Shown: piece by piece, positions 1 to 64,000 of the stretch
Numbering within the stretch: the stretch's first letter is position 1
Layout: each line of letters opens with the position of its first letter
Program-made: the position numbers and the translations under genes
The notes under the pieces: model-generated
What the model saw: the letters and a program-made list of their open reading frames with translations, nothing else
Database searches by the model: none
Told to the model about the DNA's origin: nothing
DNA from: Malacoraja senta
Taxonomy: Eukaryota
Direction: 5' to 3'
DNA: 64,000 nucleotides
Assembly (NCBI GenBank): GCA_038087875.1
Contig: CM075987.1
Location: forward strand, 25,422,001-25,486,000

Positions 1-304
1 TTTCCGTGTTTCTATGTAATTCACACGTGGTGCGCAGAGGTAGTTCCCCTGCCAGGACAGACAGTGCGGTTCTGGTGGGTGGGCGAGCCTGCCATCTGAT
101 GGGAAATGTGGGAGAAAAGGCGCATCCTAATGGCTCAGCAAGTTTATCCTTTGAAGAGCAATCGAACAGAAAGAGTAGCGTGGGAAGGACCAGCAGGCGC
201 TGGTTTACGTCGGAGATAGACACAAAATGCTGGAGTGACTCAGCGGGTTATTCCAGCATTTCCCTCCCAATTCAGCTGGCTCAGGTTTAGGGGGTAGAGT
301 GGAG

Positions 305-605
305 TGGCACGGTGGCGCAGCGGCAGAGACCTAGGTTCGATCCTGACTCCGTGTGCTGTCTGTGCGGAGTTTGCACGTTGTGTGGGCTTTCTCCGGGTGC
401 TCCAGTTTCCTCCCACTTTCCAAAGACGTGCAAAGAAGTAGGTCAAGTGGCTTCTGTAAATTGTCCCTCGAGTATAGGATGGTGCTAGTGCACATGGAGT
501 GATCGCTGGTCGGCGCGGACTCGGTAGGCTGAAGGGCCTGTTGCCACGCTGTAACATTAAACTAAACTAAGCTAAACTGGATTAAATTAAACTAAACTAA
601 AAAAA
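305..605 (+). mobile_element. HE1-type tRNA-derived V-SINE
   Basis: Has GGCACGGTGGCGCAGCGG (A box), GGTTCGATCC (B box), V-domain TTTCCTCCCAC..CCAAAGAC, CR1-like tail GAAGGGCCTGT and (TAAAC)n. Confidence 0.85.
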
Positions 606-689
606 AACTAAGATGGAGTTGGACTTTGGACAGCCAGGTTTCTGATGGGGAATGTTTACCTTCCTTGAACTTGGCTGCAGGGAGATACA

Positions 690-786
690 AGGATGGACAC
701 AAGTGCTGGAGCCACTCGGCGGATCAGGCAGCATCTCTGGAGAAATGGAATAGGTGACGTTTCGGGTCGAGACCCTGCTTCAGACT
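690..786 (-). mobile_element. Penelope-derived short repeat with hammerhead-like core
   Basis: Reverse complement of CTGAAG.AGGGTCTCGACCCGAAACGTCACC..TCCAGAGATGCTGCC. Confidence 0.7.
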
Positions 787-1520
787 GTTTCAGATACACC
801 TCTGTGGTTTTTTAAAATCTGTTTCAAGCGTGTGTACACTGGCAAACTTTCTCATCGGTTGTTACTGATGTTGGGGTCTCACGATCGACCCGCACGCAGT
901 AGATGAGCATGAGGAGGGAAAAGGGGAAGTCAGTGTGGACCCGGCGTGGAGGGGAGGACTCAATGGGTCTAACACTCAAATTGAATGTTGCAACGTGTCC
1001 TTAAAAACTCTGGTCTTGTACAACTGACAACGCAGCATCTACCAGGCTCATGCTGGACAGGATCTATTATTCTGTTCATGTACAATTCGTAACAGTTGGA
1101 TCCCCCCCAGCTTTCTTATCTAGTTACCAACCAGCACTTGACAGTAAATAAATTAATATGGGAGACCAAGAGCCCCAGAACCATTTTCAATATTTCAATA
1201 GAAGCAAATAACAGCAGCAATACTCTGGTGAAAATCAAACACAGTTATTTTAAGATTTAACAGCAGTTTCAGTGTTCACCAAAATAAATTACTATCGAAT
1301 AAATGCATTATGCTTTTCCCCCCCAAAATGCCGTGTTGTAGGTAAAGCAATCATTTATATATTTTTTCCTCTCAGACATATCCGTTATTCATAATAATAT
1401 TGAATACAGTTTAAACATATTTTGACATTTACAGCAAAAGGCAGATCGTTCAATGGGCTTACGATTCGCATTATTTCAGAAGGACAATCATTTTCTTTCA
1501 CTTGCATTCCATGCAAAGCA

Positions 1521-1675
1521 TTTAAGCAGTAATTAGACAGGTACATGGACAGGACAGGTTTAGAGGGATATGGGCCAAATGCAGGTAGGTGGACCTAGTG
1601 TAGATGGGGTATGTTGGTCGGTGTGGGCATGTTGGGCCGTAGAGCCTGTTTCCACACTGTATGAGTCTATGTCTC
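1521..1675 (+). mobile_element. CR1 (HER1-type) LINE 3' end
   Basis: GACAGGTACATGGA..GGGATATGGGCCAAATGCAGG..GCCTGTTTCCACACTGTATGA, the tail shared with the HE1 SINE. Confidence 0.7.
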
Positions 1676-1759
1676 AATGACTAATGCCAATTTTTACGTG
1701 TGTTCCATATCTCACCACTCAGTGGTAGCAGGGTGTTAGATCTTTCCTCGTTGAGGCTT

Positions 1760-1955
1760 TCCAGTAGATGTACTAAGCTTCCATGTGTCCCTCTGCATGT
1801 TCTTGGGACCTTGAAGTCTGCCGCTGAGCAACGTTTGGTTGCAGGTACCTCCTTGCACTGGAACACCAGCAAGCTTGGGTGAGATCAAAGTGTGTCTTTC
1901 ATAGAGTTGCCAATGTTCCAGGGGATGTTTCTCTCAGTATGCCTCCCTGGGAAAG
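1760..1955 (-). pseudogene. Degenerate Tx1/L1-like LINE ORF2 C-terminal remnant
   Basis: Minus-strand peptides FPGRHTERNI..NSMKDTL and LLVFQCKE resemble the C-terminus of chondrichthyan Tx1-like ORF2; many lesions. Confidence 0.5.
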
Positions 1956-1984
1956 TTAAGGTCCCCGAGATTCTGCAATGTATA

Positions 1985-2235
1985 TGGCTACGGGTGCTGT
2001 CTGTATGGAGTTTGGACGTTCTCCCCGTGACCTGCGTGGGTTTTCTCGGAGATCTTCGGTTTCCTCCCACACTCCAAAGACGTGCAGGTTTGTAGGTTAA
2101 TTGGCCTGGTGTAAATGTAAATTGTCCCCAGTGTGTGTAGGATAGCGTTAGTGTGTGCGGGGATCGCTGGTCGGCGCGGGCTCGGTGGACCGAAGGGCCT
2201 GTTTCCACACTGTATCTCTAAACTAAACTAAACTA
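1985..2235 (+). mobile_element. HE1-type V-SINE, 5'-truncated
   Basis: V-domain, CR1-like tail and (TAAAC)n. Confidence 0.85.
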
Positions 2236-2598
2236 AAAATATCGCAACGTCTGGCCTTGGTGAGAAAACAACCATTTGCTCTCAAAGAACATTTACCAGG
2301 TGCCAAGTTCAACAATGACAAAAATCTGTATACGATGGAAGTGCAGGCTACGTTGCACTGCCACATAGCAAGGATGTCCTTCCTCAAATTAGGAGACCAA
2401 AACTGCACACAATATTCCAGATGGATGATCCGGGTCGAGTCTGAAGAAGGGTTGCTGTTCCCTTTGGAACCTCCAAACACAGCAGCCTCCTGGCAGCTCT
2501 GGATACTACTCATGAGTGTAGCACCTTGCTGAGTTACTCCAGCGTTTTGTGTCTATCTTCAATGAGTTTAATGAGAGAACTCAGCAAACAAACAAGAC

Positions 2599-2725
2599 TC
2601 TGAAGAAGGGTCTCGACCCGAAACATCACCCATTCCTTCTCTCCAGAGATGCTGCCTGGCCCTCTGAGTTACTCCAGCTTTTTACGTCTATCTTCAGTTT
2701 AAACCAGTATCTGCAGTTCTTTCTT
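2599..2725 (+). mobile_element. 127-bp Penelope-derived hammerhead-bearing element with 13-bp TSD
   Basis: AAACAAACAAGAC flanks it at 2586-2598 and 2726-2738; starts TCTGAAGAAGGGTCTCGACCCGAAAC. Confidence 0.75.
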
Positions 2726-2738
2726 AAACAAACAAGAC

Positions 2739-2972
2739 AGTTTGTATCCCTTCGTTGTCACCTCCTCCACTGCCAACAATGGACCATTGTGGGCTCTTTG
2801 GCCATCGGTGCCGAATCTGATTTGTTCTGTGTACCTTTTCATGCCTCTAGTTTCCCTCTCCCCCCGAATCTCAGTCTGAAGACGGATCTCGACCTGAAAC
2901 GTCACCCATTCTTTCTCTCCAGAGATGCTGCCTGTCCCTCTGAGTTACTCCAGCATTTTGTGTTTCTCTTCA
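2739..2972 (+). mobile_element. Penelope 3' (pLTR-like) fragment ending in the hammerhead-core repeat
   Basis: Same 3' sequence family as 11100-11283 (-) and 48840-49215 (+). Confidence 0.65.
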
Positions 2973-3328
2973 ATGACAAAAATATACTGCGTTCAGGGCG
3001 AAGAAAATATAGAGAAACATATCATGATATTATTTAATTGCACAGGGTCACTGAATTAAAATTTTAAATCCGATAATCTGATTTAATCTGCAATTTTAAT
3101 TATTTCATATTTATTTACAATGTAAACTTCAATCATCTGTGTAAACGTGTAGTTTGAGGAATTGGTTGTATTCAAAGCATATTTTAAATGTTATCGGGAC
3201 ATTTTAAACTCCTTAAAAAGGAGTCTTTAAAATAATGATTTTGTATTTTAATTTCAAGGAGCATGATTTAGCGATATCTATCATCTCCAATTGACTAACC
3301 CCGCATGGAACAATTGTGACCAAAACTA

Positions 3329-3538
3329 GGGGCGGAACGGTGGCGCAGCGGTAGAGTTACAGCTTCACAGTGCCAGAGACCCGGGTTCGATCCTGACTAC
3401 GGGTGCTGTCTGTACGGAGTTTGTACCTTCTCCCCGTGACCTGCGTGGGTTTCTCCGAGATCTTCGGTTTCCTCTCACACTCCACAGATGTACAGGTTTG
3501 TAGGTTAATTGGCTTGGTGTAAATGTCAAAAAGACAAT

Positions 3539-3569
<31 letters not shown>

Positions 3570-3855
3570 TTCCGAACAAGTAAAGACATTAAAGACATTG
3601 ATATTAACAAAATCGAAATTATCAAACAATTGAACATTGCAATCAACATTTACAAATGAGAAGAACAAAATCAAGGTTCCAATGTCCAACTCAGAGTCTG
3701 TACAAGCTCGAAAAGGAGTGAGAAGAAGAATAACTTGTCCCTGGTGTGTGTAGGATAGTGTTAATGAGCGGGGATCGCTGGTAGGTGCAGACTCGGTGGG
3801 CCGAAGGGCCAGTTTCCACGCAGTATCTCTAAACTAAACTAAAACTAAACTAAAA
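3329..3855 (+). mobile_element. Full-length HE1-type V-SINE interrupted at ~3535-3735 by an inverted L2-like 3' tail
   Basis: A/B boxes, V-domain and tail present; the insert has (TTTA)n and CTCGAAAAGGAGTGAGAAGAAG. Confidence 0.8.
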
Positions 3856-4171
3856 GCATCATAGAAATATTCCAATATACATGGGAGGCACTTGGGAACA
3901 AAAGTGGACAAGTTGGTTCATTGAGATTGTTTTCTCATTCAGCGAGAATTTGGCTTAACTGTGACTTAACAATAAGAAGGGTCTCGACCCAAAACGTCAC
4001 CTATTCCTTTTATCCAGAGATGCTGTCTGAACCGTTGAGTTACTCCAGCTTTTTGTGTCAACCTTCGGTTTAAACCAGCATCTGCAGTTCCTTCCTACTC
4101 CATCTTAGCTTGTTTAGTTTGGTTTAGTTTAGAGATACAGCATGGAAACAGGCCCTTCACCGACTTGGCCT

Positions 4172-4371
4172 NNNNNNNNNNNNNNNNNNNNNNNNNNNNN
4201 NNNNNNNNNNNNNNNNNNNNNNNNNNNNNNNNNNNNNNNNNNNNNNNNNNNNNNNNNNNNNNNNNNNNNNNNNNNNNNNNNNNNNNNNNNNNNNNNNNNN
4301 NNNNNNNNNNNNNNNNNNNNNNNNNNNNNNNNNNNNNNNNNNNNNNNNNNNNNNNNNNNNNNNNNNNNNNN
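4172..4371. other. Assembly gap (200 N)
   Basis: Run of n. Confidence 1.
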
Positions 4372-4683
4372 ACTCTAATGAGTACTTTGTCAGTGCCAGC
4401 AACATGATGACTTGTTTGTGTACTTTGTGTATTGCATGCAAAAAATACAAAGAATTTCAATGTACCTAGGCACATGTGACAATCAATGATACTTTTTGTC
4501 AAATGTATCGAGGTATAATTAAAAAAAAAAAATTATGGTTCAGTATCACTATACAAACGCACACTTAGATATATCTGAGATAAGTATCTCAGATACAGAA
4601 GTGTGTAGCAGTAGTACATTGAGACAGTGTAGAGTCACCAGTTTGGTGCCAGTTGTTGTAAGTACAGGGATCTTGATCTGACC

Positions 4684-4915
4684 ATGAATGAATGAATAAA
4701 TGAATACGTTTATTGGCCAAGTTTTCACATACAAGGAATTTGCCTTGGTGCTCTGCCCGCAAGTGACAACATGACATACAGTGACAGCTAGGAATGACAC
4801 ATAAAACATTAAACATTAATAATAAAACATTATCGATTAAACATGTGAATTAAATAAAATACCAGAGCAAAAGGAGGCTACAGATGTTTGGTTATTGAGT
4901 AGAGCTACTACTCAA
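4684..4915 (-). mobile_element. Rex1/Babar-like LINE 3' UTR
   Basis: (ATTC)n tail and GAGCACCAAGGCAAATTCCTTGTATGTG..TTGGCCAATAAA, which also follow the Rex1-like coding end at 48401-48830. Confidence 0.65.
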
Positions 4916-4971
4916 TAGGCACGGACAATTATCATTGAATCATTGAACTTTTGCAATTGGGGCAATGTCAC

Positions 4972-5540
4972 TTATATAAGGCACTTATATAAGACCACAT
5001 TTGGAGTATTGTGAGGAGTTTTGGGCCCCACATCTGAGAAGGGATGTGCTGACATTGGAGAGAATCCAGAGGAGGTTTACGAGAATCATCCCAAGAATGT
5101 ATGATAAGCATTTGATGGCACTGGGCCTGTACTCACTGAAGTTTAGAAGGATGAAGGGCAACCTCATTGAAACTTACTGAATAGTGAAAGGCCTGGATAG
5201 AGTGGACGTGGAGAGGATGTTTCCACTAGTGGGAGAGTCTCGGACCAGAGGGCACAGCCTCAGAATTAAAGGACATTCCTTTAGGAAGGAGATGAGGATG
5301 AATTTCTTTAGTCAGAGGGTGGTGAATCTGTGGAATTCATTGCTACAGAAGGCTGTGGAGGCCAAATCAATGGATATTTTTAAGGCTGAGGTAGATTCTT
5401 GATTAACGTGGGTGTCAGGGGTTATGGGGAGAAGGCAGGAGAATGGGGTTTGGGGGGAGTGATAGATCAGCCATGATTGAATGGCGGAGTAGACTTGACG
5501 GGCCAAATGGCCTAATTCTGCTCTTATGATCTCATGAACT
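4972..5540 (+). mobile_element. CR1 LINE 3' fragment
   Basis: Peptide KGLDRVDVERMFPLVGESRTRGHSLRIKG..FFSQRVVNLWNSL. Confidence 0.9.
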
Positions 5541-6037
5541 TATAATGATTGCTAACACTCAAAATGATTTACATCACTGCAACAAATAAATCTTTACTCA
5601 AACTAATGTCTAAACTCTTATTCTCTTGATCAAAACTATGATAACAACTGATCACTGGATCTAAAACAATATCGTTGCTTAGTTTTGAGCAGACGAATTG
5701 CCTTGAGGCATAATTACTGATCATTAAATATATTGATTTCAATTACACTGAATTTCTCAAAGGGTGTCTGGCTAAAGGTTTATTAGATTGGAACAATCTC
5801 AGCAATAACGTGAAAACCTTGAGACTTCATAAAATAATATCTTGATGAAGTTTGCAGGATTTATGAACTCAAGTGCCCTAATCATTTGGCTGTTCCTTAT
5901 TCTGTTTGATCTATTAATTGTATTTCAGAGCTTTCACTTCATCCGTACTTCTCTGTGTTTTAAATCGTTGTTGTGCTGTTACAAGTGAGAATTATTTTAT
6001 TGATCCGTTTCGGGACATAGGCCAATAAAACACTCTT

Positions 6038-6495
6038 CATATGTTCATAAGTTCTTGGAGCAGGATTAGATCAATCAGCCCATCAAGTCCAGTCCGCCAT
6101 TCAATCATGGCTGATCTATCTTTCCCTCTCAACCCCATTCTCCCCGTAACCCCTGACAACCGTACTGATCAAGAATCCGCCAATCTCCGCCATAAATCTG
6201 TGGAGTTCTTTGCCACAGAAGGCTGTGGAGGCCAAGTCAGTGGATAATTTTAAGGCAGAGATAGATAGACTCTTGATTAGTACGGGTGTCAGAGGTTATG
6301 GAGAGAAGGCAGGAAAATGGGATTAGGAGGGAGAGATAGATCAGCCATTATTGAATGGTGGAGTAGACTTGATCAACCGAATGGCCTAATTCTGCTCCTA
6401 TTCCTTATGACCTTAAAAATATCCATTGACTTGGCTGTCAGTGGCAATGAACTCCACAGATTCACCACCCTCTGACTAAAGAAATTCCTCCTTAT
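6038..6495. mobile_element. Nested CR1 3' ends in opposite orientations
   Basis: A plus-strand CR1 tail (6197-6412) splits a minus-strand CR1 tail. Confidence 0.7.
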
Positions 6496-7129
6496 CCTCT
6501 CGACACTGTTTATCTGTTATGTGCCCAATAAACAGTTGATCAAAGCTTTTTAGGAAGGTTGGCATTTTGTATCAAACCAGACAAAAGAAAGAAAAGTATT
6601 TTTTTCAGATAATCCATAAAATAAAGTCATGACAGAACTCCAGGAAAGTATTATTGCTTGTTTTGTGATAAATATTTTAAGTCTCCAATAAAAGACCTTT
6701 AATACCTTTGGAACATCTGAAGTGCCATTTGAGAGTACTTCAATGACCAATTTGATAACTTTGCTGACAATTGAGTGTGGATGCATTGGGCAACATTAGC
6801 AGAATTAGATGCGGTCAGCTTTATGAATGGGACATCTTTACACATCTTTAGTTTAGTATAGACCACAAAACGCTGGAGAAACTCAGCAGGTGAGGCAGCA
6901 TCTATGGAGAGAAGGAATTGGCCACGTTTCGGGTCAAGACCCTTCTTCTTTAGTTTAGTTTAGTTTGTTATTGTCATGTGTACCGAGGTGCAATGAAAAG
7001 CTTTTTTATGCGTGCCAACCATTCAGTGAAAAGACTACACATGGTTACAATCAAGCCGTCCACAGTTTATAGATACAGGACAAAAGGAATAATGTTTCGT
7101 GCTAGTTAGAGTCCAGTAAAGTCCCATTA

Positions 7130-7400
7130 GTTTTTAGTTCAGTTTAGAGATACAGCGCGGAAACAGGCCCTTCGGCCCACCGAGTCTGCAGCGACCAGCG
7201 ATCCCCGCACACTAACACTATCCTACACACACTACAATTACAATGATACCAAGCCAATTAACCTACAAACCTGTACGTCTTTGGAGGGTGGGAGGAAACC
7301 GGCGATCTCGGGGAAAATCCACGCAGGTCACGGGGAGAACGTACAAACTCCGTACAGACAGCACCCATAGTCGGGATCGAACACGGTTCTCTGGCGCTGT
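7130..7400 (-). mobile_element. HE1-type V-SINE inside a Rex1-like tail (6950-7445)
   Basis: Reverse complement of the HE1 consensus. Confidence 0.85.
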
Positions 7401-7687
7401 AGCTAAGGCAGCAACTCCTATTAAAGATAGTTTGAAGGTCTCCAATTTTCTGGTATATGACAGCATTGTAAATATACTTTGAAATAGTGATAATCACAAA
7501 AAGGATTCTCTGCCAACATTTGACCTGATGCCTTGAGACTTTAATAGCATCAGGAGTCAACATTGAGAATCCCAAGGTCTCCATCACTCAGCCTGTATAG
7601 CATTGTACTACCCCCTTTGTTAAGCCATTGGGATAGGACTTACAATGAAGTAGCCTGTCCCATTGACTGGAGGACATTATACAATGT

Positions 7688-7721
7688 GGTCTGAAGAAGG
7701 GTCTCGACCCGAAACGTCACC
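7688..7721 (+). ncRNA. Putative minimal hammerhead ribozyme core (most canonical copy of the Penelope-derived repeat)
   Basis: GGT-CTGAAGA-A-GGGTC-TC-GACCC-GAAAC-GTC-ACC: CUGANGA box, stem II, GAAA box, palindromic ACGT stem III and a GUC site. Confidence 0.6.
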
Positions 7722-8271
7722 CATGCTGCCAGTTACTCCAGCATTTTGTGCCTACATACAATGAGAATAATTCTATGCAAGGCCATTGCTTAATTGATCT
7801 GTGGAGAATCTCTCCTAACTTGGACACCGACAAACCTGTACGTCTTTGGAGTGTGGGAGGAAACCGGAGATCTCGGAGAAAATCCACGCAGGTCACGGGG
7901 AGAACTTAGCTGGAATAACACATAGCTGGAAGCAACACTGTAATTCGGTGCTCCAATTTGGAACTTAGATTTTTAATAGGTTCTTTCTGTTTTATCTCAG
8001 TAGTTATGGAGTGGCTTGCCTGACCACAGCAACATCAACCAGATTCTGAAGAAGGGCCTCGGTCCGAAATCGTCACCCATTCCTTTTCTCCAGAGATGCT
8101 GCCTGTCCCGCTGAGTCACTCCAGCTTTTTGTGTCTTATCTTCGGTTTAAACCAGAATCTGCAGTTCCTTCCCACACATCAACCCTATTAATAACTTTTG
8201 ACTCATTAGTGGCCTAACACAAAGGGTGGACAAGATAAAGATGTCAGATTTTCTTTAAAGTGTAATAAAAA

Positions 8272-8492
8272 AGGAACTGCAGATGCTGGTTTACACAAGA
8301 GAAAGACACAAAATGCTGGAGTGACTCTGCGGGTCAGGCAGCATCTCTGGAGAACATGGATAGGTGACGTTTCAGGTCGGGGCCCTTCATCTAATTTCAG
8401 TTGGAAGAAGGGTGCTGACCAGAAATGAAACCTATCCATTTTCTCCAGAGATGCTGCCTGACCTGGTGAGTTACTTCAGTATTTTGTGTCAT
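8272..8492. mobile_element. Inverted (head-to-head) pair of Penelope-derived hammerhead repeats
   Basis: Minus copy 8272-8395 is followed by plus copy 8403-8492. Confidence 0.7.
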
Positions 8493-8663
8493 TCTTTGGC
8501 AGATTTTTTTGTATGACTGTTAGTAGTGAACAAGCTTGCTTTGTGCAATAATTCAGTTGTTTTCAGGTCATCCTCATCAATGACATTTGGGTTATTTTGG
8601 GGTTTATTAACTGGGTTTAAATTTCTCAACCACTGAGGTGGGATTTGAACTCCTCTCATCTCT

Positions 8664-8945
8664 TTTTTTAAAATATTTTAATTTTATTAGAAGTAAGTAC
8701 AATTGTATACAATCATATTTTCATAATACCTTTTATGTACAGCTTCTTATTTAAAAAAAATTTTGTAATAAAGAAGAAAAATAAAAAAGTTAGATAATGA
8801 AAAATAGAAAAATGTGAGATATATAGTGTGTGAAAAAGAAAAATAGAGAGTGAAAAAAGAAAGTTGAGACATAGAAAATAGAAGAAAGAGAGTAAATGAA
8901 GAAAAGAGAAGAAAAGAAAATAGAAGTAAGGAGATCATTTATAAT
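8664..8945 (-). mobile_element. L1/Tx1-like 3' UTR with poly(A) (related copies 23480-23790 minus, 54095-54220 plus)
   Basis: Shared TACTTCTAATAAAA-poly(A) end and a pyrimidine-rich UTR. Confidence 0.5.
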
Positions 8946-9046
8946 CTTGACCATCCCTCACCCAGTCACGGATCATCTCTTGATGGTTAGTGCACTCGTC
9001 TGGATTGTATATCCAGTCATTTAAAACTGTGCCATCAACATTAGAG

Positions 9047-9365
9047 CTGCACGGTGGCGCAGCGGTAGAGTTGCTGCATTACAGCGCCAGAGACCCGGGT
9101 TCGATCCTGCCCACGATCGCTTGTCAGTACGGAGTTTGTACCTTCTCCCCGTGACCTTCATGGGTTTTCTCCAGAATCTCCGGTTTCCTCCCACACTCCA
9201 AAGACGTACAGGTTTGTAGGCTAAATGGCTTTGGTATAATTGTAAATTGTCCCCAGTGTGTGTAGGATAGTGTTAGTGTGAGGGCATCACTGGTCGGTGC
9301 GGACTTGGTGGGTCGAAGGGCCTGTTTCTGCGCTGTATCTCAAAACAAAACTAAATTAAACTAAA
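9047..9365 (+). mobile_element. HE1-type V-SINE, full length
   Basis: A/B boxes, V-domain, tail. Confidence 0.9.
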
Positions 9366-9594
9366 GCAATTTCAATCTACACATCAGCAAGTCAGAAATT
9401 GAGTCCAATCTATTCTTTAATTAACAGATAAGTTATTTAATTTCCTAAGCAAGGGCAGCTTGTGTGACCCCAATTAGAGAATGTGACAGATATCCATTAG
9501 ACTAATTGTATTTGTTTTTTTATTCCAGTGCTTGCTGAAGTACCCACAAATGTTCAAATAATTCCAGGCAATTGGCATCACTTATCTCAGGTAC

Positions 9595-9900
9595 TTTAGT
9601 TTAAAGATGCAACGCGTAAATAGGCCCTTCGGCCCACCGAGTCCGAGCCGGCCATCGATCCCCATGCACTAGTACTATCCTACACGCACTAGGGACAATT
9701 TACAATTTACAGAAGCCAATTAACCTACAAACCTGTACGTCTTTGGAGAGTGGGAGGAAACCGGAGATTCCGGAGAAAACCCACGCAGTTCACGAGGAGA
9801 ACGTACAAACTCCATACAGACAAGCACCCATAGTCAGGATCGAACCAGGGTCTCTGGCACTGTAAGGCAGCAACTTTGCTGCTGCACCACCATGATGCCC
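9595..9900 (-). mobile_element. HE1-type V-SINE, full length
   Basis: Reverse complement of the consensus. Confidence 0.9.
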
Positions 9901-10671
9901 CTCTTAGGTATTTGGGAGAAAGAATGATATTTTGTACATTTGCCAATTTTTTTGTCTCAAGATATTTTTTTAAGAGGCTCATTTGACTACTAACGCCCGA
10001 CTCAACTTACTCCTCTGAAGATGAAAATATTAAATAATGGATAGTGTGAATAATAAAGTAAATAAAATAAAGTAAATACTGTCTAATAAATAATGGAAAA
10101 AGAAGACAACAGTTGGAAAACAGAAATAAACTGAAAAATGCTGGTAATATTCAGCATTTATGGAACGAGAAATTGAGTTAATGTTTCAGTCTGTTTGTCA
10201 ATTCTGACGAAAGATAATGAATAATTTGGTCACTTAACAAAGTATCAATAATGTATGGAATAACTAAAGGTTGAAAAATCTGCATTAAATTTATTTTAAT
10301 GAGTATATGCTTACGAGATGTAATTTTGGCTTTTGGCGGATACAAATTGGTTGGCAAAGCCCACAGTATTCCGACAGACGTTGTCAGGGGTAATGGGGAG
10401 AAGGCAGGAGAATAGGGTTGAGATAGGGAAAGATAGATCAGCCATGATTGAATGGCAGAGAGTGACCTGATGGGCCAAATGGCCTAATTCTTCTCCGATC
10501 ACTCATGAACTCATGAACTTATGAAGGAATCATTAAGGTTAAAATATTATTGCCGGCCAAATACACAAGGATGTACTTCCTTCTGACAATAATTATCAGC
10601 GCATTCACATATTTATATTTTGTGTAGGAAAGAACTGCAGATGCTGGTTTAAACCGAAGATAGACACAAAA

Positions 10672-11092
10672 TACTCGGTAGAATTTAGAAGATTGAGGGG
10701 GGATCTTATAGAAACTTACAAGATTCTTAAGGGGTTGGACAGGCTAGATGCAGGAAGATTGTTCCCGATGTTGGGGAAGTCCAGAACAAGGGGTCACAGT
10801 TTAAGGATAAGGGGGAAATCTTTTAGGACCGAGATGAGAAAATCATTTTTTACACAGAGAGTGGTGAATCTCTGGAATTCTCTGCCACAGAATGTAGTTG
10901 AGGCCAGTTCATTGGCTATATTTAAGAGGGAGTTAGATGTGGCCCTTGTGGCTAAAGGGATCAGGGGGTATGGAGAGAAGGCAGGTATGGGATACTGAGT
11001 TGGATGATCAGCCATGATCATATTGAATGGCGGTGCAGGCTCGAAGGGCTGAATGGCCTACTCCTGCACCTATTTTCTGTTTCTATGTTTCT
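10672..11092 (+). mobile_element. CR1 3' fragment inserted in a Penelope-derived repeat (10626-11283, minus)
   Basis: ORF 10693-10998 RGDLIETYKILKGLDRLDAGRLFP..; (CTATGTTT) tail; the host repeat resumes on both sides. Confidence 0.9.
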
Positions 11093-11310
11093 AAAATGCT
11101 GGTGTAACTCAGAGGGTCAGGCAGCATCTCTGGAGAAAAGGAGTTGGTGACGTTTCGGGTTGAGACCCTTCTTCAGACTGAGAGTCAGGGGAGAGGGAAA
11201 CTAGAGGTACGAAGAGGTGCAAAGAAGTAATGAATGGAAGGTCTGCAAAAGGACAAATCAAAGCCAGCAACGATGATCAAGGATGTTCAGTTTTTGGCAC
11301 TATTTTATTG

Positions 11311-12045
11311 GAAACATTGAAACATAGAAAATAGGTGCAGGAGTAGGCCAATCAGCCCTTCGAGCTAGCAACGCCATTCAATATGATCATGGCTGATCAT
11401 CCAAAATCAGTACCCCGTTCCTGCTTTCTCCCATATCCCTTGATTCCGTTAGCCCTAAGAGCTACATAATAATAATAATAATAGATTTTATTTATATAGC
11501 GCTTTTCAGGACTCAAAGTCTAACTGTCTCTTGAAAACATCCAGCGAATTGGCCTCCACTGCCTTCTGTGGTAGAGAATTCCACATATTCACAATTCTCT
11601 TGGTGAAAAAGTTTTTCCTCATCTCAGTGCTAAATGGCCTATCCCTTATTCCTAAACTGTGACCCCTGGTTCTGGACTTCCCCAACATGGGAAACATTTT
11701 TTCCTGCATCTAGCCTGTCCAATCCCTTATTAATTTTATATGTTTCTATAAGATACCCTCTCATCCTTCTAAATTCCGGTGAATATAAGCCCAGTCGACC
11801 CATTCGTTCATCATATGTCAGTCCCACCATCCCGGAAATAATCCTGATGAGCCTACGCTGGGCTCCCTCAATAGCAAGAATGTCCTTCCTCAAATTAGGA
11901 GACCAAAACTGCACACAATACTCCAGGTGTGGTCCCACCAGGGCCCTGTGCAACTGCAGTAGGACCTCCTTGCTCCTATACTCAAATCCTCTTGCTATGA
12001 AGGCCAACGTGCCATTTGCTTTCTTCACTGCCTGCTGTACCTGTA
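11311..12045 (-). mobile_element. CR1 3' fragment with a short L2 tail inserted at ~11466-11520
   Basis: ORF 11639-12028 KKANGTLAFIARG..PHLEYCVQFWSP. Confidence 0.9.
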
Positions 12046-12556
12046 TGCAGTCAAGCTGGGAAGGCTGCAGAGAAGATTTACAAGGTCCATTGTTGGCCCT
12101 GGAGAAAGTAATAAGAAATGAAACTAACTAGTGAAACAGTAAAACAAAGCAGGACAGCAGTGAAATTAGAAGGATGACTAGGATGGGGGAGGGATGGAGA
12201 GAGAGGGAATACAAGGGTTAACTATGTCTTCTGGTTCTCGATTCCCTTACTCTGAGCAAGAGAATCTGTGCGTCTACCCAATCTATTCCTCTCATGATAA
12301 GATCACCGCTCCTCTCCAGCGAGTCCATGGGATAGAGTCCCAGCCTGCTCAACCTCTCCCTATACCTCAGACCCTGTCAAAATCCTCGTAAATCTTCTGC
12401 ACCCTTTCCAGCTTGACAACATCTTTTCTACGAACTGGTGCCAAGAAAATATTTAGTCATCGATATTATTTGCCAATACTGCCCTTTGATTTAGTTGGGT
12501 TTAGAGATTCAGCGTGGTAGCAGGCCCTTCGACCCACTGAGTCTGTGCTGACCAAC

Positions 12557-13035
12557 AGTATGGTATGGCAACTGCTCTGTCTCCGACCGGAAAGCACTGC
12601 AGAGGGTGGTGAAAATTGCCCAACGCATCACCGGTTCCTCACTCCCCACCATTGAGTCTGTCCAAAGCAAGCGTTGTCTGCGAAGGGCGCTCAGCATCGC
12701 CAAGGACTGCTCTCACCCCAACCACAGACTGTTTACCCTCCTACCATCCGGGAGGCGCTACAGGTCTCTCCGTTGCCGGACCAGCAGGTCCAGGAACAGC
12801 TTCTTCCCTGCGGCGGTTACACTACTCAACACTGTACCTCGGTGACTGCCAATCACACACCCCCCCCCCCCCCCCGGACACTCCTCCCACCAGGATGTAT
12901 TAGATTAGATTTATTTATTTACTGCTCATATTTATGTCGCTCTTCTAGGGAGATGCTAACTGCATTTCGTTGTCTCTGTACTGTACACTGCACAATGACA
13001 ATAAAGTTGAATCTGAATCTGAATCTGAATCTGAT
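12557..13035 (+). mobile_element. Rex1/Babar LINE 3' fragment inside a minus-strand HE1 SINE (12490-13158)
   Basis: LQRVVKIAQRITG..HPNHRLFTLLPSGRRYRSL..NSFFPAAVTLLN; (AATCTG)n tail. Confidence 0.85.
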
Positions 13036-13302
13036 CACCCGCTCACACTAGTTCTACACTACACACTGGGAACAATTTTTACAGCAGCCAATTAACCTAG
13101 AATCCTGCATGTTGTTGGAATGTGGGAGGAAACCGGAGCACCCGCAGAAAACCCATGCAAGTTTAAAAATATTCCTCTTGATTGTAACTGATTTCATTTT
13201 TAGCAGAGTTCCTCGATGCCTAGGAGTCAGGTACTACCTTGATGTCACTAACTATAACTCTCATTTGAGTTTATACAGTTCAGTTATTTTTTTCTGTTCT
13301 CA

Positions 13303-13540
13303 AGTCTGAAGAAGGTTCCCGACCCGAAACGTCACCCATTCCTTCCCTCCAGAGATGCTGCCTGTTCCGCTGAGTTACTCCAGCATTTTGTGTCTCTCTT
13401 CGGGGTAAACCAGCATCTGCAGTTCCTTCCTATACAGTCTGAAGAAGGGTTTCGGCCCGAAACGTTGCCTATTTCCTTCGCTCCATAGATGCTGCTGCAC
13501 CCGCTGAGTTTCTCCAGCATTTTTGTGTTCCTTCCTATAC
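13303..13540 (+). mobile_element. Tandem pair of hammerhead-bearing Penelope-derived repeats (two subfamilies)
   Basis: Cores at 13306 and 13439, 133 bp apart. Confidence 0.75.
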
Positions 13541-13572
13541 ATACTCAGTTCTTTTCTAGTTTTTTTTTTAAA

Positions 13573-13882
13573 GTTTAGTTTAGTTTAGAGATACAGCGCG
13601 GAAACAGGCCCTTCGGCCCACCGAGTTCGCACCGACCAGCGAACCCTGCACACTAACACTATCCTACACACACTTGGGACAATTTTACACTTATACCAAT
13701 CCAATTAATCTACAAACGTGTACGTCTTTGGAATGTGGGAGGAAAACGAATATATCTGAGAAAACCGACACAGGTCACGGGGAGAAAGTACAAACTCCGT
13801 ACAGACAGTACCTGCGGTCAGGATCAAACCCGGGTCTCTGGTGCTGTAAGGGAGCGACTCTACCGCTGCGCCACCGTGCCAC
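13573..13882 (-). mobile_element. HE1-type V-SINE, full length
   Basis: Reverse complement of the consensus. Confidence 0.9.
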
Positions 13883-14839
13883 CCACTATTTGTCTGGACT
13901 AAACCTGCGATGAGGTCTAAGGCTGAGTAATCTCAGAAAAACTCAGACCGAGCAATGCTAAACAGGTTATTAGTGACTAAGTGCTTCTTCATAGCATTGT
14001 CAGCATTGCTTCCAGCAAATAGCTGTTGATGGAGAGTAAACTGATGGGGCGGTTAGTCTTCAGATTGAATCTGTGTTGCTTTTTGTTGACAGGACCTACT
14101 CGGGTAATTACCCTTGCTGCCGGGTACTGAATGGTGCACTAAAAGAGCTTACCAAAGGTTTTCCAGTACATTTCTGAAACTCAAGTCAGTGTTGGATCCA
14201 GGATAAAAAACAGAACGTGCCTAAAAAAAAACCAACAGGCTAGCTTACACAAAACGTTGGAGTAACTTAGTGGGACCTGCGTGGGTTTTCTCCGGGACCT
14301 CCGGTTTCCTCCCACACTCCAAACACGTACAGGTTTGGAGATTCATTGGCTCGGGTAAAGTTGTAAATTGTCCCTGGTGCGTGTAGGATAGTGCTAGTGT
14401 GCGGGGATCGCTGGTCGACGCAGACTCAGTGGGCCGGTACCTTCACTATGTTGGCCTCTATTCCCATTATGCTTTCCTGATATGTATGCTCTTGGGTTAA
14501 ATATATTATAAAGTTGCCCAATGTTCTTATAATTTCCAGAGTTTCATACATCAACTGGTCAATCATGCATCAGATTTCTCCCAAGTCTGTCATATTTTCA
14601 AACTAAATGCCTTGAGCATCACTCTTACTCTGATTGTAAATTATGATCTCTTTTGCCTTTCTCTCACTAAGGACTACTTCCTCCCATCACTTACCTGCCA
14701 CCTTGAAGTGCCTGTCTCAGGCAGAAATAATCTATTTGCAACCTTGACAGAAAGTTCATACTCAAGATGAATTTATGATCTCTATATTCTGGCTAGCACT
14801 AAGATCCATTGTTCTAACAGTGACCCTTCAGACTTTAGA

Positions 14840-15210
14840 GATAGAAACATAGAAACATAGAAAATAGGTGCAGGAGTAGGCCATTCGGCCCTTCGAGCCT
14901 GCACCCGCCATTCAATATGATCATGACTGATCATCCAACTCAGTATCCTGTACCTGCCTTCTCTCCATACCCCCTGATCCCTTTATCCACAAGGGCCACA
15001 GATGTGCCTCTTAAATATAGCCAATGAACTGGCCTCAACTACCTTCTGTGGCAGAGAATTCCACAGATTCACCACTCTCTGTGTAAAAAATGATTTTCTC
15101 ATCTCGGTCCTAAAAGATTTCCCCCTTATCCTTAAACTGTGACCCCTTGTTCTGGACTTCCCCAACATCGGGAACAATCTTCCTACATCTAGCCTGTCCA
15201 ACCCCTTAAG
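14840..15210 (-). mobile_element. CR1 3' fragment
   Basis: ORF 14983-15213; (ATAGAAAC)n tail. Confidence 0.9.
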
Positions 15211-15219
15211 CATGCATAT

Positions 15220-15485
15220 AGTCCCTTTGGCCGACTGAGTCGATGCCGACCCTTACACTAGCACTACCTTACACTCTAGGGACAGTTTACAATTCACAGA
15301 AGCCAAATCACCCACAAACCTGCACGTCTTTGGAGTGTGAGAGGAAACTGGAGCACCTGGAGAAAACCCACGCGGTCACGGTGAGAACGTACAAACCCCG
15401 TACAGACAGCACCCGTAGTCAGAATGGAACCCGGGTCTCTGTCGCTGTAAGGCAGCAACTCTACCGCTGCGCCTCTGTGCTGCCC
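15220..15485 (-). mobile_element. HE1-type V-SINE
   Basis: Reverse complement of head and V-domain. Confidence 0.85.
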
Positions 15486-15909
15486 ATTTTACCCTTTATG
15501 CTACTGTTTCCAAAACACCTCAATCATTCATTTACAAACACATGTAACTATTTATTTTAAGCAATTAAACTGACAAAGAGGAGAATATTATCCATTTACA
15601 AATCCTTGTGATAATTTAGCTTTAACACAATTGTGTTCTTTGAAATCCTTTAACTACAAAGTGTTTAATTAAAGAGAGATCCTGGTCTAACTGTGATATA
15701 CGGAGATCGTGGATTGGATGGATAGCACTGATCTAGAGAATGCTGCTGGTCAAATTAAGAGGGAGTTATTTCAAGTTTTGACAATCAAAATCATTAACGA
15801 CGACTGTTTAGCTTGTGGTTGACAAAAATGCTGGAGAAACTTAACGGGTGCGGCAGCATCTATGGAGCGAAGGAAATAGGCGACGTTTCGGGTCGAGACC
15901 CTTCTCTCC

Positions 15910-16500
15910 ATAGATTATTGTCACGTGTACGAGGAAACACTTTTTCTCACAGAGAGTGGTGCGTCTGTGGAATTCTCTGCCTCAGAGGGCGGTGGAGGCA
16001 GGTTCTCTGGATGCTTTCAAGAGAGAGCTAGATAGGGCTCTTAAAGATAGCGGAGTCAGGGGATATGGGGAGAAGGCAGGAACGGGGTACTGATTGGGGA
16101 TGATCAGCCATGATCACATTGAATGGTGGTGCTGGCTCGAAGGGCCAAATGGCCTACTCCTGCACCTATTGTCTATTGTCTATTGTCTACAATGAAAAGC
16201 TTTTTGTTGCGTGCTATCCAGTCGGTGGAAAGACAATACATGATTACAATCGAGCCATTTGCAGTTTATAGATCCATGATAAGGGAATAATGTTTAGTGC
16301 AAGGTAAAGCCAGTAAAGTCTGACCAAGGATAGTCCGAAGGTCATCAATGAGGTAGATAGTAGTTCAGCACTGCTCTCTGGTTGTGGTAGGATGATTCAG
16401 TTGCCTGATAACAGCTGGGAAGAAACTGTCCCTGAATCTGGAGGTGTGCATTTTCACACTTCCATACCTTTCGCCTGATGGGAAAGGGGAGAAGACGGAA
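15910..16500 (-). mobile_element. Rex1-like 3' end interrupted by a plus-strand CR1 tail (15930-16188)
   Basis: Minus-strand PSGERYGSVKMHTSRFRDSFFPAVIRQLN; the CR1 insert has a (CTATTGT)n tail. Confidence 0.7.
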
Positions 16501-16841
16501 GAACTATGAGGCAGATAGTTTTAAAAATTGGAACTTAGATTGATTGAAAGGTTATGTCATCAGAGCTGCATTTAATAGGTAACAATCTGGTATCTTCTGA
16601 ATGGCTCCCTTAATTTTCATAAAAATCATTTAGAAAGATGAATAATTCACTTTGATGCAGTAATTTAGATAATGGTTTCATTTTTTAATGATCCTGCAGA
16701 TCCAAAAAACAGATATTGAACCAAGCATATAGAATTAATCAATAATAAAAGCCATATTATTGACACTACTTTAAACTGTGCCATTGAGCTGATGATGTAG
16801 AATTGGGTAAGGTTCTGCAACAGGAACAGCGCTCCAATGAG

Positions 16842-17410
16842 CGGCACGGTGGCGCAGCGGTAGAGTTGCTGCCTAAAGGGCCTGTCCCACTTGGCGATTT
16901 TTCCGGCGAATGCCAGCATCATTGACTGACGTATCAGGTCACCTGAAAAATTTGCAGCACGACGCGCGTGACGCGGCGTGATGGCGTATTGACGCGCGGT
17001 GTTTTTTTCAAGTGTCGCAACATTTTTTTTGTCGACGCTGGATTTTGAAAAATTCAAAATCTTTTGGTGACACTGATATGACGCCGGCAGTCGCCGAAAA
17101 AAAATCGCCAAGTGAGACAGGCCCTTAACAGTGCCAGAGACCCGGGTTCGATCCTGACCACGGGTGCTTGTCTGTACGGAGTTTGTACGTTCTCCCCGTG
17201 ACCTGCGTGAGTTTTTTCTGGGTGCTCCGGCTTCCTCCCACACTCCAAAGACGTACAGGTTTGTAGGTTAATTGGCTTCGGCAAAATTGTAAATTGTCCC
17301 TAATGTGTGTAGGATTGTGTGTTAGTGTGTGCGGATCGCTGGTCGGCGTGGACTCGTTGGGCCGAAGGGCCTGTTTGAACGCTGTATCTCTAAACTAAAC
17401 TAAACTAAAC
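16842..17410 (+). mobile_element. HE1-type V-SINE interrupted by a MITE
   Basis: Head 16842-16876; body resumes at 17126. Confidence 0.85.
16877..17125. mobile_element. PIF/Harbinger-type MITE
   Basis: TIRs AGGGCCTGTCCCACTTGGCGATTTTT / AAAAATCGCCAAGTGAGACAGGCCCT; 3-bp TAA TSD (16874-16876, 17126-17128). Confidence 0.85.
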
Positions 17411-18004
17411 TGGTCTCGACCCGTAACGTCACCTCCAGAGATGCTGCCTGTCCCACTGTGTTACTCCAGCATTTTGTGTCTATCTTAAACTAAACTATTT
17501 CCCCTTTCAAGGAAGGTGTAGTCTTCCCTCCACTGTTCTCAGTTAACAAAACAACAGTTGCAAGTTTGTCTCCCTCATCATGAAAGCTGATGAATCTGGA
17601 ATTAAATGCCAGTATTTGTCACGATGCGCATGAAACAATCTGAATACTACACAAAACAAAAGTCTGTTCACTTGGTATTTTCGCCGGAAAAGAGATATCT
17701 GCCAATCTGCCATTATTGTCGGCGTGGACTCGGTTTTCAAGAGAGAGTTAAATTTAGCTCTTAGGGCTAACAGAATCAAGGCATATGGGGAGAAAGCAGG
17801 AACGGGGCACTGATTTCAGATGATCAGCCATGATCATATTGAATGGTCATATTGAATGATCATATTTACAATCTTTACCAAAGCCAATTACCCTACAAAC
17901 CTGAGCTGGCTCCAAATGGCCTAATCCTGCACCTATTTTATATGTTTCTATGTTTCATTAGCTTGTTTGTCTCATTTATGACTCCAGCCCAGTCAATGTT
18001 GTTT

Positions 18005-18208
18005 ATACCGAAGATAGACACAAAATGTTGGAGAAACTCAGCGAATCAGGCGGCATCTCTGGAGAAAAAGGATGGGAGACGTTCAGACTGATGAAGGGTC
18101 GCGACCCGAAACATCACCCATCCTGTTTCTCCAGAGGTGCTGCCTGACCCGCTGAGTGACTCCAGCACTTTGCGTCCATCTTTGGCATAAAGCAACATCT
18201 GCGGTTCC
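18005..18208. mobile_element. Inverted pair of Penelope-derived hammerhead repeats
   Basis: Minus then plus copy; core CTGATGA at 18088. Confidence 0.7.
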
Positions 18209-19074
18209 GCATTGCCTGCCTCCTCAGTCCATGGGCAATTTGGGATGGATTAAGGGTTGTCAACATTGTATAAACAAATGAAAACAAAATCACATACACA
18301 GGTCACTGGAAACTCATTCAATGCTCGACTGTAACTTGAATTACAATAATGTTGAGTGAAACTCAACCAGTCTTCATGAGCAATTAGCTCAGTCCCATGT
18401 AAATCTAGCGTGACGGGCAGCATGAAATTTCCTTTGCAGAAGGCTATTGCACCCATAAAGTTTAATTCCACTAAAACCAGTGGAACAAAAGTCTACAAAC
18501 AGATCAGGAAGCACAGACACCAATAAATGCAGCATTTAACTCTGCCAATTGTGCATGAAATCTAAGGTTTAGTTTAATTTTAGTTGAGAGATACTGTATG
18601 GAAACATGTCCTTCGGCTCACCATGTCCGCGCCGACCAGCGATCCCCCTGCGCTAGCACTCGGGACAATTTGCAATCTTTACCAAAGCCAATTAACCTAC
18701 AAACCTGAGCTGGACACCAAATGCTGGAGTAACTCAGCGGGTCAGGCAGCATCTCTGGAGAAAAGGAAACGTTGACATTTCGTGCCGAGACTCTTCATCA
18801 GACTGAGAGTCCGGGGAGAGGGAATCCTAACCCCATTTCTAATCCACGTCCTCCTACAATATCCAGACCCTGAAAATCCTCATTCCACCACCATCACTCC
18901 ATGCATTGTTGTTGAGAATCTAAAAGTCTGAAGAAGGGTCTTGATGTGAAATGTTACCTATTCCTTTTCTCCAGAGATGCTGCCTGACCCGCTGAGTTAC
19001 TCCAACACGTTGTGTCTATTTTCGGCATAAAGCAGCATCTGCAGTTACTTCTTATACAACCTACAAACCTGTAT

Positions 19075-19507
<433 letters not shown>

Positions 19508-20602
19508 CCTGATGCCGATATTAGAAAATCAGTGCAGGTTCTAACTCTGCACCCATCGACAACAGAATTGGCTGCAATTATTCCACTGGAGAAAAAAGTT
19601 ACGATTCATACTTCATCAACTTGATGTATTCACAGCGAGATTTCCCAACTACAATCAACATTCATAATTAATGCTGTTTGACGGACAGAAATTATGACAA
19701 AGCCTTAACTTCCAGATTATTTTATTACATTGAAGTTGAGCAACAAATCTTCATTCATTTGAGTTACTGTTTAGTAGCACAACTTTGAATAATGCATGTT
19801 CTGTTATGCATTGCAAAGCATATTTATATTGTAAAATAAATTATTTTCATTTCACAATATTTCATTTTCATTTTCTATTTTTCTAAAGAAAATTTGCTAA
19901 TAAAGCTTGCAATATTCGAACAATTTTATTGTTGCAGGAGATGGCCAGTATAACATAAATTAATAATATTTTGCCAGGAGCTGTGTATAATATAATAATC
20001 TGACTGCCGCTCCAATCTTATTCCATTGTTCTTGAACTCAATGAAATCTGCAGAAATATTATCTGGGCATTTTTTAATACCAAATCTAATAAAAAGAATT
20101 GCGAAGCATAAAATCTAAATGTATGTTTGGAATTTCTTAAAGTAAATCTGGTACTGCAATGTCATTGAGTAGTCCTTTCATCCCAGTATGATGAAGAGCC
20201 TGTTTCCGCGCTGTAAGTCCAAAAAGCTTCAAATAATTCAACATTTTAATACAATGCAAATCATAACACTTAGTAACATGTAGAAATAATCAAATACAAT
20301 TTAATCAATGATAGACACAAGAGCTGGAGTACCTCAGCGGGTCAGACAGCATCTCTGGAGAGAAGGAATAGGTGATGTTTCCGGGCGAGAGCCTTCGTCT
20401 CGACTCGGAATGTTACCTATTCCTTTCTTCCATAGATGTTATCTGACACATCTTTTTGTGCCTATAGGTATCTTCGGTTTAAACCGGTCTCTGCAGTTCC
20501 TTCCTCTGCAGTTCCTTCCTATATTAAATTAAGCCAATTAAATAAAAATCTGTTTGACCAAAGCATTTCCCTTTGCGTAACAGCTAATGTTTAGTATACT
20601 GT

Positions 20603-20890
20603 AGTTTAGTTTAGAGATGCAGCGCTGAAACAGGCCCTTCGGCCCACCGAGTCCGCAATGACTGGCGATCCCCGCACACTAACACCATCCTACACACACT
20701 AAGGGCAAGTTACATTTAGACCAAGCCAATTAACCTACAAACTTGTACGTCTTTGGAGTGTGGGAAGAAACTGAAGATCTCGGAGAAAACCCAAGCAGGT
20801 CATGGGGAGAACGTACAAACTCCGTACAGACACCAACCTGAGACTCTGGCGCTAAAAGGCAGCAATTCTACCGCTGCGCCATCGTGCCGC
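20603..20890 (-). mobile_element. HE1-type V-SINE
   Basis: Reverse complement of the consensus. Confidence 0.88.
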
Positions 20891-20925
20891 GCAAATTACA
20901 AATTAAACATTTAATATGGTTTAAT

Positions 20926-21312
20926 AAGACAATAGACAATAGGTGCAGGAGTTGGGCCATTCGGCCCTTCGTGCCAGCACCGCCATTCAATGTGATCATG
21001 ACTGATCATCCACAATCAGTACCCCGTTCCCGCCTTCTCCCCATATCCCCCTGACTCCGCTATCTTTAAGAGCCCTCTCTCGCTCTCTCGTGAAAGTATC
21101 CAGAGCCCTATCTCGCTCTCTCTTGAATGCCTCCACCGTCCTCTGAGGCAGAGAATTCCACAGACTCGCAACTCTCTGTGTGAAAAAGTGTTCCCTCATC
21201 GCTGTTCTGAATGCCTTACCCCGTATTCTTAAACTCTGGCCCCTGGTTCTGGACTGCCCCAACATCGGGAACATATTTCCTGCCTCTAGCGTGTCCAAAC
21301 CCTTAATAATCT
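20926..21312 (-). mobile_element. CR1 3' fragment
   Basis: KIIKGLDTLEAGNMFP..FFTQRVASLWNSLP. Confidence 0.88.
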
Positions 21313-21696
21313 TATTAAATTTAATTAAATATAAGTACTTATATTTCACGTGTTATAAGTCACATATTAAATATTTTTTATCCAACCTGATATGATGGTG
21401 GAACACATGGTGAAGCAACATTCCTTCTGTGAGAACAAATCCTGCTCTACATTCCAAAGGGAAATTCATTCTTCTAGGTGACCTGAAGGCCAGAAAAGTC
21501 TTGACCCTCTGACATACCACTCATACAAACAACACTACTTCAGTATCTGTTATACCCACATATCAGGTTAGAAACCAAAAATATTATTCAATATGTGACT
21601 CCTCACTTGCATGCAAGTAGCATGGAGGACAAAGATCAGGTCAACCATGACTTCAACGAAGAGCAAAGTAGACCTGAAGATGCATGTGATGTTTAA

Positions 21697-22042
21697 AGTC
21701 ATAAGGAATAGTAGTAGAATTAGGCCATGAGGCCCATCAAGTCTACTCTGCCATTCAATCATGGCTAATCTATCTCTCCCTCCTAACCCCATTCTCCTGC
21801 CTTCCCCCCATAACTTCTGACACCCGTACTAATCAAGAATCTATCCATCTATCTCTGCCTTAAAAATATCCACTGACTTGACTTCCTCAGCCTTCTATGG
21901 CAAAGAATTCCACAGATTCACCACCTTCTGACAAAAGAAATTCCTCCTCATCTCTTTCCTAAAAGAACGTCCTTTAATTCTGAGGCTGTCACTTCTAGTC
22001 CTAGACTCTCCCACTGGTGGAAATATCCTCTCCACATCCACT
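21697..22042 (-). mobile_element. CR1 3' fragment
   Basis: DVERIFPPVGESRTRS..VNLWNSLP. Confidence 0.85.
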
Positions 22043-23817
22043 TCAGATGGAAGAAGGGTCTTGAAACGAAACGTCACCCACACCTTCTCTCCAGAGATGC
22101 TGCCTGTCCCGCTGAGTTACTCCAGTTTTTTGTGTCTATCTTCGGTTTAAACCAGCATCTGCAGTTCCTTCCATCACTGAAGATACCTGTGACTAAGTTG
22201 TTGTTTCTTCTATTCCTCCAGCAAATCTTGTGGTCTGTCTCTATCTCTTTCTTGTGTTGTTATTGATTGAATTATTTTCTCCTTGCCCCAACACCTTATT
22301 CCTGAAACAGAGTGCGGGCATCGCTGGTCGACACGGACTCGGTGGTCTGAAGGGCCTGTTTCTGAGGGTATGTGAGGGTGATGAATCTGCGGAGGCCAAG
22401 TCAATGGATATTTTTAAGGTGGAGATCGACAGATTCTTGATTAGTACGGGTGTCAGGGGCTATGGGGAGAAGGCAGGAGAATGGTGTTGAGAGGGAGAGA
22501 TGGATCAGCTATGTTTGAATGGTGGGATAGACTTGATGGGCCAAATGGCCTAATTCTGCACCTAACACTTATGGACATATCTTATTCCTGGACCAGTGTG
22601 TGGGGATCGCTGGTCGGCGCGGACTCGGTGGGCCAAAGGGCCTGTTTCCACACTGTATCTCCAACCTAAACTAAACTAAACCAAACTGAAACAAACTTAT
22701 CCCTTCACAGCGGAAACAGTCGAGATCCTGTCCTTGCAGTATCCTTTTCTTTCATGGTTTCGAAGCACATAACCTTCATTATTGCATCCTAAACTATTCA
22801 TTCCTTGTTATTGCCCAATTCAACCTTGGTGGCGTCCTGCACCTCAGGCCTTGAATTCCCATCAATGAATTTCAATAGAAATATAAATCAAATCTATAAT
22901 ATCTTGCATATGGGGGATGAGATTTACGATTTCTGTCATCTAACTCAACTGATCACACCCTTCCATGAGCATAAACACCTGATTTAGTGACTAGAAATAC
23001 CTTGACATTTGCTCCATAAATATATGTCAACGAATCCAAGTTTTATCTCTTTCGGAACAAGCAGATTAAATGTTATTGATTTACTGGCCTAAGAAATGAA
23101 GTTTATTTCAACAGTATTCAAACCCAACTGGCTATAATAAATTATTGTGAGGCAGAGTCAGATAGTTATTATGAATGTCTCCCTCGTTTCAAATGGATGT
23201 ATGGAATCTGAGCTGTATCTTTTAGTAGCTATTTCAAGAAGATTTTACAATGAATTTTATACCTGTAGGAAACTTGCGCATTAATCTGGTGTTATTCCTT
23301 TTGAGATTTTTTTATGTTGCCCCATCTTTTTGTGGGAACTATATTCATCACGAGATAGAAAGTGGGAGCTTCCATTTATATATATCACAGACAATATGAA
23401 CACTGAATCATGTCCATTTTGAATTGCCTGTCCCGAACTATAAATATATTATTTCAAACTTTGTTAGATTTGAATGTTTTTTTTAAATTTATTTTTTTTA
23501 ATTATTTTTATTAGAAGTACGGTAAATTACAATAATACACAACACTTATATCTCAATACATTTTTTGTACCGCTTCATTTTTTTGAGCTTTAAGAAAGAG
23601 ATAGAAGTAAGGAAAGTAAAGAAAGTGCGCAAGAGTCGTGAAGTGCAAGAGAGTGTTGGGAAAAGAAAGCCCCTTAGAAAAGAAGTTAGAGAAGGAAGTA
23701 AAGTAAGAAAGTAGACCCTAGAAAAGAAAGAAAAATAAAGTAGGAACAATCGCAGAAAGGGAACCACCAACCAAGTCTGTTTTTATTGTTTAACCTCGAA
23801 TCTTCCTTAAAACCTTC

Positions 23818-24172
23818 GGGCGGCACGGTGGTGTAGCGGTAGGAGCTACCGTTTACAGTGTCAGAGACCTGGGTTCGATCCCAACAAGGGGTGCTGCATG
23901 TACGGATGCTGTACTAGAGGTGCTGTATGTATGTTGAACGTAAAACTCCGTACATGCAGCACCCCTAGTTGGGATCGAACCCAGGTCTCTGACGCTTGCT
24001 TGGGTTTTATCTGAGATCTTCAGTTTCCTCCCGCACTCCAAAGATGTACTGGTTTGTAGGCTAACTGGCTTGGTGTAAATGTAAAATTGTCCCTAGTGTG
24101 TGTAGGGTAGTGTTAATGTGCAGGGGATCGCTGGTAGCCGAGGCATGTTTCCACATTTGAAACTCTAAACTA
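23818..24172 (+). mobile_element. HE1-type V-SINE with an internal inverted duplication
   Basis: Head, V-domain and tail; 47-bp arms at 23860-23906 and 23947-23993. Confidence 0.85.
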
Positions 24173-25654
24173 GACCGAAAAATATTATATTTCATGCTCA
24201 GAAGTGAGAGGATAGAAATAGGCCATTCGGCTCATCAGGTCTACTCTGCCATTCAATCATGGCTGATCTATCTCTCCCTCCTAACCCCATTCTCCTGCCT
24301 TCTCCCCATAACCACTGGCTCCCACACTAATCAAGAATGTATCTATCTATGCCTTAAAAATATCCACTCACTTGGCCTTCACAGCCATTAAAATACACAA
24401 AGCCAATTTACCTGCATACCTGGAGTGTGGGAGGAAACCGAAGATCTCGGAGAAAACCCACATGGTCACGGGGAGAACGTACAAACTCCGTACAGTCAGC
24501 ACCTGTAGTCGGGATCGAACCCGGGTCTCCAGCGCTGCATTTGCTGTAAGGCAGCAACTCTACCTATGTGCCACCGTGCCGCCCATATATATGATGATAT
24601 GCTATGATGAATATACATGAAATAGAAGTGTGAAAACGCACAACTCCAGTTTCAGGGACAGTTTAATCTCAGCTATTATCAGACAACTGAACCATCCTAA
24701 CACCATCACCTATCCCATCACCTTCTTGGAAATCCTCGGTCTATCTTTGATTGGACTTTACTGGACTATATCTTGAACTAAACATTATTCATGTTATTGC
24801 TTTAATCATGTATCTCTGTACACTGTGGATGGCTCAATTGAAATCACGCATTACCTTTCCGCTAACTGGTTAGCACGCAACAAAACGTTTTGACAACATG
24901 TGACAATAAACTAAACTAAACTACGCTACTGTGAATCACATTGAAATTATTCTACCTTTTGGCTAATGTTAAGAAAGGGCTCCAGGTCTGTTTATCCTCT
25001 GGCCATCCAAGACCAGTAATGAGATGAGCCACAGCAAAACCAAGGAGAACTAATGAGGTGAATGGATCCATCCTGATAATTTATCAGTGGGTACGACCTT
25101 ATGGTTTAATGATGCACGAGTTAATTTACCTGACAACGCTGCATATATATTCTGCTGAGAGCAGATTGAGGTCAATTGGAGAGTAGATATTCAGTACCAG
25201 AGACTTCTAAATGTTTGCTGGTCAAATTTAACTATCCTGGCAGAAATCCTGAAGTATATTGATACATCAGAGCAGCCTATTGATGGATGTGGCTTCGAAA
25301 ATACCGTGAAGAAGGGCTTCCATCCTTCTGTGTAGGATAGAACTGCTGACAATAGACAATTGTCAATAGACAATAGGTGCAGTTGATGCTGGTTTAAACC
25401 GAAGATAGACACAAAAAGTTGGAGGAACTCAGCGGGACAGGCAGCATCTCTGGAGAGAAGGAATGGGTGACGTTTCGGGTTGAGACCCTTCTTCAGAATT
25501 GGTGACCTTTCGGGTCAGACTAGTCTGACGAAGGGTCTCGACCAGAAACGTCATCCATTCCTTCTCTCCAGAGATGCTGCCTGTCCCGCTGAGTTACTCC
25601 AGCGTTTTGTGTCTATCTTCCATCGTTCCGCTGAGGTTAGGCAGAGGTATCGTT

Positions 25655-26102
25655 GTTTAGTTTAGTTTAGTTTAGAGATACAGCGTGGAAACAGGCCCTT
25701 CGGCCCACCGAGTCCGCGCCGACCAACGATCCCCACACACTAACACTATCCTACTTTAAGGACAATTTTACACTTACACCAAGCCTTCTTCTTCTTTCGT
25801 GTGGCGTGCACAGCCTAAAGTTGTTGGACAACTTGTTCTATTTGATCTTCCGTTTGTGCACGTCGAGTTGATTGCATTAGTCGAAACAGGGAAGGTTGCA
25901 ATCTCCCACCCCTGCACCAAGCCAATTAACCTACAAACCTTTATGTCTTTGGAGTGTGGGAGGAAACTGAAGATCTCGGAGAAAACCCACGGAAGCCACA
26001 GGGAGAAGGTACAAACTCTGTACAGACAGCACCCGTAGTCAGGATCGAACCGGGGTCCCTGGCGCTGCAAGGCAGCAACTCTACCGCTGAGCCACCATGC
26101 CG
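25655..26102 (-). mobile_element. HE1-type V-SINE interrupted by a ribozyme-headed SINE
   Basis: Consensus resumes after the CACCAAGCC duplication. Confidence 0.88.
25786..25914 (-). mobile_element. HDV-like-ribozyme-headed short retroelement, copy with 11-nt internal deletion
   Basis: Near-identical to 31612-31749; 9-bp TSD CACCAAGCC (25777-25785, 25915-25923); (GAA)n tail. Confidence 0.85.
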
Positions 26103-27943
26103 TCTCTCAATTCAGTACCAGGGACTTTTAAATGTTTGCTGGTCAAATGTAACTATCCTGGCAGTAACGCTGGAGTAGATTGATCAAAGAAGAACAGCAT
26201 ATTGTGGTTTTGAGATCTTCAGTTCCGAGATCTCTGGTTTCCTCCCACACTCCGAAGACGTGCAGGTACGTAGGTTAATTGGCTTTGTATAAGTGTAATT
26301 TGTCCCTAGTGTGTGTAGGGTAGTGTTAATGTGCGGGGATCACTGGTCGGTGTAAACTCGATGGGCCGAAGGGCCTGTTTCCGCGCTGTATCTCTATTAA
26401 ACTAATATCGCTGTACAAGAGAAATTAATGAAACTAAAAATAACAATGTTTTATTTACGAAGCTTTTAAGAGGTGTCGTGAGACAATGGAATACTTTTTA
26501 TTTTTTCCTCCACAATTCATTGCCTTTTAATGAGGATGAGAAAGGAACAAATGTAACACTAATTTTCAAAGAGAAAACAGAGAATTATAATTGTGATAGG
26601 GGCATAAGTGATAGGGGAAGAATTAGTCCATTCGCCCCATCAAGTCTACTCTGCCATTCAATCATGGCTGGTCTATCTTTCCTTCCTAACCCCATTCTCC
26701 TGCCTTCTCATAACCACTCACACTGGTATTTATAATAAACAGCATCTGTCTCGTACTCAAGTCATCATTGCACTGCCAAATTCATCCCATATTCTGACAT
26801 AATCACAGCTCCTAGAATAGCTACAATGAGTTAACGGCACAGACAGGCCACTCGCACTCAAATAGCCTGACAATGACCACATCTGTCACTGCCCCTAATC
26901 AATGTTTATGGCCCGAAGATATATTGGTTATCTGACAAATTAATGTTCAAACGGACATGAACTGGAGAATGTTATGATAAGTTCAGAGAGAAGCAGGAGA
27001 ACAGAGTTCCATCTTTAATGTGAAACAAAGTCCCCCGAGGTATTCATCAGCTGCTTTGTCTTCTGACGGCGTTTAGAGTGATAGAGTAGGACTTTCATCA
27101 GACCTGATTGAAACTGATGAATAAACGCTCAGTCAGAACACTGATTTCCCCAAAGATGCTGAATGTGGTCGACAACATTTGCTGTTACTGGTGATGGATA
27201 TTGTTGCTGCAGCAGCACATCAAATGGAACAATCACACCAGAAGGTAAATACCATTACACTCTTGCCTTTCAAAAATGGTTTGATCTCTGTCCTTGAACG
27301 TAACTAGAATGTGCACCTCTGGCAATATCTCCCAGAGCGCCACGTCCCACACAGATACACAAAAGGCCACAAAGGGCGGCACAATGGCTTACAGCGTTTC
27401 AGCGCCAGAAACCCGGCTACGCTCCCGACTACGGGTGTTTGTCTGTACGGAGTTTGTACCTTCTCCCCGTGACCTGTGTGGGTTTTCCCAAGGAGCTCCA
27501 GTTTACTCCTGCACTCCAAAGACGTGCGGGGCTGCAGGCTAATTGGCTTTGGTAAAAATTGCAAGTTGTCCCTGGTGTGTGTTAGTGCACAGGGATCGCT
27601 GGTCGATTTTTTGGTCGGGACCCGAAACGTCACCCATCCATGTTCTCCAGAGATACTCCCTGGTCTATTGAGAGTCTCCAGCACTTTGTGTCCTTTTGTG
27701 TATTAGCCAGAAACCCAGATCTTTAGTTTCCTCCCACACTCCAAAGACGTACAGGGTTTGTAGGTTAATTGGCTTGGTAAATGTAAAAATTGTCCCTAGT
27801 GGGTGTAGGATAGTTTTAATGTGTGGGGATCGCTGGTCGGCGTGGACCTGGTGGGTCGAAGGGCCTGTTTCGGTGATGCATCTCTAAACTAAATTAAAAT
27901 CTTCAGTTTCTTGTTTCTACATTGTTCCCACACAGGTACACAC

Positions 27944-28323
27944 CAAAGACCCTATCGGGGAGCAAGATAGACCACTCCTGCTAAATGCAATGGGCTGACG
28001 TGTAGTACGCAATGGAACGGAACGTGGGCCTTTTTTTCATCCATTTCCATAACCGGACCCGTCCCGACTCGCAGTGTAATCAACGTTGCGGGGGAACAGT
28101 TTGTGTTAATAAATTAAAATTCTGAAATTTTACCAAAGAACTTTTACTTTTACGAGGATGTTTCCGTAACCGGCTTCCGTCTCCGCACTAGTATCTTTGT
28201 ATCTACGGGATCTTTGGTGCGGAGACGGAAGCCGGTTACGGAAATGGGGCCTTAAATTACCCATGAATCTGCCCATGACCGTACTACGTCGAGTGGACCA
28301 TTTTGCTCGCTATAGGATCTTTG
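27944..28323. mobile_element. Non-autonomous TIR DNA transposon (P-like or hAT-like)
   Basis: Imperfect ~33-bp TIRs starting CAAAGA and ending TCTTTG; 8-bp TSD GTACACAC (27936-27943, 28324-28331). Confidence 0.8.
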
Positions 28324-28612
28324 GTACACACAGATTTCATGATCCAAGGTAGCAAGAGAGACATGAGTTAAATCTGCACTCCATTCATCTACTTCATCTG
28401 GTTGATCTTTGTGGGATCGGAAGAGTTTCTATTGTGGGGATAAGACAGGATCAAGTGACTTTTCACACATTTCAGTGACATTTCACACATGCCAGTTAAT
28501 ATGGCCTTGTGGACCATGAATGGAGGAGAAGCCCGTGACACTGGTACCTGACAGTTTGCAGGTTACACACATTTCCAGTGATACTTTAAGTAAGGCCTCC
28601 AATCTCCCTTAC

Positions 28613-28920
28613 TTTAGAGATACAGCATGGAAACCGGCCCTTCGGCTCACCGAGTCCACGCCGACCAGCGATCCCTATGAACTAATGCCATCTTTCACAC
28701 TTGGGACAATTTACAATGACACCAAAGCCAATTAGCCTACAATCCTGTACGTCTTTTGGGGTGTGGGAAGAAACCGGAGCACCCGGAGAAAACCCACGTG
28801 GTCACAGGGAGAACGTACAATCTCCGTACAGACAGCACCTGTAGTGAGGATTGAACCCGGGTCCCTGGCGCTGTAAAGCAGCAACTCTACCGCTGCGCCA
28901 CCGTGCTGCACCGTGCCTTC
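28613..28920 (-). mobile_element. HE1-type V-SINE
   Basis: Reverse complement of the consensus. Confidence 0.88.
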
Positions 28921-29145
28921 GGAGTCAAACAAAAATACAATTGACTTCTGCAGATTGTCGCTTACGTGTAGGATAGTGCTGGTGTGATCGCTGGGCAGAG
29001 TGGACCCAGTGGGCCGAAGGGCCAGTTTCCACACTGGAAAGTCTAAAGTCTAATGTCAAGGTTGAAGACACATCATTCAACCAAGCAATGAGCTCTATAT
29101 TTAACTTTTTGGTATGAACTATGCACATTCATTGTTAGTTGCTGC

Positions 29146-29452
29146 TAGTTTAGTTTGGAGATACAGCGCGGAAACAGGCCCTTCGGCCCACCAAGTCCGT
29201 GCCATCTAGCAATCCCTGCACATTAACGTTATCTACACACACTGGGGCCAATTTATAATTATATCAAGTTAATTAACCTATAAACCTGTAAGTACTTTCA
29301 TGTGTGGGAGGTAACCGGAGATCCCGGAGAAAACCCACGCAGGTCATGGAGAAAACGTGCAAACTCCGTACCAAAAGCACCCGTTGTCAGGATCGAACCC
29401 GGGTCTCTGGGGCTGTAAGGCACCAACTCCACCACTGCGCCACCATGCCGCC
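29146..29452 (-). mobile_element. HE1-type V-SINE
   Basis: Reverse complement of the consensus. Confidence 0.88.
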
Positions 29453-29604
29453 TCTAATGCATGCATGATAGAAGTTGTAAATTGTCCCTAGCGTGTAGGA
29501 TAGTCTTAGTGTATGGGGATCGCTGGCCGGCGTGGACTCTGGGGGCCAAAGGGTTTGTATCCGCACTGTATCTTAAACTAAAAAAACTTTAAAAAGTTGA
29601 TATA

Positions 29605-30147
29605 GATAATAATAATAATAATACATTTTATTTATATAGCGCTTTTCATGGCTCAAAGTCGCTTTACAATTGAGAGTCAAGAATAAACAAAACAAAATAG
29701 AGCAGTAAGACAGAGATGCAAAGGGGAGGGGAACATGGGACTAAGGGTATGCAGAGGTGAAGAGATGGGTCTTGAGGCGGGACTGGAAGATGGTGAGGGA
29801 CTCGGAATTTCGGATCAGTTGTGGGAGGGAATTCCAGAGCCTGGGAGCTGCCCTGGAGAAGGCTCTGCCTCCAAAAGTGCAGAGGTTTGATTTCGGAGTG
29901 GAGAGGAGACCAGCTGATGTGGATCTGAGGGACCGTGAGGGTTGGAAGGGTGAGAGGAGGTCAGTGAGATAAGGGGGGGCCAAGTTGTTGAGGGCTTTGT
30001 AGGTGAGGACCAGGATTTTGTAGATGATCCGGTGGGAAATGGGAAGCCAGTGAAGTTCTTTGAGAACTGGGGTGATGTGGTGCCAGGATTTGGTGTGGGT
30101 GATGAGTCGGGCGGCTGCATTCTGGACCAGTTGGAATCGGTTGATGT
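29605..30147 (-). mobile_element. L2 LINE 3' fragment
   Basis: LVQNAAARLIT..HITPVLKELHWLP..APPYLTDLL..RAFSRAAPRLWNSLP..LKTHLF; (TAT)n tail. Confidence 0.88.
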
Positions 30148-30574
30148 TGCTGGAATTGATTCCAAAGAGAAGAATAGATCACAGCAAACACCAGAAGTAG
30201 TTGGGGACCCAGGCAAATTTCCAATTCCTTGCTGACCACCCTATTTTTAAACATTTTTCAAATGAACACCCACAGAAGATGCAATTGTTGGTGCAGAACC
30301 AATTATTTTGACTGTAAATTATAGAAATGTATTTGTGCAGTGAGCATGAAATCTAAACTGATGGGTTTCGTAGTCTATGCATGGTACAATATTCACCACA
30401 AACTGTAACAATCTCCATCTCACATTGCGACTAATATCTTGAGACTGAAGAAAAGTCTTGACCCAAAATGTCACCTAATCTTTCCATCCACAGATGCTGC
30501 CTGACCTGCTGAGTTACTCCAGCACTTTGTGTTTTACTCAAGATTCGAGCATCTGCAGTTCAATTAAACATTAA

Positions 30575-31226
30575 ATGGCGCCACGAGCCGGCAGCCTCGC
30601 CAGCAGCATGTTAGTCCTTTCAACTCTTTTTGTTTTTTTGTATGTCTAAATGTATGTTTTATTGTGGGAGGTGGTGGGGGGGGAATAAGGGGAAACCGTT
30701 TTTCAGTCACTTACCTCGATGGAGATGCTACTTTTCTCTTTGTCGCATCTTCACCCCCCTCGCGGCCTAACAACTGGTTTGGTGCGTCCTTTCTCGGAGA
30801 CCGGCCCAGAGCTTCAGCAGCAGGCGCGGCTGACTTACCATCGCGGAGTGGGGCGATCCCTCGCCGGGGATCGCCAGAAAAAGTGCTCCGACCGCCGGCA
30901 TGCGGCCTATAACATCGTGAAGCCGCCGCGGTCTCCGGTAAGACAGTGGCCGATTCGGATACTCCAAGAGTGTGTGTTCCGATCCGTCCAGACGTCGGAG
31001 CTTCGATCATCCCGATGAGAGGGCCTGTACATCGGGCCGTCCATAGCGGCGACTACGGAAGGTTCATGGCCCCGACCACGGGTGAACAAAGGAGGTAGAT
31101 TGGCTGAACGCCTTCCACCACAGTGAAGAATATTCATGTTGAATTCTATTGTGTATTGTGCTGGTTTTGATTGTATGGCCTCATGCTAACTCATTGACAA
31201 ATAAATGTGAACTTGAACTTGAACTT
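30575..31226 (+). mobile_element. GC-rich non-coding retroelement (probably a non-autonomous LINE derivative; related segments at 45783-45955 and 50750-51195)
   Basis: ATGGCG start, shared CCTTCCA.CACAGTGA.GAAT segment, AATAAA and (GAACTT)n tail. Confidence 0.45.
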
Positions 31227-31611
31227 CCTTTTTTTCTGGGTTCTTTTTTTTTTATGGTACCTTTATTGTCCCGGGTACCAAAGGTAAATTGAACCACATT
31301 TTTTTGCGTACAGATCAGTGCGAATATTGCCATACATACAGACAATCCCCGATTAGGATCATAAGTTTATAAGTTGCAGGAGCAGAACTAAGCCATTAAG
31401 CCCTTCAAGTCTACTCCGCCATTCAATCGTGGCGGACCAACCCTTCCCACTCAACTCCATTCTCCTGCCTTTGCCCCATAACCCCTGACAGCCGTACTAA
31501 TCTAAGCATCCCATGCGTGGAAGCCAGCGCATCCTTCCTCAGATATGGTGCCCAAAATTGTTCACAATATTACAAATGTGGCCTTACCAGAGCCTCAGCA
31601 TTACATCCCTG

Positions 31612-31749
31612 TTCTTCTTCTTTCGTGTGACGTGCACAGCCTAAAGTTGTTGGACAACTTGTTCTATTTGATCTTCCGTTTGTGCACGTCGAGTTGATTG
31701 CATTAGTCGAAACAGGGTGGACCACGTGAAGGTTGCAATCTTCCACCCC
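31612..31749 (-). mobile_element. 138-bp short retroelement with an intact HDV-like ribozyme head
   Basis: 9-bp TSD ACATCCCTG (31603-31611, 31750-31758); (GAA)n tail; three copies in the window. Confidence 0.88.
31696..31749 (-). ncRNA. Putative minimal HDV/CPEB3-like self-cleaving ribozyme
   Basis: GGGGTGG(P1) AA GATTGCA(P2) ACC(P3) TTCACGT(L3) GGT CCACCCT(P1') GT TTCG A CTAA(J4/2) TGCAATC(P2'). Confidence 0.8.
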
Positions 31750-32051
31750 ACATCCCTGCTGTTGTATACAAGCCCTCTTGATATAACTGCTCGCATTGAG
31801 TTTGCTTACCGGCCCTTGTCCAGCATCCACCGGTGTTGCCGACTCTCTCCTCTTTCTGGTTCCCGCTGCTCGGGGGTGAGCGGGAGATGATCCTCCAACA
31901 CACTCCAGGCAGAGTCCCCCCCATTCCACGGGCAGCTGCCTGTCGGGCTTTGGAAATCGCCCGCACAGCCATCTTAATACCAAAAGCTGAACATCGAAGA
32001 TACATTCCCCACCTCGTTTAACACATTACAGCTTATTACAACTTGAGTGGT

Positions 32052-32358
32052 GGGGCGGCACGGTGGCACAGCGGTAGAGTTGCTGCCTTACAGCGCTTGC
32101 AGCGCCGGAGACCCGAGTTCGATCCCGACTACGGAGTTTGTACGTTCTCCCCGTGAGCTGCGTGGGTTTTCTCCGAGATCTTCGGTTTCTTCCCACACTC
32201 CACAAAGACATACAGGTTTGTAGGTTAATTGGCTTGGTATAAGTATAAATGATCCCTGATGTGTGTAGGATAGAGCTAGTGCGCGGGGATCGCTGGTCGG
32301 CACGGACTCGGTGGGCCGAAGGGCCTGTTTCCGTACTGTATCTCCAAACTAAACTAAA
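32052..32358 (+). mobile_element. HE1-type V-SINE, full length
   Basis: A/B boxes, V-domain, tail. Confidence 0.9.
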
Positions 32359-33197
32359 ACACAGGACGGTCTCAGTTACCGTAAGATGTATTAATGGGTT
32401 CCCTTGGGAGAAAATGTATAATTGCGGGACAGGCAGCCTCTCTGGAGAGAAGGAATGGGTGACGACTTGGGTCGAGACCCTTCTTCAGTCGGGAGGAATT
32501 TCTCTCCAGAGATGCTGCTTGTCATGCTTGGTTCCTCCAGCATTTTCTGGCTACCTTTGGTTTAATCCAGCATCTGCAGTTCCTTCCTACACAAAGTAGC
32601 CATTGCTTTGTGCTCCCTATGTTATTTGAACTCTTCTCCTGTCTTCAACATTGTGCTAATCTTTTACTCTTAAAGATTCAGGTGGAGGAAGTAAAATGCA
32701 ATTTTCTTTCAAACTCTGGTTCTCCAATTAAAGTTCCTGCTTGGTGGAGCCAGCCCCATACCAATATTCATTATCTATGCACTCCTCTGCAATGCCAGTC
32801 ACTATTCAGCTACAATGCTAATTGGATTCTCTGAAGAAAAACAGAGATTTATTACATTCACCTCTTTCAGCAGAAATTAGTTCCCATCGAATCGTCAATA
32901 TAAATTATGCATTCCTATCTTCTGAAGCAGTGTTTGTAAAATTATTTGCATTCCTTTTCATTCCTGATATTTATTCATAAGTAATACATTAATGTTATTG
33001 CCATTGCAACCGCGTTTGATGTTTGCAACTTATTTCACATTGCGTTGTGGAACTTTCCTTCAGCCAAACTTCATTAACAATTGTCTTGTTAAAATGGCAG
33101 ACTGTTGAAGCATATATGGTGGGTTTTCTTTTATTCTGTTTGATTGATTACAGCAACTCTTGAGCGCTAACCACTACACCGATGGCTTCCTCTCTCC

Positions 33198-33992
33198 TAA
33201 GATGGACGCAAAATGCTGGAGTAGCTCAGCGGGACAGGCAGCAACTTTGGAGAGAAGGAATGGGTGACGTTTCGGGTCGGGACCCTTCTTCAGTCTGACC
33301 CCACACGTCGCCCATCCTTTTTCTCCGGAGATGCTGCCTGACCCGCTGGGTTTCTCCAACATTTTGTGTCCATCTTTGGTCGAGACCCTTCTTCTGGGGG
33401 GAAAGAAGCTGGAGATATGGAAGGGTACAAAGAGCATGCGAGATGTGAAAAGGACAGATCAAAGCAGACGATGATCGAGGAATTGTAGAATGGTTCATTG
33501 TTGGATTGCAACCTTGTCGTGGTCGGGGAGCTTGTGTGTCTCAGTGACCCCTAGAGCTATGCCAGCGGGAGATTCGTCTCCTGTTAGGGTCTCCCATGCT
33601 GGACAGGTCGAAGGGTAGAGGCGAGACGCAGAGCGATCCACTGGTCCTCCAGGTTGGAGGTTGAGCACAGGGGCTAACAACCCTGTCTCGTTAAACAAAT
33701 ATGTTACGGAAACAGCAACTGAAGGAATCAACACTACTGGGTGGAGGACCTTCGTTGCTGCCCCACATGCCAGGAGGCAGAATCGGCAGTAAGTAAGTCA
33801 TTGTTGGATGAGGTGAAGGTGACAACGAGGCGTACAAATAGTAAAATTAATCAGGAGGACAGTGAAATTAGTTGGAGAACTCTGGTGGGGGAGGGACGGT
33901 GAACGAAGGAAAGCAATGGTTACTGGAACTCGGAGAAGTCAGGACTCCTAGGGCTGGGGTGTTAGCTGCCCAAGTGAAATATGAGGTCCTCT
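33198..33992 (-). mobile_element. Penelope 3' region with inverted hammerhead repeats, interrupted by an RTE-derived SINE
   Basis: 33930-33990 matches the HLIFRLGS coding end; inverted pair at 33198-33375. Confidence 0.65.
33507..33797 (+). mobile_element. RTE-derived bipartite non-autonomous element (RTE 5' UTR joined to RTE 3' end)
   Basis: 12-bp TSD TCATTGTTGGAT (33495-33506, 33798-33809); CCTTGTCGTGG..GAGCTATGCC..GGACAGGTC..GATCCACTGG head as in BovB/Expander-type RTE 5' UTRs; (AGTA)n tail. Confidence 0.7.
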
Positions 33993-34282
33993 CAGTTCCT
34001 CTCTGACCCATTGCCATTGCACTCAGGTTTTCAGCCAGTTGCTTGATGAAACATTGGAAGCTCATTATGGTTGTATATTAGGCAGTTGTGGCTTGTTAAG
34101 TAAGTCTAGACTTAGGAATGTTTATTTGTCATTTGCACAGGAAACTGAACAATGAAATAATTACTTAAGATAGACACAAAATGCTGGAGTAACTCAGCAG
34201 GACAGGCAGCATCTCTGGAGAGAAGGAATGGGTGACGTTTAGGGTCGAGACCCTTCTTCATAATTACTTAGTTTAGTTTAGC

Positions 34283-34770
34283 CATCGGACGCCCGACGTC
34301 CTTTGCACCACCTCGCCCAGGACTCACAGCAACTGGGACCTTAACGCCTGTCATCTCGTCGCCCTTTCTCCCGTCACGCAGCGACCCTCTGTGGCTCCGG
34401 TTTCAACACACTAGGAGCATGGAGAACCAGCTGGGAACAGACTTCGCCACCTCCTCAATTCACTGTTGCACCGAACACCACAGCCCCACCTGGCTCGGAC
34501 CTGCCCCGCAAAGAGTGGGTCGCCCTGAACTAGCTCCGTACAGGGGTTGGCCGGTTCAACGCCAACATGCATCGCTGGGGGCTGCGTTCATCAGCAGCCT
34601 GCGTGTGTGGAGCGGACCAGCAAACAGGTCATTTTCGACTGCGCTGTCCTCCGCCCCCCTGGTGGAGGGGTAGACCTCACGGCCCTCGACAACGGCACAT
34701 TGAACTGGCTCCAGCGCCTGGAGGACGTTACATAACCTCTGCTGCCTCGAACAAGCAAGAAGAATAAGAA
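34283..34770 (+). mobile_element. Vingi/Ingi-like LINE 3' fragment inserted in an HE1 tail
   Basis: LRTGVGRFNANMHRWG..CVCG..DCAVLRPP C-terminal zinc-knuckle region with frameshifts; (GAA)n-type tail. Confidence 0.6.
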
Positions 34771-35073
34771 GTTTAGTTTAATTTAGAGATACAGAGTGGA
34801 AACAGGCGCTATGGCCCACCGAGTCTGCGCCAACCAGCGATCACCCAAACACTTGTTTTATCCTACACATTAAGGACAATTTACAGAAGCCAGTTAAACT
34901 ACAATCCTGCACATCTTTGGAATGTAGGAGCATACCAGAGCACCCGGAGAAAATAGACATAGAGTCTTAGGGAGAACGTACAAACTCCGTACAGACAGCA
35001 TCCGTAGTCTGGATTGAACCTGGGTCTCTGGCGCTATAAGGCAGCAACTCTACCGCTGCACCCCTGTACCACC
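34770..35073 (-). mobile_element. HE1-type V-SINE
   Basis: Reverse complement of the consensus. Confidence 0.85.
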
Positions 35074-35786
35074 CTTGCTGCAGCTTAGCAGACCTGAAAC
35101 CATGTGTTTAAGAAGGAACTGCAGATGATGGAAAATCGAAGCAACAGAAAAATGCTGGAGAAACTCAGCGGGTGAGGCAGCATCTATGCAGCGAAGGAAA
35201 TAGGCAACGTTTCTGGCCGAAACCCTTCTTCAGACCTGAAACCATTATCGTCAATGCCTTAAAATTACTTATTTCCATCCTACTATTCTTTTCTATCAAA
35301 TACTTCTCAAAGGAATGCGAATGTGGGTGGGTGTGAAAGCTCCTTAACTAACCCCTGTGCAAGTGACAAAACTTGCAAGCATGATCTGGAAGTTATGATA
35401 GAAGTCTGCAACCCATCCTTGACGGCTCATTAGGGAGAAAGTCCTTAGCAGGCAAGATCCTGCTGGTAGTTGGTCTGGTTTACATCCATCAAATCAGCTC
35501 CAACCCACGCCACCTCATACATGGAGGAGAATTAAAGAAGTGAAATTGATACATCAGTATTTTTTAAACATTCTGCAAGGGAGGACATCCTCTTGTGGAA
35601 TTGTAGACTGGTAATATTTGGAAATATGCTTTAGTTTAGTTTAGGGATAAAGTGTGAGGCAGGCCCTTCGGCCCACAGAGTCCACATCGACCATCGATCA
35701 CCTGTACATTAGTTCTATGTTGTCCCAATCTTCACATCTTACACGCTCGGTGACAATGTGCAGTAGCCAATTAACATACCAACCTG

Positions 35787-36148
35787 AAGATAGACACAAA
35801 ATGCTGGAGTAACTCAGCGGGACAGGCAGCATCTCTGGAAAGAAGGAATGGGTGACGTTTCAGGTTGAGACCCTTCTTCAGTCTGATGTCAGGGGAGTGG
35901 GCGGGACAGAGATAGAATGTAGGCGGTGACAGTAAGGCTGGTGGGAGAACTGGGAAGTGGGAGGGGGTGGAGAGAGAGGGAAAGCAAGGGCTACTTTGAA
36001 GTTAGAGAAGTCAATGTTCATACCGCTGGGGTGTAAGCTGCCCAAGCGAAATATGAGGTGCTGTTCCTCCACTTTTTGCTGGGTCTCACTCTGACAGTGG
36101 AGGAGGCCCAGGACAGAAAGGTCAGAATGGGAACGGGAGGGGGAGATA
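35787..36148 (-). mobile_element. Penelope-like element 3' end (GIY-YIG endonuclease C-terminus and hammerhead-bearing pLTR)
   Basis: LSVLGLLHCQSE..EEQHLIFRLGSLHPSGMNIDFSNFK runs directly into the CTGAAGA..GAAACGTC repeat. Confidence 0.8.
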
Positions 36149-36194
36149 AATGCAAACACCTGCATGTCTTTGGAATGACATGCTCACACAAACA

Positions 36195-36752
36195 CACACT
36201 CATTTCACTCCTGCAATCGTGAGGAAGATACAGGAGCCTAAAATCTGTAACGTCCAGGTTCAGGAACAGCTTCTTCCCAACAGCCATCAGGCTATTAAAC
36301 AGTACAACCTCCAAATAAGCTCTGAACTACGTAGATTTGGGGGCATTAGTTTGCACTATTATTGTTTGTATATTTTTCATGTGTACATGTGTGTGTATAT
36401 TTATATATATATATATACATACACGTGTGTGTGTGTGTGTGTGTATACGGGTATGTATATATGTGGATGTGTATTTGATTTAATTTATTTATTGATTTGA
36501 TTTGATTTGATTTAATTTATTGTCATTGTCTTCAATGAAGAGGCAACAAAATTATTTTTCCCTTACAGTCATACAAAAAAAAAACAAAAAAAACCTCAAA
36601 ACACAGAACACAGTACATGTGAGTATGTGTATATAATCACACACTGAACTTTTTCTTCTCATTTATTATATTGTTCACAGTGTACTATGTTTACATATTC
36701 TGTTGTGCTGCTGCAAGTAAGAATGTCATTGTTCTTTCTGGGACACACGACA
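36195..36752 (+). mobile_element. Rex1-like 3' end with (TA)/(TG) microsatellites
   Basis: RRYRSLKSVTSRFRNSFFPTAIRLLN; GACAATAAA tail. Confidence 0.7.
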
Positions 36753-38475
36753 ATAAAAGACTCGTTTTCAACCGATATCATCAGTATTCCTTACCCGAGA
36801 AACTTTTGTTTCAAAATTTAAAGCAAAACTCCGGTACACGACTTAGAATTTTGATATTCTCGTTCCTTTTTACTTGTGCCATGTTTTACATTGATTGCGG
36901 AGACAACTGAACAGCTCGGCAACGTTTTTCTGTTCACTTTTATCTGCTGGGCACGTATTTTTTCTCTGCCTCCTAACAATCTACCAGAACTGAGCAACGG
37001 TGCCTCTCTGATGACAGAAGTGCACGACATGACAAAAAGCAAATTAGCAACGGGACAGTAAAGCATCAGTTTTTATTTTGGAGCACAGAGCTACAACACA
37101 CACACACACAAAAAACACAAAAAAAAAAATCTCTCTAAGTTGTAACTGCAGACAAGTGATGATGGGAAAGGAGAAGTTTGCCTTTGATGCTGACAGCATT
37201 TGCATTATAGACAGTGATGAGTGTACAAAGTCAACGAAACCATCGTCTGAAGACCAGTTGCATTGAGGAAAAGCAGATTGCAATTGACACATTCTTCTTT
37301 CGTCTGCAATAATAAGCAAATGTGACAGCATGTAGTTCGACATGATTTGCGCGCGACCATTTTCCATGAAATGTGTTTTCCCTGAAAGAATAATAATAAA
37401 TGACTTAGAGTTGTGTCTTCTTCCTAGCCCAGTAAATCACAGGCCTTGTACAATAATGTACATTCCCAGTGATTGATAATCCAATTGAAACTCAGGCAAA
37501 GGTTGTACATGAATTTTATATCATGTTTTAGTTTTTTAGTTTCAGAGGTACAGCATGGAAACGTGTGCCCCCCCCCCACAATATCTTATAGTCTTTACAG
37601 AAACATAAATGATTCATTTACTAATTTTTACCATTACATTTATTTTGAGGATAACACAAATGACTAGTTACATTTTTTGACTTTTTTTTGTTAAGTTTAA
37701 CATTTGGTGACATGCTTTGAAATATACTGATGGTCGGGGGCAACTGCAGATGCTGGTTAGAACCGAAGACAGACACATAAAGCTGGAGTAACCCACACCA
37801 TCCTGGCCACACACTCATCTCCCCACTGCCTTCAGGTAGAAGGTACAGGAGCCTGAAATCTGCAACATCCAGGTTCAGGAATAGCTACTTCCCCACAGCC
37901 ATCAGACTATTAAACTCAACTCAAACAAAAATCTGAACTTTAATAGCCTATTGCACTTTATATGCTTATTTTACTTCGGAGTCACGTGAGTGAATGCGGG
38001 TAGCGGGCGGCGGTGAATTCGCCTTTTGAGCCGCTAGTGGTAGAACCAGCGGCTTCTTACTGGTGCCGGTGGCACCTGGACAAACACAGCGGGGATACCC
38101 CCCGACTATGTATATCGCAGCTATCCCGTTTATAGGGACCGCGGGGATATCCCGGCTGCAGTGACTGCGGGGATACCCAGCTCGGGGGGGGGAGGGGGGG
38201 AAGCCCCGACTGTAAACATCGCGGAGAAGCCCTTCTATAAGGGACCGCGGAGGAAATCCCGGGTTTAGCCATGACAACGGGAATATCAAGCTCGGGTGAG
38301 AAAAACCCGACTATGAATATCGCGGGGAAGCCCTCTACAGGGACCACGAGACCAAGCTCGGGGGGGGGAGAAGTGTTGCCCCCCCAGCGGAAGGTTCAGG
38401 ACCTGCAGGTAAATTCTTTACTCTAAGGTCATTTTGTTCTATTTTCTGTGAGAATTGTGTTACAGGAAAGGAACC

Positions 38476-39300
38476 ATGGACTAAGTCCAAATGGACCGCA
38501 TCCAGACTGACTGCGGAGGACCGCGGAAGTACGGGCAGTCAGCAGCGGTCGGCTGCACCTGCATCGCTATTCGATCAGCAGTCTCCGACCTGGCACCTGC
38601 ACAGTCCGAATCAATATCACAGACTGGCGGGAAGGCCCAGCAGAAGTCGGACAGGCCCGAAGACGAGTCGGGCTGTGAGCGCATATCCCGCATGGAGCGG
38701 TTGATGGAGCAGATGCTCCAACGTGACATGCTCCGGTATATGGAGTCTAGTCACCATGGGGTCCTAGGACGCCCATGGCAGCACCTAATAGAGGGCTGCA
38801 TAATGCATCTCCCTCGACAGAGGGGAGCGTTAGGAGTCACTTCTGGGCTGACTCTGAAGACAGGGGTTTGGCTGAAGATACCACAAGTGTGCTGGGGGTG
38901 CAGGAACAACACAACCAGCAGCAGGAGCAGGCTGTGAATGACAACTACCAAATACCTAGCACCAGGGAACTGTGTTTCTCTCAGTGTCCCTGCGGTGAAC
39001 AACTTTATCTGGGCACCCCAAATTTGCAGGACTGTGCAAGACCAGTAACCACTGATACTGCCATTTGGGGGCAACCTGTTGAAACAGGTCAAGAAGCTCG
39101 ACGAGGGCCGTCGGGCTCATGAAGGCCACATCATCGGGCAAGACCTCACATCTCCGGCGGCAGCACCCCTACGCACCCACCAGCAAACGACGATGCCCTG
39201 AAGCTGGTGAAAGCACGGAGGCCGTACAACCAGGACAAAGGTCTTTTCACACCACGGCCCAGAACGGCCTTCCTGGAAGATGTGCCAACCCCGTACTCGA
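38476..39300 (+). pseudogene. DIRS gag-like ORF1 remnant
   Basis: Position in the element; ACCATGG start in frame with ORF 38491-38937 (ERISRMERLMEQML); frameshifted afterwards. Confidence 0.5.
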
Positions 39301-39873
39301 GCTCCTCTACCTCCCAAGGAGCAGAAGGTGCAAAGATAATGCACACATGGTTGAGGTGGCTCCTGGGTCGGGTTGCATAAGTCCTCCCATTCGGATGTGG
39401 AAGGATGAAGCTGATTGAGGCAACTCCTGGAAGTTCCCCATCCGGCGGTGTGAAGGTATGGAGCCACATCGATGATGCCTCCTGTCACGGATACAAGTTG
39501 GTAATATTTACACTGGTTTGAATATTTTCACTGGTTTCGGATAACATGAGATTAGTTTATACTGCACAGCAGGTATGGTTGGAGTTGCCTTTCAAGGCAG
39601 GCTCGCAATTATGGGGATGTAGACTGTTCATTGTCAACAGGATCAACATGTGCAGTATAGACATTTCTGAATAACTTCCATGTGATCATTTCCGCTCACA
39701 GGCTTCGGAGATATTTGAAATTTAGCTGGATGAGGCAAGGATACACTCAGAAGTGTTGCAAAATGGGCTAACTTCAGCTCCCAGGTTATTTACCAAATCA
39801 CTACAATCAGTGCTTTGACTGCACAGAGCTAACAAACAAGGGTTATAGCCAATCAGGATGATATTGAACATCC

Positions 39874-40089
39874 TGTGGCGGCTCCCAAGGGTCGTGCCAT
39901 TATACCTGTCGAACCCCTCGGCACGGGAGTGGTTCAGTCCGGAGGCGGCCCTTAGCCAGAGGGTTTAAAGGCAGGGGTTTGGGTGCCATCTTTCTGTCGT
40001 TTGGTCTTCCCTACAGCCGGGAGGACGTAATAAAATGTGCTTCTCAAAACACTGGACTTCGTGCTTACTTTCGAGACACACGCACCACA
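39874..40089 (+). repeat. 5' LTR
   Basis: TGTGG..CCACA; contains TTTAAA and AATAAA; repeats at 41516-41731. Confidence 0.95.
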
Positions 40090-41610
40090 TTGGTGGAGGG
40101 AAGACAAAGCCCTACCTCCTCTCAGGCCGGCCCGGCCCTGTCTCTGGACGCGGTCTCGGTGAAACTGCCTACCTTCTGGACCACCCGGCCGCTTATCTGG
40201 TTCCAGCAGGCGGAGACCCAGTTCAACCTGCGGGGCATCACGGTCGATGCCACCCGCTTCTATTACCTGGTGGGGGCTCTCGACCAGGACATGGTTGAGG
40301 AGGTCACGGACTTCGAGGTGATCCGCGGACTGTCTCACCCATCAATCCGGGCGACAACGGCACTAGTGGCCGCTCGTTTCATGTGGCACGGTCTGCGCAA
40401 GCAGGTTGGCCATTGGGCTCGGACCTGCATTCCGTGCCAGACGGCGAAAATCCAGCGCCATGTCCGGGCGCCTCTCCAGGAGTTTGGTCTTCCTCACCGT
40501 CGATTCGACCGTCTCCACGTAGACATCGTAGGGCCTCTCCCGCCATCCCGGGGAATCACCCAGCTTCTCACAATGGTGGACCGCTTCACGCGGTGGCCAG
40601 AGGCCATTCCGCTGGCCGATACTTCAACGGCTACGTGTGCTCGTGCGTTGTCCGCGCACTGGATTGCTCGCTTCGGGGTGCCGGCGCACATCTCCTCAGA
40701 CCGGGGGCCACAGTTCACCTCCGAGCTGTGGTCAGCCATGGCTCGCTTGCTGGGGGTGCGGCTACACCGCACCACGGCTTACCACCCGCAAGCTAACGGT
40801 CTGGTGGAGAGGTTCCACCGGCAGCTAAAGGCAGCACTGAAGGCACGACTCTCCGGCCCGGACTGGATGGACGAGTTGCCCTGGGTCATGCTGGGCATCC
40901 GGACTGCTCCCAAAGAGGACTTGGCCTCATCATCGGCGGAGCTCGTGTACGGCTCGCCACTCACGGTGCCCGGGGAGTTCGTGCCGTCGGTGTCGGGGCA
41001 GCAGGGAACGCCCTCATCCACCCTAAAGCACCTTCTCGAGCGAGTTGGCAGGCTCGCACCCGTCCCGACGTCCCGCCATGGGACATTTCGCCCGCACGTG
41101 CCATCAGCCCTCAGGGACTGCCCATACGTCTTCCTGCGCCGTGATGCTCACCGAACGCCACTCCAGAGGCCGTACGAGGGCCCGTTCCGGGTGTTGGAAC
41201 ACGGGCAGTCGACTTTTGTACTGGACATGGGGGGCCGGCCAGAGGCCGTGTCAATTGACCGGTTAAAGCCGGCACACCTGGACATTGACCAACCAGTGCT
41301 GGTTGCCCAACCTCGGCCTCGAGGGCGCCCCCCCTCACGGCTCCCTCCGCCTGTCACTCCACCTGTCCTCCCGCCGGTCCTCCAACCTATCCCTCGACCC
41401 GCCCCTCCATCTATGCCTCTGCCAGCCCCACGATCTGCTGACTTCCGCACGCGGGCCGGCCGGGTCGTGCGCCCGCCGGTGCGTTTCGTGCCTTGGGTTC
41501 TGGGGGGGGGGGTCCTGTGGCAGCTCCCAAGGGTTGTGCCATTATACCTGTCGAACCCCTCGGCACGGGAGTGGTTCAGTCCGGAGGCGGCCCTTAGCCA
41601 GAGGGTTTAA
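39979..41610 (+). CDS. Uninterrupted Gypsy Gag(N-terminus)-integrase fusion frame; first ATG at 40291 gives a 439-aa mostly-integrase protein
   Basis: Gag motif VSVKLPTFW..WFQQAETQF..GIT..YYLVGALD; IN zinc finger (R)GLSHP..CIPCQ; D-D-E core HVDIVG/SDRG/NGLVER; GPY/F motif RPYEGPFRV. Confidence 0.85.
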   Translation: MGAIFLSFGLPYSREDVIKCASQNTGLRAYFRDTRTTLVEGRQSPTSSQAGPALSLDAVSVKLPTFWTTRPLIWFQQAETQFNLRGITVDATRFYYLVGALDQDMVEEVTDFEVIRGLSHPSIRATTALVAARFMWHGLRKQVGHWARTCIPCQTAKIQRHVRAPLQEFGLPHRRFDRLHVDIVGPLPPSRGITQLLTMVDRFTRWPEAIPLADTSTATCARALSAHWIARFGVPAHISSDRGPQFTSELWSAMARLLGVRLHRTTAYHPQANGLVERFHRQLKAALKARLSGPDWMDELPWVMLGIRTAPKEDLASSSAELVYGSPLTVPGEFVPSVSGQQGTPSSTLKHLLERVGRLAPVPTSRHGTFRPHVPSALRDCPYVFLRRDAHRTPLQRPYEGPFRVLEHGQSTFVLDMGGRPEAVSIDRLKPAHLDIDQPVLVAQPRPRGRPPSRLPPPVTPPVLPPVLQPIPRPAPPSMPLPAPRSADFRTRAGRVVRPPVRFVPWVLGGGVLWQLPRVVPLYLSNPSAREWFSPEAALSQRV

Positions 41611-41731
41611 AGGCAGGGGTTTGGGTGCCATCTTTCTCTCGTTTGGTCTTCCCTACAGCCGGGAGGACGTAATAAAAGGTGCTTCTCAAAACACTGGACT
41701 TCGTGCTTACTTTCGAGACACACGCACCACA
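41516..41731 (+). repeat. 3' LTR
   Basis: ~98% identical to the 5' LTR. Confidence 0.95.
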
Positions 41732-42680
41732 ATACTGTATTTTGCTAAATTAGCCTTATCAGCCACATAGCTATATTTGAGAAATTGGGTTTCTCAACCA
41801 TCCAGTTAAATTTAAGTTAAGTTGATACCAACTGAAACTATTGTTTATTGGGATACAATTAACCCATTAATTTATCTGGGACTCCACTCTGAGACAAAAG
41901 ATTAAACCTCTGCTATTCCCAGCTGAAACTATCAAAGTCACAATGGTGGACGAACAGTATTCAGCGTTGCTCCACTAAACCTTTCATCCGTAAATCTTCA
42001 GTCAATTCCAAACTGATGCTATTACTCAGAGATGGAAAATTACTAATACCATCTCTCGTTACGGAGGCAGATGGGATTAGCATGAGTTATCAATTGTTCA
42101 GTTATGGTATCAACTGCCAATGGACACCAGGTGCATTCTGTGCAGTAAAGGGTGTGTGAATATGCATAATCTGCATCCACAAGTCCAAGGTGATACACTT
42201 TGGTGGTGGTATATGTTAATCACAAGGGTGCAATCAAAGCCAAATATCCGGTGATAGTTTACCTAACCTCATTTAGCACTGGTGTATTATCATGTGAAAT
42301 CAATTACAACACAGAATGGATGTGCGATCACAAAGTATTTAATGACATTGTGGTTCGATGGATCACTAACGATCGAGATGTTTGCATCCAGGGTCAATCA
42401 CCAGTTGCAGAAAAATACGAGGCATATCAATGGCGATGGGTGCATTCCCGCTACACTAGGGAGGAATGTTCTTTTATGTCTTCCTCCATTTTGCCTCATT
42501 GGACGGGTCTTGCAAAATTCAGCAAGTTCCCGCTTCCGGCATTTTCATAGTGCCTGCCTGGTTTATATACCCATGGTTCCCGCTGATGTGGGAAATGATC
42601 ATAAAACCTCACATGGTTGGTTCTGGACACAAAGATTTGCTGGTTCAGCTGTGATGTGGAAACCATCGTCTGCATGATAC
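41732..42680 (+). pseudogene. DIRS RT-RNase H-methyltransferase-like remnant (RT N-terminal part at ~39640-39873)
   Basis: FEKLGF, VVYVNHKG, IEMFASRVNHQL and PPFCLIGRVLQ motifs across frameshifts. Confidence 0.75.
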
Positions 42681-42699
42681 AATCAATTCATTGACTTGC

Positions 42700-43600
42700 A
42701 GACTCTGAGAGACCGTTCCTGCGGCTCGGGTTGTTAAACCAAAAACCTTGGAAGTGCTCACTGCAGATTGCAGGGATAGCAATAACTAGCAGCGTTCCTC
42801 ATAAGGAGATGGGAGGTATTGTATTATACTTATTTACATTTAACTCGGCACGGATTACTGACGCCTTGAAATTCCGTTTATATGGGATTATATAGCATAA
42901 GTTAAAGTTCCATTTACTGTGCCTGAATCATTTGGCTGCGGGGAACAGAAACCACTCTGTCGGGTCTCACCCTCTGACATCTAGATTATGAAGGGTATCG
43001 TCAACTCAAAACCTCCCAGGCCTAGGGACGCAGAGATATGGGTTGTTAACATTGTGCTACGTCACTTCGCCGGTGGGCTCCAGCAACATCCCTGTCCTTG
43101 GTCAAACTCACTTACTAGTGGTTATGCCATGGCACTGAATACAGAGCAACGGGTCCAGTCATTGCATAAGCTACACTGGATAGGATGATCATATCTGCGG
43201 GCAATAATAACATGTTATGTTTATGACTAAGTCAAGCAGAGTAGATAGGGACATAAGACCAAACTAGATGTTTGTATATCCCATGGACCTTGGGTTGAGT
43301 GTCATCACGCATCTACACCAATATGTTAAGGTCCCTTAGAGCCTTATAGACTCTGACTAGCAATATTGTTAGTTACATAAACCTCGTTAGAAGGTATCAC
43401 TACAGACCTTCTCCAGGGGGTTAAATGGGTCTGGCTTATACAGGAGTGAACATTGACATTTTAAGTCGCACTCCACCAGGGCTGCAACAACCTCAGCAAC
43501 AGGGTTATGGACCACATCCTAGCAGCTGCAGGATGGTCAAACTAACGATCTGTCCAAATATTCAGAATAAAGCCATTGCCAGATCGGGGGTATTTACCAA
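42700..43600 (+). pseudogene. DIRS tyrosine recombinase remnant
   Basis: HPL..MKGIVNSKPPRPR..IW, QRVQSLHKL, (S)HSTRAA-like and ILAAAGWS motifs. Confidence 0.75.
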
Positions 43601-43809
43601 CACTATGTTAGGTCTGTTTCATAGCTTCCTCCCGGTTGAGGGAGGTTACTATTGCCATTATTGTTCATTAAAAGCATCAACATGTCTATATCTATGTCAT
43701 GTCTGAATGCATTATTAATGTTCACTCATCATTGGCTACTGATGCAGTGTATGACGCCTGGACTCGTTTCCACGGCATGAAATCACAGAGCTTTAAAATC
43801 TTCACGTAG

Positions 43810-43911
43810 TCACTCACGTGACTCCGAAGTAAAATAGTAAGATTAAACGAGAACTTACCAGCTTGAAGTTTGATCTTTATTTTATGAGGAGTAATGTTGA
43901 GGGATTACGTG
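43810..43911 (+). repeat. DIRS internal complementary region (ICR)
   Basis: 43810-43836 is the reverse complement of 37967-37993 (27/27); 43832-43911 is the reverse complement of 44040-44119 (77/80). Confidence 0.92.
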
Positions 43912-44278
43912 CCCTCCGCACCCACCCTCTATCATAAAGGTCAACTGGTATTCTAGTTTCTCTTATCTTACTATGTTTAGTTCAATAACTGTTGTCCGCT
44001 GCTTTGAAGATTGACACACATGCGTGCTGGCGGGGTTTTCACGTAATCTCTCAACGTTACTCCTCATAAAATAAAGATCAAACTTCAAACTGGTAAGTTC
44101 TCGTTTAATCTTACTATTTATGAGTGTATATATATATTCAATGGTGTATGGACATACTGATCTGTTCTGTATTTATTTATGCCTACAATATTCCGTTGTG
44201 CTGAAGCAAAGCAAGAATTTCATTGTCCTGTCTGGGACACATGACAATAAACTCTCTTGAACTCTCTTGAACTTGAAC

Positions 44279-44927
44279 TGGGTCAGGCAGCACCTCTGGA
44301 GAAAAGGAATGGGTGACGTTTCGGATCGAGACCCTTCTTCAGACTGAGAGTCAGGGGAAAGGCGAATGGGAGATATCTAGACAGTACTTAGGAGAAATTG
44401 AATGGAAGATATGCAAAAAGCAATGATAATCAAAAAATGTGGGGGTGTGCAATAGACTATTGTTGGCTGTGGGATAGGTAACAACAAGTTATACAGACAC
44501 AGGAACTTAATAGGACGACAGTAAAACTAATACGATGACCAGGGTGGGGGAGGGACGGAGAGAGAGGGGATGCAAGGGTTTTTAACGCTACTTGAATCAT
44601 TATTCATACCGTGTAGCAAGGAGCTGCAGACGCTGGTTTAAACCAAAGATAGACGTAAAATGCTGGAGTAACTCAGCGGGACAGGCAGCATCTCTGGAGA
44701 GAAGGAATGGGTGACATTTCAGGTTGAGACCCTTTTTCGGATTGAAGAAGGGTCTCGACCCGAAACGTCACCCATTCCTCCTCTCCAGAGATGCTGCCTG
44801 GCCCGCTGAGTTACTCAACCATTTTGTATCTATCTTCAATGTACATACCGCTGGGTTGTAAGCTGCCCAAGCGAAATATGAGATGCTGTTCCTCTAATTT
44901 ACGTTTGGCCTCACTCTGACAGTGGAG
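44279..44927 (-). mobile_element. Penelope 3' region (continues 37740-37791) with a nested inverted hammerhead-repeat pair at 44612-44837
   Basis: LHCQSEAKRKLEEQHLIFRLGSLQPSGM in ORF 44811-45098. Confidence 0.75.
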
Positions 44928-45469
44928 CAACGTATTGTTGGCCAAACCTCCACCCACTAACGGACGGGCAGCTCCATCAGACACCATCGTGGGAGATGCT
45001 GGTGCCTCTTGGAAGTGTAACCCGGTTTCAGCCTCGTCTACCCTTGCATCCTCACAGTCCTGTTTGTCCGCTTGAAAACCACTTTGTTTAGACTGCATTT
45101 AATCATGGTGAAAGGCTACAAACAGAAGTCAGTCGGACCCCACAACCGTGGCTTTTTCTATTAACTAGTTTAGCTTGGTTTATTGTCACAGGTACAGTGA
45201 AAAGCTTATTGCCGCGAGCTATCCATATTTACTTCAAACCTCATAACCTCATTGCAACTGGACTGTGAATGGGAATTTATTTCTGACCTCACTGCTAATG
45301 AGTTTAGTTTATTGTCACGTGTACCAAGGTCCTAAGTCATAAAAAATATGAGTAGAATTAGGCCATTCGGCCCATCAAGTCTACTCTACCTTTCAATCAT
45401 GGCTGATCTATCTCTCCCTCCTAACCCCATTCTCCTGCCCCATTTCAATGTGCAAATTGGCCAACAAAT

Positions 45470-45765
45470 ATTTAGTTTAGAGATACAAGCACAGAAACAG
45501 GCCCTTCGGCCCACCGAGTCCACGCCAACCAGCGATCCCAGTGCACGAACACTATCCTGCACACACGAGGGACAATGTGCATTTACACCAAGCCAATTAA
45601 CCTACAAACCTTTTGAGTGTGGGAAGAAACTGAAGATCTCGGAGAAAACCCACGCAGGTCACGGGGAGAAGGTGCAGACAGCACTCGTAGTTGGGATCAA
45701 ACCCGGGTCTCTGGCGCTGCAAGCTGTAAGGCAGCAACTCCACTGTTGCTCCACCATGCCACCCC
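45470..45765 (-). mobile_element. HE1-type V-SINE
   Basis: Reverse complement of the consensus. Confidence 0.85.
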
Positions 45766-45953
45766 TAATCTTGACCTTTCATCATGAGGAAGAAGATTGG
45801 GCTTTATTTGCCTTCCAGCACAGTGAGGAATGTGGGAATCTGCTGTGGTGGATGTTTAAGTTAACTTTTATGTAGTTGTGTGTCTCGTTGCTTTTTTTTA
45901 ATCTAGCGTGGCTGTGTTGTAAATCGAATTTCACTGTACCTTAATTGGTACAT

Positions 45954-46475
45954 GTGGAAAGCATCTTGTCCGGAAATATCACGATTTGGTTTGGGAACTG
46001 CTCTGCCCAGGATAAGAAGACTTTGCAGAGAGTAGTGCGTTCGGCCGAACGCACTATGGGAACTACACTCGCCCCCCTGCAGGAACTCTACATCAGAAGG
46101 TGCAGATCCAGAGGCAACAAGATCATGGGGGACCCCTTCCACCCCAGCAACGGAATGTTCCAGCTGCTACGGTCAGGCAAACGCCTCCGTTGCCATGCTG
46201 TGAAAACGGAGAGGATGAGAAGGAGTTTCTTCTCAGAGGCCATTAGGACTGTAAACTCCTGTCTCTCCAGGGACTAACTTTACTGAACCAATTTACTGCT
46301 GTGTGGTGTCTTCCCTCCCACAAATATGTAATATGTGAATATGTGATTCTGTTCCATTCTGTCTGTAGCTTGTTTGTTTGTTTTTTTGCACAATACGCGA
46401 GCATCGCCACTTTTCATTTCACAGCACATCTCGTATGTGTATGTGACGAATAAACTTGACTTGACTTGTCTTGAC
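45954..46475 (+). mobile_element. Rex1/Babar LINE 3' fragment
   Basis: VESILSGNITIWFGNCSAQDKKTLQRVVRSAE..RSFFSEAIRTVN; (ACTTG)n tail. Confidence 0.85.
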
Positions 46476-46496
46476 AATAAACTGACCTTGAAACAT

Positions 46497-46916
46497 TGAC
46501 CGGAAAGCACTGCAGAGGGTGGTGAAAATTGCCCAACGCATCGCCAGTTCCTCACTCCCCTCCATTGAGTCTGTCCAAAGCAAGCGTTGTCTGCGAAGGG
46601 CGCTCAGCATCGCCAAGGACTGCTCTCACCCCAACCACAGACTGTTTACCTTCGTACCATCCGGGAGGCGCTACAGGTCTCTCCGTTGCCGGACCAGCAG
46701 GTCCAGGAACAGCTTCTTCCCTGCGGCTGTTACACTACTCAACACTGTACCTCGGTGACTGCCAATCACCCCCCCCCCCCCCCCACCAGGATTTATTAGA
46801 TTTATTTATTGCTCATATTTATGTCGCTCTTCTAGGGAGATGCTAACTGCATTTCGTTGTCTCTGTACTGTACACTGCACAATGACTATAAAGTTGAATC
46901 TGAATCTGAATCTGAA
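46497..46916 (+). mobile_element. Rex1/Babar LINE 3' fragment (near-identical to 12584-13035)
   Basis: Same peptide and (AATCTG)n tail. Confidence 0.85.
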
Positions 46917-47282
46917 CTTGAAACCTTGAATTGAAAATCGCCACAACTTCTGGTTACTTTACACCATCCTGCTGTTTGCTTCACACATGTTGATCACTCT
47001 GAGATTCCCTGTGGTTTTTAAGTGCTTGCTGGATTTACACATTAATTGCTCATAAAACACATTGCAGAATGTTAATTCTGGTTAGTGTGCATATACCTCT
47101 TAAATTAAATTATTATCATTTTCTGAAATACTAGTCAATCTTCACACCCGAAACATCACCCATTCCTTCTCTCCGGAGATACTGCCTGTCCCGCTGAGCT
47201 ACTCCAGCAATTTATGTCTATCTTTACTCCTGAACTAAGCCTCAAGTCTTAATATGTTATTTAATTTAAAACAAAAGAATTA

Positions 47283-47830
47283 AATGGTAGGTGAATCTGA
47301 GGAATTCATTGCCATAGACGGCTGTGGAGTCAATAGACAATAGACAATAGGTGCAGGAGTAGGCCATTCGACCCTTTGAGCCAGCACCGCCATTCAATGT
47401 GATCATGGCTGATCATCCCCAATCAATACCCCGTTCCTGCCTTCTCCCCATATCCCCTGACTCTCTCTTGAAAGCATCCAGAGAACCTGCCTCCACCGCC
47501 ATCTGAGGCAGAGAATTCCACAGACTCACCACTCTCTGTGAGAAAAAGTGTTTCCTCGTCTCTGTTCTAAATGGCCTACTCCTTATTCTTAAACTGTGGC
47601 CCCTGGTTCTGGACTCCCCCCAACATCGGGAACGTTGACTCGAGTCCGAGTCAATGGATATTTTTTAGTCAGAGATTGAGAGAATCTTGATCAGTACGGG
47701 TGTCAGGGGTTACGGGGAGAAGGCAGGAGAATGGGTTGAGAGGGAAAGATAGATCAGCCATGATTGAATGGCGGAGTGGGCTTGATGGGCTGAATGGCCT
47801 TATTCTGCTCCGATCACTTCTGAACTTATG
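47283..47830. mobile_element. Plus-strand CR1 tail split by a minus-strand CR1 tail (47331-47635)
   Basis: CR1 3' motifs in both orientations. Confidence 0.8.
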
Positions 47831-48334
47831 ATTTTTTTAATTAGATATAATTATAGTGCCATGCGTATAGAAGCAGATTTACAGACATCCCTTCCTTAAC
47901 AAAGTATTATTGATATTTAGAGTAAATGGCAATTTTATTTCAAACTATATACCAAACAGAACAAACTATGAGTTCATCTACATGCAAATATTCTCAATTT
48001 ATTGTGTTTAAATTATACCATAATATTCATACTCCTTGATGTAATATGCTGCAGCAAATAGTGAAATTACCTGTAAATTGTCAAGTTAGCTCATATTTTA
48101 AATTATTTCTGTTACACACTTACTTATAATTATCATACTTCATAATTATGGTAATAAGTCTGTAAAAAATTTGGCATAGCAAAACAGAAATCACACACCT
48201 TTGTTTCCTTAATAGGTGTGGCAATAATAATTAATGGGGAAGGTACATTTTCATCGCGTTTACGTTTACGTCAGTCTACGTTTAGAGTCATTAATTTAAC
48301 ATTTGCTTTTGCAGCACTTCCAACCAGATGTACA

Positions 48335-49215
48335 TCTCCTGACCTGGGCCTCCTCCACTGTCAGAGTGAGGCCCAGTGCGAATTGGAGGAACAGCACCTC
48401 CGATCAGCAGAGAAGGTTATTGGCTGCAACCTTCCCTCCATTGATGAACTGTACACTGCAAGGGCCAGGAAGCGAGCGGGCAAGATCGTCTCTGACCCCT
48501 CTCACCCTGGCCACAAACTCTTTGAATCACTTCCCTCTGGAAGGCGACTCCGGACTGTCAAAGCTGCCACAGCCAGACATAAAGACAGTTTTTATGCACG
48601 AGTAGTTGCTCTACTCAACAGCCAAAAATCCGTAGCCTCCCTTTGATCTGGTATTTTGTTGGTTCACCTGCTTGATCAATGGTGTTTTATCATTAATGTT
48701 TTATTATTATTAATGTTCAGTATTTTCTGAATCATTCGTAACTGTCACTGTATGTCATGTTGTTACTTATGGGCGGAGCACCAAGGCAAATTCCTTGTAT
48801 GTGAATACTTGGCCAATAAACTTAATTACTTACTCATATTACGCTTGGGCAGCTTACACCCCAGCGGTATGTACATTGACATCGCTAACTTCAAGTAACC
48901 CTTTCTTTCCCTCTCTCTCCATCCCTTCCCCTTCCCAGTTCTACCACCTGTCTTTACTGTCTCCGACTACATTTGTTGATACCTTCTCCCAGCTAACAAG
49001 TGATCCATTCTACATTTTCCTTGATTTACATTCCCTTTGTCCTGTTTTCACATCTTACACTTCCTTATCTATGTTTCTCCCTCTCCCCTGACATCAGTCT
49101 GAGGAAGGGTCTCGACCCAAAACGTCATCCATTCCTTCTTTCCAGATATGCTGCCTGTCCCGCTGAGTTACTCCAGCATTTTGTGTCTATCTTCGGTTTA
49201 AACCAGCATTTGTGG
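48335..49215 (+). mobile_element. Penelope 3' end interrupted by a Rex1-like fragment (48401-48830)
   Basis: LGLLHCQSE..EEQHL|RSAEKVIGCNLP..SGRRLR; Penelope resumes CTCATATTACGCTTGGGCAGC; hammerhead core at 49099. Confidence 0.8.
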
Positions 49216-49654
49216 TCTCATTCTTTTGAACCGGATTGAAACTGGCAAATATCCGTGGACCCCGGTGAAAAGCTCACCGATTCTCGGCTTCAAAGATCAA
49301 TCACCTTACCATGAAATATAATTGAATAAAAATGCTGTATAATCTTAAGTACAAAAATGAGGGCTGACTAAAAATGAAAGTAGATGGCAATTGTATCGCA
49401 TTATTTTATTGTGCTGCCTCAGAGTAAAAAGTCCTCTAAATTTCAGTATATATCGCCACGTCAAGAAAATATATTATATTTGATAGATTATGCACTAAAA
49501 TCTGTTTGGTTGTATAATGCTGGGTGGGCAAGTCTCACATAGTGGTTAGGAATCATTACCTTAAAGCAACAACAACCAAGCAATCTTGCCTAGACACCAG
49601 GAATGTGATCATACAATTTGTTTGTGTGCTGTCCAGCCACATCATTCCATTAGG

Positions 49655-50210
49655 AGGTGGCACGTTGGCGCAGCGGTAGAGTTAGAAACATAGAAACATA
49701 GAAAATAGGTGCAGCAGTATGCCATTCGGCCCTTCGAGCCAGCACTGCCATTCAATGTGGTCATGGCTGATCGTCCACAATCAGTACCCCGTTCCTGCCT
49801 ACTCCCCTACTCCTTACTTCCGCTAGCCCTATGAGCTCTATCTACTGCAACTCTCTTTTGAATGCATCCAGTGAATCGGCCTCCACTGCCTTCTGAGGCA
49901 GCGAATTCCACAAATTCACAACTCTCTGGGTGGGTTGCTGCCTTACAGCGCCAGAGACCCGGGTTCGATCCTGACTACGGGTGCTGTCTCTACGGAGTTT
50001 GAACGTTCTCCCCAGTGACCTGCGTGGGTTTTCTCAGAGATCTTCGGTTTCCTCCCACACTCCAAAGACGTAAAGGCTTGTAGTCTAATTGGCTTGGTAC
50101 AAAATGTAAATTGTTCCCTAGTGCGGGACAGTGTTAATGTGCGAGGATCGCTTGTCGGCGTGGACTTGGTGGGCATGTTTCCGCGCTGTATCTCTAAACT
50201 AAACTGAACT
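49655..50210 (+). mobile_element. HE1-type V-SINE interrupted by a minus-strand CR1 tail (49684-49932)
   Basis: Head split after GGTAGAGTT. Confidence 0.85.
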
Positions 50211-51296
50211 AAGATGACACTACACATTCACCAGTAAAATTATTCCGCACCAACATATTTATGGGCAGTGATTATTTCAGTTCAGTGCTCTCGTTAGCTT
50301 TGAATATTGGCCATCCGTACAGAATCTATCTTTCAGTACATATTATCAACGGTATTTAAACTGATTAATTACCCAACTGATTTTTTATCCCACACCATTT
50401 CACTTTAACCTAATCTTATGGAACAGTCACTTTAATTTTACTGATTTATACGCGGTCAAACTGTATTTTTTTTCATCATTTTGGTTAAATTGTTTAGTTC
50501 CCAAGAAAACTTTAAATCGTATTTTCTAACGATGAACAGGTTATTTCCTTGATGAATAGTAGAAGTTTTGATTCAGAACAGGGCGGCACAGTGGCACAGA
50601 GGTAGAGCTACTGCCTTACAGCGCCAGGTTCGATCCTGACTACGGGTGCTGTCTGTACGGAGTTTGTACCTTCTCCCTGTGACCTGAGATCTTCAGTTTC
50701 CTCCCACACTCCAAAGACGTACAGGTTTGTAGGTTAATTGGCTTGGTATCCTGCGATCCCTTGCGTGGGATCGACGCACTAACTGTGGCCTGCGGATTTC
50801 AACATCACTGAGCTCGCAGTCTCAGGTAGAGACTGAGCCGGGAAGCTCCAAAGTCACAGGAGGTTCGACTAGCCCAGGTCTGGGGTCCGCTCGTCCAGCG
50901 CGGGGAGCTGACATCCCCCTGATGCAGGAGCTTGATCGCCCCGACGCGGAGGGCCTGACCGCCCCTTCAACAGAAGGCTCGAGGCCCCCAACCGCAAGAG
51001 AACAAAGAAGGGAACTTTTTTTTTCACCTTCCATCACAGTGAGGAATTTGGAGGAGTCACTGTGGTGGATGTTTATGTTAAAACGTGTTTTCTGTGTCTT
51101 GTTGCTTTTTATTGGTATGACTGTTTGGCAAATCAAATTCCTCGTATGTTGCAAAACGATACTTGGCTAATAAAGTATGATTATGATTATGATTAACTTC
51201 AAAACATTTGCTCTGAAGCTGTAGCTGAGTTGTTTTCAGGCAACTGAATCATCCTACCACAACCAGAGAGCAGTCCTGAACTACCATCTACCCCAT

Positions 51297-51425
51297 GGGG
51301 TGGGAGATTGCAACCTTCACGTGGTCCACCCTGTTTCAACTAATGCTATCAACCAGACATGCACAAACAAGATTAAATAGAACAAGTTGACCTAGGCTGT
51401 GCACAACATACGCAAGAAGAAGAAG
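51297..51425 (+). mobile_element. HDV-like-ribozyme-headed short retroelement, diverged copy
   Basis: GGGGTGG GA GATTGCA ACC TTCACGT GGT CCACCCT GT TTCAA CTAA TGCTATC; (GAA)n tail; imperfect TSD TCTACC(C/T)CA. Confidence 0.82.
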
Positions 51426-52164
51426 CTCTACCTCAATTGTGACCCTCGGACTATCCTTGATCGGACTTTGCTGGCCTCACCTTGCCCTAAGCATTATTCC
51501 CTTATCATGCATCTGTGCACTGTAAGTGGCTCGATTGTAATCACGTATCGTCTTTCTGCTGACTGGATCGCACGCAACAAAAGCGCACGTGGTACAATAG
51601 ACTAAACTGTAAACTGTAAAGAACAGGGGTTCAGACACGCGTTGCCATGGTATTTTATTTTGGAGATGCACCTTCGCTATGGGCTTTTGTTCCAATTTAT
51701 CACTAACATTTCAACTCCTTGCTTCGATGGCAGAAAGTCAGAAATGTTCAGAAATCAACTTATGGCTTTGAGCAACGAAACATTTCAATTGCTTATTGAT
51801 CGCCTCACAATAGTCTGTCTATGGAGTTGAACTACACTCTGATAAATGAAAAATGCATTGAAACTTCACGGATAGATGATATTATGTGGCCAGACTTCAT
51901 CTTTATACCCCTGTGACTTGATTGTGAAAATTGGACTGAAATCCAAATGCCGTTATAAAACCAGATGAATTGTGCAATGTTATTAACCCTTCAGTCTGCA
52001 TGATGAGGATATCAAGTCTCTATCTGCAAAAGTGATTTAAGAAATAGCCAGCCACTATGGAATAAACACTGCCTTTGATCATCATTTCTCATTAAATCAA
52101 ATTAGATCCCCCCCGATCCCATGCCGGGTCCCCCTTTGTTCTCGACGGCCCCCCAATGCTATAA

Positions 52165-52622
52165 GGTCATGTTCATAAGTAATAGTAAAAGAATTAGGCC
52201 ATTCGGCCCATCAAGTCTACTCCACCATTTAATCATGGTTGATCTATTTCTCCCTCCTAACCCCATTCTCCTGCCTTCTCCCCGTAACCTCTGACACCCG
52301 TACTCATCAAGAACCAATTAATCTCTGCCTTAAAAATATCCAATAACCTGGCCTCCACAATAAAATTCACAGATTCGCCACCCTGTGAAGAAGGTTCTCG
52401 ACCCGAAACATCACCCGTTCCTTCTCTCCAGAGATGCTGCCTGTCCCGCTGAGTTACTCCAGCATTTTGTGTCTATGTTTGGTTTAAACCAGCATCTGCA
52501 GTTCCTTCCTACACATAAAGAAATTCCTTCTCATCTCCTTCCTAAAAGAACATCCATTAATTCGGAGGCGATGACCTCTGGTCCTGGACTCTCCCACTAG
52601 GGGAAACATCCTCTCCACGTCC
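52165..52622 (-). mobile_element. CR1 3' fragment interrupted by a plus-strand hammerhead repeat (52384-52515)
   Basis: CR1 motifs on both sides of the insert. Confidence 0.8.
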
Positions 52623-53130
52623 GTCAGGTCCCTCTTTGTTCCCTCGGCCTCTTCCGACCTCTAGCTCCCACCGCGGGCACATCCGAATAATCGACTCACC
52701 GCTTACGTTGAAGAAGGCTGCAACAAACACAGCCTGTGAAGTTAGCAAGAGCTTGCTGTGAGCAACATCTGGATTTTCCCATTTAATTGTTTACGCGGAG
52801 TCTCCAGAAGGCGCTGTCATGTTCCCTCTGTCACTTCATTGTACAGTGAAACACTGCTAACATCGCAAATCTCAACCCATTGGTTTCTGTAAGGATTTGT
52901 GGGTCTCTTGCTGTGTTTCAAAGGTACCAATTGACATTTCGAATACAAATATTATACATATTATGCCACATGCATGCTGTCTGATTTATTTGGAGGAGGT
53001 TTGTACATTGTGTATACTATCGCAGGAGACCGATGTAGTTGGATTAAAATGCTTATTCACCAATGTGTACAAGCAGAGAAACACATTTCTTCAAATTATC
53101 ACAGCCCTTCCACAGAAGCAGAGAATCTAA

Positions 53131-53430
53131 CGGGGCTGTCCCACTTGGGCGACCTAATTGGCGAATTTAGGAGAGTTTGTAAAAATGTCATGTTGAAGAC
53201 CTCCTTTGACTATGTTGAAGACTAGTTTAGACTAGCTGCGGGAAAATTGAACACCGAATAGTGGAGAGTGAAGACGACCTCCTTCGACCTCCCTTCGACC
53301 TCCCTTCGACCATGTTGAAGACTATCTACAACAACCTTCGACTACCCTCGATTACCTACAACTAACATGCCGACCTGCTACGACCTACTACGACTAAACC
53401 TACGAGTAAAAAAAGTATCGTTTTTTTTTC
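53131..53430. mobile_element. Harbinger-type non-autonomous element, one end
   Basis: TAA followed by GGGGCTGTCCCACTTGGGCGA, similar to the TIR at 16877; internal CGAC(C/T) repeats. Confidence 0.65.
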
Positions 53431-53432
53431 CT

Positions 53433-53657
53433 GGTGAGATAAGAGTTTACAGGCCTAATGGCCTGTGGGAAGAAACTCCGTCTCATCCTCTCTGTTTTCA
53501 CAGCATGACAGCGGAGATGTTTGCCTGACCGTAGCAGCTGGAACAGTCCGTTGCTGGGGTGGTAGGGGTCCCTCATAATGTTGCTGGCTCTGGATCTGCA
53601 CCTTCTGATGTATAGGTCCTGCAGGGGGGCGAGTGTAGTTCCCATAGCGCGTTCGGC
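53433..53657 (-). mobile_element. Rex1/Babar fragment
   Basis: AERAMGTTLAPLQDLYIRRC..RSFFPQAIRPVN. Confidence 0.8.
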
Positions 53658-54609
53658 CAGCAACACCCATTGAAGCGCTCCAGAAAGCCCCCCCCCCACG
53701 CACCTCCATTGCACTTTCCCCCTCCCACCTTATAGCTATGCCCTCTGGTGGTGGTCATTTTCAACCATGCGTTTTTCTACATTTTGGAAGCAAGGATGAG
53801 AATGCACGAAAATAAATATTTTTGGCCACTCCAGATTAATCCAAATTAACCTGTGCTCTCTGCCTAGGCAGGAACAGCAGATGCTGGTTTAACCAAAAAT
53901 AGACACAACATGCTGGAGATAGACACAGAATGCTGGAGCAACTCAGCGGGTCAAGCAGCATCTCTGGAGAACTTGGAAAGGTGACATTTCAGTTTGAGAC
54001 TCTTCTTCAGACTCAACCTGAAATGTCACCTATCAATAATGTACTAAAAAGGAATTGCAGATGCTGGTTTATATCAAAGATAGACATGTCATTAAAAAAG
54101 ACCAAAAAAATGTATAAAAAATGTATTAAGATATAAGTGTTGTGTATTACTGTAATTTACCGTACTTCTAATAAAAATAATTTAAATTTAAAAAAATAAT
54201 AAAATAAATAAATAAAAAAGATTGAGTCTGAAGAAAGGTCCTGACTCATTCACAACCTATCCATTATCTCCAGAGATGCTGCCCGACCCACTAAGTTACT
54301 CCAGCAGTAACCACGAGCAGTAGCTCTACTCAACAGCCCAAAGTCCGTAGCCCCCTTTTGCTCTGGTATTTTATTTCATTCACATGTTTAAACTATAATG
54401 TTTTACTAGACTAAGTGGGACCCGTTGGGTCCCATGTTCACACGTGAGGACTGGTCCCCCAACGCAATATTCCACCTCTCCACCAATTCCAATATTGGTG
54501 GCCAGTGGGGGGGTGGGGTTGCTTTCTGGAGCGTTTCAATGGGTGTTGTGGGCCGAAGGGACTGGTTTCCAGAGGGCTAGTATGGACATTGTGGGCTGAA
54601 TGTATTATT

Positions 54610-54773
54610 GGGCTGGCAGCTCAGTCACTCAGGCCTGGTGGGCTGGCAGCTCAGTCACTCAGGCCTGGTGGGCTGGCAGCTCAGTCACTCAGGCCTGGTG
54701 GGCTGGCAGCTCAGTCACTCAGGCCTGGTGGTCTGGCAGCTCAGTCACTCAGGGCTGGTGGGCTGGCAGCTCA
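54610..54773. repeat. 30-bp minisatellite, ~5.5 copies
   Basis: Unit GGGCTGGCAGCTCAGTCACTCAGGCCTGGT. Confidence 0.95.
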
Positions 54774-55219
54774 GAAACTGCCAGAAATTCTGCCCAAAAC
54801 AAGTGAGAGACTCTGTGAGAGAGGAGGGGAAGAGGGTGGAGAATCAATTTTAGACATTTTTCATCTTTTTCTGCAGATCACAGCAATTAAGGTGGAAAGT
54901 CTATCCTGGCCTGGATCTCACAGGGAGCCAATGAAGGGAGGGAGAAAAGTACTGAGGTGAGGTTTAATACTTGCAATGGGAATACTTACTGACGGACCAA
55001 AGGGACTCCTCCTGTGCCAGTACAGGCCTGATGGGCTGAAGGGACTCTTTAAAAAAAATCAGATGAAATCTCAGTGAAAGGCACTTTATCTGGACATTTC
55101 CTGGCCTGGCACGGGCCTTTTGGGCCAGAATGCTCTTCCTGGGCTAATACGGGCATTTTGGGCAAAACGGACTGGTTTCTCGGCTAATAGGGGCCTTGTG
55201 GGCCGAAATGAGTGGTTTC

Positions 55220-55744
55220 AGGCAGGCCAAACAACTCATTTCATTTCATTTCCATTTACATTTCAAGCACAGGGCAGGCCAAACAACTCATCTCATTTTC
55301 ATTTCATTTCATTTCATTTCCATTGCTATTTCAGTTTCAAGCACAGGGCAGGCCAAACAACATCTCATTTTCATTTCATTTCATTTCCATTGCCATTTCC
55401 GTTTCAAGCACAGGGCAGGCCAAACAACTCATCTAATTTTCATTTCATTTCATTTCCATTGCCATTTCCGTTTCAAGCACAGGGCAGGCCAAACAACTCA
55501 TCTAATTTTCATTTCATTTCATTTCCATTGCCATTTCAGTTTCAAGCACAGTGCAGGCCAAACAACTCATCTCATTTTCATTTCATTTCATTTCCATTGC
55601 CATTTCCGTTTCAAGCACAGGGCAGGTCAAACAACATCTCATTTTCATTTCATTTCATTTCCATTGCCATTACAGTTTCAAGCACAGGGCAGGCCAAACA
55701 ACTCATCTCATTTTCATTTCATTTTCATTGCCATTTCAGTTTCA
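55220..55744. repeat. ~69-bp minisatellite with internal (CATTT)n, ~8 copies
   Basis: Unit CAAGCACAGGGCAGGCCAAACAACTCATCT-(CATTT)n-CCATTGCCATTTCCGTTT. Confidence 0.95.
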
Positions 55745-56784
55745 GCTGAGCACCAAGGCAAATTCCTTGTATGTGTACATACTTGGCCAATAAACATCGT
55801 CATTCATTAATTAATTCATTAATTCATTTTGTGTCTATCTTCAATCCAGTGCTCTAATTATTTTTGCAAAGTTATATCAACAACTCACAATATTGCATGA
55901 ATAAATGAGACACATTTCAAAACTAAATTAAGCATCTGAAATAAGAAAGTTTGACATTGTTTGACATGAAATGTGACTTTAAAAATGGTAATAAAAAAAA
56001 GAACAAAGACCTTTCTGTTAATTTGGAAATGAGCTCCCTCAGCACTAACATCAGATACAGGAAATAATTTGGAGAAGAAATAAAGATAGTCTAATTTGTA
56101 AAATGCCATCCTGTAGGAGATAACAACTGGATATCACAACAATGTCTCCTGATGCTGTTCACCAAATTGTCAATAACGGCTTCTGCAAATACCACTGAGA
56201 TAACAACTTTCAGGCAGCCCATTAGGAAAACTAAGCTTCTAATTAAATTGCTGCCATCTGGGTTATGTCACTGCCGTGGAATATTAATATTGATACGATC
56301 TATGAGAGAACGAGACGGCCTAAATTCAAAGCAGATCTTTCATCTGTCATTGTTGGAAAGTTCTTCAGTAACATTAATTCGGGATGTCAGCTATCAATTA
56401 CAAAGTGTACCGATCCTAGAATAGACTAGGAAACAAGCATATAAAGTCGTTGCAAGCAGCAACCCTCATCTGCTGCTCAACCAAAATGGAATGTTTGACA
56501 TATTCTTGATTGGTACGGGTGTCAGGGGTTACGGAGAGAAGGCAGGAGAGTGCAGTTGAGAGGGATCTGCCATGATTGAATGTAGACTTGATGGGCCGAA
56601 TGGCCTAATTCTGCTCCTATTGGGCTGATGGGCCCGTTTCTGTGTTGAAGAGCTCTATGAGTCTAGGTCCAACAAGTGGGTAAGAGCACGCGAGGAATAG
56701 AGACTCATAGAGTCTTACGGCGTGGAAACAGGTCCTTTGGCTTAACTTGCCCACACCGACCAACATGTCCCATCCACACTATTA

Positions 56785-57592
56785 CAAAACAGAAATGTAT
56801 TTATCCCAGGATGGAAAGTGATCTGCCAACAGTCATATAACATAAGATACATGAAACGTGAAATTAAAGTGACGAGCTGGAAGTCCAGGATTGGGGATGT
56901 GCAAAGATTGGAGGGGGGGGGGGGGGGGGGGGGGGAGCCAGTCTACCCCACGATAGAAGGTGGAAGAGTTATACAGTTTGATGGTCGCAGGGAAAAATTA
57001 TCTCCTGTGGTGTTCTGTGCTGCATCTTGGTGGGACCAGTCTGTTGCTGAAGGTGCTCCTCAGGTTGACCAGTGTGTCATGGAGGGGGTGAGCTGTATTG
57101 TCCAGGATGCTCTGCAGTTTGAGGAGCATCCTTCCCTCCAAGACCACCTCCCGTGGATCCAACTCTGCCCCCAGGACGGAGCCAGCCTTCCTGATGAGTT
57201 TGTTGATCCTGTTGGCGTCCGCGACCTTCGCCCAGCTGCCCCAGCACACGGCAGCGAAAAAGATGGCACTGGCCACCACCGACTGGTAGAACATCTGCAG
57301 CATCTTGCTGCAGACGTTGAAGGAGTCAAAGAGTACAGCCAGCTCTGTCCCTTCTTGTGCAGGGCCTCAGCGTTCCTGGACCAGTCCAGTTTACTGTCCG
57401 GGTACACTCCTAGGTATTTGTACTCCCTGGTAAACTGCACATCCACACCATTGATGGAGACAGGGGACAGGGGTGTTCCTCTCCTCCTAAAGTCCACCAT
57501 TAACTCCTTAGTCTTGTCAGTGTTGAGCTGCAGATAATTCAGCCCACACCACTCAACAAAGTCGTTGACTGCACCTCTGTATTTGGCTTCCC
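56785..57592 (-). mobile_element. Rex1/Babar LINE fragment (RT C-terminal half)
   Basis: LNTDKTKELMVDFRR..EYKYLGV..; LQMFYQSVVASAIFFAAVCWG. Confidence 0.85.
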
Positions 57593-58127
57593 ACCATCAG
57601 TTATCCTTCAGTTTCCTATTAAAATATTTTCCCTCTCACCTTAAACCCTTGTCCTCTGGTTCTTGATTCCAAGCTTGTTGGAGCAATTATATAACAGAAA
57701 TGTAATGGTCACTAGGGAAAGTAGGAAATTATAAAGAGGATTGATTCCAGACTGATAATAGACAATAGACAATAGACAATAGGTGCAGGAGTAGGCCATT
57801 CGGCCCTTTGAGCCAGCACCACCATTCAATGTGATCGTGGCTGATCATCTCCAATCAGTACCCCGTTCCTGCCTTCTCCCCATATCCCCTGGCTCCGCTA
57901 TTTTTAAGAGCCCTATCTAGCTCTCTCTTGAAAGCATCAATGGTGATCAATGGTGAAACATCATATTTGATTAACTAGACTGTACTGTTTGATGAAGCAA
58001 GAGTAGATGTGCTCAAGGCATTGAACATGGTGTGTTCAGGAACTACCAAAAGGCCTTTGAAGTGCCAATTATTAGGCTCATTAACAAAATTAAAGCTCAT
58101 TGCATGAAAGTGGCAGTATGAGTGGCG

Positions 58128-58275
58128 TCCCTTGTGGCTAAGGGGATCAGGGGGTATGGAGAGAAGGCAGGTATGGGATACTGAGTTGGATGATCAGCCA
58201 TGATCATATTGAATGGCGGTGCAGGCTCGAAGGGCCGAATGGCCTACTCCTGCACCTATTTTCTATGTATCTATG
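58128..58275 (+). mobile_element. CR1 3' tail
   Basis: Same tail as 10940-11092. Confidence 0.85.
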
Positions 58276-58585
58276 AGCATTGATCAAAAGATAGGATAAG
58301 AAAGTGTATAAGATCGAGTACATGGACATGGTCTCTTGCCCAGAGTAGGGGAGTCGAGGACCAAAGGTCCTGAACCTCCTCCATTGTCAGAGTGAGGCCC
58401 AGCGCAAATTGGAGGAACAGCATCTCATATTTCCCTTCGGCAGCTTGCACCTCAGCGGTATGAACACTGACTTCTCTAACTTCAAGTAACCCTTGCTTTC
58501 CCTCTCTCTCCATCCCCTCCCTCTTACCAGTTCTCCCACCAGTCTTACTGTCTCCGACTACATTCTATCTCTGTGCCGCCCACTC

Positions 58586-61500
58586 ATAGAAACATAGAAA
58601 CATAGAAAATAGGTGCAGGAGTAGGCCATTCGGCCCTTTGTGCCTGCACCGCCATTCAATATGATCATGGCTGATCATCCAACTCAGTATCCCGTACCTG
58701 CCTTCTCTCCATAACCCCTGATCCCTTTAGCCACAAGGGCCACATCTAACTCCCTATTAAATATAGCCAATGAACTGGCCTCAACTACCTTCTGTGGCAG
58801 AGAGTTCCAGAGATTCACCATTCTCTGTGTGAATTTTTTTTTTCTCATCTCGGTCCTAAAAGATTTCCCCTCTATCCTTAAGCTGTGACCCCTTGTCCTG
58901 GACTTCCCCAACATGTGGAACAATCTTCCTGCATCTAACCTGTCCAACCCCTTGAGAATTTTGTAAGTTTCTATAAGATCCCCCCTCAATCTCCTAAATT
59001 CTAGCGAGTACAAGCCGAGTCTATCCAGTCTTTCTTCATATGAAAGTCCTGACATCCCAGGAATCAGTCTGGTGAACCTTCTCTGAACTCCCTCTATGGC
59101 AATAATGTCTTTCCTCAGATTTGGAGACCAAAACTGTACGCAATACTCCAGGTGTGGTATCACCAAGACCCTGTACAACTGCAGTAGAACCTCCCTGCTC
59201 CTATACACAAATCCCTTTGCTATGAATGCTAACATACCATTCGCTTTCTTCACTGCCTGCTGCACCTGCATGCCTACTTTCAATGACTGGTGTACCATGA
59301 CACCCAGGTCTCGTTGCATCTCCCCTTTTCCTAATCGGCCACCATTTAGATAATAGTCTGCTTTCCTGTTTTTGCCACCAAAGTGGATAACCTCACATTT
59401 ATCCACATTATACTGCATCTGCCATGCATTTGCCCACTCACCAAGCCTATCCAAGTCACCTTGCAGCCTCCTAGCATCCTCCTCACAGCTAACACTGCCC
59501 CCCAGCATAGTGTCATCGGCAAACTTGGAGATGTTGCATTCAATTCCCTCGTTCAAATCATTAATATATATTGTAAATAGCTTGGGTCCCAGCACTGAGC
59601 CTTGCGGTACCCCACTCGTCACTGCCTGCCATTCTGAAAAGGACCCGTTTACTCCTACTCTTTGCTTCCTGTTTGCCAGCCAGTTCTCTATCCACATCAA
59701 TACTGAACCCCCAATACCGTGTGCTTTAAGTTTGTATACTAATCTCTTATGTGGGACCTTGTCGAAAGCCTTCTGAAAGTCCAGATATAACACATCCACT
59801 GGTTCTCCCCTATCCACTCTACTAGTTACATCCTCGAAAAATTCTATAAGATTCGTCAGACATGATTTACCTTTCGTAAATCCATGCTGACTTTGTCCAA
59901 TGATTTCACCACTTTCCAAATTTGCTGCTATCCCATCTTTAATAACTGACTAGCAGTTTACCCACTACCGATGTAAGACTAACTGGTCTGTAATTCCCCG
60001 TTTTCTCTCCCCCTCCCTTTTTAAAAAGTGGTGTTACATTAGCTACCCTCCAATCCTCAGGAACTACTCCAGAATCTAAAGAGTTTTGAAAAAATATCAC
60101 TAATGCATCCACTATTTCTGGAGCTACTTCCTTAATTACTCTGGGATGCAGCCTATCTGGCCCTGGGGATTTATCGGCCTTTAATCCATTCAATTTACCT
60201 AACACCACTTACCGGCTCACCTGGATTTCACTCAGTTCCTCCATCTCCTTTGACCTGCGGTCCCCTGCTATTTCCGGCAGATTATTTATGTCTTCCTTAT
60301 TGAAGACGGAACCAAAGTACTTATTCAATTGGTCCGCCATATCCTTGTTCCCCATGATCAATTCACCTGTTTCTGACTGCAAGGGACTTACATTTGTTTT
60401 AACTAAACTCTTTCTCTTCACATATCTATAAAAACTTTTGCAGTCAGTTTTTATGTTCCCTGCCAGTTTCCTTTCATAATCTATTTTCCCTTTCCTAATT
60501 AAGCCCTTTGTCCTCCTCTGCTGGTCTCTGAATTTCTCCCAGTCCTCTGGTATGCTGCTTTTTCTGGCTAATTTGTACGCTTCATCTTTTGCTTTGATGC
60601 TATCCCTGATTTCCCTTGTTATCCACGGATGCACTACCTTCCCTGATTTATTCTTTTACCAAACTGGGATGAACAATTTTTGTAGTTCATCCATGCAGTC
60701 TTTAAATGCCTTCCATTGCATATCCACCGTCAACCCTTTAAGAATTAATCGCCAGTCAATCTTGGCCAATTCACGTCTCATACCCTCAAAGTTACCTTTC
60801 TTTAAGTTCAGCACCATTGTTTCTGAATTACCCATGTCATTCTCCATCCTAATGGAGAGCTCAACCATATTATGGTCACTCTTGCCCAAGGAGCCACGTA
60901 CAACAAGACTGTTAACTAACCCTTCCTCATTACTCAATACCCAGTCTAGAATAGCCTGCTCTCTCGTTGGTTCCTCTACATGTTGGTTTAGAAAACTATC
61001 CCGCATACATTCCAAGAAATCCTCTTCCTCAGCACCCCTGCCAATTTGATTCACCCAATCTATATGTAGATTGAAGTCACCCATTATAACTGTTTTACCT
61101 TTGTTGCACGCATTTCTAATTTCCTGTTTGATGCCATCCCCAACTTCACTACTACTGTTAGGTGGCCTGTACACAACACCCACCAGCGTTTTCTCCCCCT
61201 TAGTGTTTCGCAGCTCTACCCATATCGATTCCACATCCTCCAAGCTAATGTCCTTCCTTTCCATTGCGTTAATCTCCTCTCTAACCAGCAACGCTACCCC
61301 ACCTCCTTTTCCTTTCTGTCTATCCCTCCTGAATATTGAATATCCCTGGATGTTCAGCTCCCAGCCTTGGTCTCCCTGGAGCCATGTCTCCGTGATCCCA
61401 ACTATATCATAATCATTAATAGCTATCTGCACATTCAACTCATCCACCTTATTACGAATGCTCCTTGCATTGAGACACAAAGCCTTCAGGCTTGTTTTTA

Positions 61501-61700
61501 CAACGCTCTTACCCCTTATACAATTATGTTGAAAAGTGGCCCTTTTTGATTTTTGCCATGGATTTGTCTGCCTGCCACTTTTATATTTCACCTTGCTACC
61601 TATTGCTTTTACCCCCATTTTACACCCCTCTGTCTCTCTGCTCACCCATTTAAGAACCCCACCACCTCTTATTCTCTGTTTATTATTGTTTTCTTCTTTC
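58586..61700 (-). mobile_element. CR1 (HER1-type) LINE, 5'-truncated near the ORF2 start, inserted in a Penelope 3' fragment (58368-58585 and 61700-61820)
   Basis: (ATAGAAAC)n tail; the Penelope host sequence resumes on both sides. Confidence 0.92.
58684..61645 (-). pseudogene. CR1 ORF2 (APE endonuclease + reverse transcriptase), disabled
   Basis: NARSI/ITETWL/MGDFN/SDHN endonuclease motifs; QHGF, DFQKAFD, GVPQGSVLGP, FADD RT motifs; in-frame stops at 60656 and 60209 and a frameshift near 59945. Confidence 0.93.
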
Positions 61701-62740
61701 CCCCCTACACTCCTCCGACATCAGTCTGAAGAAGGGTCTCGACCAGAAACGTCGCCCATTCCTTCTCTCCATAGATGCTGCCTCACCCGCTGAGTCCCTC
61801 CAGCATTTTTGTCTGCCATCCTCTTCACTAATGGAGGCTCACGTTGATATCATTTCGCGATACGATTCTGCTTGCACCCATCTTCAAAGTGTCATCGATG
61901 TGAAGCAGCAAGAAATCATAGATTAAAGTGTTATGTTCCTCAATATCCCTCTCTGAACAGTTAAAGCCATGGGGTGCCAAACGAAGGAGGTAAATTTCTC
62001 TGATGTGGACATATAAACCTTTTCATAAATTGTCTCCCGATTTTAAATGCAGTAAACAGACAAAACACTGTCTCATTATCTGATGCATCAAGACCTTCCC
62101 GAGGATAATGCTTCATTCTAAACCCATTAATAGTGAGTTACGGTTATTTTAAGAAGGACATTTGCAAATTCATGAACAGTTTGTGAAAGGAAGGTTATTT
62201 GAAAGAGGCCTTTTGCGACGTACAATCAAAACAACGTTTTTATTTGGCTTTTTTAACTTTACGATTAGAGCGAGCTGTCTGTTATTTGGTTGCTGAGAGA
62301 CATTCGTCATCCTTTTATTAGTTTTTATAGCAGATTTGTATTTGTGCAATGGAACATTGTCATCAGAATGTTAAAAAAAAAAAGCCTTTGAAGTGCAAGG
62401 TATGAATAGACCCTGGAGAGGTAATTGATGAAGCAAAAGATTTGTAACGATCCGCTGGCACTGTACTGAAGGATAATATATTCCCCATTTTAACTCTATA
62501 TTTTTGTTTCAGATGAATGATAGTACTGAATGATTCTGTGGTGGCTTCAGATTTGCAGAGATTAATGGATCTGGAAGCAAAGCTAGACACGGGAAAGAAA
62601 AATTATTGGGCTGGCATTTACTGGCGGCATTGAGTTGTTACTCGACTCACCTGTTGTGAACAGGCTTGGCTTTTTTGTGGATCAACGAACAATATGTTGC
62701 TCAAAGTCACCACGATGCAAAATGGAGTGTACTCTGGGTA

Positions 62741-63045
62741 TAGTTTAGTTTGGAGATACAGTGCGGAAACAGGCACTTCGGCCCACCGGGTCCGCAACGA
62801 CCAGCCATCCCTCTGCACTAACACTATCCTACACACACTAGGGACAATTTACAATGACACCCAAGCCAATTTACCTACAAGCCTTTGGAGTGTGGGAGGA
62901 AACTGGAGCACCCGGGGAAAGCCCACGCAGGTCACGGGGAGAACGTACAAACTCTGTGCTGCAGGCAGCACCCGTGGTCAAGATCGGACCCGGGTCTCTG
63001 CCGCTGTAAGGTAGCAAATCTACCGCTGCGCCACTGTGCCACCCC
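62741..63045 (-). mobile_element. HE1-type V-SINE
   Basis: Reverse complement of the consensus. Confidence 0.88.
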
Positions 63046-63569
63046 CCCCCCCCCCCAAAGTTCTGTCAGGCTAAGATCAATCCTTGGAATCCTGGTCACA
63101 ATCTAAACCATTCCCCGGTGTCTATTTTTGGATGGGGGCCCAAAAATGATATTTTATTCTGTTTATGAAAGTGCGTCACAGTGAGCCAAAACAAAAATAA
63201 GATGAATGATTGGTTTCTAAAACAGTGACGGAAGTCCTAGTGACAGAAAAATTAGCATCTAAAAGGAATTGCAGGCGCAGGAAATCTGAAATAAAACCAG
63301 ACAATGCTGGAAACATATAACAGTTCAGGTCCATGTCTCTTCATCCAGTCACAGAGTGAAATCAATGTCTCAAGCAAGGTCTTGACCAGCAACGTCATCT
63401 ATCCATGTTCTCCAGAGATGTTGCCTGACCTGCTGTGTTACTCCAGCAGTTTATGTCCTTTTATCATTACCTCAGTCACTCAGGCATGTTCCAGTTTTAG
63501 TTTATTGTCACGTGTACCGAGGCACAGTGAAAAGCTTTTGTGGGAGATAGCTGGTAATTTAAACAATTT

Positions 63570-64000
63570 GGCCTGTCCCACTTAGGCGATTTTTTAGGCG
63601 ACTACAGGCGACTAGGCTGTCGCCACATGGTCGTGGGGGTGTAGTGTATGGTCGTGAGTCGTCTCCTCAGTCGCCCAAAGAATCGTAGCGTTTTTCTGGT
63701 GGCTGCTGGATTTTGAAATGTTCATAACCTTTCGACGACAGTTGGCTTGACGCCGATGAGCGTAGCTTGACTTCTCCTGACGTAGGTGCTGTCGTAGGTT
63801 GTCGCCAGGTGATGTAGGTTGTCGCCGGTGCTGACTTCGGTGAATTCCTTTGGCGACTACCTACGTTAATCTACGTCAACCGGTGACTGGTACCGGCGAC
63901 TGAATTGTCTTAAGTTGTCTTCTGTTGTCGCCGACTGGGTCGTGCCATGTCGTAGCTTGTCGCGGGTGGACGTAGGTTGTCGTAGGTGTGGTCATAGGTT
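63570..64000. mobile_element. Harbinger-type non-autonomous element running off the window
   Basis: GGCCTGTCCCACTTAGGCGATTTTT matches the TIR at 16877; shares internal GCTGGATTTTGAAA; many GTCG repeats. Confidence 0.7.

What the first reader, a model, noticed from the sequence alone, without database searches (positions are those of the whole stretch)
31612..31749. A ~140-bp SINE-like family whose head is a 54-nt minimal HDV/CPEB3-like ribozyme
Seen: the minus strand reads GGGGTGG-AA-GATTGCA-ACC-TTCACGT-GGT-CCACCCT-GT-TTCG-A-CTAA-TGCAATC. This gives the nested double pseudoknot with a 7-bp P1 opened by a G.U pair, a 7-bp P2, a 3-bp P3, a 7-nt L3, a P4 reduced to a UUCG-capped stub, and a CUAA J4/2. 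The 9-bp TSD abuts exactly at G1 of P1. There are no pol III A/B boxes, and the tail is (GAA)n. Known: HDV-like ribozymes cleave 5' of G1 and use the J4/2 C; CPEB3 has the same L3 (UUCACGU); such ribozymes define the 5' ends of R2, L1Tc/Ingi and some RTE elements. Inferred: this is a promoter-less element that cuts itself out of read-through transcripts and is mobilised in trans. I cannot tell whether the family has already been described.
Basis: partly seen in the sequence, partly recalled or inferred. Interest (0 to 1): 0.85.

Follow-up and report, generated by a model that had tools for sequence, protein, structure and literature searches.

The report
Ribozyme-headed SINE-like retroelement family
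A 138-base mobile element present in thousands of copies in this chordate genome begins with a very small HDV-type self-cutting RNA motif that apparently trims its transcripts to the element's exact first base, a trick known from a few other jumping genes but seen here in an unusually minimal form.

Summary
Window 31612-31749 (-) is a 138-bp element with a (GAA)n tail and a 9-bp target-site duplication that abuts G1. Its first 54 nt fit an HDV-like double pseudoknot.

The family is large: an internal 15-mer has 6,936 exact genome matches. It has three subfamilies, and copy 5' ends cluster at G1.

- I found a second, ~206-bp family (F2). It has the same P3/L3 core, the same catalytic-C junction and the same ACGCAAGAAG(AAG)n tail. 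P1 and P2 differ but are fully compensated: 7 double changes and no broken pair. F2 also has a real 5-bp P4.
- In public RNA runs, 522 single-cell reads join a template-switch adapter directly to G1. RNAs with that 5' end therefore exist in vivo.

Weak or negative results:
- Rfam scores are below the gathering thresholds.
- Folding-energy z-scores are not significant.
- Catalysis was not tested.
- No LINE partner was found.
- A transcription start at G1 is not formally excluded.

Verdict: a real ribozyme-terminated, non-autonomous retrotransposon. It is a new variant of a known kind. Its head is a P4-less "minimal" HDV-like ribozyme, a form so far reported from gut phages, now seen in a chordate repeat.

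The parts
31750..31758 (.). 5' copy of the target-site duplication CAGGGATGT (read on the minus strand), directly abutting G1
31696..31749 (-). 54-nt minimal HDV-like ribozyme head. G1 is at 31749. The order is P1, J1/2, P2, P3, L3, P3', P1', a 7-nt linker in place of P4, J4/2 CUAA and P2'.
31743..31749 (-). P1 5' strand GGGGUGG. It pairs with 31714-31720 (CCACCCU), opening with G1.U.
   Evidence: helix 1: 100% of cells paired, 3 pairs compensated against F2
31734..31740 (-). P2 5' strand GAUUGCA. It pairs with 31696-31702 (UGCAAUC) as a pseudoknot.
   Evidence: helix 2: 100% of cells paired, 4 pairs compensated against F2
31721..31733 (-). P3 ACC, L3 UUCACGU and P3' GGU. P3 is invariant across F1 subfamilies and F2.
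31703..31713 (-). Linker GUUUCGA (no P4), followed by J4/2 C-U-A-A. The first C is the presumed catalytic cytosine. Subfamily C and family F2 have C-G-A-A.
31627..31695 (-). Element body. It contains the hairpin AAGUUGU-CCA-ACAACUU (31644-31660) inside a longer predicted stem. It is the presumed recognition domain for a partner reverse transcriptase (inferred).
31612..31626 (-). 3' terminal motif ACGAAAG(AAG)n. Older subfamilies and family F2 have ACGCAAG(AAG)n.
31603..31611 (.). 3' copy of the target-site duplication CAGGGATGT
51297..51425 (+). Second, older copy of the family in the window. Its head has 3 mismatches, including one in P2'.
25786..25912 (-). Third copy in the window, with an 11-nt deletion inside the ribozyme. 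It is flanked by GCTTGGTG repeats.

Best explanation
The element belongs to a young, high-copy, non-autonomous non-LTR retrotransposon family, here called F1.

Its 5' module is a 54-nt P4-less ('minimal') HDV-like self-cleaving ribozyme. Its 3' module is a small structured domain ending in ACG(C/A)AAG(AAG)n.

Proposed cycle:
1. Copies are transcribed as passengers of longer host or read-through transcripts.
2. The ribozyme folds co-transcriptionally and cleaves 5' of G1. This releases an RNA whose first base is the element's first base.
3. A still unidentified LINE reverse transcriptase uses the 3' domain and GAA-repeat tail for target-primed reverse transcription. This makes full-length copies with TSDs of about 9-15 bp that abut G1.

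A sister family, F2 (~206 bp), uses a canonical P4-bearing ribozyme of the same core and has the same 3' terminal motif.

Shown here: the family, the TSDs, 5' ends at G1, conservation and covariation of the fold, and RNA 5' ends at G1 in vivo.

Inferred: catalysis, dependence on read-through transcription, and the partner.
For: 1. Family and ends.
- The 138-bp query gave 40 of 40 scored matches at 99-100% identity, out of 1,557 first-look candidates.
- In all 30 loci fetched, similarity starts at GGGG and unrelated flanks begin immediately upstream.
- Exact genome counts, with reversed-pattern controls: head 31-mer 3,246 (control 0), tail 25-mer 3,768 (control 0), internal 15-mer 6,936 (control 4).
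- I took an unbiased sample of the first 40 places of the internal 15-mer. 37 of 40 carry the head. A TSD of >=6 nt ends within +/-1 nt of G1 in 21 of 40 and within +/-4 nt in 27 of 40.

2. Subfamily changes spare the fold.
- The heads of subfamilies A, B and C differ only at nt 8 (J1/2), nt 32 (U5-A versus U5.G) and nt 45 (the N of C-N-A-A).
- The 84-nt body differs at many more sites, including indels.

3. Family F2.
- The search gave 845 candidates, and 40 of 40 scored were 92-100% identical. The exact head 31-mer occurs 160 times.
- In 13 aligned copies, TSDs abut G1 in most (read by eye).
- Its head matches RF02682 end to end at 32.8 bits, E = 4.2e-4, and RF00094 at 25.8 bits.

4. Covariation of F1 against F2.
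- 22 pairs; 100% of 90 cells are paired.
- 7 pairs changed on both sides (3 in P1, 4 in P2). 0 of 500 shuffles reach this.
- Partners slid by 1-3 columns give 0-1 such pairs and 29-44% of cells paired.

5. RNA 5' ends (raw reads of organism B).
- Loose read parts lie just beyond 31749: 522 reads in X22 (single-cell), 218 in X24 and 208 in X23.
- Median loose lengths are 31 (X22), 30 (X24) and 62 (X23).
- The consensus begins CCCATGTACTCTGCGTTGATAC in X24. In X23 it matches this only for the first 12 letters, and the X22 consensus differs at 3 positions. I recognise the sequence, from recall, as the reverse complement of the template-switch oligo.
- Four templated G plus three extra make 7 G. 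Adapter strand invasion would give 3-4.
- In X22 the sense-strand depth at 31734-31746 is 678, so roughly three quarters of sense molecules end at G1.
- Reads that cross G1 into diverse flanks also exist just beyond 31750: 377 in X23, 186 in X24 and 157 in X22. Read-through precursors are therefore present.

6. P4-less HDV-like ribozymes of 56 nt self-cleave in vitro, with k_obs up to >10 per min (theta-ribozyme preprint, sections read).

7. No tRNA-like head. F1 and F2 heads share nothing beyond the ribozyme core, so no common internal promoter box is apparent.
Against: - No cleavage assay was possible.
- Template switching marks a 5' end but cannot tell a 5'-OH cleavage end from a transcription start.
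- Rfam scores are below gathering for both families: 17.5 and 32.8 against 44, and 25.8 against 50.
- Folding-energy z-scores are not significant: -0.39, +0.92 and -0.76 for the heads.
- The covariation rests on two lineages only (F1 and F2).
- The contrast between 3 neutral head changes and more body changes across subfamilies is suggestive, not statistically strong.
- Many RNA reads cross G1 uncleaved. One copy in an abundant X23 transcript is read through as often at its 5' side as at its 3' side. The library is unstranded, so that copy may be antisense.
- No LINE with a matching head or tail was found.
- The RNA runs are from a coded organism that may not be the window's species.
Confidence: 0.78

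Rival explanations
1. G1 is a transcription start site. Under this reading the element carries or recruits a promoter (an internal pol III-like element, or pol II initiation). The RNA starts at G1 for that reason. The pseudoknotted head serves another role, such as RNA stability or binding of the partner reverse transcriptase, and does not cleave.
For: - Template-switch junctions at G1 are equally expected for a transcription start.
- Full-length SINE copies normally start at their transcription start.
- GTTTCGAC in F1 is loosely B-box-like (7 of 11 positions to the consensus as I recall it).
- Cleavage was never observed here.
Against: - No tRNA-like gene is found, and there is no tRNA, 7SL or 5S match at E<=10.
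- The B-box-like stretch is not conserved in F2. F2 shares only the HDV core with F1.
- This reading does not explain why both P1 and P2 are kept by 7 compensatory changes, or why the J4/2 C-N-A-A and the P3/L3 core are invariant.
- Flanks differ at every copy, so no upstream promoter can be shared.
Confidence: 0.13
2. The head was inherited from a ribozyme-bearing ancestor but is dead in F1. Loss of P4 abolished catalysis. F1 now spreads by some other route, and only F2 still cleaves.
For: - F1 scores only 17.5 bits against 32.8 for F2 on RF02682.
- F1 has no P4.
- Some minimal HDV-like ribozymes are very slow: 0.0022 per min is quoted for drz-Mtgn-4.
Against: - F1 is the more successful and younger family: thousands of copies, with a subfamily at 99% identity.
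- Its head has stayed intact through three subfamilies, with only fold-neutral changes.
- The G1-terminated RNAs were laid on an F1 copy.
- P4-less ribozymes of this size can be fast.
Confidence: 0.06
3. The fold is a chance resemblance in an ordinary repeat.
For: - A permissive HDV descriptor hits random sequence about 3.6 times per 64 kb.
- Energy z-scores are unremarkable.
- There is no Rfam hit at gathering.
Against: - The strict descriptor gives 0 hits in 126 simulated windows against 1 in the real one.
- An independent family has the same architecture with compensated helices.
- The predicted cleavage site coincides with both the DNA 5' ends and the RNA 5' ends.
Confidence: 0.03

Closest known systems
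R2 SIDEs (short internally deleted elements of R2; Eickbush & Eickbush 2012, PMC3414825; seen as search listing and start of abstract, and as described in the review PMC6765202, passages)
   Same: - Non-autonomous non-LTR elements without an ORF.
- An HDV-like ribozyme makes the exact 5' end by self-cleavage of a co-transcript.
- The 3' end is used by the autonomous element's protein.
   Different: - SIDEs insert site-specifically in 28S rDNA and derive visibly from R2.
- F1 and F2 are dispersed genome-wide at unrelated sites with TSDs.
- F1 and F2 carry a (GAA)n tail and have no identified parent.
- F1 has a far smaller ribozyme: 54 nt, against about 184 nt quoted for R2.
NARTc / L1Tc L1TcRz of Trypanosoma cruzi (PMC3185411, PMC3383444, PMC4035085; search listing and starts of abstracts only)
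   Same: - A dispersed LINE and its truncated non-autonomous partner share an HDV-like ribozyme in the first 77 nt.
- That ribozyme frees the element from co-transcripts.
   Different: - It is a trypanosomatid system.
- The same 77 nt there also act as an internal promoter (Pr77).
- It has a poly(A)-type tail (recalled).
- The autonomous partner is known.
Minimal (P4-less) HDV-like ribozymes, including theta ribozymes and drz-Mtgn (preprint 10.1101/2023.06.13.544163, section 3 part 1 and passages read; Riccitelli et al. 2014 known only through that text)
   Same: - No P4 domain, and a size of about 55 nt.
- Catalytic C at the first position of J4/2.
- The double pseudoknot is kept.
- Shown active in vitro.
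   Different: - Those come from gut bacteriophages and metagenomes, and many process tRNA 3' trailers.
- That study's scan of human, mouse and protist genomes reported no eukaryotic hits.
- F1 is a chordate interspersed repeat that uses the motif as a retroelement 5' end.
RTE and baggins retrotransposons with HDV-like ribozymes (Ruminski et al. 2011; not seen, known through passages of PMC6765202)
   Same: - Promoter-less non-LTR elements, transcribed as passengers.
- Processed at the 5' end by an HDV-like ribozyme.
- The review also states that some non-autonomous SINEs use hammerhead or HDV-like ribozymes.
   Different: - Those are autonomous, ORF-bearing LINEs, mostly of invertebrates (recalled).
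- Here only the non-autonomous elements were found.
CPEB3 ribozyme (Rfam RF00622)
   Same: - HDV-like fold.
- By my recollection the same 7-nt L3, and the same GU after P1'.
   Different: - CPEB3 is a single-copy intronic element of mammals with a full P4.
- The Rfam CPEB3 model gives no match to F1 at E<=10 or to F2.
Ribozyme-bearing SINE-like elements of Schistosoma (hammerhead Sm-alpha; twister variants, PMC8501958; listing, abstract start and review passages)
   Same: Short non-autonomous retroelements whose RNA is cut by an embedded self-cleaving ribozyme.
   Different: - A different ribozyme class.
- The hammerhead SINEs are pol III-transcribed, and cleavage resolves multimers rather than defining a 5' end next to a TSD.

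Membership tests
HDV-like (delta-like) self-cleaving ribozymes | Nested double pseudoknot: P1 enclosing P3, and P2 pairing J1/2-proximal sequence with the 3' end | tested here: met
   7-bp P1, 7-bp P2 and 3-bp P3 are read directly. All cells are paired in 5 distinct sequences, with 7 compensated pairs.
HDV-like (delta-like) self-cleaving ribozymes | G1 at the cleavage site, forming a G.U wobble that closes P1 | tested here: met
   G1.U36 is invariant in F1 A/B/C and F2 (pair 1-36 GU:5).
HDV-like (delta-like) self-cleaving ribozymes | Catalytic cytosine at the first position of J4/2 | tested here: met
   C-U-A-A (subfamilies A and B) and C-G-A-A (subfamily C and F2). The C and the AA are invariant in alignment A1.
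HDV-like (delta-like) self-cleaving ribozymes | P4 helix between J1/4 and J4/2 | tested here: not met
   F1 has only GUUUCGA there. F2 has a 5-bp P4, CUGAC/GUCAG. The absence places F1 in the 'minimal' subclass described in the theta-ribozyme preprint.
HDV-like (delta-like) self-cleaving ribozymes | Score at or above the Rfam gathering threshold (RF00094, RF02682) | tested here: not met
   F1: RF02682 17.5 bits against 44. F2: RF02682 32.8 against 44 and RF00094 25.8 against 50. Best F2 copy genome-wide: 36.7 bits. These models do not score P2.
HDV-like (delta-like) self-cleaving ribozymes | Mg2+-dependent site-specific self-scission, abolished by changing the J4/2 C to U | not testable with these tools
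   Needs a bench assay. The in vivo 5' ends at G1 are consistent with it but are not proof.
CPEB3 ribozyme family (RF00622) | Match to the family covariance model; single-copy intronic locus | tested here: not met
   No RF00622 match at E<=10. The motif is present in thousands of copies.
Classical SINEs (pol III, with a tRNA-, 7SL- or 5S-derived head) | Head derived from a pol III gene, with A/B boxes | tested here: not met
   ARAGORN finds 0 genes. There is no tRNA, 7SL or 5S match at E<=10.
Classical SINEs (pol III, with a tRNA-, 7SL- or 5S-derived head) | Short, non-coding and dispersed, with TSDs and a LINE-type tail | tested here: met
   138 bp, a (GAA)n tail and TSDs.
Ribozyme-terminated non-autonomous non-LTR elements (R2 SIDE / NARTc type) | Self-cleaving ribozyme at the exact 5' terminus of the element | tested here: met
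   TSDs abut G1. RNA 5' ends are at G1.
Ribozyme-terminated non-autonomous non-LTR elements (R2 SIDE / NARTc type) | 3' end (and often the ribozyme) shared with an autonomous partner LINE | tested here: inconclusive
   F1 and F2 share the last ~19 nt. No ORF-bearing element with that tail or head was found. The searches were exact-pattern and sample-limited.

The most novel reading that the evidence does not exclude
A chordate lineage carries currently or very recently active, promoter-less retroelement families whose only conserved 5' module is an HDV-like ribozyme.
- One family has been reduced to a 54-nt P4-less core, a form otherwise reported only from gut phages and metagenomes.
- The genome then holds several thousand potentially self-cleaving sites.
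- Sense-oriented copies in introns and UTRs could cut host transcripts.
- The partner enzyme would recognise little more than about 19 nt plus a GAA repeat.
Probability: 0.45. Interest if true: 0.75.

Novelty: new variant of a known kind. Interest (0 to 1): 0.64.

Why it matters
- If the head cleaves, this is a natural, high-copy, very small (54-nt) HDV-like ribozyme in a chordate.
- F1 and F2 would then show, within one genome, a canonical P4-bearing ribozyme and its minimal derivative doing the same job.
- It extends the 'ribozyme instead of promoter' strategy from site-specific R2 SIDEs and trypanosome NARTc to dispersed SINE-like repeats.
- It gives thousands of natural sequence variants for structure-function work.
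- It raises the question of how many host transcripts are cut by sense-oriented copies.
- The in vivo 5'-end signal in ordinary single-cell data suggests a general way to screen for ribozyme-processed RNAs.

Tried and rejected
LINE partner: not found.
- Head followed by non-F1 sequence gave 0 hits and 1 hit, an F1 copy with a small deletion.
- The tail preceded by non-F1 bases gave 0 hits.
- The ACGCAAGAAG tail with exclusion sets gave 17 and 17 hits, mostly F1 copies with deletions.
- The P3-L3-P3'-NNNCCCTGT signature with other P1' starts gave 71 and 24 hits, all mutated F1 or F2 copies.
- BLAST of F1 and F2 against about 350 kb of held sequence found no partial, LINE-like matches.
- The top reverse-transcriptase family is an L1 with a poly(A) tail.
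- The window's own CR1/jockey-like LINE has no GAA tail in the stretch read.
- RF00094 over the genome gave one single-copy locus. RF02682 gave 5 matches; the best one, which I fetched, and one other are F2 copies, and the other three were not fetched.
- These searches used exact patterns, and only a few candidates were scored. Absence is not shown.

RNA runs.
- No RNA holder was listed by the look-up of sequencing runs. The raw-read RNA runs came in by species label.
- Table 6 lists no pile-up of read starts. The G1 signal is instead in the loose ends, which carry adapter sequence.

Fold statistics that did not help.
- MFE z-scores.
- The permissive descriptor.
- Rfam at gathering.

A lead that changed meaning. 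The tail-like match in L068/L072 looked like a LINE 3' end but has no ORF. It turned out to be family F2.

Checks that found nothing.
- The CPEB3 L3 identity was not verifiable.
- Earlier scan notes held nothing.

Literature.
- Words from the element's sequence occur in no held paper.
- The searches found no description of this family.
- Repbase and Dfam could not be consulted.
- I saw no supplements. The supplementary ribozyme lists of Webb et al. 2009 and Ruminski et al. 2011 may already contain related sequences.
Full report
**What is in the window.**
- On the minus strand, 31749 down to 31612 is a 138-bp unit.
- It is flanked by a perfect 9-bp direct repeat, CAGGGATGT, at 31750-31758 and 31603-31611. 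It ends in ...ACGAAAGAAGAAGAA.
- This gives a 7-bp P1 opening with G1.U, a 7-bp P2, a 3-bp P3, a 7-nt L3 and a C-N-A-A junction before P2'.
- Only 7 nt lie where P4 should be. I read this as absence of P4 rather than a UUCG-capped stub, because such a stub would pair the junction C.
- Two further copies lie in the window. One is an older copy at 51297-51425 (+). The other, at 25786-25912 (-), has an 11-nt deletion inside the head.

**Is it more than chance?**
- The 54-mer recurs in the window, against 0.00 expected.
- A strict structural descriptor finds only this site in the window and nothing in 126 simulated 64-kb windows.
- A permissive descriptor is not informative: it gives 107 hits in 30 simulated windows.
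- Pseudoknot-free folding returns P1+P3 and leaves both P2 strands free. The energies are no better than shuffles: z = -0.39 for this head, +0.92 for a subfamily C head, -0.76 for the F2 head and -1.05 for the whole element.
- Rfam gives nothing at gathering thresholds. In E-value mode RF02682 (the F. prausnitzii HDV-like ribozyme) aligns end to end at 17.5 bits, E = 0.57. The CPEB3 model does not appear.
- The single sequence alone is therefore suggestive only. The case rests on the comparisons below.

**The family (F1).**
- The window lies in a 1.94-Gb assembly of 6,182 contigs. The nearest protein clusters to a LINE reverse-transcriptase fragment in the window are chordate. From recall only, the flanking repeats look like those of cartilaginous fishes; I did not test this.
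- The 138-bp query gave 40 of 40 scored matches at 99-100% identity. In all 30 loci fetched the match begins at the GGGG and unrelated sequence begins immediately upstream.
- Exact-pattern counts are 3,246 for a 31-nt head word, 3,768 for a 25-nt tail word and 6,936 for an internal 15-mer. Reversed-pattern controls give 0, 0 and 4. Similar head and tail counts mean that most copies are full length.
- I sampled the first 40 places of the internal 15-mer, unselected for the head:

| Outcome in the 40 sampled copies | Count |
|---|---|
| Carry the head | 37 |
| TSD of >=6 nt ends exactly at G1 | 9 |
| TSD overlaps G1 by one base | 10 |
| TSD ends one base short of G1 | 2 |
| TSD within +/-4 nt of G1 (includes the three rows above) | 27 |
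| Only a dubious repeat, 6-15 nt away | 4 |
| No repeat found by the script | 6 |
| Lack the tail | 2 |
| Lacks the head | 1 |

- No copy family extends upstream of G1.

**Subfamilies.**
- Three head forms occur:
  - A: young, about 99% identical; J1/2 AA; P1' CCGCCCT; J4/2 CTAA.
  - B: J1/2 GA; P1' CCACCCT; J4/2 CTAA.
  - C: the commonest in the unbiased sample; J1/2 GA; P1' CCGCCCT; J4/2 CGAA.
- The only head differences are nt 8 (unpaired), nt 32 (U5-A versus U5.G) and nt 45 (the variable position of C-N-A-A).
- The 84-nt body differs at about ten sites, including indels.
- This fits selection on the fold in the source copies. With three changes the statistics are weak.

**A sister family (F2) and covariation.**
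- I followed an 18-nt tail match in an unrelated locus. It led to a repeat with 845 first-look candidates, of which 40 of 40 scored were 92-100% identical. Its head 31-mer occurs exactly 160 times.
- Thirteen aligned copies give a ~206-bp element:
  GGGGCTC-AT-GTTGTCG-ACC-TCCCCGT-GGT-GAGCCCT-GT-CAA-CTGAC-CTCA-GTCAG-G-CGAA-CGACAAC, then about 120 nt of body, then ...CTCAAACGCAAGAAGAAGAAG.
- TSDs abut G1 in most copies (read by eye).
- The head is a canonical HDV-like ribozyme with a 5-bp P4. It matches RF02682 over the full model at 32.8 bits, E = 4.2e-4, and RF00094 at 25.8 bits. Both are still below gathering. The best F2 copy genome-wide reaches 36.7 bits.
- F1 and F2 share these features: P3, the U-N-C-N-C-G-U pattern of L3, GGGG/CCCU at the base of P1, the GU after P1', C-G/U-A-A, and the last ~19 nt. 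They share nothing else.
- On the 5-sequence alignment A1, 22 pairs are 100% paired in 90 cells. Seven pairs (3 in P1, 4 in P2) are changed on both sides. 0 of 500 shuffles reach this. Sliding the partners by 1-3 columns gives 0-1 such pairs and 29-44% pairing.
- This is effectively a two-lineage comparison, but it is clean.

**RNA evidence.**
- Twenty runs from 8 studies and six coded organism labels hold at least half of the sampled words. No holder is on record as RNA.
- I laid raw RNA reads of 'organism B' on 31500-31860. About 1,400-1,900 reads per run were laid, nearly all continuing into sequence unlike the window's flanks. This is expected for a repeat.
- Just beyond 31749, which is immediately 5' of G1 in RNA sense, the loose read parts number as follows:

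| Run | Loose reads beyond 31749 | Median loose length | Consensus agreement |
|---|---|---|---|
| X22 (single-cell) | 522 | 31 | 0.76 |
| X24 | 218 | 30 | 0.49 |
| X23 | 208 | 62 | 0.45 |

- The consensus begins CCCATGTACTCTGCGTTGATAC in X24. In X23 only the first 12 letters match it, and the X22 consensus differs at 3 positions. I recognise it, from recall, as the reverse complement of the template-switch oligo used in SMART-type and droplet 3' libraries.
- Four aligned G plus three extra make seven G. That is what a true RNA 5' end plus three untemplated C gives. Adapter strand invasion at GGGG would give three or four.
- A reverse-transcriptase stall caused by structure would be expected at the 3' side of the fold, not at its first base.
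- In X22 the reads are single and mostly sense to the element. Depth at 31734-31746 is 678 sense against 238 antisense. About three quarters of the sense molecules therefore end at G1.
- Poly(T) loose ends at 31621 (148 reads) and 31631 (78 reads) show oligo-dT priming on, or A-tailing of, the GAA-rich tail. The captured species run from G1 to the tail.
- Read-through across G1 also exists just beyond 31750: 377 reads in X23, 186 in X24 and 157 in X22, with varied flanks.
- One copy in an abundant X23 transcript is crossed as often at its 5' side as at its 3' side. That library is unstranded, so the copy may be antisense.
- These data show RNAs beginning at G1. They do not distinguish cleavage from transcription initiation.

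**Mechanism and rivals.**
- The best reading is self-cleavage 5' of G1 in passenger transcripts, followed by target-primed reverse transcription by a LINE enzyme that recognises the 3' domain and GAA repeat (confidence 0.78).
- The main rival is a transcription start at G1, with the fold serving another role (0.13). Against it:
  - no pol III-type head is detected;
  - F1 and F2 share no head sequence beyond the ribozyme core;
  - every copy has different upstream DNA;
  - it leaves the compensated P1 and P2 and the invariant junction C unexplained.
- A dead relic in F1 (0.06) fits poorly with F1 being the younger and larger family. P4-less ribozymes of 56 nt cleave at up to >10 per min in vitro.
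- Chance (0.03) is disfavoured by F2 and by the coincidence of the predicted cleavage site with the DNA and RNA ends.

**The partner.**
- I did not find an autonomous element. The attempts are listed under Tried and rejected.
- The dominant reverse-transcriptase family is a poly(A)-tailed L1 with intact ORFs.
- F1 and F2 share only about 19 nt plus the repeat at the 3' end. This suggests a short recognition site, but that is inference.

**Comparison with what is known.**
- HDV-like ribozymes at retroelement 5' ends are established for R2, L1Tc, RTE and baggins. Non-autonomous derivatives are known (R2 SIDEs, NARTc). A review states that some SINEs use hammerhead or HDV-like ribozymes (listing and abstracts, passages).
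- P4-less minimal HDV-like ribozymes are described from metagenomes and gut phages. The theta-ribozyme study reports no hits in the human, mouse and protist genomes it scanned.
- What differs here:
  - dispersed, high-copy, SINE-like families in a chordate;
  - the minimal form serving as a retroelement 5' end;
  - the canonical and minimal forms side by side with one tail;
  - direct in vivo 5'-end evidence from public data.
- Words of the sequence occur in no held paper. Searches found no description of the family. Repbase, Dfam and the supplements of the 2009 and 2011 surveys could not be checked.

**Verdict.** The feature is real. It is a new variant of a known kind, of moderate to high interest.

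Noticed in passing
G000:C13:8490724-8490944 (= L072:125-345, minus strand) and about 845 candidate loci; examples L118-L130: Second ribozyme-headed family, F2 (~206 bp). Its head is a canonical HDV-like ribozyme with a 5-bp P4. Relative to F1 it has different, compensated P1 and P2, and the same ACGCAAGAAG(AAG)n tail. TSDs abut G1.
   Followed up: yes
G000:C1:320228970-320229052 (minus strand) = L117:5471-5553: A single-copy HDV-like ribozyme candidate. RF00094 scores 43.8 bits over the full model, just under the threshold of 50. P1 is GGGATGC/GCATCCT, P2 is GATAGAT/ATCTATC and P3 is ACC/GGT. It is unique in the genome, and there is no ORF of >=150 aa within 5.5 kb downstream. It may be a conserved genic ribozyme rather than a repeat.
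   Followed up: partly
L073-L076 (G000:C9, C2, C1, C5): A young L1-type LINE family with intact ORF1 (341 aa) and ORF2 (1,271 aa) and poly(A) tails. It is the top reverse-transcriptase family among 159,856 first-look candidates.
   Followed up: partly
window 39868-41610 (+); 58684-59949 (-) and 60656-61720 (-): An integrase-bearing ORF of an LTR-type element (rve, Integrase_H2C2), and a CR1/jockey-like LINE with endonuclease and reverse-transcriptase fragments broken by nested repeats.
   Followed up: partly
window and all held loci, e.g. window 2530, 2665, 4036, 13371 (+): A very abundant repeat containing ...GATGCTGCCTG.CCCGCTGAGTTACTCCAGC.... There are 108 hits in about 350 kb of held sequence, roughly one per 3 kb. 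F1 copies are often inserted into it.
   Followed up: no
window 31612-31632 as laid (runs X22, X23): Poly(T) loose ends adjoin the element's tail at 31621 and 31631. This means either oligo-dT priming on the GAA-rich tail or real A-tailing of the element RNA. In X23 only, one copy with AAATTTGGTCC on both sides sits in an abundant transcript and is read through at G1.
   Followed up: no
L078, L099 (G000:C1:567710-568010; C1:5202190-5202490): In some copies the TSD runs into the element's first 2-4 G's. This suggests microhomology between the target and the GGGG start at 5' junction formation.
   Followed up: no

What the first reader, a model, noticed from the sequence alone, without database searches (positions are those of the whole stretch)
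35787..36148. The window's most common short repeat is a Penelope pLTR carrying a minimal hammerhead ribozyme
Seen: more than 30 copies or fragments of a repeat containing CTGANGA-A-GGGTC-TC-GACCC-GAAAC-GTC-AC. Here, and at 44279-44927, 48335-49215 and 58368-61820, it follows a Penelope GIY-YIG C-terminus (EEQHLIFRLGSLxPSGMN). The free N7 position takes all four bases (A 7691, C 25525, T 18088, G 49099). Stem II varies but stays pairable (GGGTT/GGCCC at 13439). Stem III is only the palindrome ACGT. Known: Penelope-like elements carry minimal hammerheads thought to act as dimers, and an extra A after CUGANGA occurs in natural hammerheads. Only 2-3 bp of helix I are evident, so activity is not established.
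Basis: partly seen in the sequence, partly recalled or inferred. Interest (0 to 1): 0.7.

Follow-up and report, generated by a model that had tools for sequence, protein, structure and literature searches.

The report
Penelope retroelement tail with minimal hammerhead
The window's commonest repeat is the tail end of a hugely amplified Penelope-like jumping gene that carries the small hammerhead self-cutting RNA motif already described for such elements, so the finding is correct but of a known kind.

Summary
The window has 33 copies of the 30-nt motif (0 in shuffles) and the genome has about 19,800 exact 28-mers. The focal copy lies on the minus strand at 35852-35881. It follows the C-terminal end of a GIY-YIG endonuclease reading frame.

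Fuller copies elsewhere in the genome encode RT plus C-terminal GIY-YIG in one ORF. They sit in partial tandems with head-to-head inverted copies and a 35-nt extension. That is the anatomy of a Penelope-like element (PLE).

The motif matches the published minimal PLE hammerhead: CUGANGA, one extra A, a G-C-closed helix II, GAAA, no helix III beyond an ACGU palindrome, and GUC or GUU. In PLE relatives at 33-65% protein identity I found the same architecture at the same place, with a covarying helix I.

This family keeps only 2 bp of helix I. Its copies show no covariation and Rfam models do not score it. Cleavage is unproven.

New here: 26 of 44 window copies begin within 5 nt of the hammerhead's first base, often with target-site duplications. 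I saw no insertion that begins exactly at the predicted cleavage site.

Verdict: a new member of a known kind, of modest interest.

The parts
35852..35881 (-). Focal minimal hammerhead motif: CUGAAGA, extra A, helix II GGGU/ACCU with a central CUCA loop, GAAA, CGU, C, then AC. The predicted cut is after GUC.
   Evidence: 2 mismatches to the 7691-7720 copy
35787..35851 (-). About 65-nt tail that ends the insertion. It is the most repeated sequence of the window and holds an AUGCUG/CAGCAU stem.
35882..35991 (-). C/T-rich 3'UTR between the ORF end and the hammerhead. It ends in ...CAUCAGA just before CUGA.
35992..36148 (-). 5'-truncated remnant of the GIY-YIG endonuclease C-terminus (...LLHCQSETQQKVEEQHLIFRLGSLHPSGMNIDFSNFK). 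The stop seen in other copies is lost here.
   Evidence: compare L039 and L007
44313..44342 (-). Hammerhead copy with 3'UTR upstream. An endonuclease C-terminus remnant lies at 44874-44894 (-), separated from it by a nested head-to-head pair.
44711..44771 (.). Head-to-head inverted pair of hammerhead-plus-tail modules (44711-44740 minus, 44742-44771 plus), joined at their hammerhead 5' borders.
48335..48899 (+). Endonuclease C-terminus split by an unrelated insertion at 48403-48836. The stop codon is at 48897-48899.
49099..49128 (+). Hammerhead copy (N7 = G, G12 to A) about 200 nt after that stop. Tail and extension run to about 49215.
58368..58564 (+). Endonuclease C-terminus remnant plus the start of the 3'UTR of a copy whose hammerhead lies at 61726.
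58684..61720 (-). LINE (AP endonuclease plus RT ORFs) inserted into that PLE 3'UTR. It is not part of the PLE.
61726..61755 (+). Hammerhead copy that completes the split element. Its tail runs to about 61814.
13306..13534 (+). Two adjacent modules with hammerheads at 13306 and 13439, 133 nt apart. They belong to different subfamilies, so this is an insertion next to an older copy rather than a duplication.
25467..25554 (.). Head-to-head pair (25467-25496 minus, 25525-25554 plus) with a 28-nt spacer that is itself a hammerhead fragment lacking helix II.
2599..2725 (+). Short module flanked by a 13-nt target-site duplication. Its 5' end is 1 nt before the hammerhead and its 3' end is about 96 nt after it.
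35104..35235 (-). Short module of the young subfamily (helix II GGGUUUCGGCC). A 10-12-nt target-site duplication ends 0-2 nt before the hammerhead.

Best explanation
**What it is.** The repeat is the 3'-terminal module of a very abundant endonuclease-positive Penelope-like retroelement with a Neptune-type CX4CxxC linker. The module has four parts in order: the end of a C/T-rich 3'UTR, a 30-nt minimal type I hammerhead, a tail of about 64 nt where reverse transcription evidently starts, and often a further 35-nt extension.

**How copies arise.** Copies are made by target-primed reverse transcription from the tail. This explains several features:
- discrete 3' ends
- variable 5' truncation
- partial tandems (pseudo-LTRs)
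- head-to-head inverted partners
- 9-13-nt target-site duplications

**How the hammerhead would work (inferred, not shown).** It has no helix III of its own. Two copies would pair through the ACGU palindrome to build a shared helix III, and cutting would follow GUC (GUU in the young subfamily). With only 2 bp of helix I, this probably needs the element's protein or another helper, as reported for a lizard PLE.

**What the copies say about templates.** The templates of the insertions seen here were mostly not cut at that site.
For: **Motif**
- Motif significance and copy number.
- The consensus has the extra A after A9, G10.1-C11.1 and the palindromic 15.2/16.2 pair. These are the features Cervera and De la Pena list for PLE min-HHRs.

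**Element identity**
- Endonuclease C-terminus upstream on the same strand at four window loci.
- RT plus GIY-YIG in one ORF in L007, L039 and L071.
- 862 homologues at E<=1e-10, precomputed with PF00078 and PF01541.
- CX4CxxC linker.

**Anatomy**
- In tandem copy L071 the order is stop, 120 nt, hammerhead, 64-nt tail, 35-nt extension, 5'UTR, next ORF.
- L073 has a unit of 4,069 nt.
- 16 of 20 young copies that hold the ORF start run at least 110 nt upstream of the hammerhead.
- Endonuclease-region candidates number 51,896 against 5,954 for the N-terminal region. This is the expected 5'-truncation gradient.
- Target-site duplications of at least 9 nt in 10 of 21 short copies, against 0 of 21 controls.

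**Relatives**
- The same motif lies 77-281 nt after the endonuclease end in 15 of the 30 loci that reach the ORF end.
- Helix I averages 3.0 consecutive pairs in register. Slid registers give 0.27-0.67 and shuffled partners 0.81; 0 of 2,000 shuffles reached the observed value.

**Literature for the dimer and helper step**
- PMC4209133.
- PMC11167929, passages.
- PMC6765202, passages.
Against: - No hammerhead family of Rfam matches, at gathering scores or at E<=10.
- The 92 aligned copies show no covariation. 71.8% of cells pair, against 72.1% in shuffles, and there are fewer double changes than in shuffles.
- Minimum-energy folds of four natural copies do not form the hammerhead. They pair GAAGAAGG with downstream CCUUCU, and z-scores run from -2.3 to +0.65.
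- Helix I is only 2 bp in both subfamilies.
- Between subfamilies the hammerhead (27/30) is hardly better kept than the tail (55/64) or the extension (29/36). Conservation here does not single out the ribozyme.
- Pfam scores for RVT_1 are below the curated cut-off in all three ORFs. GIY-YIG passes only in L007.
- None of 151 copies has an alignment starting 2-5 nt past the predicted cut, and none of the nine starting at +21..+29 looked like an insertion beginning at the cut.
- No RNA data could be obtained.
Confidence: 0.85

Rival explanations
1. The short modules are not random truncations. They would be a separately mobilised unit of about 95-135 nt (solo pseudo-LTR, SINE-like or retrozyme-like) whose RNA begins at the hammerhead's 5' border. 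Either transcription starts there (the border reads TCAGTCT, an initiator-like word) or a template boundary lies there. The PLE reverse transcriptase, starting in the tail, would then run off after about 100 nt. This is compatible with the main explanation and adds to it.
For: - 26 of 44 window copies start within 5 nt of the first hammerhead base. Across all sequence held, 55 of 151 start within -7..+5.
- Of 28 copies chosen only by an exact 28-mer, I classed 6 as ending at the border cleanly and 7 as inverted junctions there, reading by eye.
- Target-site duplications of 9-13 nt end 0-5 nt before the hammerhead in 10 of 21 copies, against 0 of 21 controls.
- Contigs of other runs show loose ends at the same border (table 7).
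- Both old and young subfamilies make such copies.
- Precedent: D. virilis Penelope has an internal TATA-less promoter with a start site inside the pseudo-LTR (PMC2377424, passages).
Against: - 0 of 20 young copies that reach the ORF start begin at the border; 16 run on upstream.
- An initiator-like 7-mer is expected by chance about once per 128 positions.
- No RNA 5' ends could be examined: no RNA run is on record and only contigs were held.
- The one adjacent pair in the window joins two subfamilies, so it is not a retrozyme-type array.
Confidence: 0.3
2. The motif is not a working ribozyme in this family. It would be a conserved piece of the module that the reverse transcriptase or the promoter needs, and it keeps the hammerhead letters by descent.
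For: - No within-family covariation.
- Helix I is only 2 bp.
- No thermodynamic preference for the hammerhead fold.
- The hammerhead is no better conserved than the tail.
- I saw no insertion that starts at the cut site.
- Published PLE min-HHRs cleave poorly in vitro.
- Hammerhead mutants did not affect insertion in vitro.
- PLE clades without hammerheads multiply well.
Against: - The 11 core letters are intact in the young, still uniform subfamily: 15 of 18 copies have the identical 30-mer.
- All three differences between subfamilies fall on positions the hammerhead tolerates: the loop, a wobble pair and H17.
- Relatives keep the architecture while helices I and II change sequence.
Confidence: 0.15
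3. The short repeat is a tRNA-derived SINE read on the opposite strand. There the sequence shows box A-like (TAACTCAGCGG) and box B-like (GGGTCGAGACC) words 52 nt apart, and the hammerhead letters would be a coincidence.
For: Read by eye: 8 of 9 specified box B positions and 7 of 9 box A positions match, at a plausible spacing. The box consensus sequences are recalled, not taken from a call.
Against: - ARAGORN finds no tRNA in the window and Rfam gives no tRNA match at E<=10.
- The same sequence continues upstream into a PLE 3'UTR and ORF on the hammerhead strand.
- The discrete end is the tail end and the variable end is the hammerhead side, which fits priming in the hammerhead sense.
- Distant PLEs with different helix II sequences carry the motif at the same place.
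Confidence: 0.02

Closest known systems
Minimal hammerheads (min-HHR) in the pseudo-LTRs of metazoan Penelope-like elements (Cervera and De la Pena 2014, PMC4209133; dimer cleavage also in Lunse, Weinberg and Breaker, seen only as a title in the reference list of PMC6765202)
   Same: - Type I motif with no helix III or loop 3.
- Palindromic 15.2/16.2.
- One unpaired nucleotide between A9 and 10.1.
- G10.1-C11.1.
- Short helix I.
- Located in the pseudo-LTR.
- Thousands of mostly solitary copies, some close together on opposite strands.
   Different: - Helix I is 2 bp, against 4-5 bp in most published metazoan families. It equals the 2 bp reported for D. virilis.
- Helix II is only 4 bp with a tetraloop, against 6-8 bp in the schistosome and fly examples.
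- The copy number is far larger (about 19,800 exact 28-mers) than the 4,000-9,000 quoted for coelacanth and Xenopus.
- The young subfamily uses GUU.
PAc, the Poseidon-type PLE of Anolis carolinensis studied in vitro (PMC11167929)
   Same: - Tandem organisation.
- Reverse transcription starts at internal sites downstream of the hammerhead, giving a 'tail'.
- Insertions derive from uncut RNA.
   Different: - In PAc the ORF starts inside the hammerhead (at stem II). Here the start codon lies about 135 nt after it.
- The linker motif here is the Neptune/Nematis type.
- No biochemical data exist for this element.
Non-LTR retrozymes of animals (Cervera and De la Pena 2020, PMC7229834, listing only; Li et al. 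2026 preprint 10.64898/2026.07.22.740005, abstract and Results part 1)
   Same: Short non-coding units with a type I hammerhead, related to PLE pseudo-LTRs and dispersed largely as monomers.
   Different: - Retrozymes are defined by tandem arrays that give circular RNA.
- Here the window has one adjacent pair, made of two subfamilies, and no RNA evidence.
- The unit ends are fixed insertion ends with target-site duplications.
Penelope of Drosophila virilis (Schostak et al. 2008, PMC2377424)
   Same: - Pseudo-LTR with regulatory function.
- A 2-bp helix I hammerhead whose 5' edge coincides with another landmark: the intron's 3' end in the fly, a pile-up of copy 5' ends here.
   Different: - In the fly the start site lies about 120 nt upstream of the hammerhead, with an intron between them.
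- Here I found no usable splice donor. A roughly 95-nt 3'UTR length difference between copies does not end at the border.

Membership tests
Hammerhead ribozyme, minimal PLE type | Core C3 U4 G5 A6 N7 G8 A9 and G12 A13 A14 | tested here: met
   14 exact instances in the window. 15 of 18 young copies have the identical 30-mer.
Hammerhead ribozyme, minimal PLE type | Cleavage triplet N-U-H next to helix I | tested here: met
   GUC in the main subfamily, GUU in the young one.
Hammerhead ribozyme, minimal PLE type | Helix II closed by G10.1-C11.1, preceded by one unpaired nucleotide | tested here: met
   4 bp plus tetraloop; 88.6% of cells paired. Helix II sequences differ between relatives while pairing is kept.
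Hammerhead ribozyme, minimal PLE type | Helix I of several base pairs | tested here: inconclusive
   Only 2 bp in register in this family. Relatives have 3-5 bp with covariation, and 0 of 2,000 shuffles reach the observed pairing.
Hammerhead ribozyme, minimal PLE type | Helix III replaced by a palindrome that can pair between two copies | tested here: met
   ACGU with no loop; 91.8% of cells keep it. It is invariant in relatives, though the search pattern there required it.
Hammerhead ribozyme, minimal PLE type | Match to the curated Rfam hammerhead models | tested here: not met
   No hammerhead hit at gathering scores or at E<=10.
Hammerhead ribozyme, minimal PLE type | Site-specific self-cleavage | not testable with these tools
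   No RNA run is on record and only contigs could be laid.
Penelope-like element, endonuclease-positive | One ORF with RT followed by a C-terminal GIY-YIG endonuclease | tested here: met
   - RVT_1 scores 22.5-26.5 bits, below the 29.6 cut-off.
- GIY-YIG scores 23.3 (above 22.6) in L007 and 19.6 in L039 and L071.
- 862 homologues, precomputed with both domains.
Penelope-like element, endonuclease-positive | Partial tandems forming pseudo-LTRs, inverted 5'-truncated partners, and a 30-40-bp tail extension | tested here: met
   L071 and L073; 16 of 20 copies; inverted pairs; a 35-nt extension. Features as listed in PMC8557442.
Penelope-like element, Neptune/Nematis clades | [quoted passage not shown] | tested here: met
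   CNRKKCY(S/T)C in L039 and L040. The three cysteines are invariant in alignment A2. No phylogeny was run.
Non-LTR retrozyme | Tandem arrays of short hammerhead units that yield circular RNA | tested here: inconclusive
   One adjacent pair in the window, made of two subfamilies. Contigs of one other run join extension end to hammerhead border (table 5c). No RNA data.

The most novel reading that the evidence does not exclude
The hammerhead's 5' edge may be a functional boundary of the element's RNA. Either an internal promoter fires there (TCAGTCT at the border, with the conserved ACGU about 27-30 nt downstream), or a telomerase-style template boundary stops the reverse transcriptase there. 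Each pseudo-LTR would then be a self-contained unit of about 100 nt that the PLE enzyme copies. That would explain why solitary minimal hammerheads flood metazoan genomes. It would also mean the 'ribozyme' sequence is kept partly for a role other than cutting.
Probability: 0.25. Interest if true: 0.55.

Novelty: new member of a known kind. Interest (0 to 1): 0.3.

Why it matters
The finding adds a very large vertebrate family to the catalogue of Penelope-like elements with minimal hammerheads. The family has about 19,800 exact motif copies in a 1.9-Gb genome and a young subfamily that is 99% uniform. The closest named protein is from a shark.

Two points could feed the open question of what PLE hammerheads are for:
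- Insertions almost never begin at the predicted cleavage site, which agrees with in vitro work saying that uncut RNA is the template.
- About half of the copies begin exactly at the hammerhead's 5' edge, which points to an RNA end or boundary there.

Neither point changes the picture of the kind.

Tried and rejected

- My first pattern had the wrong spacing and found nothing.
- A best-match fuzzy regex undercounted, finding 8 copies. Both were replaced.

**Searches that found nothing useful**
- Rfam at gathering and at E<=10: no hammerhead. The hits were chance or simple-repeat microRNA models.
- PDB sequence search with the 615-aa ORF: nothing.
- Earlier scan notes for this genome or this sequence: none.
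- A paper search for Penelope + hammerhead + shark returned 4 papers, none on the topic by title.
- Lunse et al. is not held.

**RNA evidence**
- No RNA holder is listed for the stretch.
- Laying contigs of four runs (three only guessed to be RNA) gives no starts, ends or expression.

**Splice-acceptor idea for the pyrimidine tract plus CAG before the motif**
- I saw no conserved donor.
- The roughly 95-nt 3'UTR length difference between the 35852 and 49099 copies does not end at the border.
- No spliced joint appeared in the contigs.

**Start site at the border for full-length RNA**
- 0 of 20 young long copies begin there.

**Other ideas dropped**
- The hammerhead cannot cut at its own 5' edge. 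The GUC and AUC triplets there cannot be placed in a hammerhead fold (reasoning only).
- Opposite-strand tRNA-SINE: no support.
- Covariation inside the family: none.

**Limits on what I could fetch**

Full report
**Observation.**
- CTGANGA-N(10-16)-GAAAC occurs 14 times in the window, against 0.32 expected.
- 33 ungapped 30-mers lie within 8 mismatches of the copy at 7691-7720. Ten composition-preserving shuffles gave none.
- BLAST with two long reference copies marks 49 segments covering 4,771 bases, 7.5% of the window.
- The window's most frequent non-simple 14-mers (22 occurrences) come from the tail of this repeat. The next family reaches 14.
- The window is part of a 1.94-Gb assembly. 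That assembly holds 9,851 + 9,933 exact matches to the 28-mer with a free N7, and none to the reversed control.

At the focal locus the motif is on the minus strand at 35852-35881. The four places where it follows an endonuclease C-terminus are confirmed. Two of them are interrupted by later insertions: about 435 bp at 48403-48836 and a LINE at 58684-61720.

**What the element is.**
The window holds only the last 30-50 codons of the ORF. Longer copies elsewhere in the genome show the rest.
- L007 and L039 carry RT motifs followed by a GIY-YIG endonuclease in one frame.
- Pfam gives RVT_1 at 22.5-26.5 bits, below the 29.6 cut-off. GIY-YIG scores 23.3 bits in L007 (above 22.6) and 19.6 in L039 and L071.
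- The RT-endonuclease half of an intact 1,020-aa ORF (L071) finds 862 proteins at E<=1e-10. These are precomputed with PF00078 and often PF01541. The best named one is an uncharacterised shark protein at 70% identity.
- The linker carries CNRKKCY(S/T)C. This is the CX2-5CxxC motif that PMC8557442 (passages) gives as the mark of the Neptune and Nematis clades. I ran no phylogeny.

Anatomy in full copies:
- The order is stop codon, about 120 nt of C/T-rich 3'UTR, the 30-nt motif, a 64-nt tail, a 35-nt extension, then the 5'UTR and the next ORF (L071, a tandem).
- In L073 two motifs lie 4,069 nt apart around one ORF, preceded by a 5'-truncated piece of the previous unit.
- Of 20 young copies found through their 5'UTR, 16 continue at least 110 nt upstream of the motif into the previous unit's 3'UTR.
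- Endonuclease-region candidates outnumber N-terminal ones 51,896 to 5,954. Both are lower bounds from a first look.

Partial tandems, inverted 5'-truncated partners and a 30-40-bp tail extension are the features PMC8557442 lists for PLEs.

**Is it a hammerhead?**
The motif reads C3-A9, one extra A, helix II of 4 bp closed by G10.1-C11.1 with a YUCG tetraloop, G12-A14, then ACGU and H17. There is no helix III or loop.

This is the min-HHR that Cervera and De la Pena defined and found in the pseudo-LTRs of metazoan PLEs, fishes included. Their list covers:
- the unpaired nucleotide between 9 and 10.1
- the G10.1-C11.1 pair
- the palindromic 15.2/16.2
- a short helix I (2 bp in D. virilis)
- thousands of mostly solitary copies, some close together on opposite strands

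I read their main text, parts 1-2 of 4.

Evidence inside this genome is weak.
- The 92 aligned copies pair no better than shuffles (71.8% against 72.1%) and show fewer double changes, as expected for decaying dead copies.
- The helix II difference between subfamilies is two one-sided transitions to wobble pairs.
- Minimum-energy folds do not form the hammerhead.
- Rfam models do not score it.
- Between the two main subfamilies the motif (27/30) is kept about as well as the tail (55/64) and the extension (29/36). The upstream 100 nt are not kept (61/100).

The useful test came from distant relatives. A profile of the RT-endonuclease region pulled 80 loci from metagenome contigs, at 33-65% identity.
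- Thirty of these reach the ORF end. In 15 of the 30, the same architecture, sometimes decayed, lies 77-281 nt downstream on the same strand.
- A strict scan gave 19 hits on the ORF strand and 7 on the other.
- Across 15 distinct contexts, helix I averages 3.0 consecutive pairs in register. Slid registers give 0.27-0.67 and shuffled partners 0.81; 0 of 2,000 shuffles reach the observed value.
- Many different helix I and helix II sequences occur, and N7 is A, C or U.

The class is therefore a structured hammerhead. The window's family is a member with an unusually short helix I (2 bp).

**How it most likely works.**
- Shown: the module is the constant 3' end of insertions. 3' ends fall at two discrete places, about +58..+68 and about +96..+100 after the motif. 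5' ends vary. Target-site duplications of 9-13 nt flank short copies in 10 of 21 cases, against 0 of 21 controls.
- Inferred from PMC11167929 (passages): the reverse transcriptase starts internally in the tail.
- Inferred from the motif and from PMC4209133 and PMC6765202: two copies pair through ACGU to make a common helix III and cut after GUC/GUU. This probably needs help from the element's protein, as in the lizard element.
- Not shown: any cleavage.

The copies bear on the use of cut RNA.
- Of 151 tail-bearing copies, none has an alignment starting at +30..+33, that is 2-5 nt past the cut. Nine start at +21..+29, and on inspection these are mostly inverted junctions or internal deletions.
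- One young long copy (L083) begins about 3 nt after the cut.
- The templates of these insertions were therefore mostly uncut, which agrees with the in vitro report.

**An extra observation: copies start at the motif's 5' edge.**
- In the window, 26 of 44 tail-bearing segments start within 5 nt of the first hammerhead base. Two start at -6..-15, 7 run further upstream, 4 start inside the motif and 5 start in the tail.
- Across all sequence held, 55 of 151 start at -7..+5.
- Of 28 copies picked only by an exact 28-mer, I classed 14 as running on upstream, 6 as ending at the border cleanly, 7 as head-to-head junctions at the border and 1 as complex. I read these by eye.
- The target-site duplications end 0-5 nt before the motif, so these are true insertion ends.
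- Contigs of other runs show loose ends at the same place (table 7).
- The border reads TCAGTCT and is preceded by a pyrimidine tract and CAG.

I found no support for an intron, and 0 of 20 long young copies start at the border. An RNA 5' end or a template boundary at that point is my preferred reading for the short copies, but it is untested.

**Comparison and verdict.**
The finding is a correct recognition of a published kind: PLE pseudo-LTR with a minimal, dimer-type hammerhead. What is particular here is the scale, the 2-bp helix I, GUU in the young subfamily, and the pile-up of copy starts at the motif's edge.

I did not open the supplements of PMC4209133 or of the 2026 preprint (abstract and Results part 1 read). 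They may already cover cartilaginous fishes.

Noticed in passing
window 58684-61720 (-): A LINE with AP-endonuclease and RT ORFs (354 and 421 aa stretches, broken by frame changes) is inserted into the 3'UTR of a PLE copy. It separates that copy's endonuclease remnant (58368-58564) from its hammerhead (61726).
   Followed up: partly
window 6921, 17403, 34232 (5' junctions): Three short modules abut (AAACT)n-type microsatellite at their 5' side, and two of their apparent target-site duplications are that repeat. This fits the microsatellite insertion bias reported for PLEs with a CxxC linker.
   Followed up: partly
L004:2792-2966: A head-to-head pair is joined exactly at the ACGU palindrome of helix III, giving a perfect palindrome. 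Several other inverted junctions lie at +21..+26, just before the predicted cut.
   Followed up: no
L083 (G000:C20:9199727-9200077, minus): One young copy that reaches the ORF start begins about 3 nt after the predicted hammerhead cleavage site. It is the only candidate in my samples for a template that had been cut.
   Followed up: no
genome, 5'UTR of the young subfamily: All 40 scored matches to a 199-nt 5'UTR stretch are 99-100% identical (1,210 first-look candidates). Some lie about 4.0 kb apart on one contig, and intact 968-1,026-aa frames exist. The family looks recently active.
   Followed up: partly
window 35630-35786 and elsewhere: The second most frequent repeat of the window (words such as GCCAATTAACCTAC and GGCCCTTCGGCCC, 13-14 copies) starts with (TTTAG)n. 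PLE modules are inserted into or next to it.
   Followed up: no
window 23861-23992: A 132-nt near-perfect hairpin scored 49.9 bits against a plant microRNA model (gathering score 100). Its arms contain GGGTTCGATCCC, so it looks like an inverted pair of tRNA-related SINE pieces rather than a microRNA.
   Followed up: no
window 35781-35851 (-) and all tails: The tail holds a conserved stem (AGAUGCUG pairing with CAGCAUUU) around a loop of about 22 nt, just before the discrete 3' ends. It is a candidate for the site the reverse transcriptase recognises. No covariation was seen between subfamilies.
   Followed up: partly
L039:5625-5760: A copy with a 615-aa open frame lacks the hammerhead through a deletion of about 60 nt that joins the 3'UTR directly to the tail.
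   Followed up: no
window 4172-4371: A run of 200 N (assembly gap) lies next to a module at 3971.
   Followed up: no
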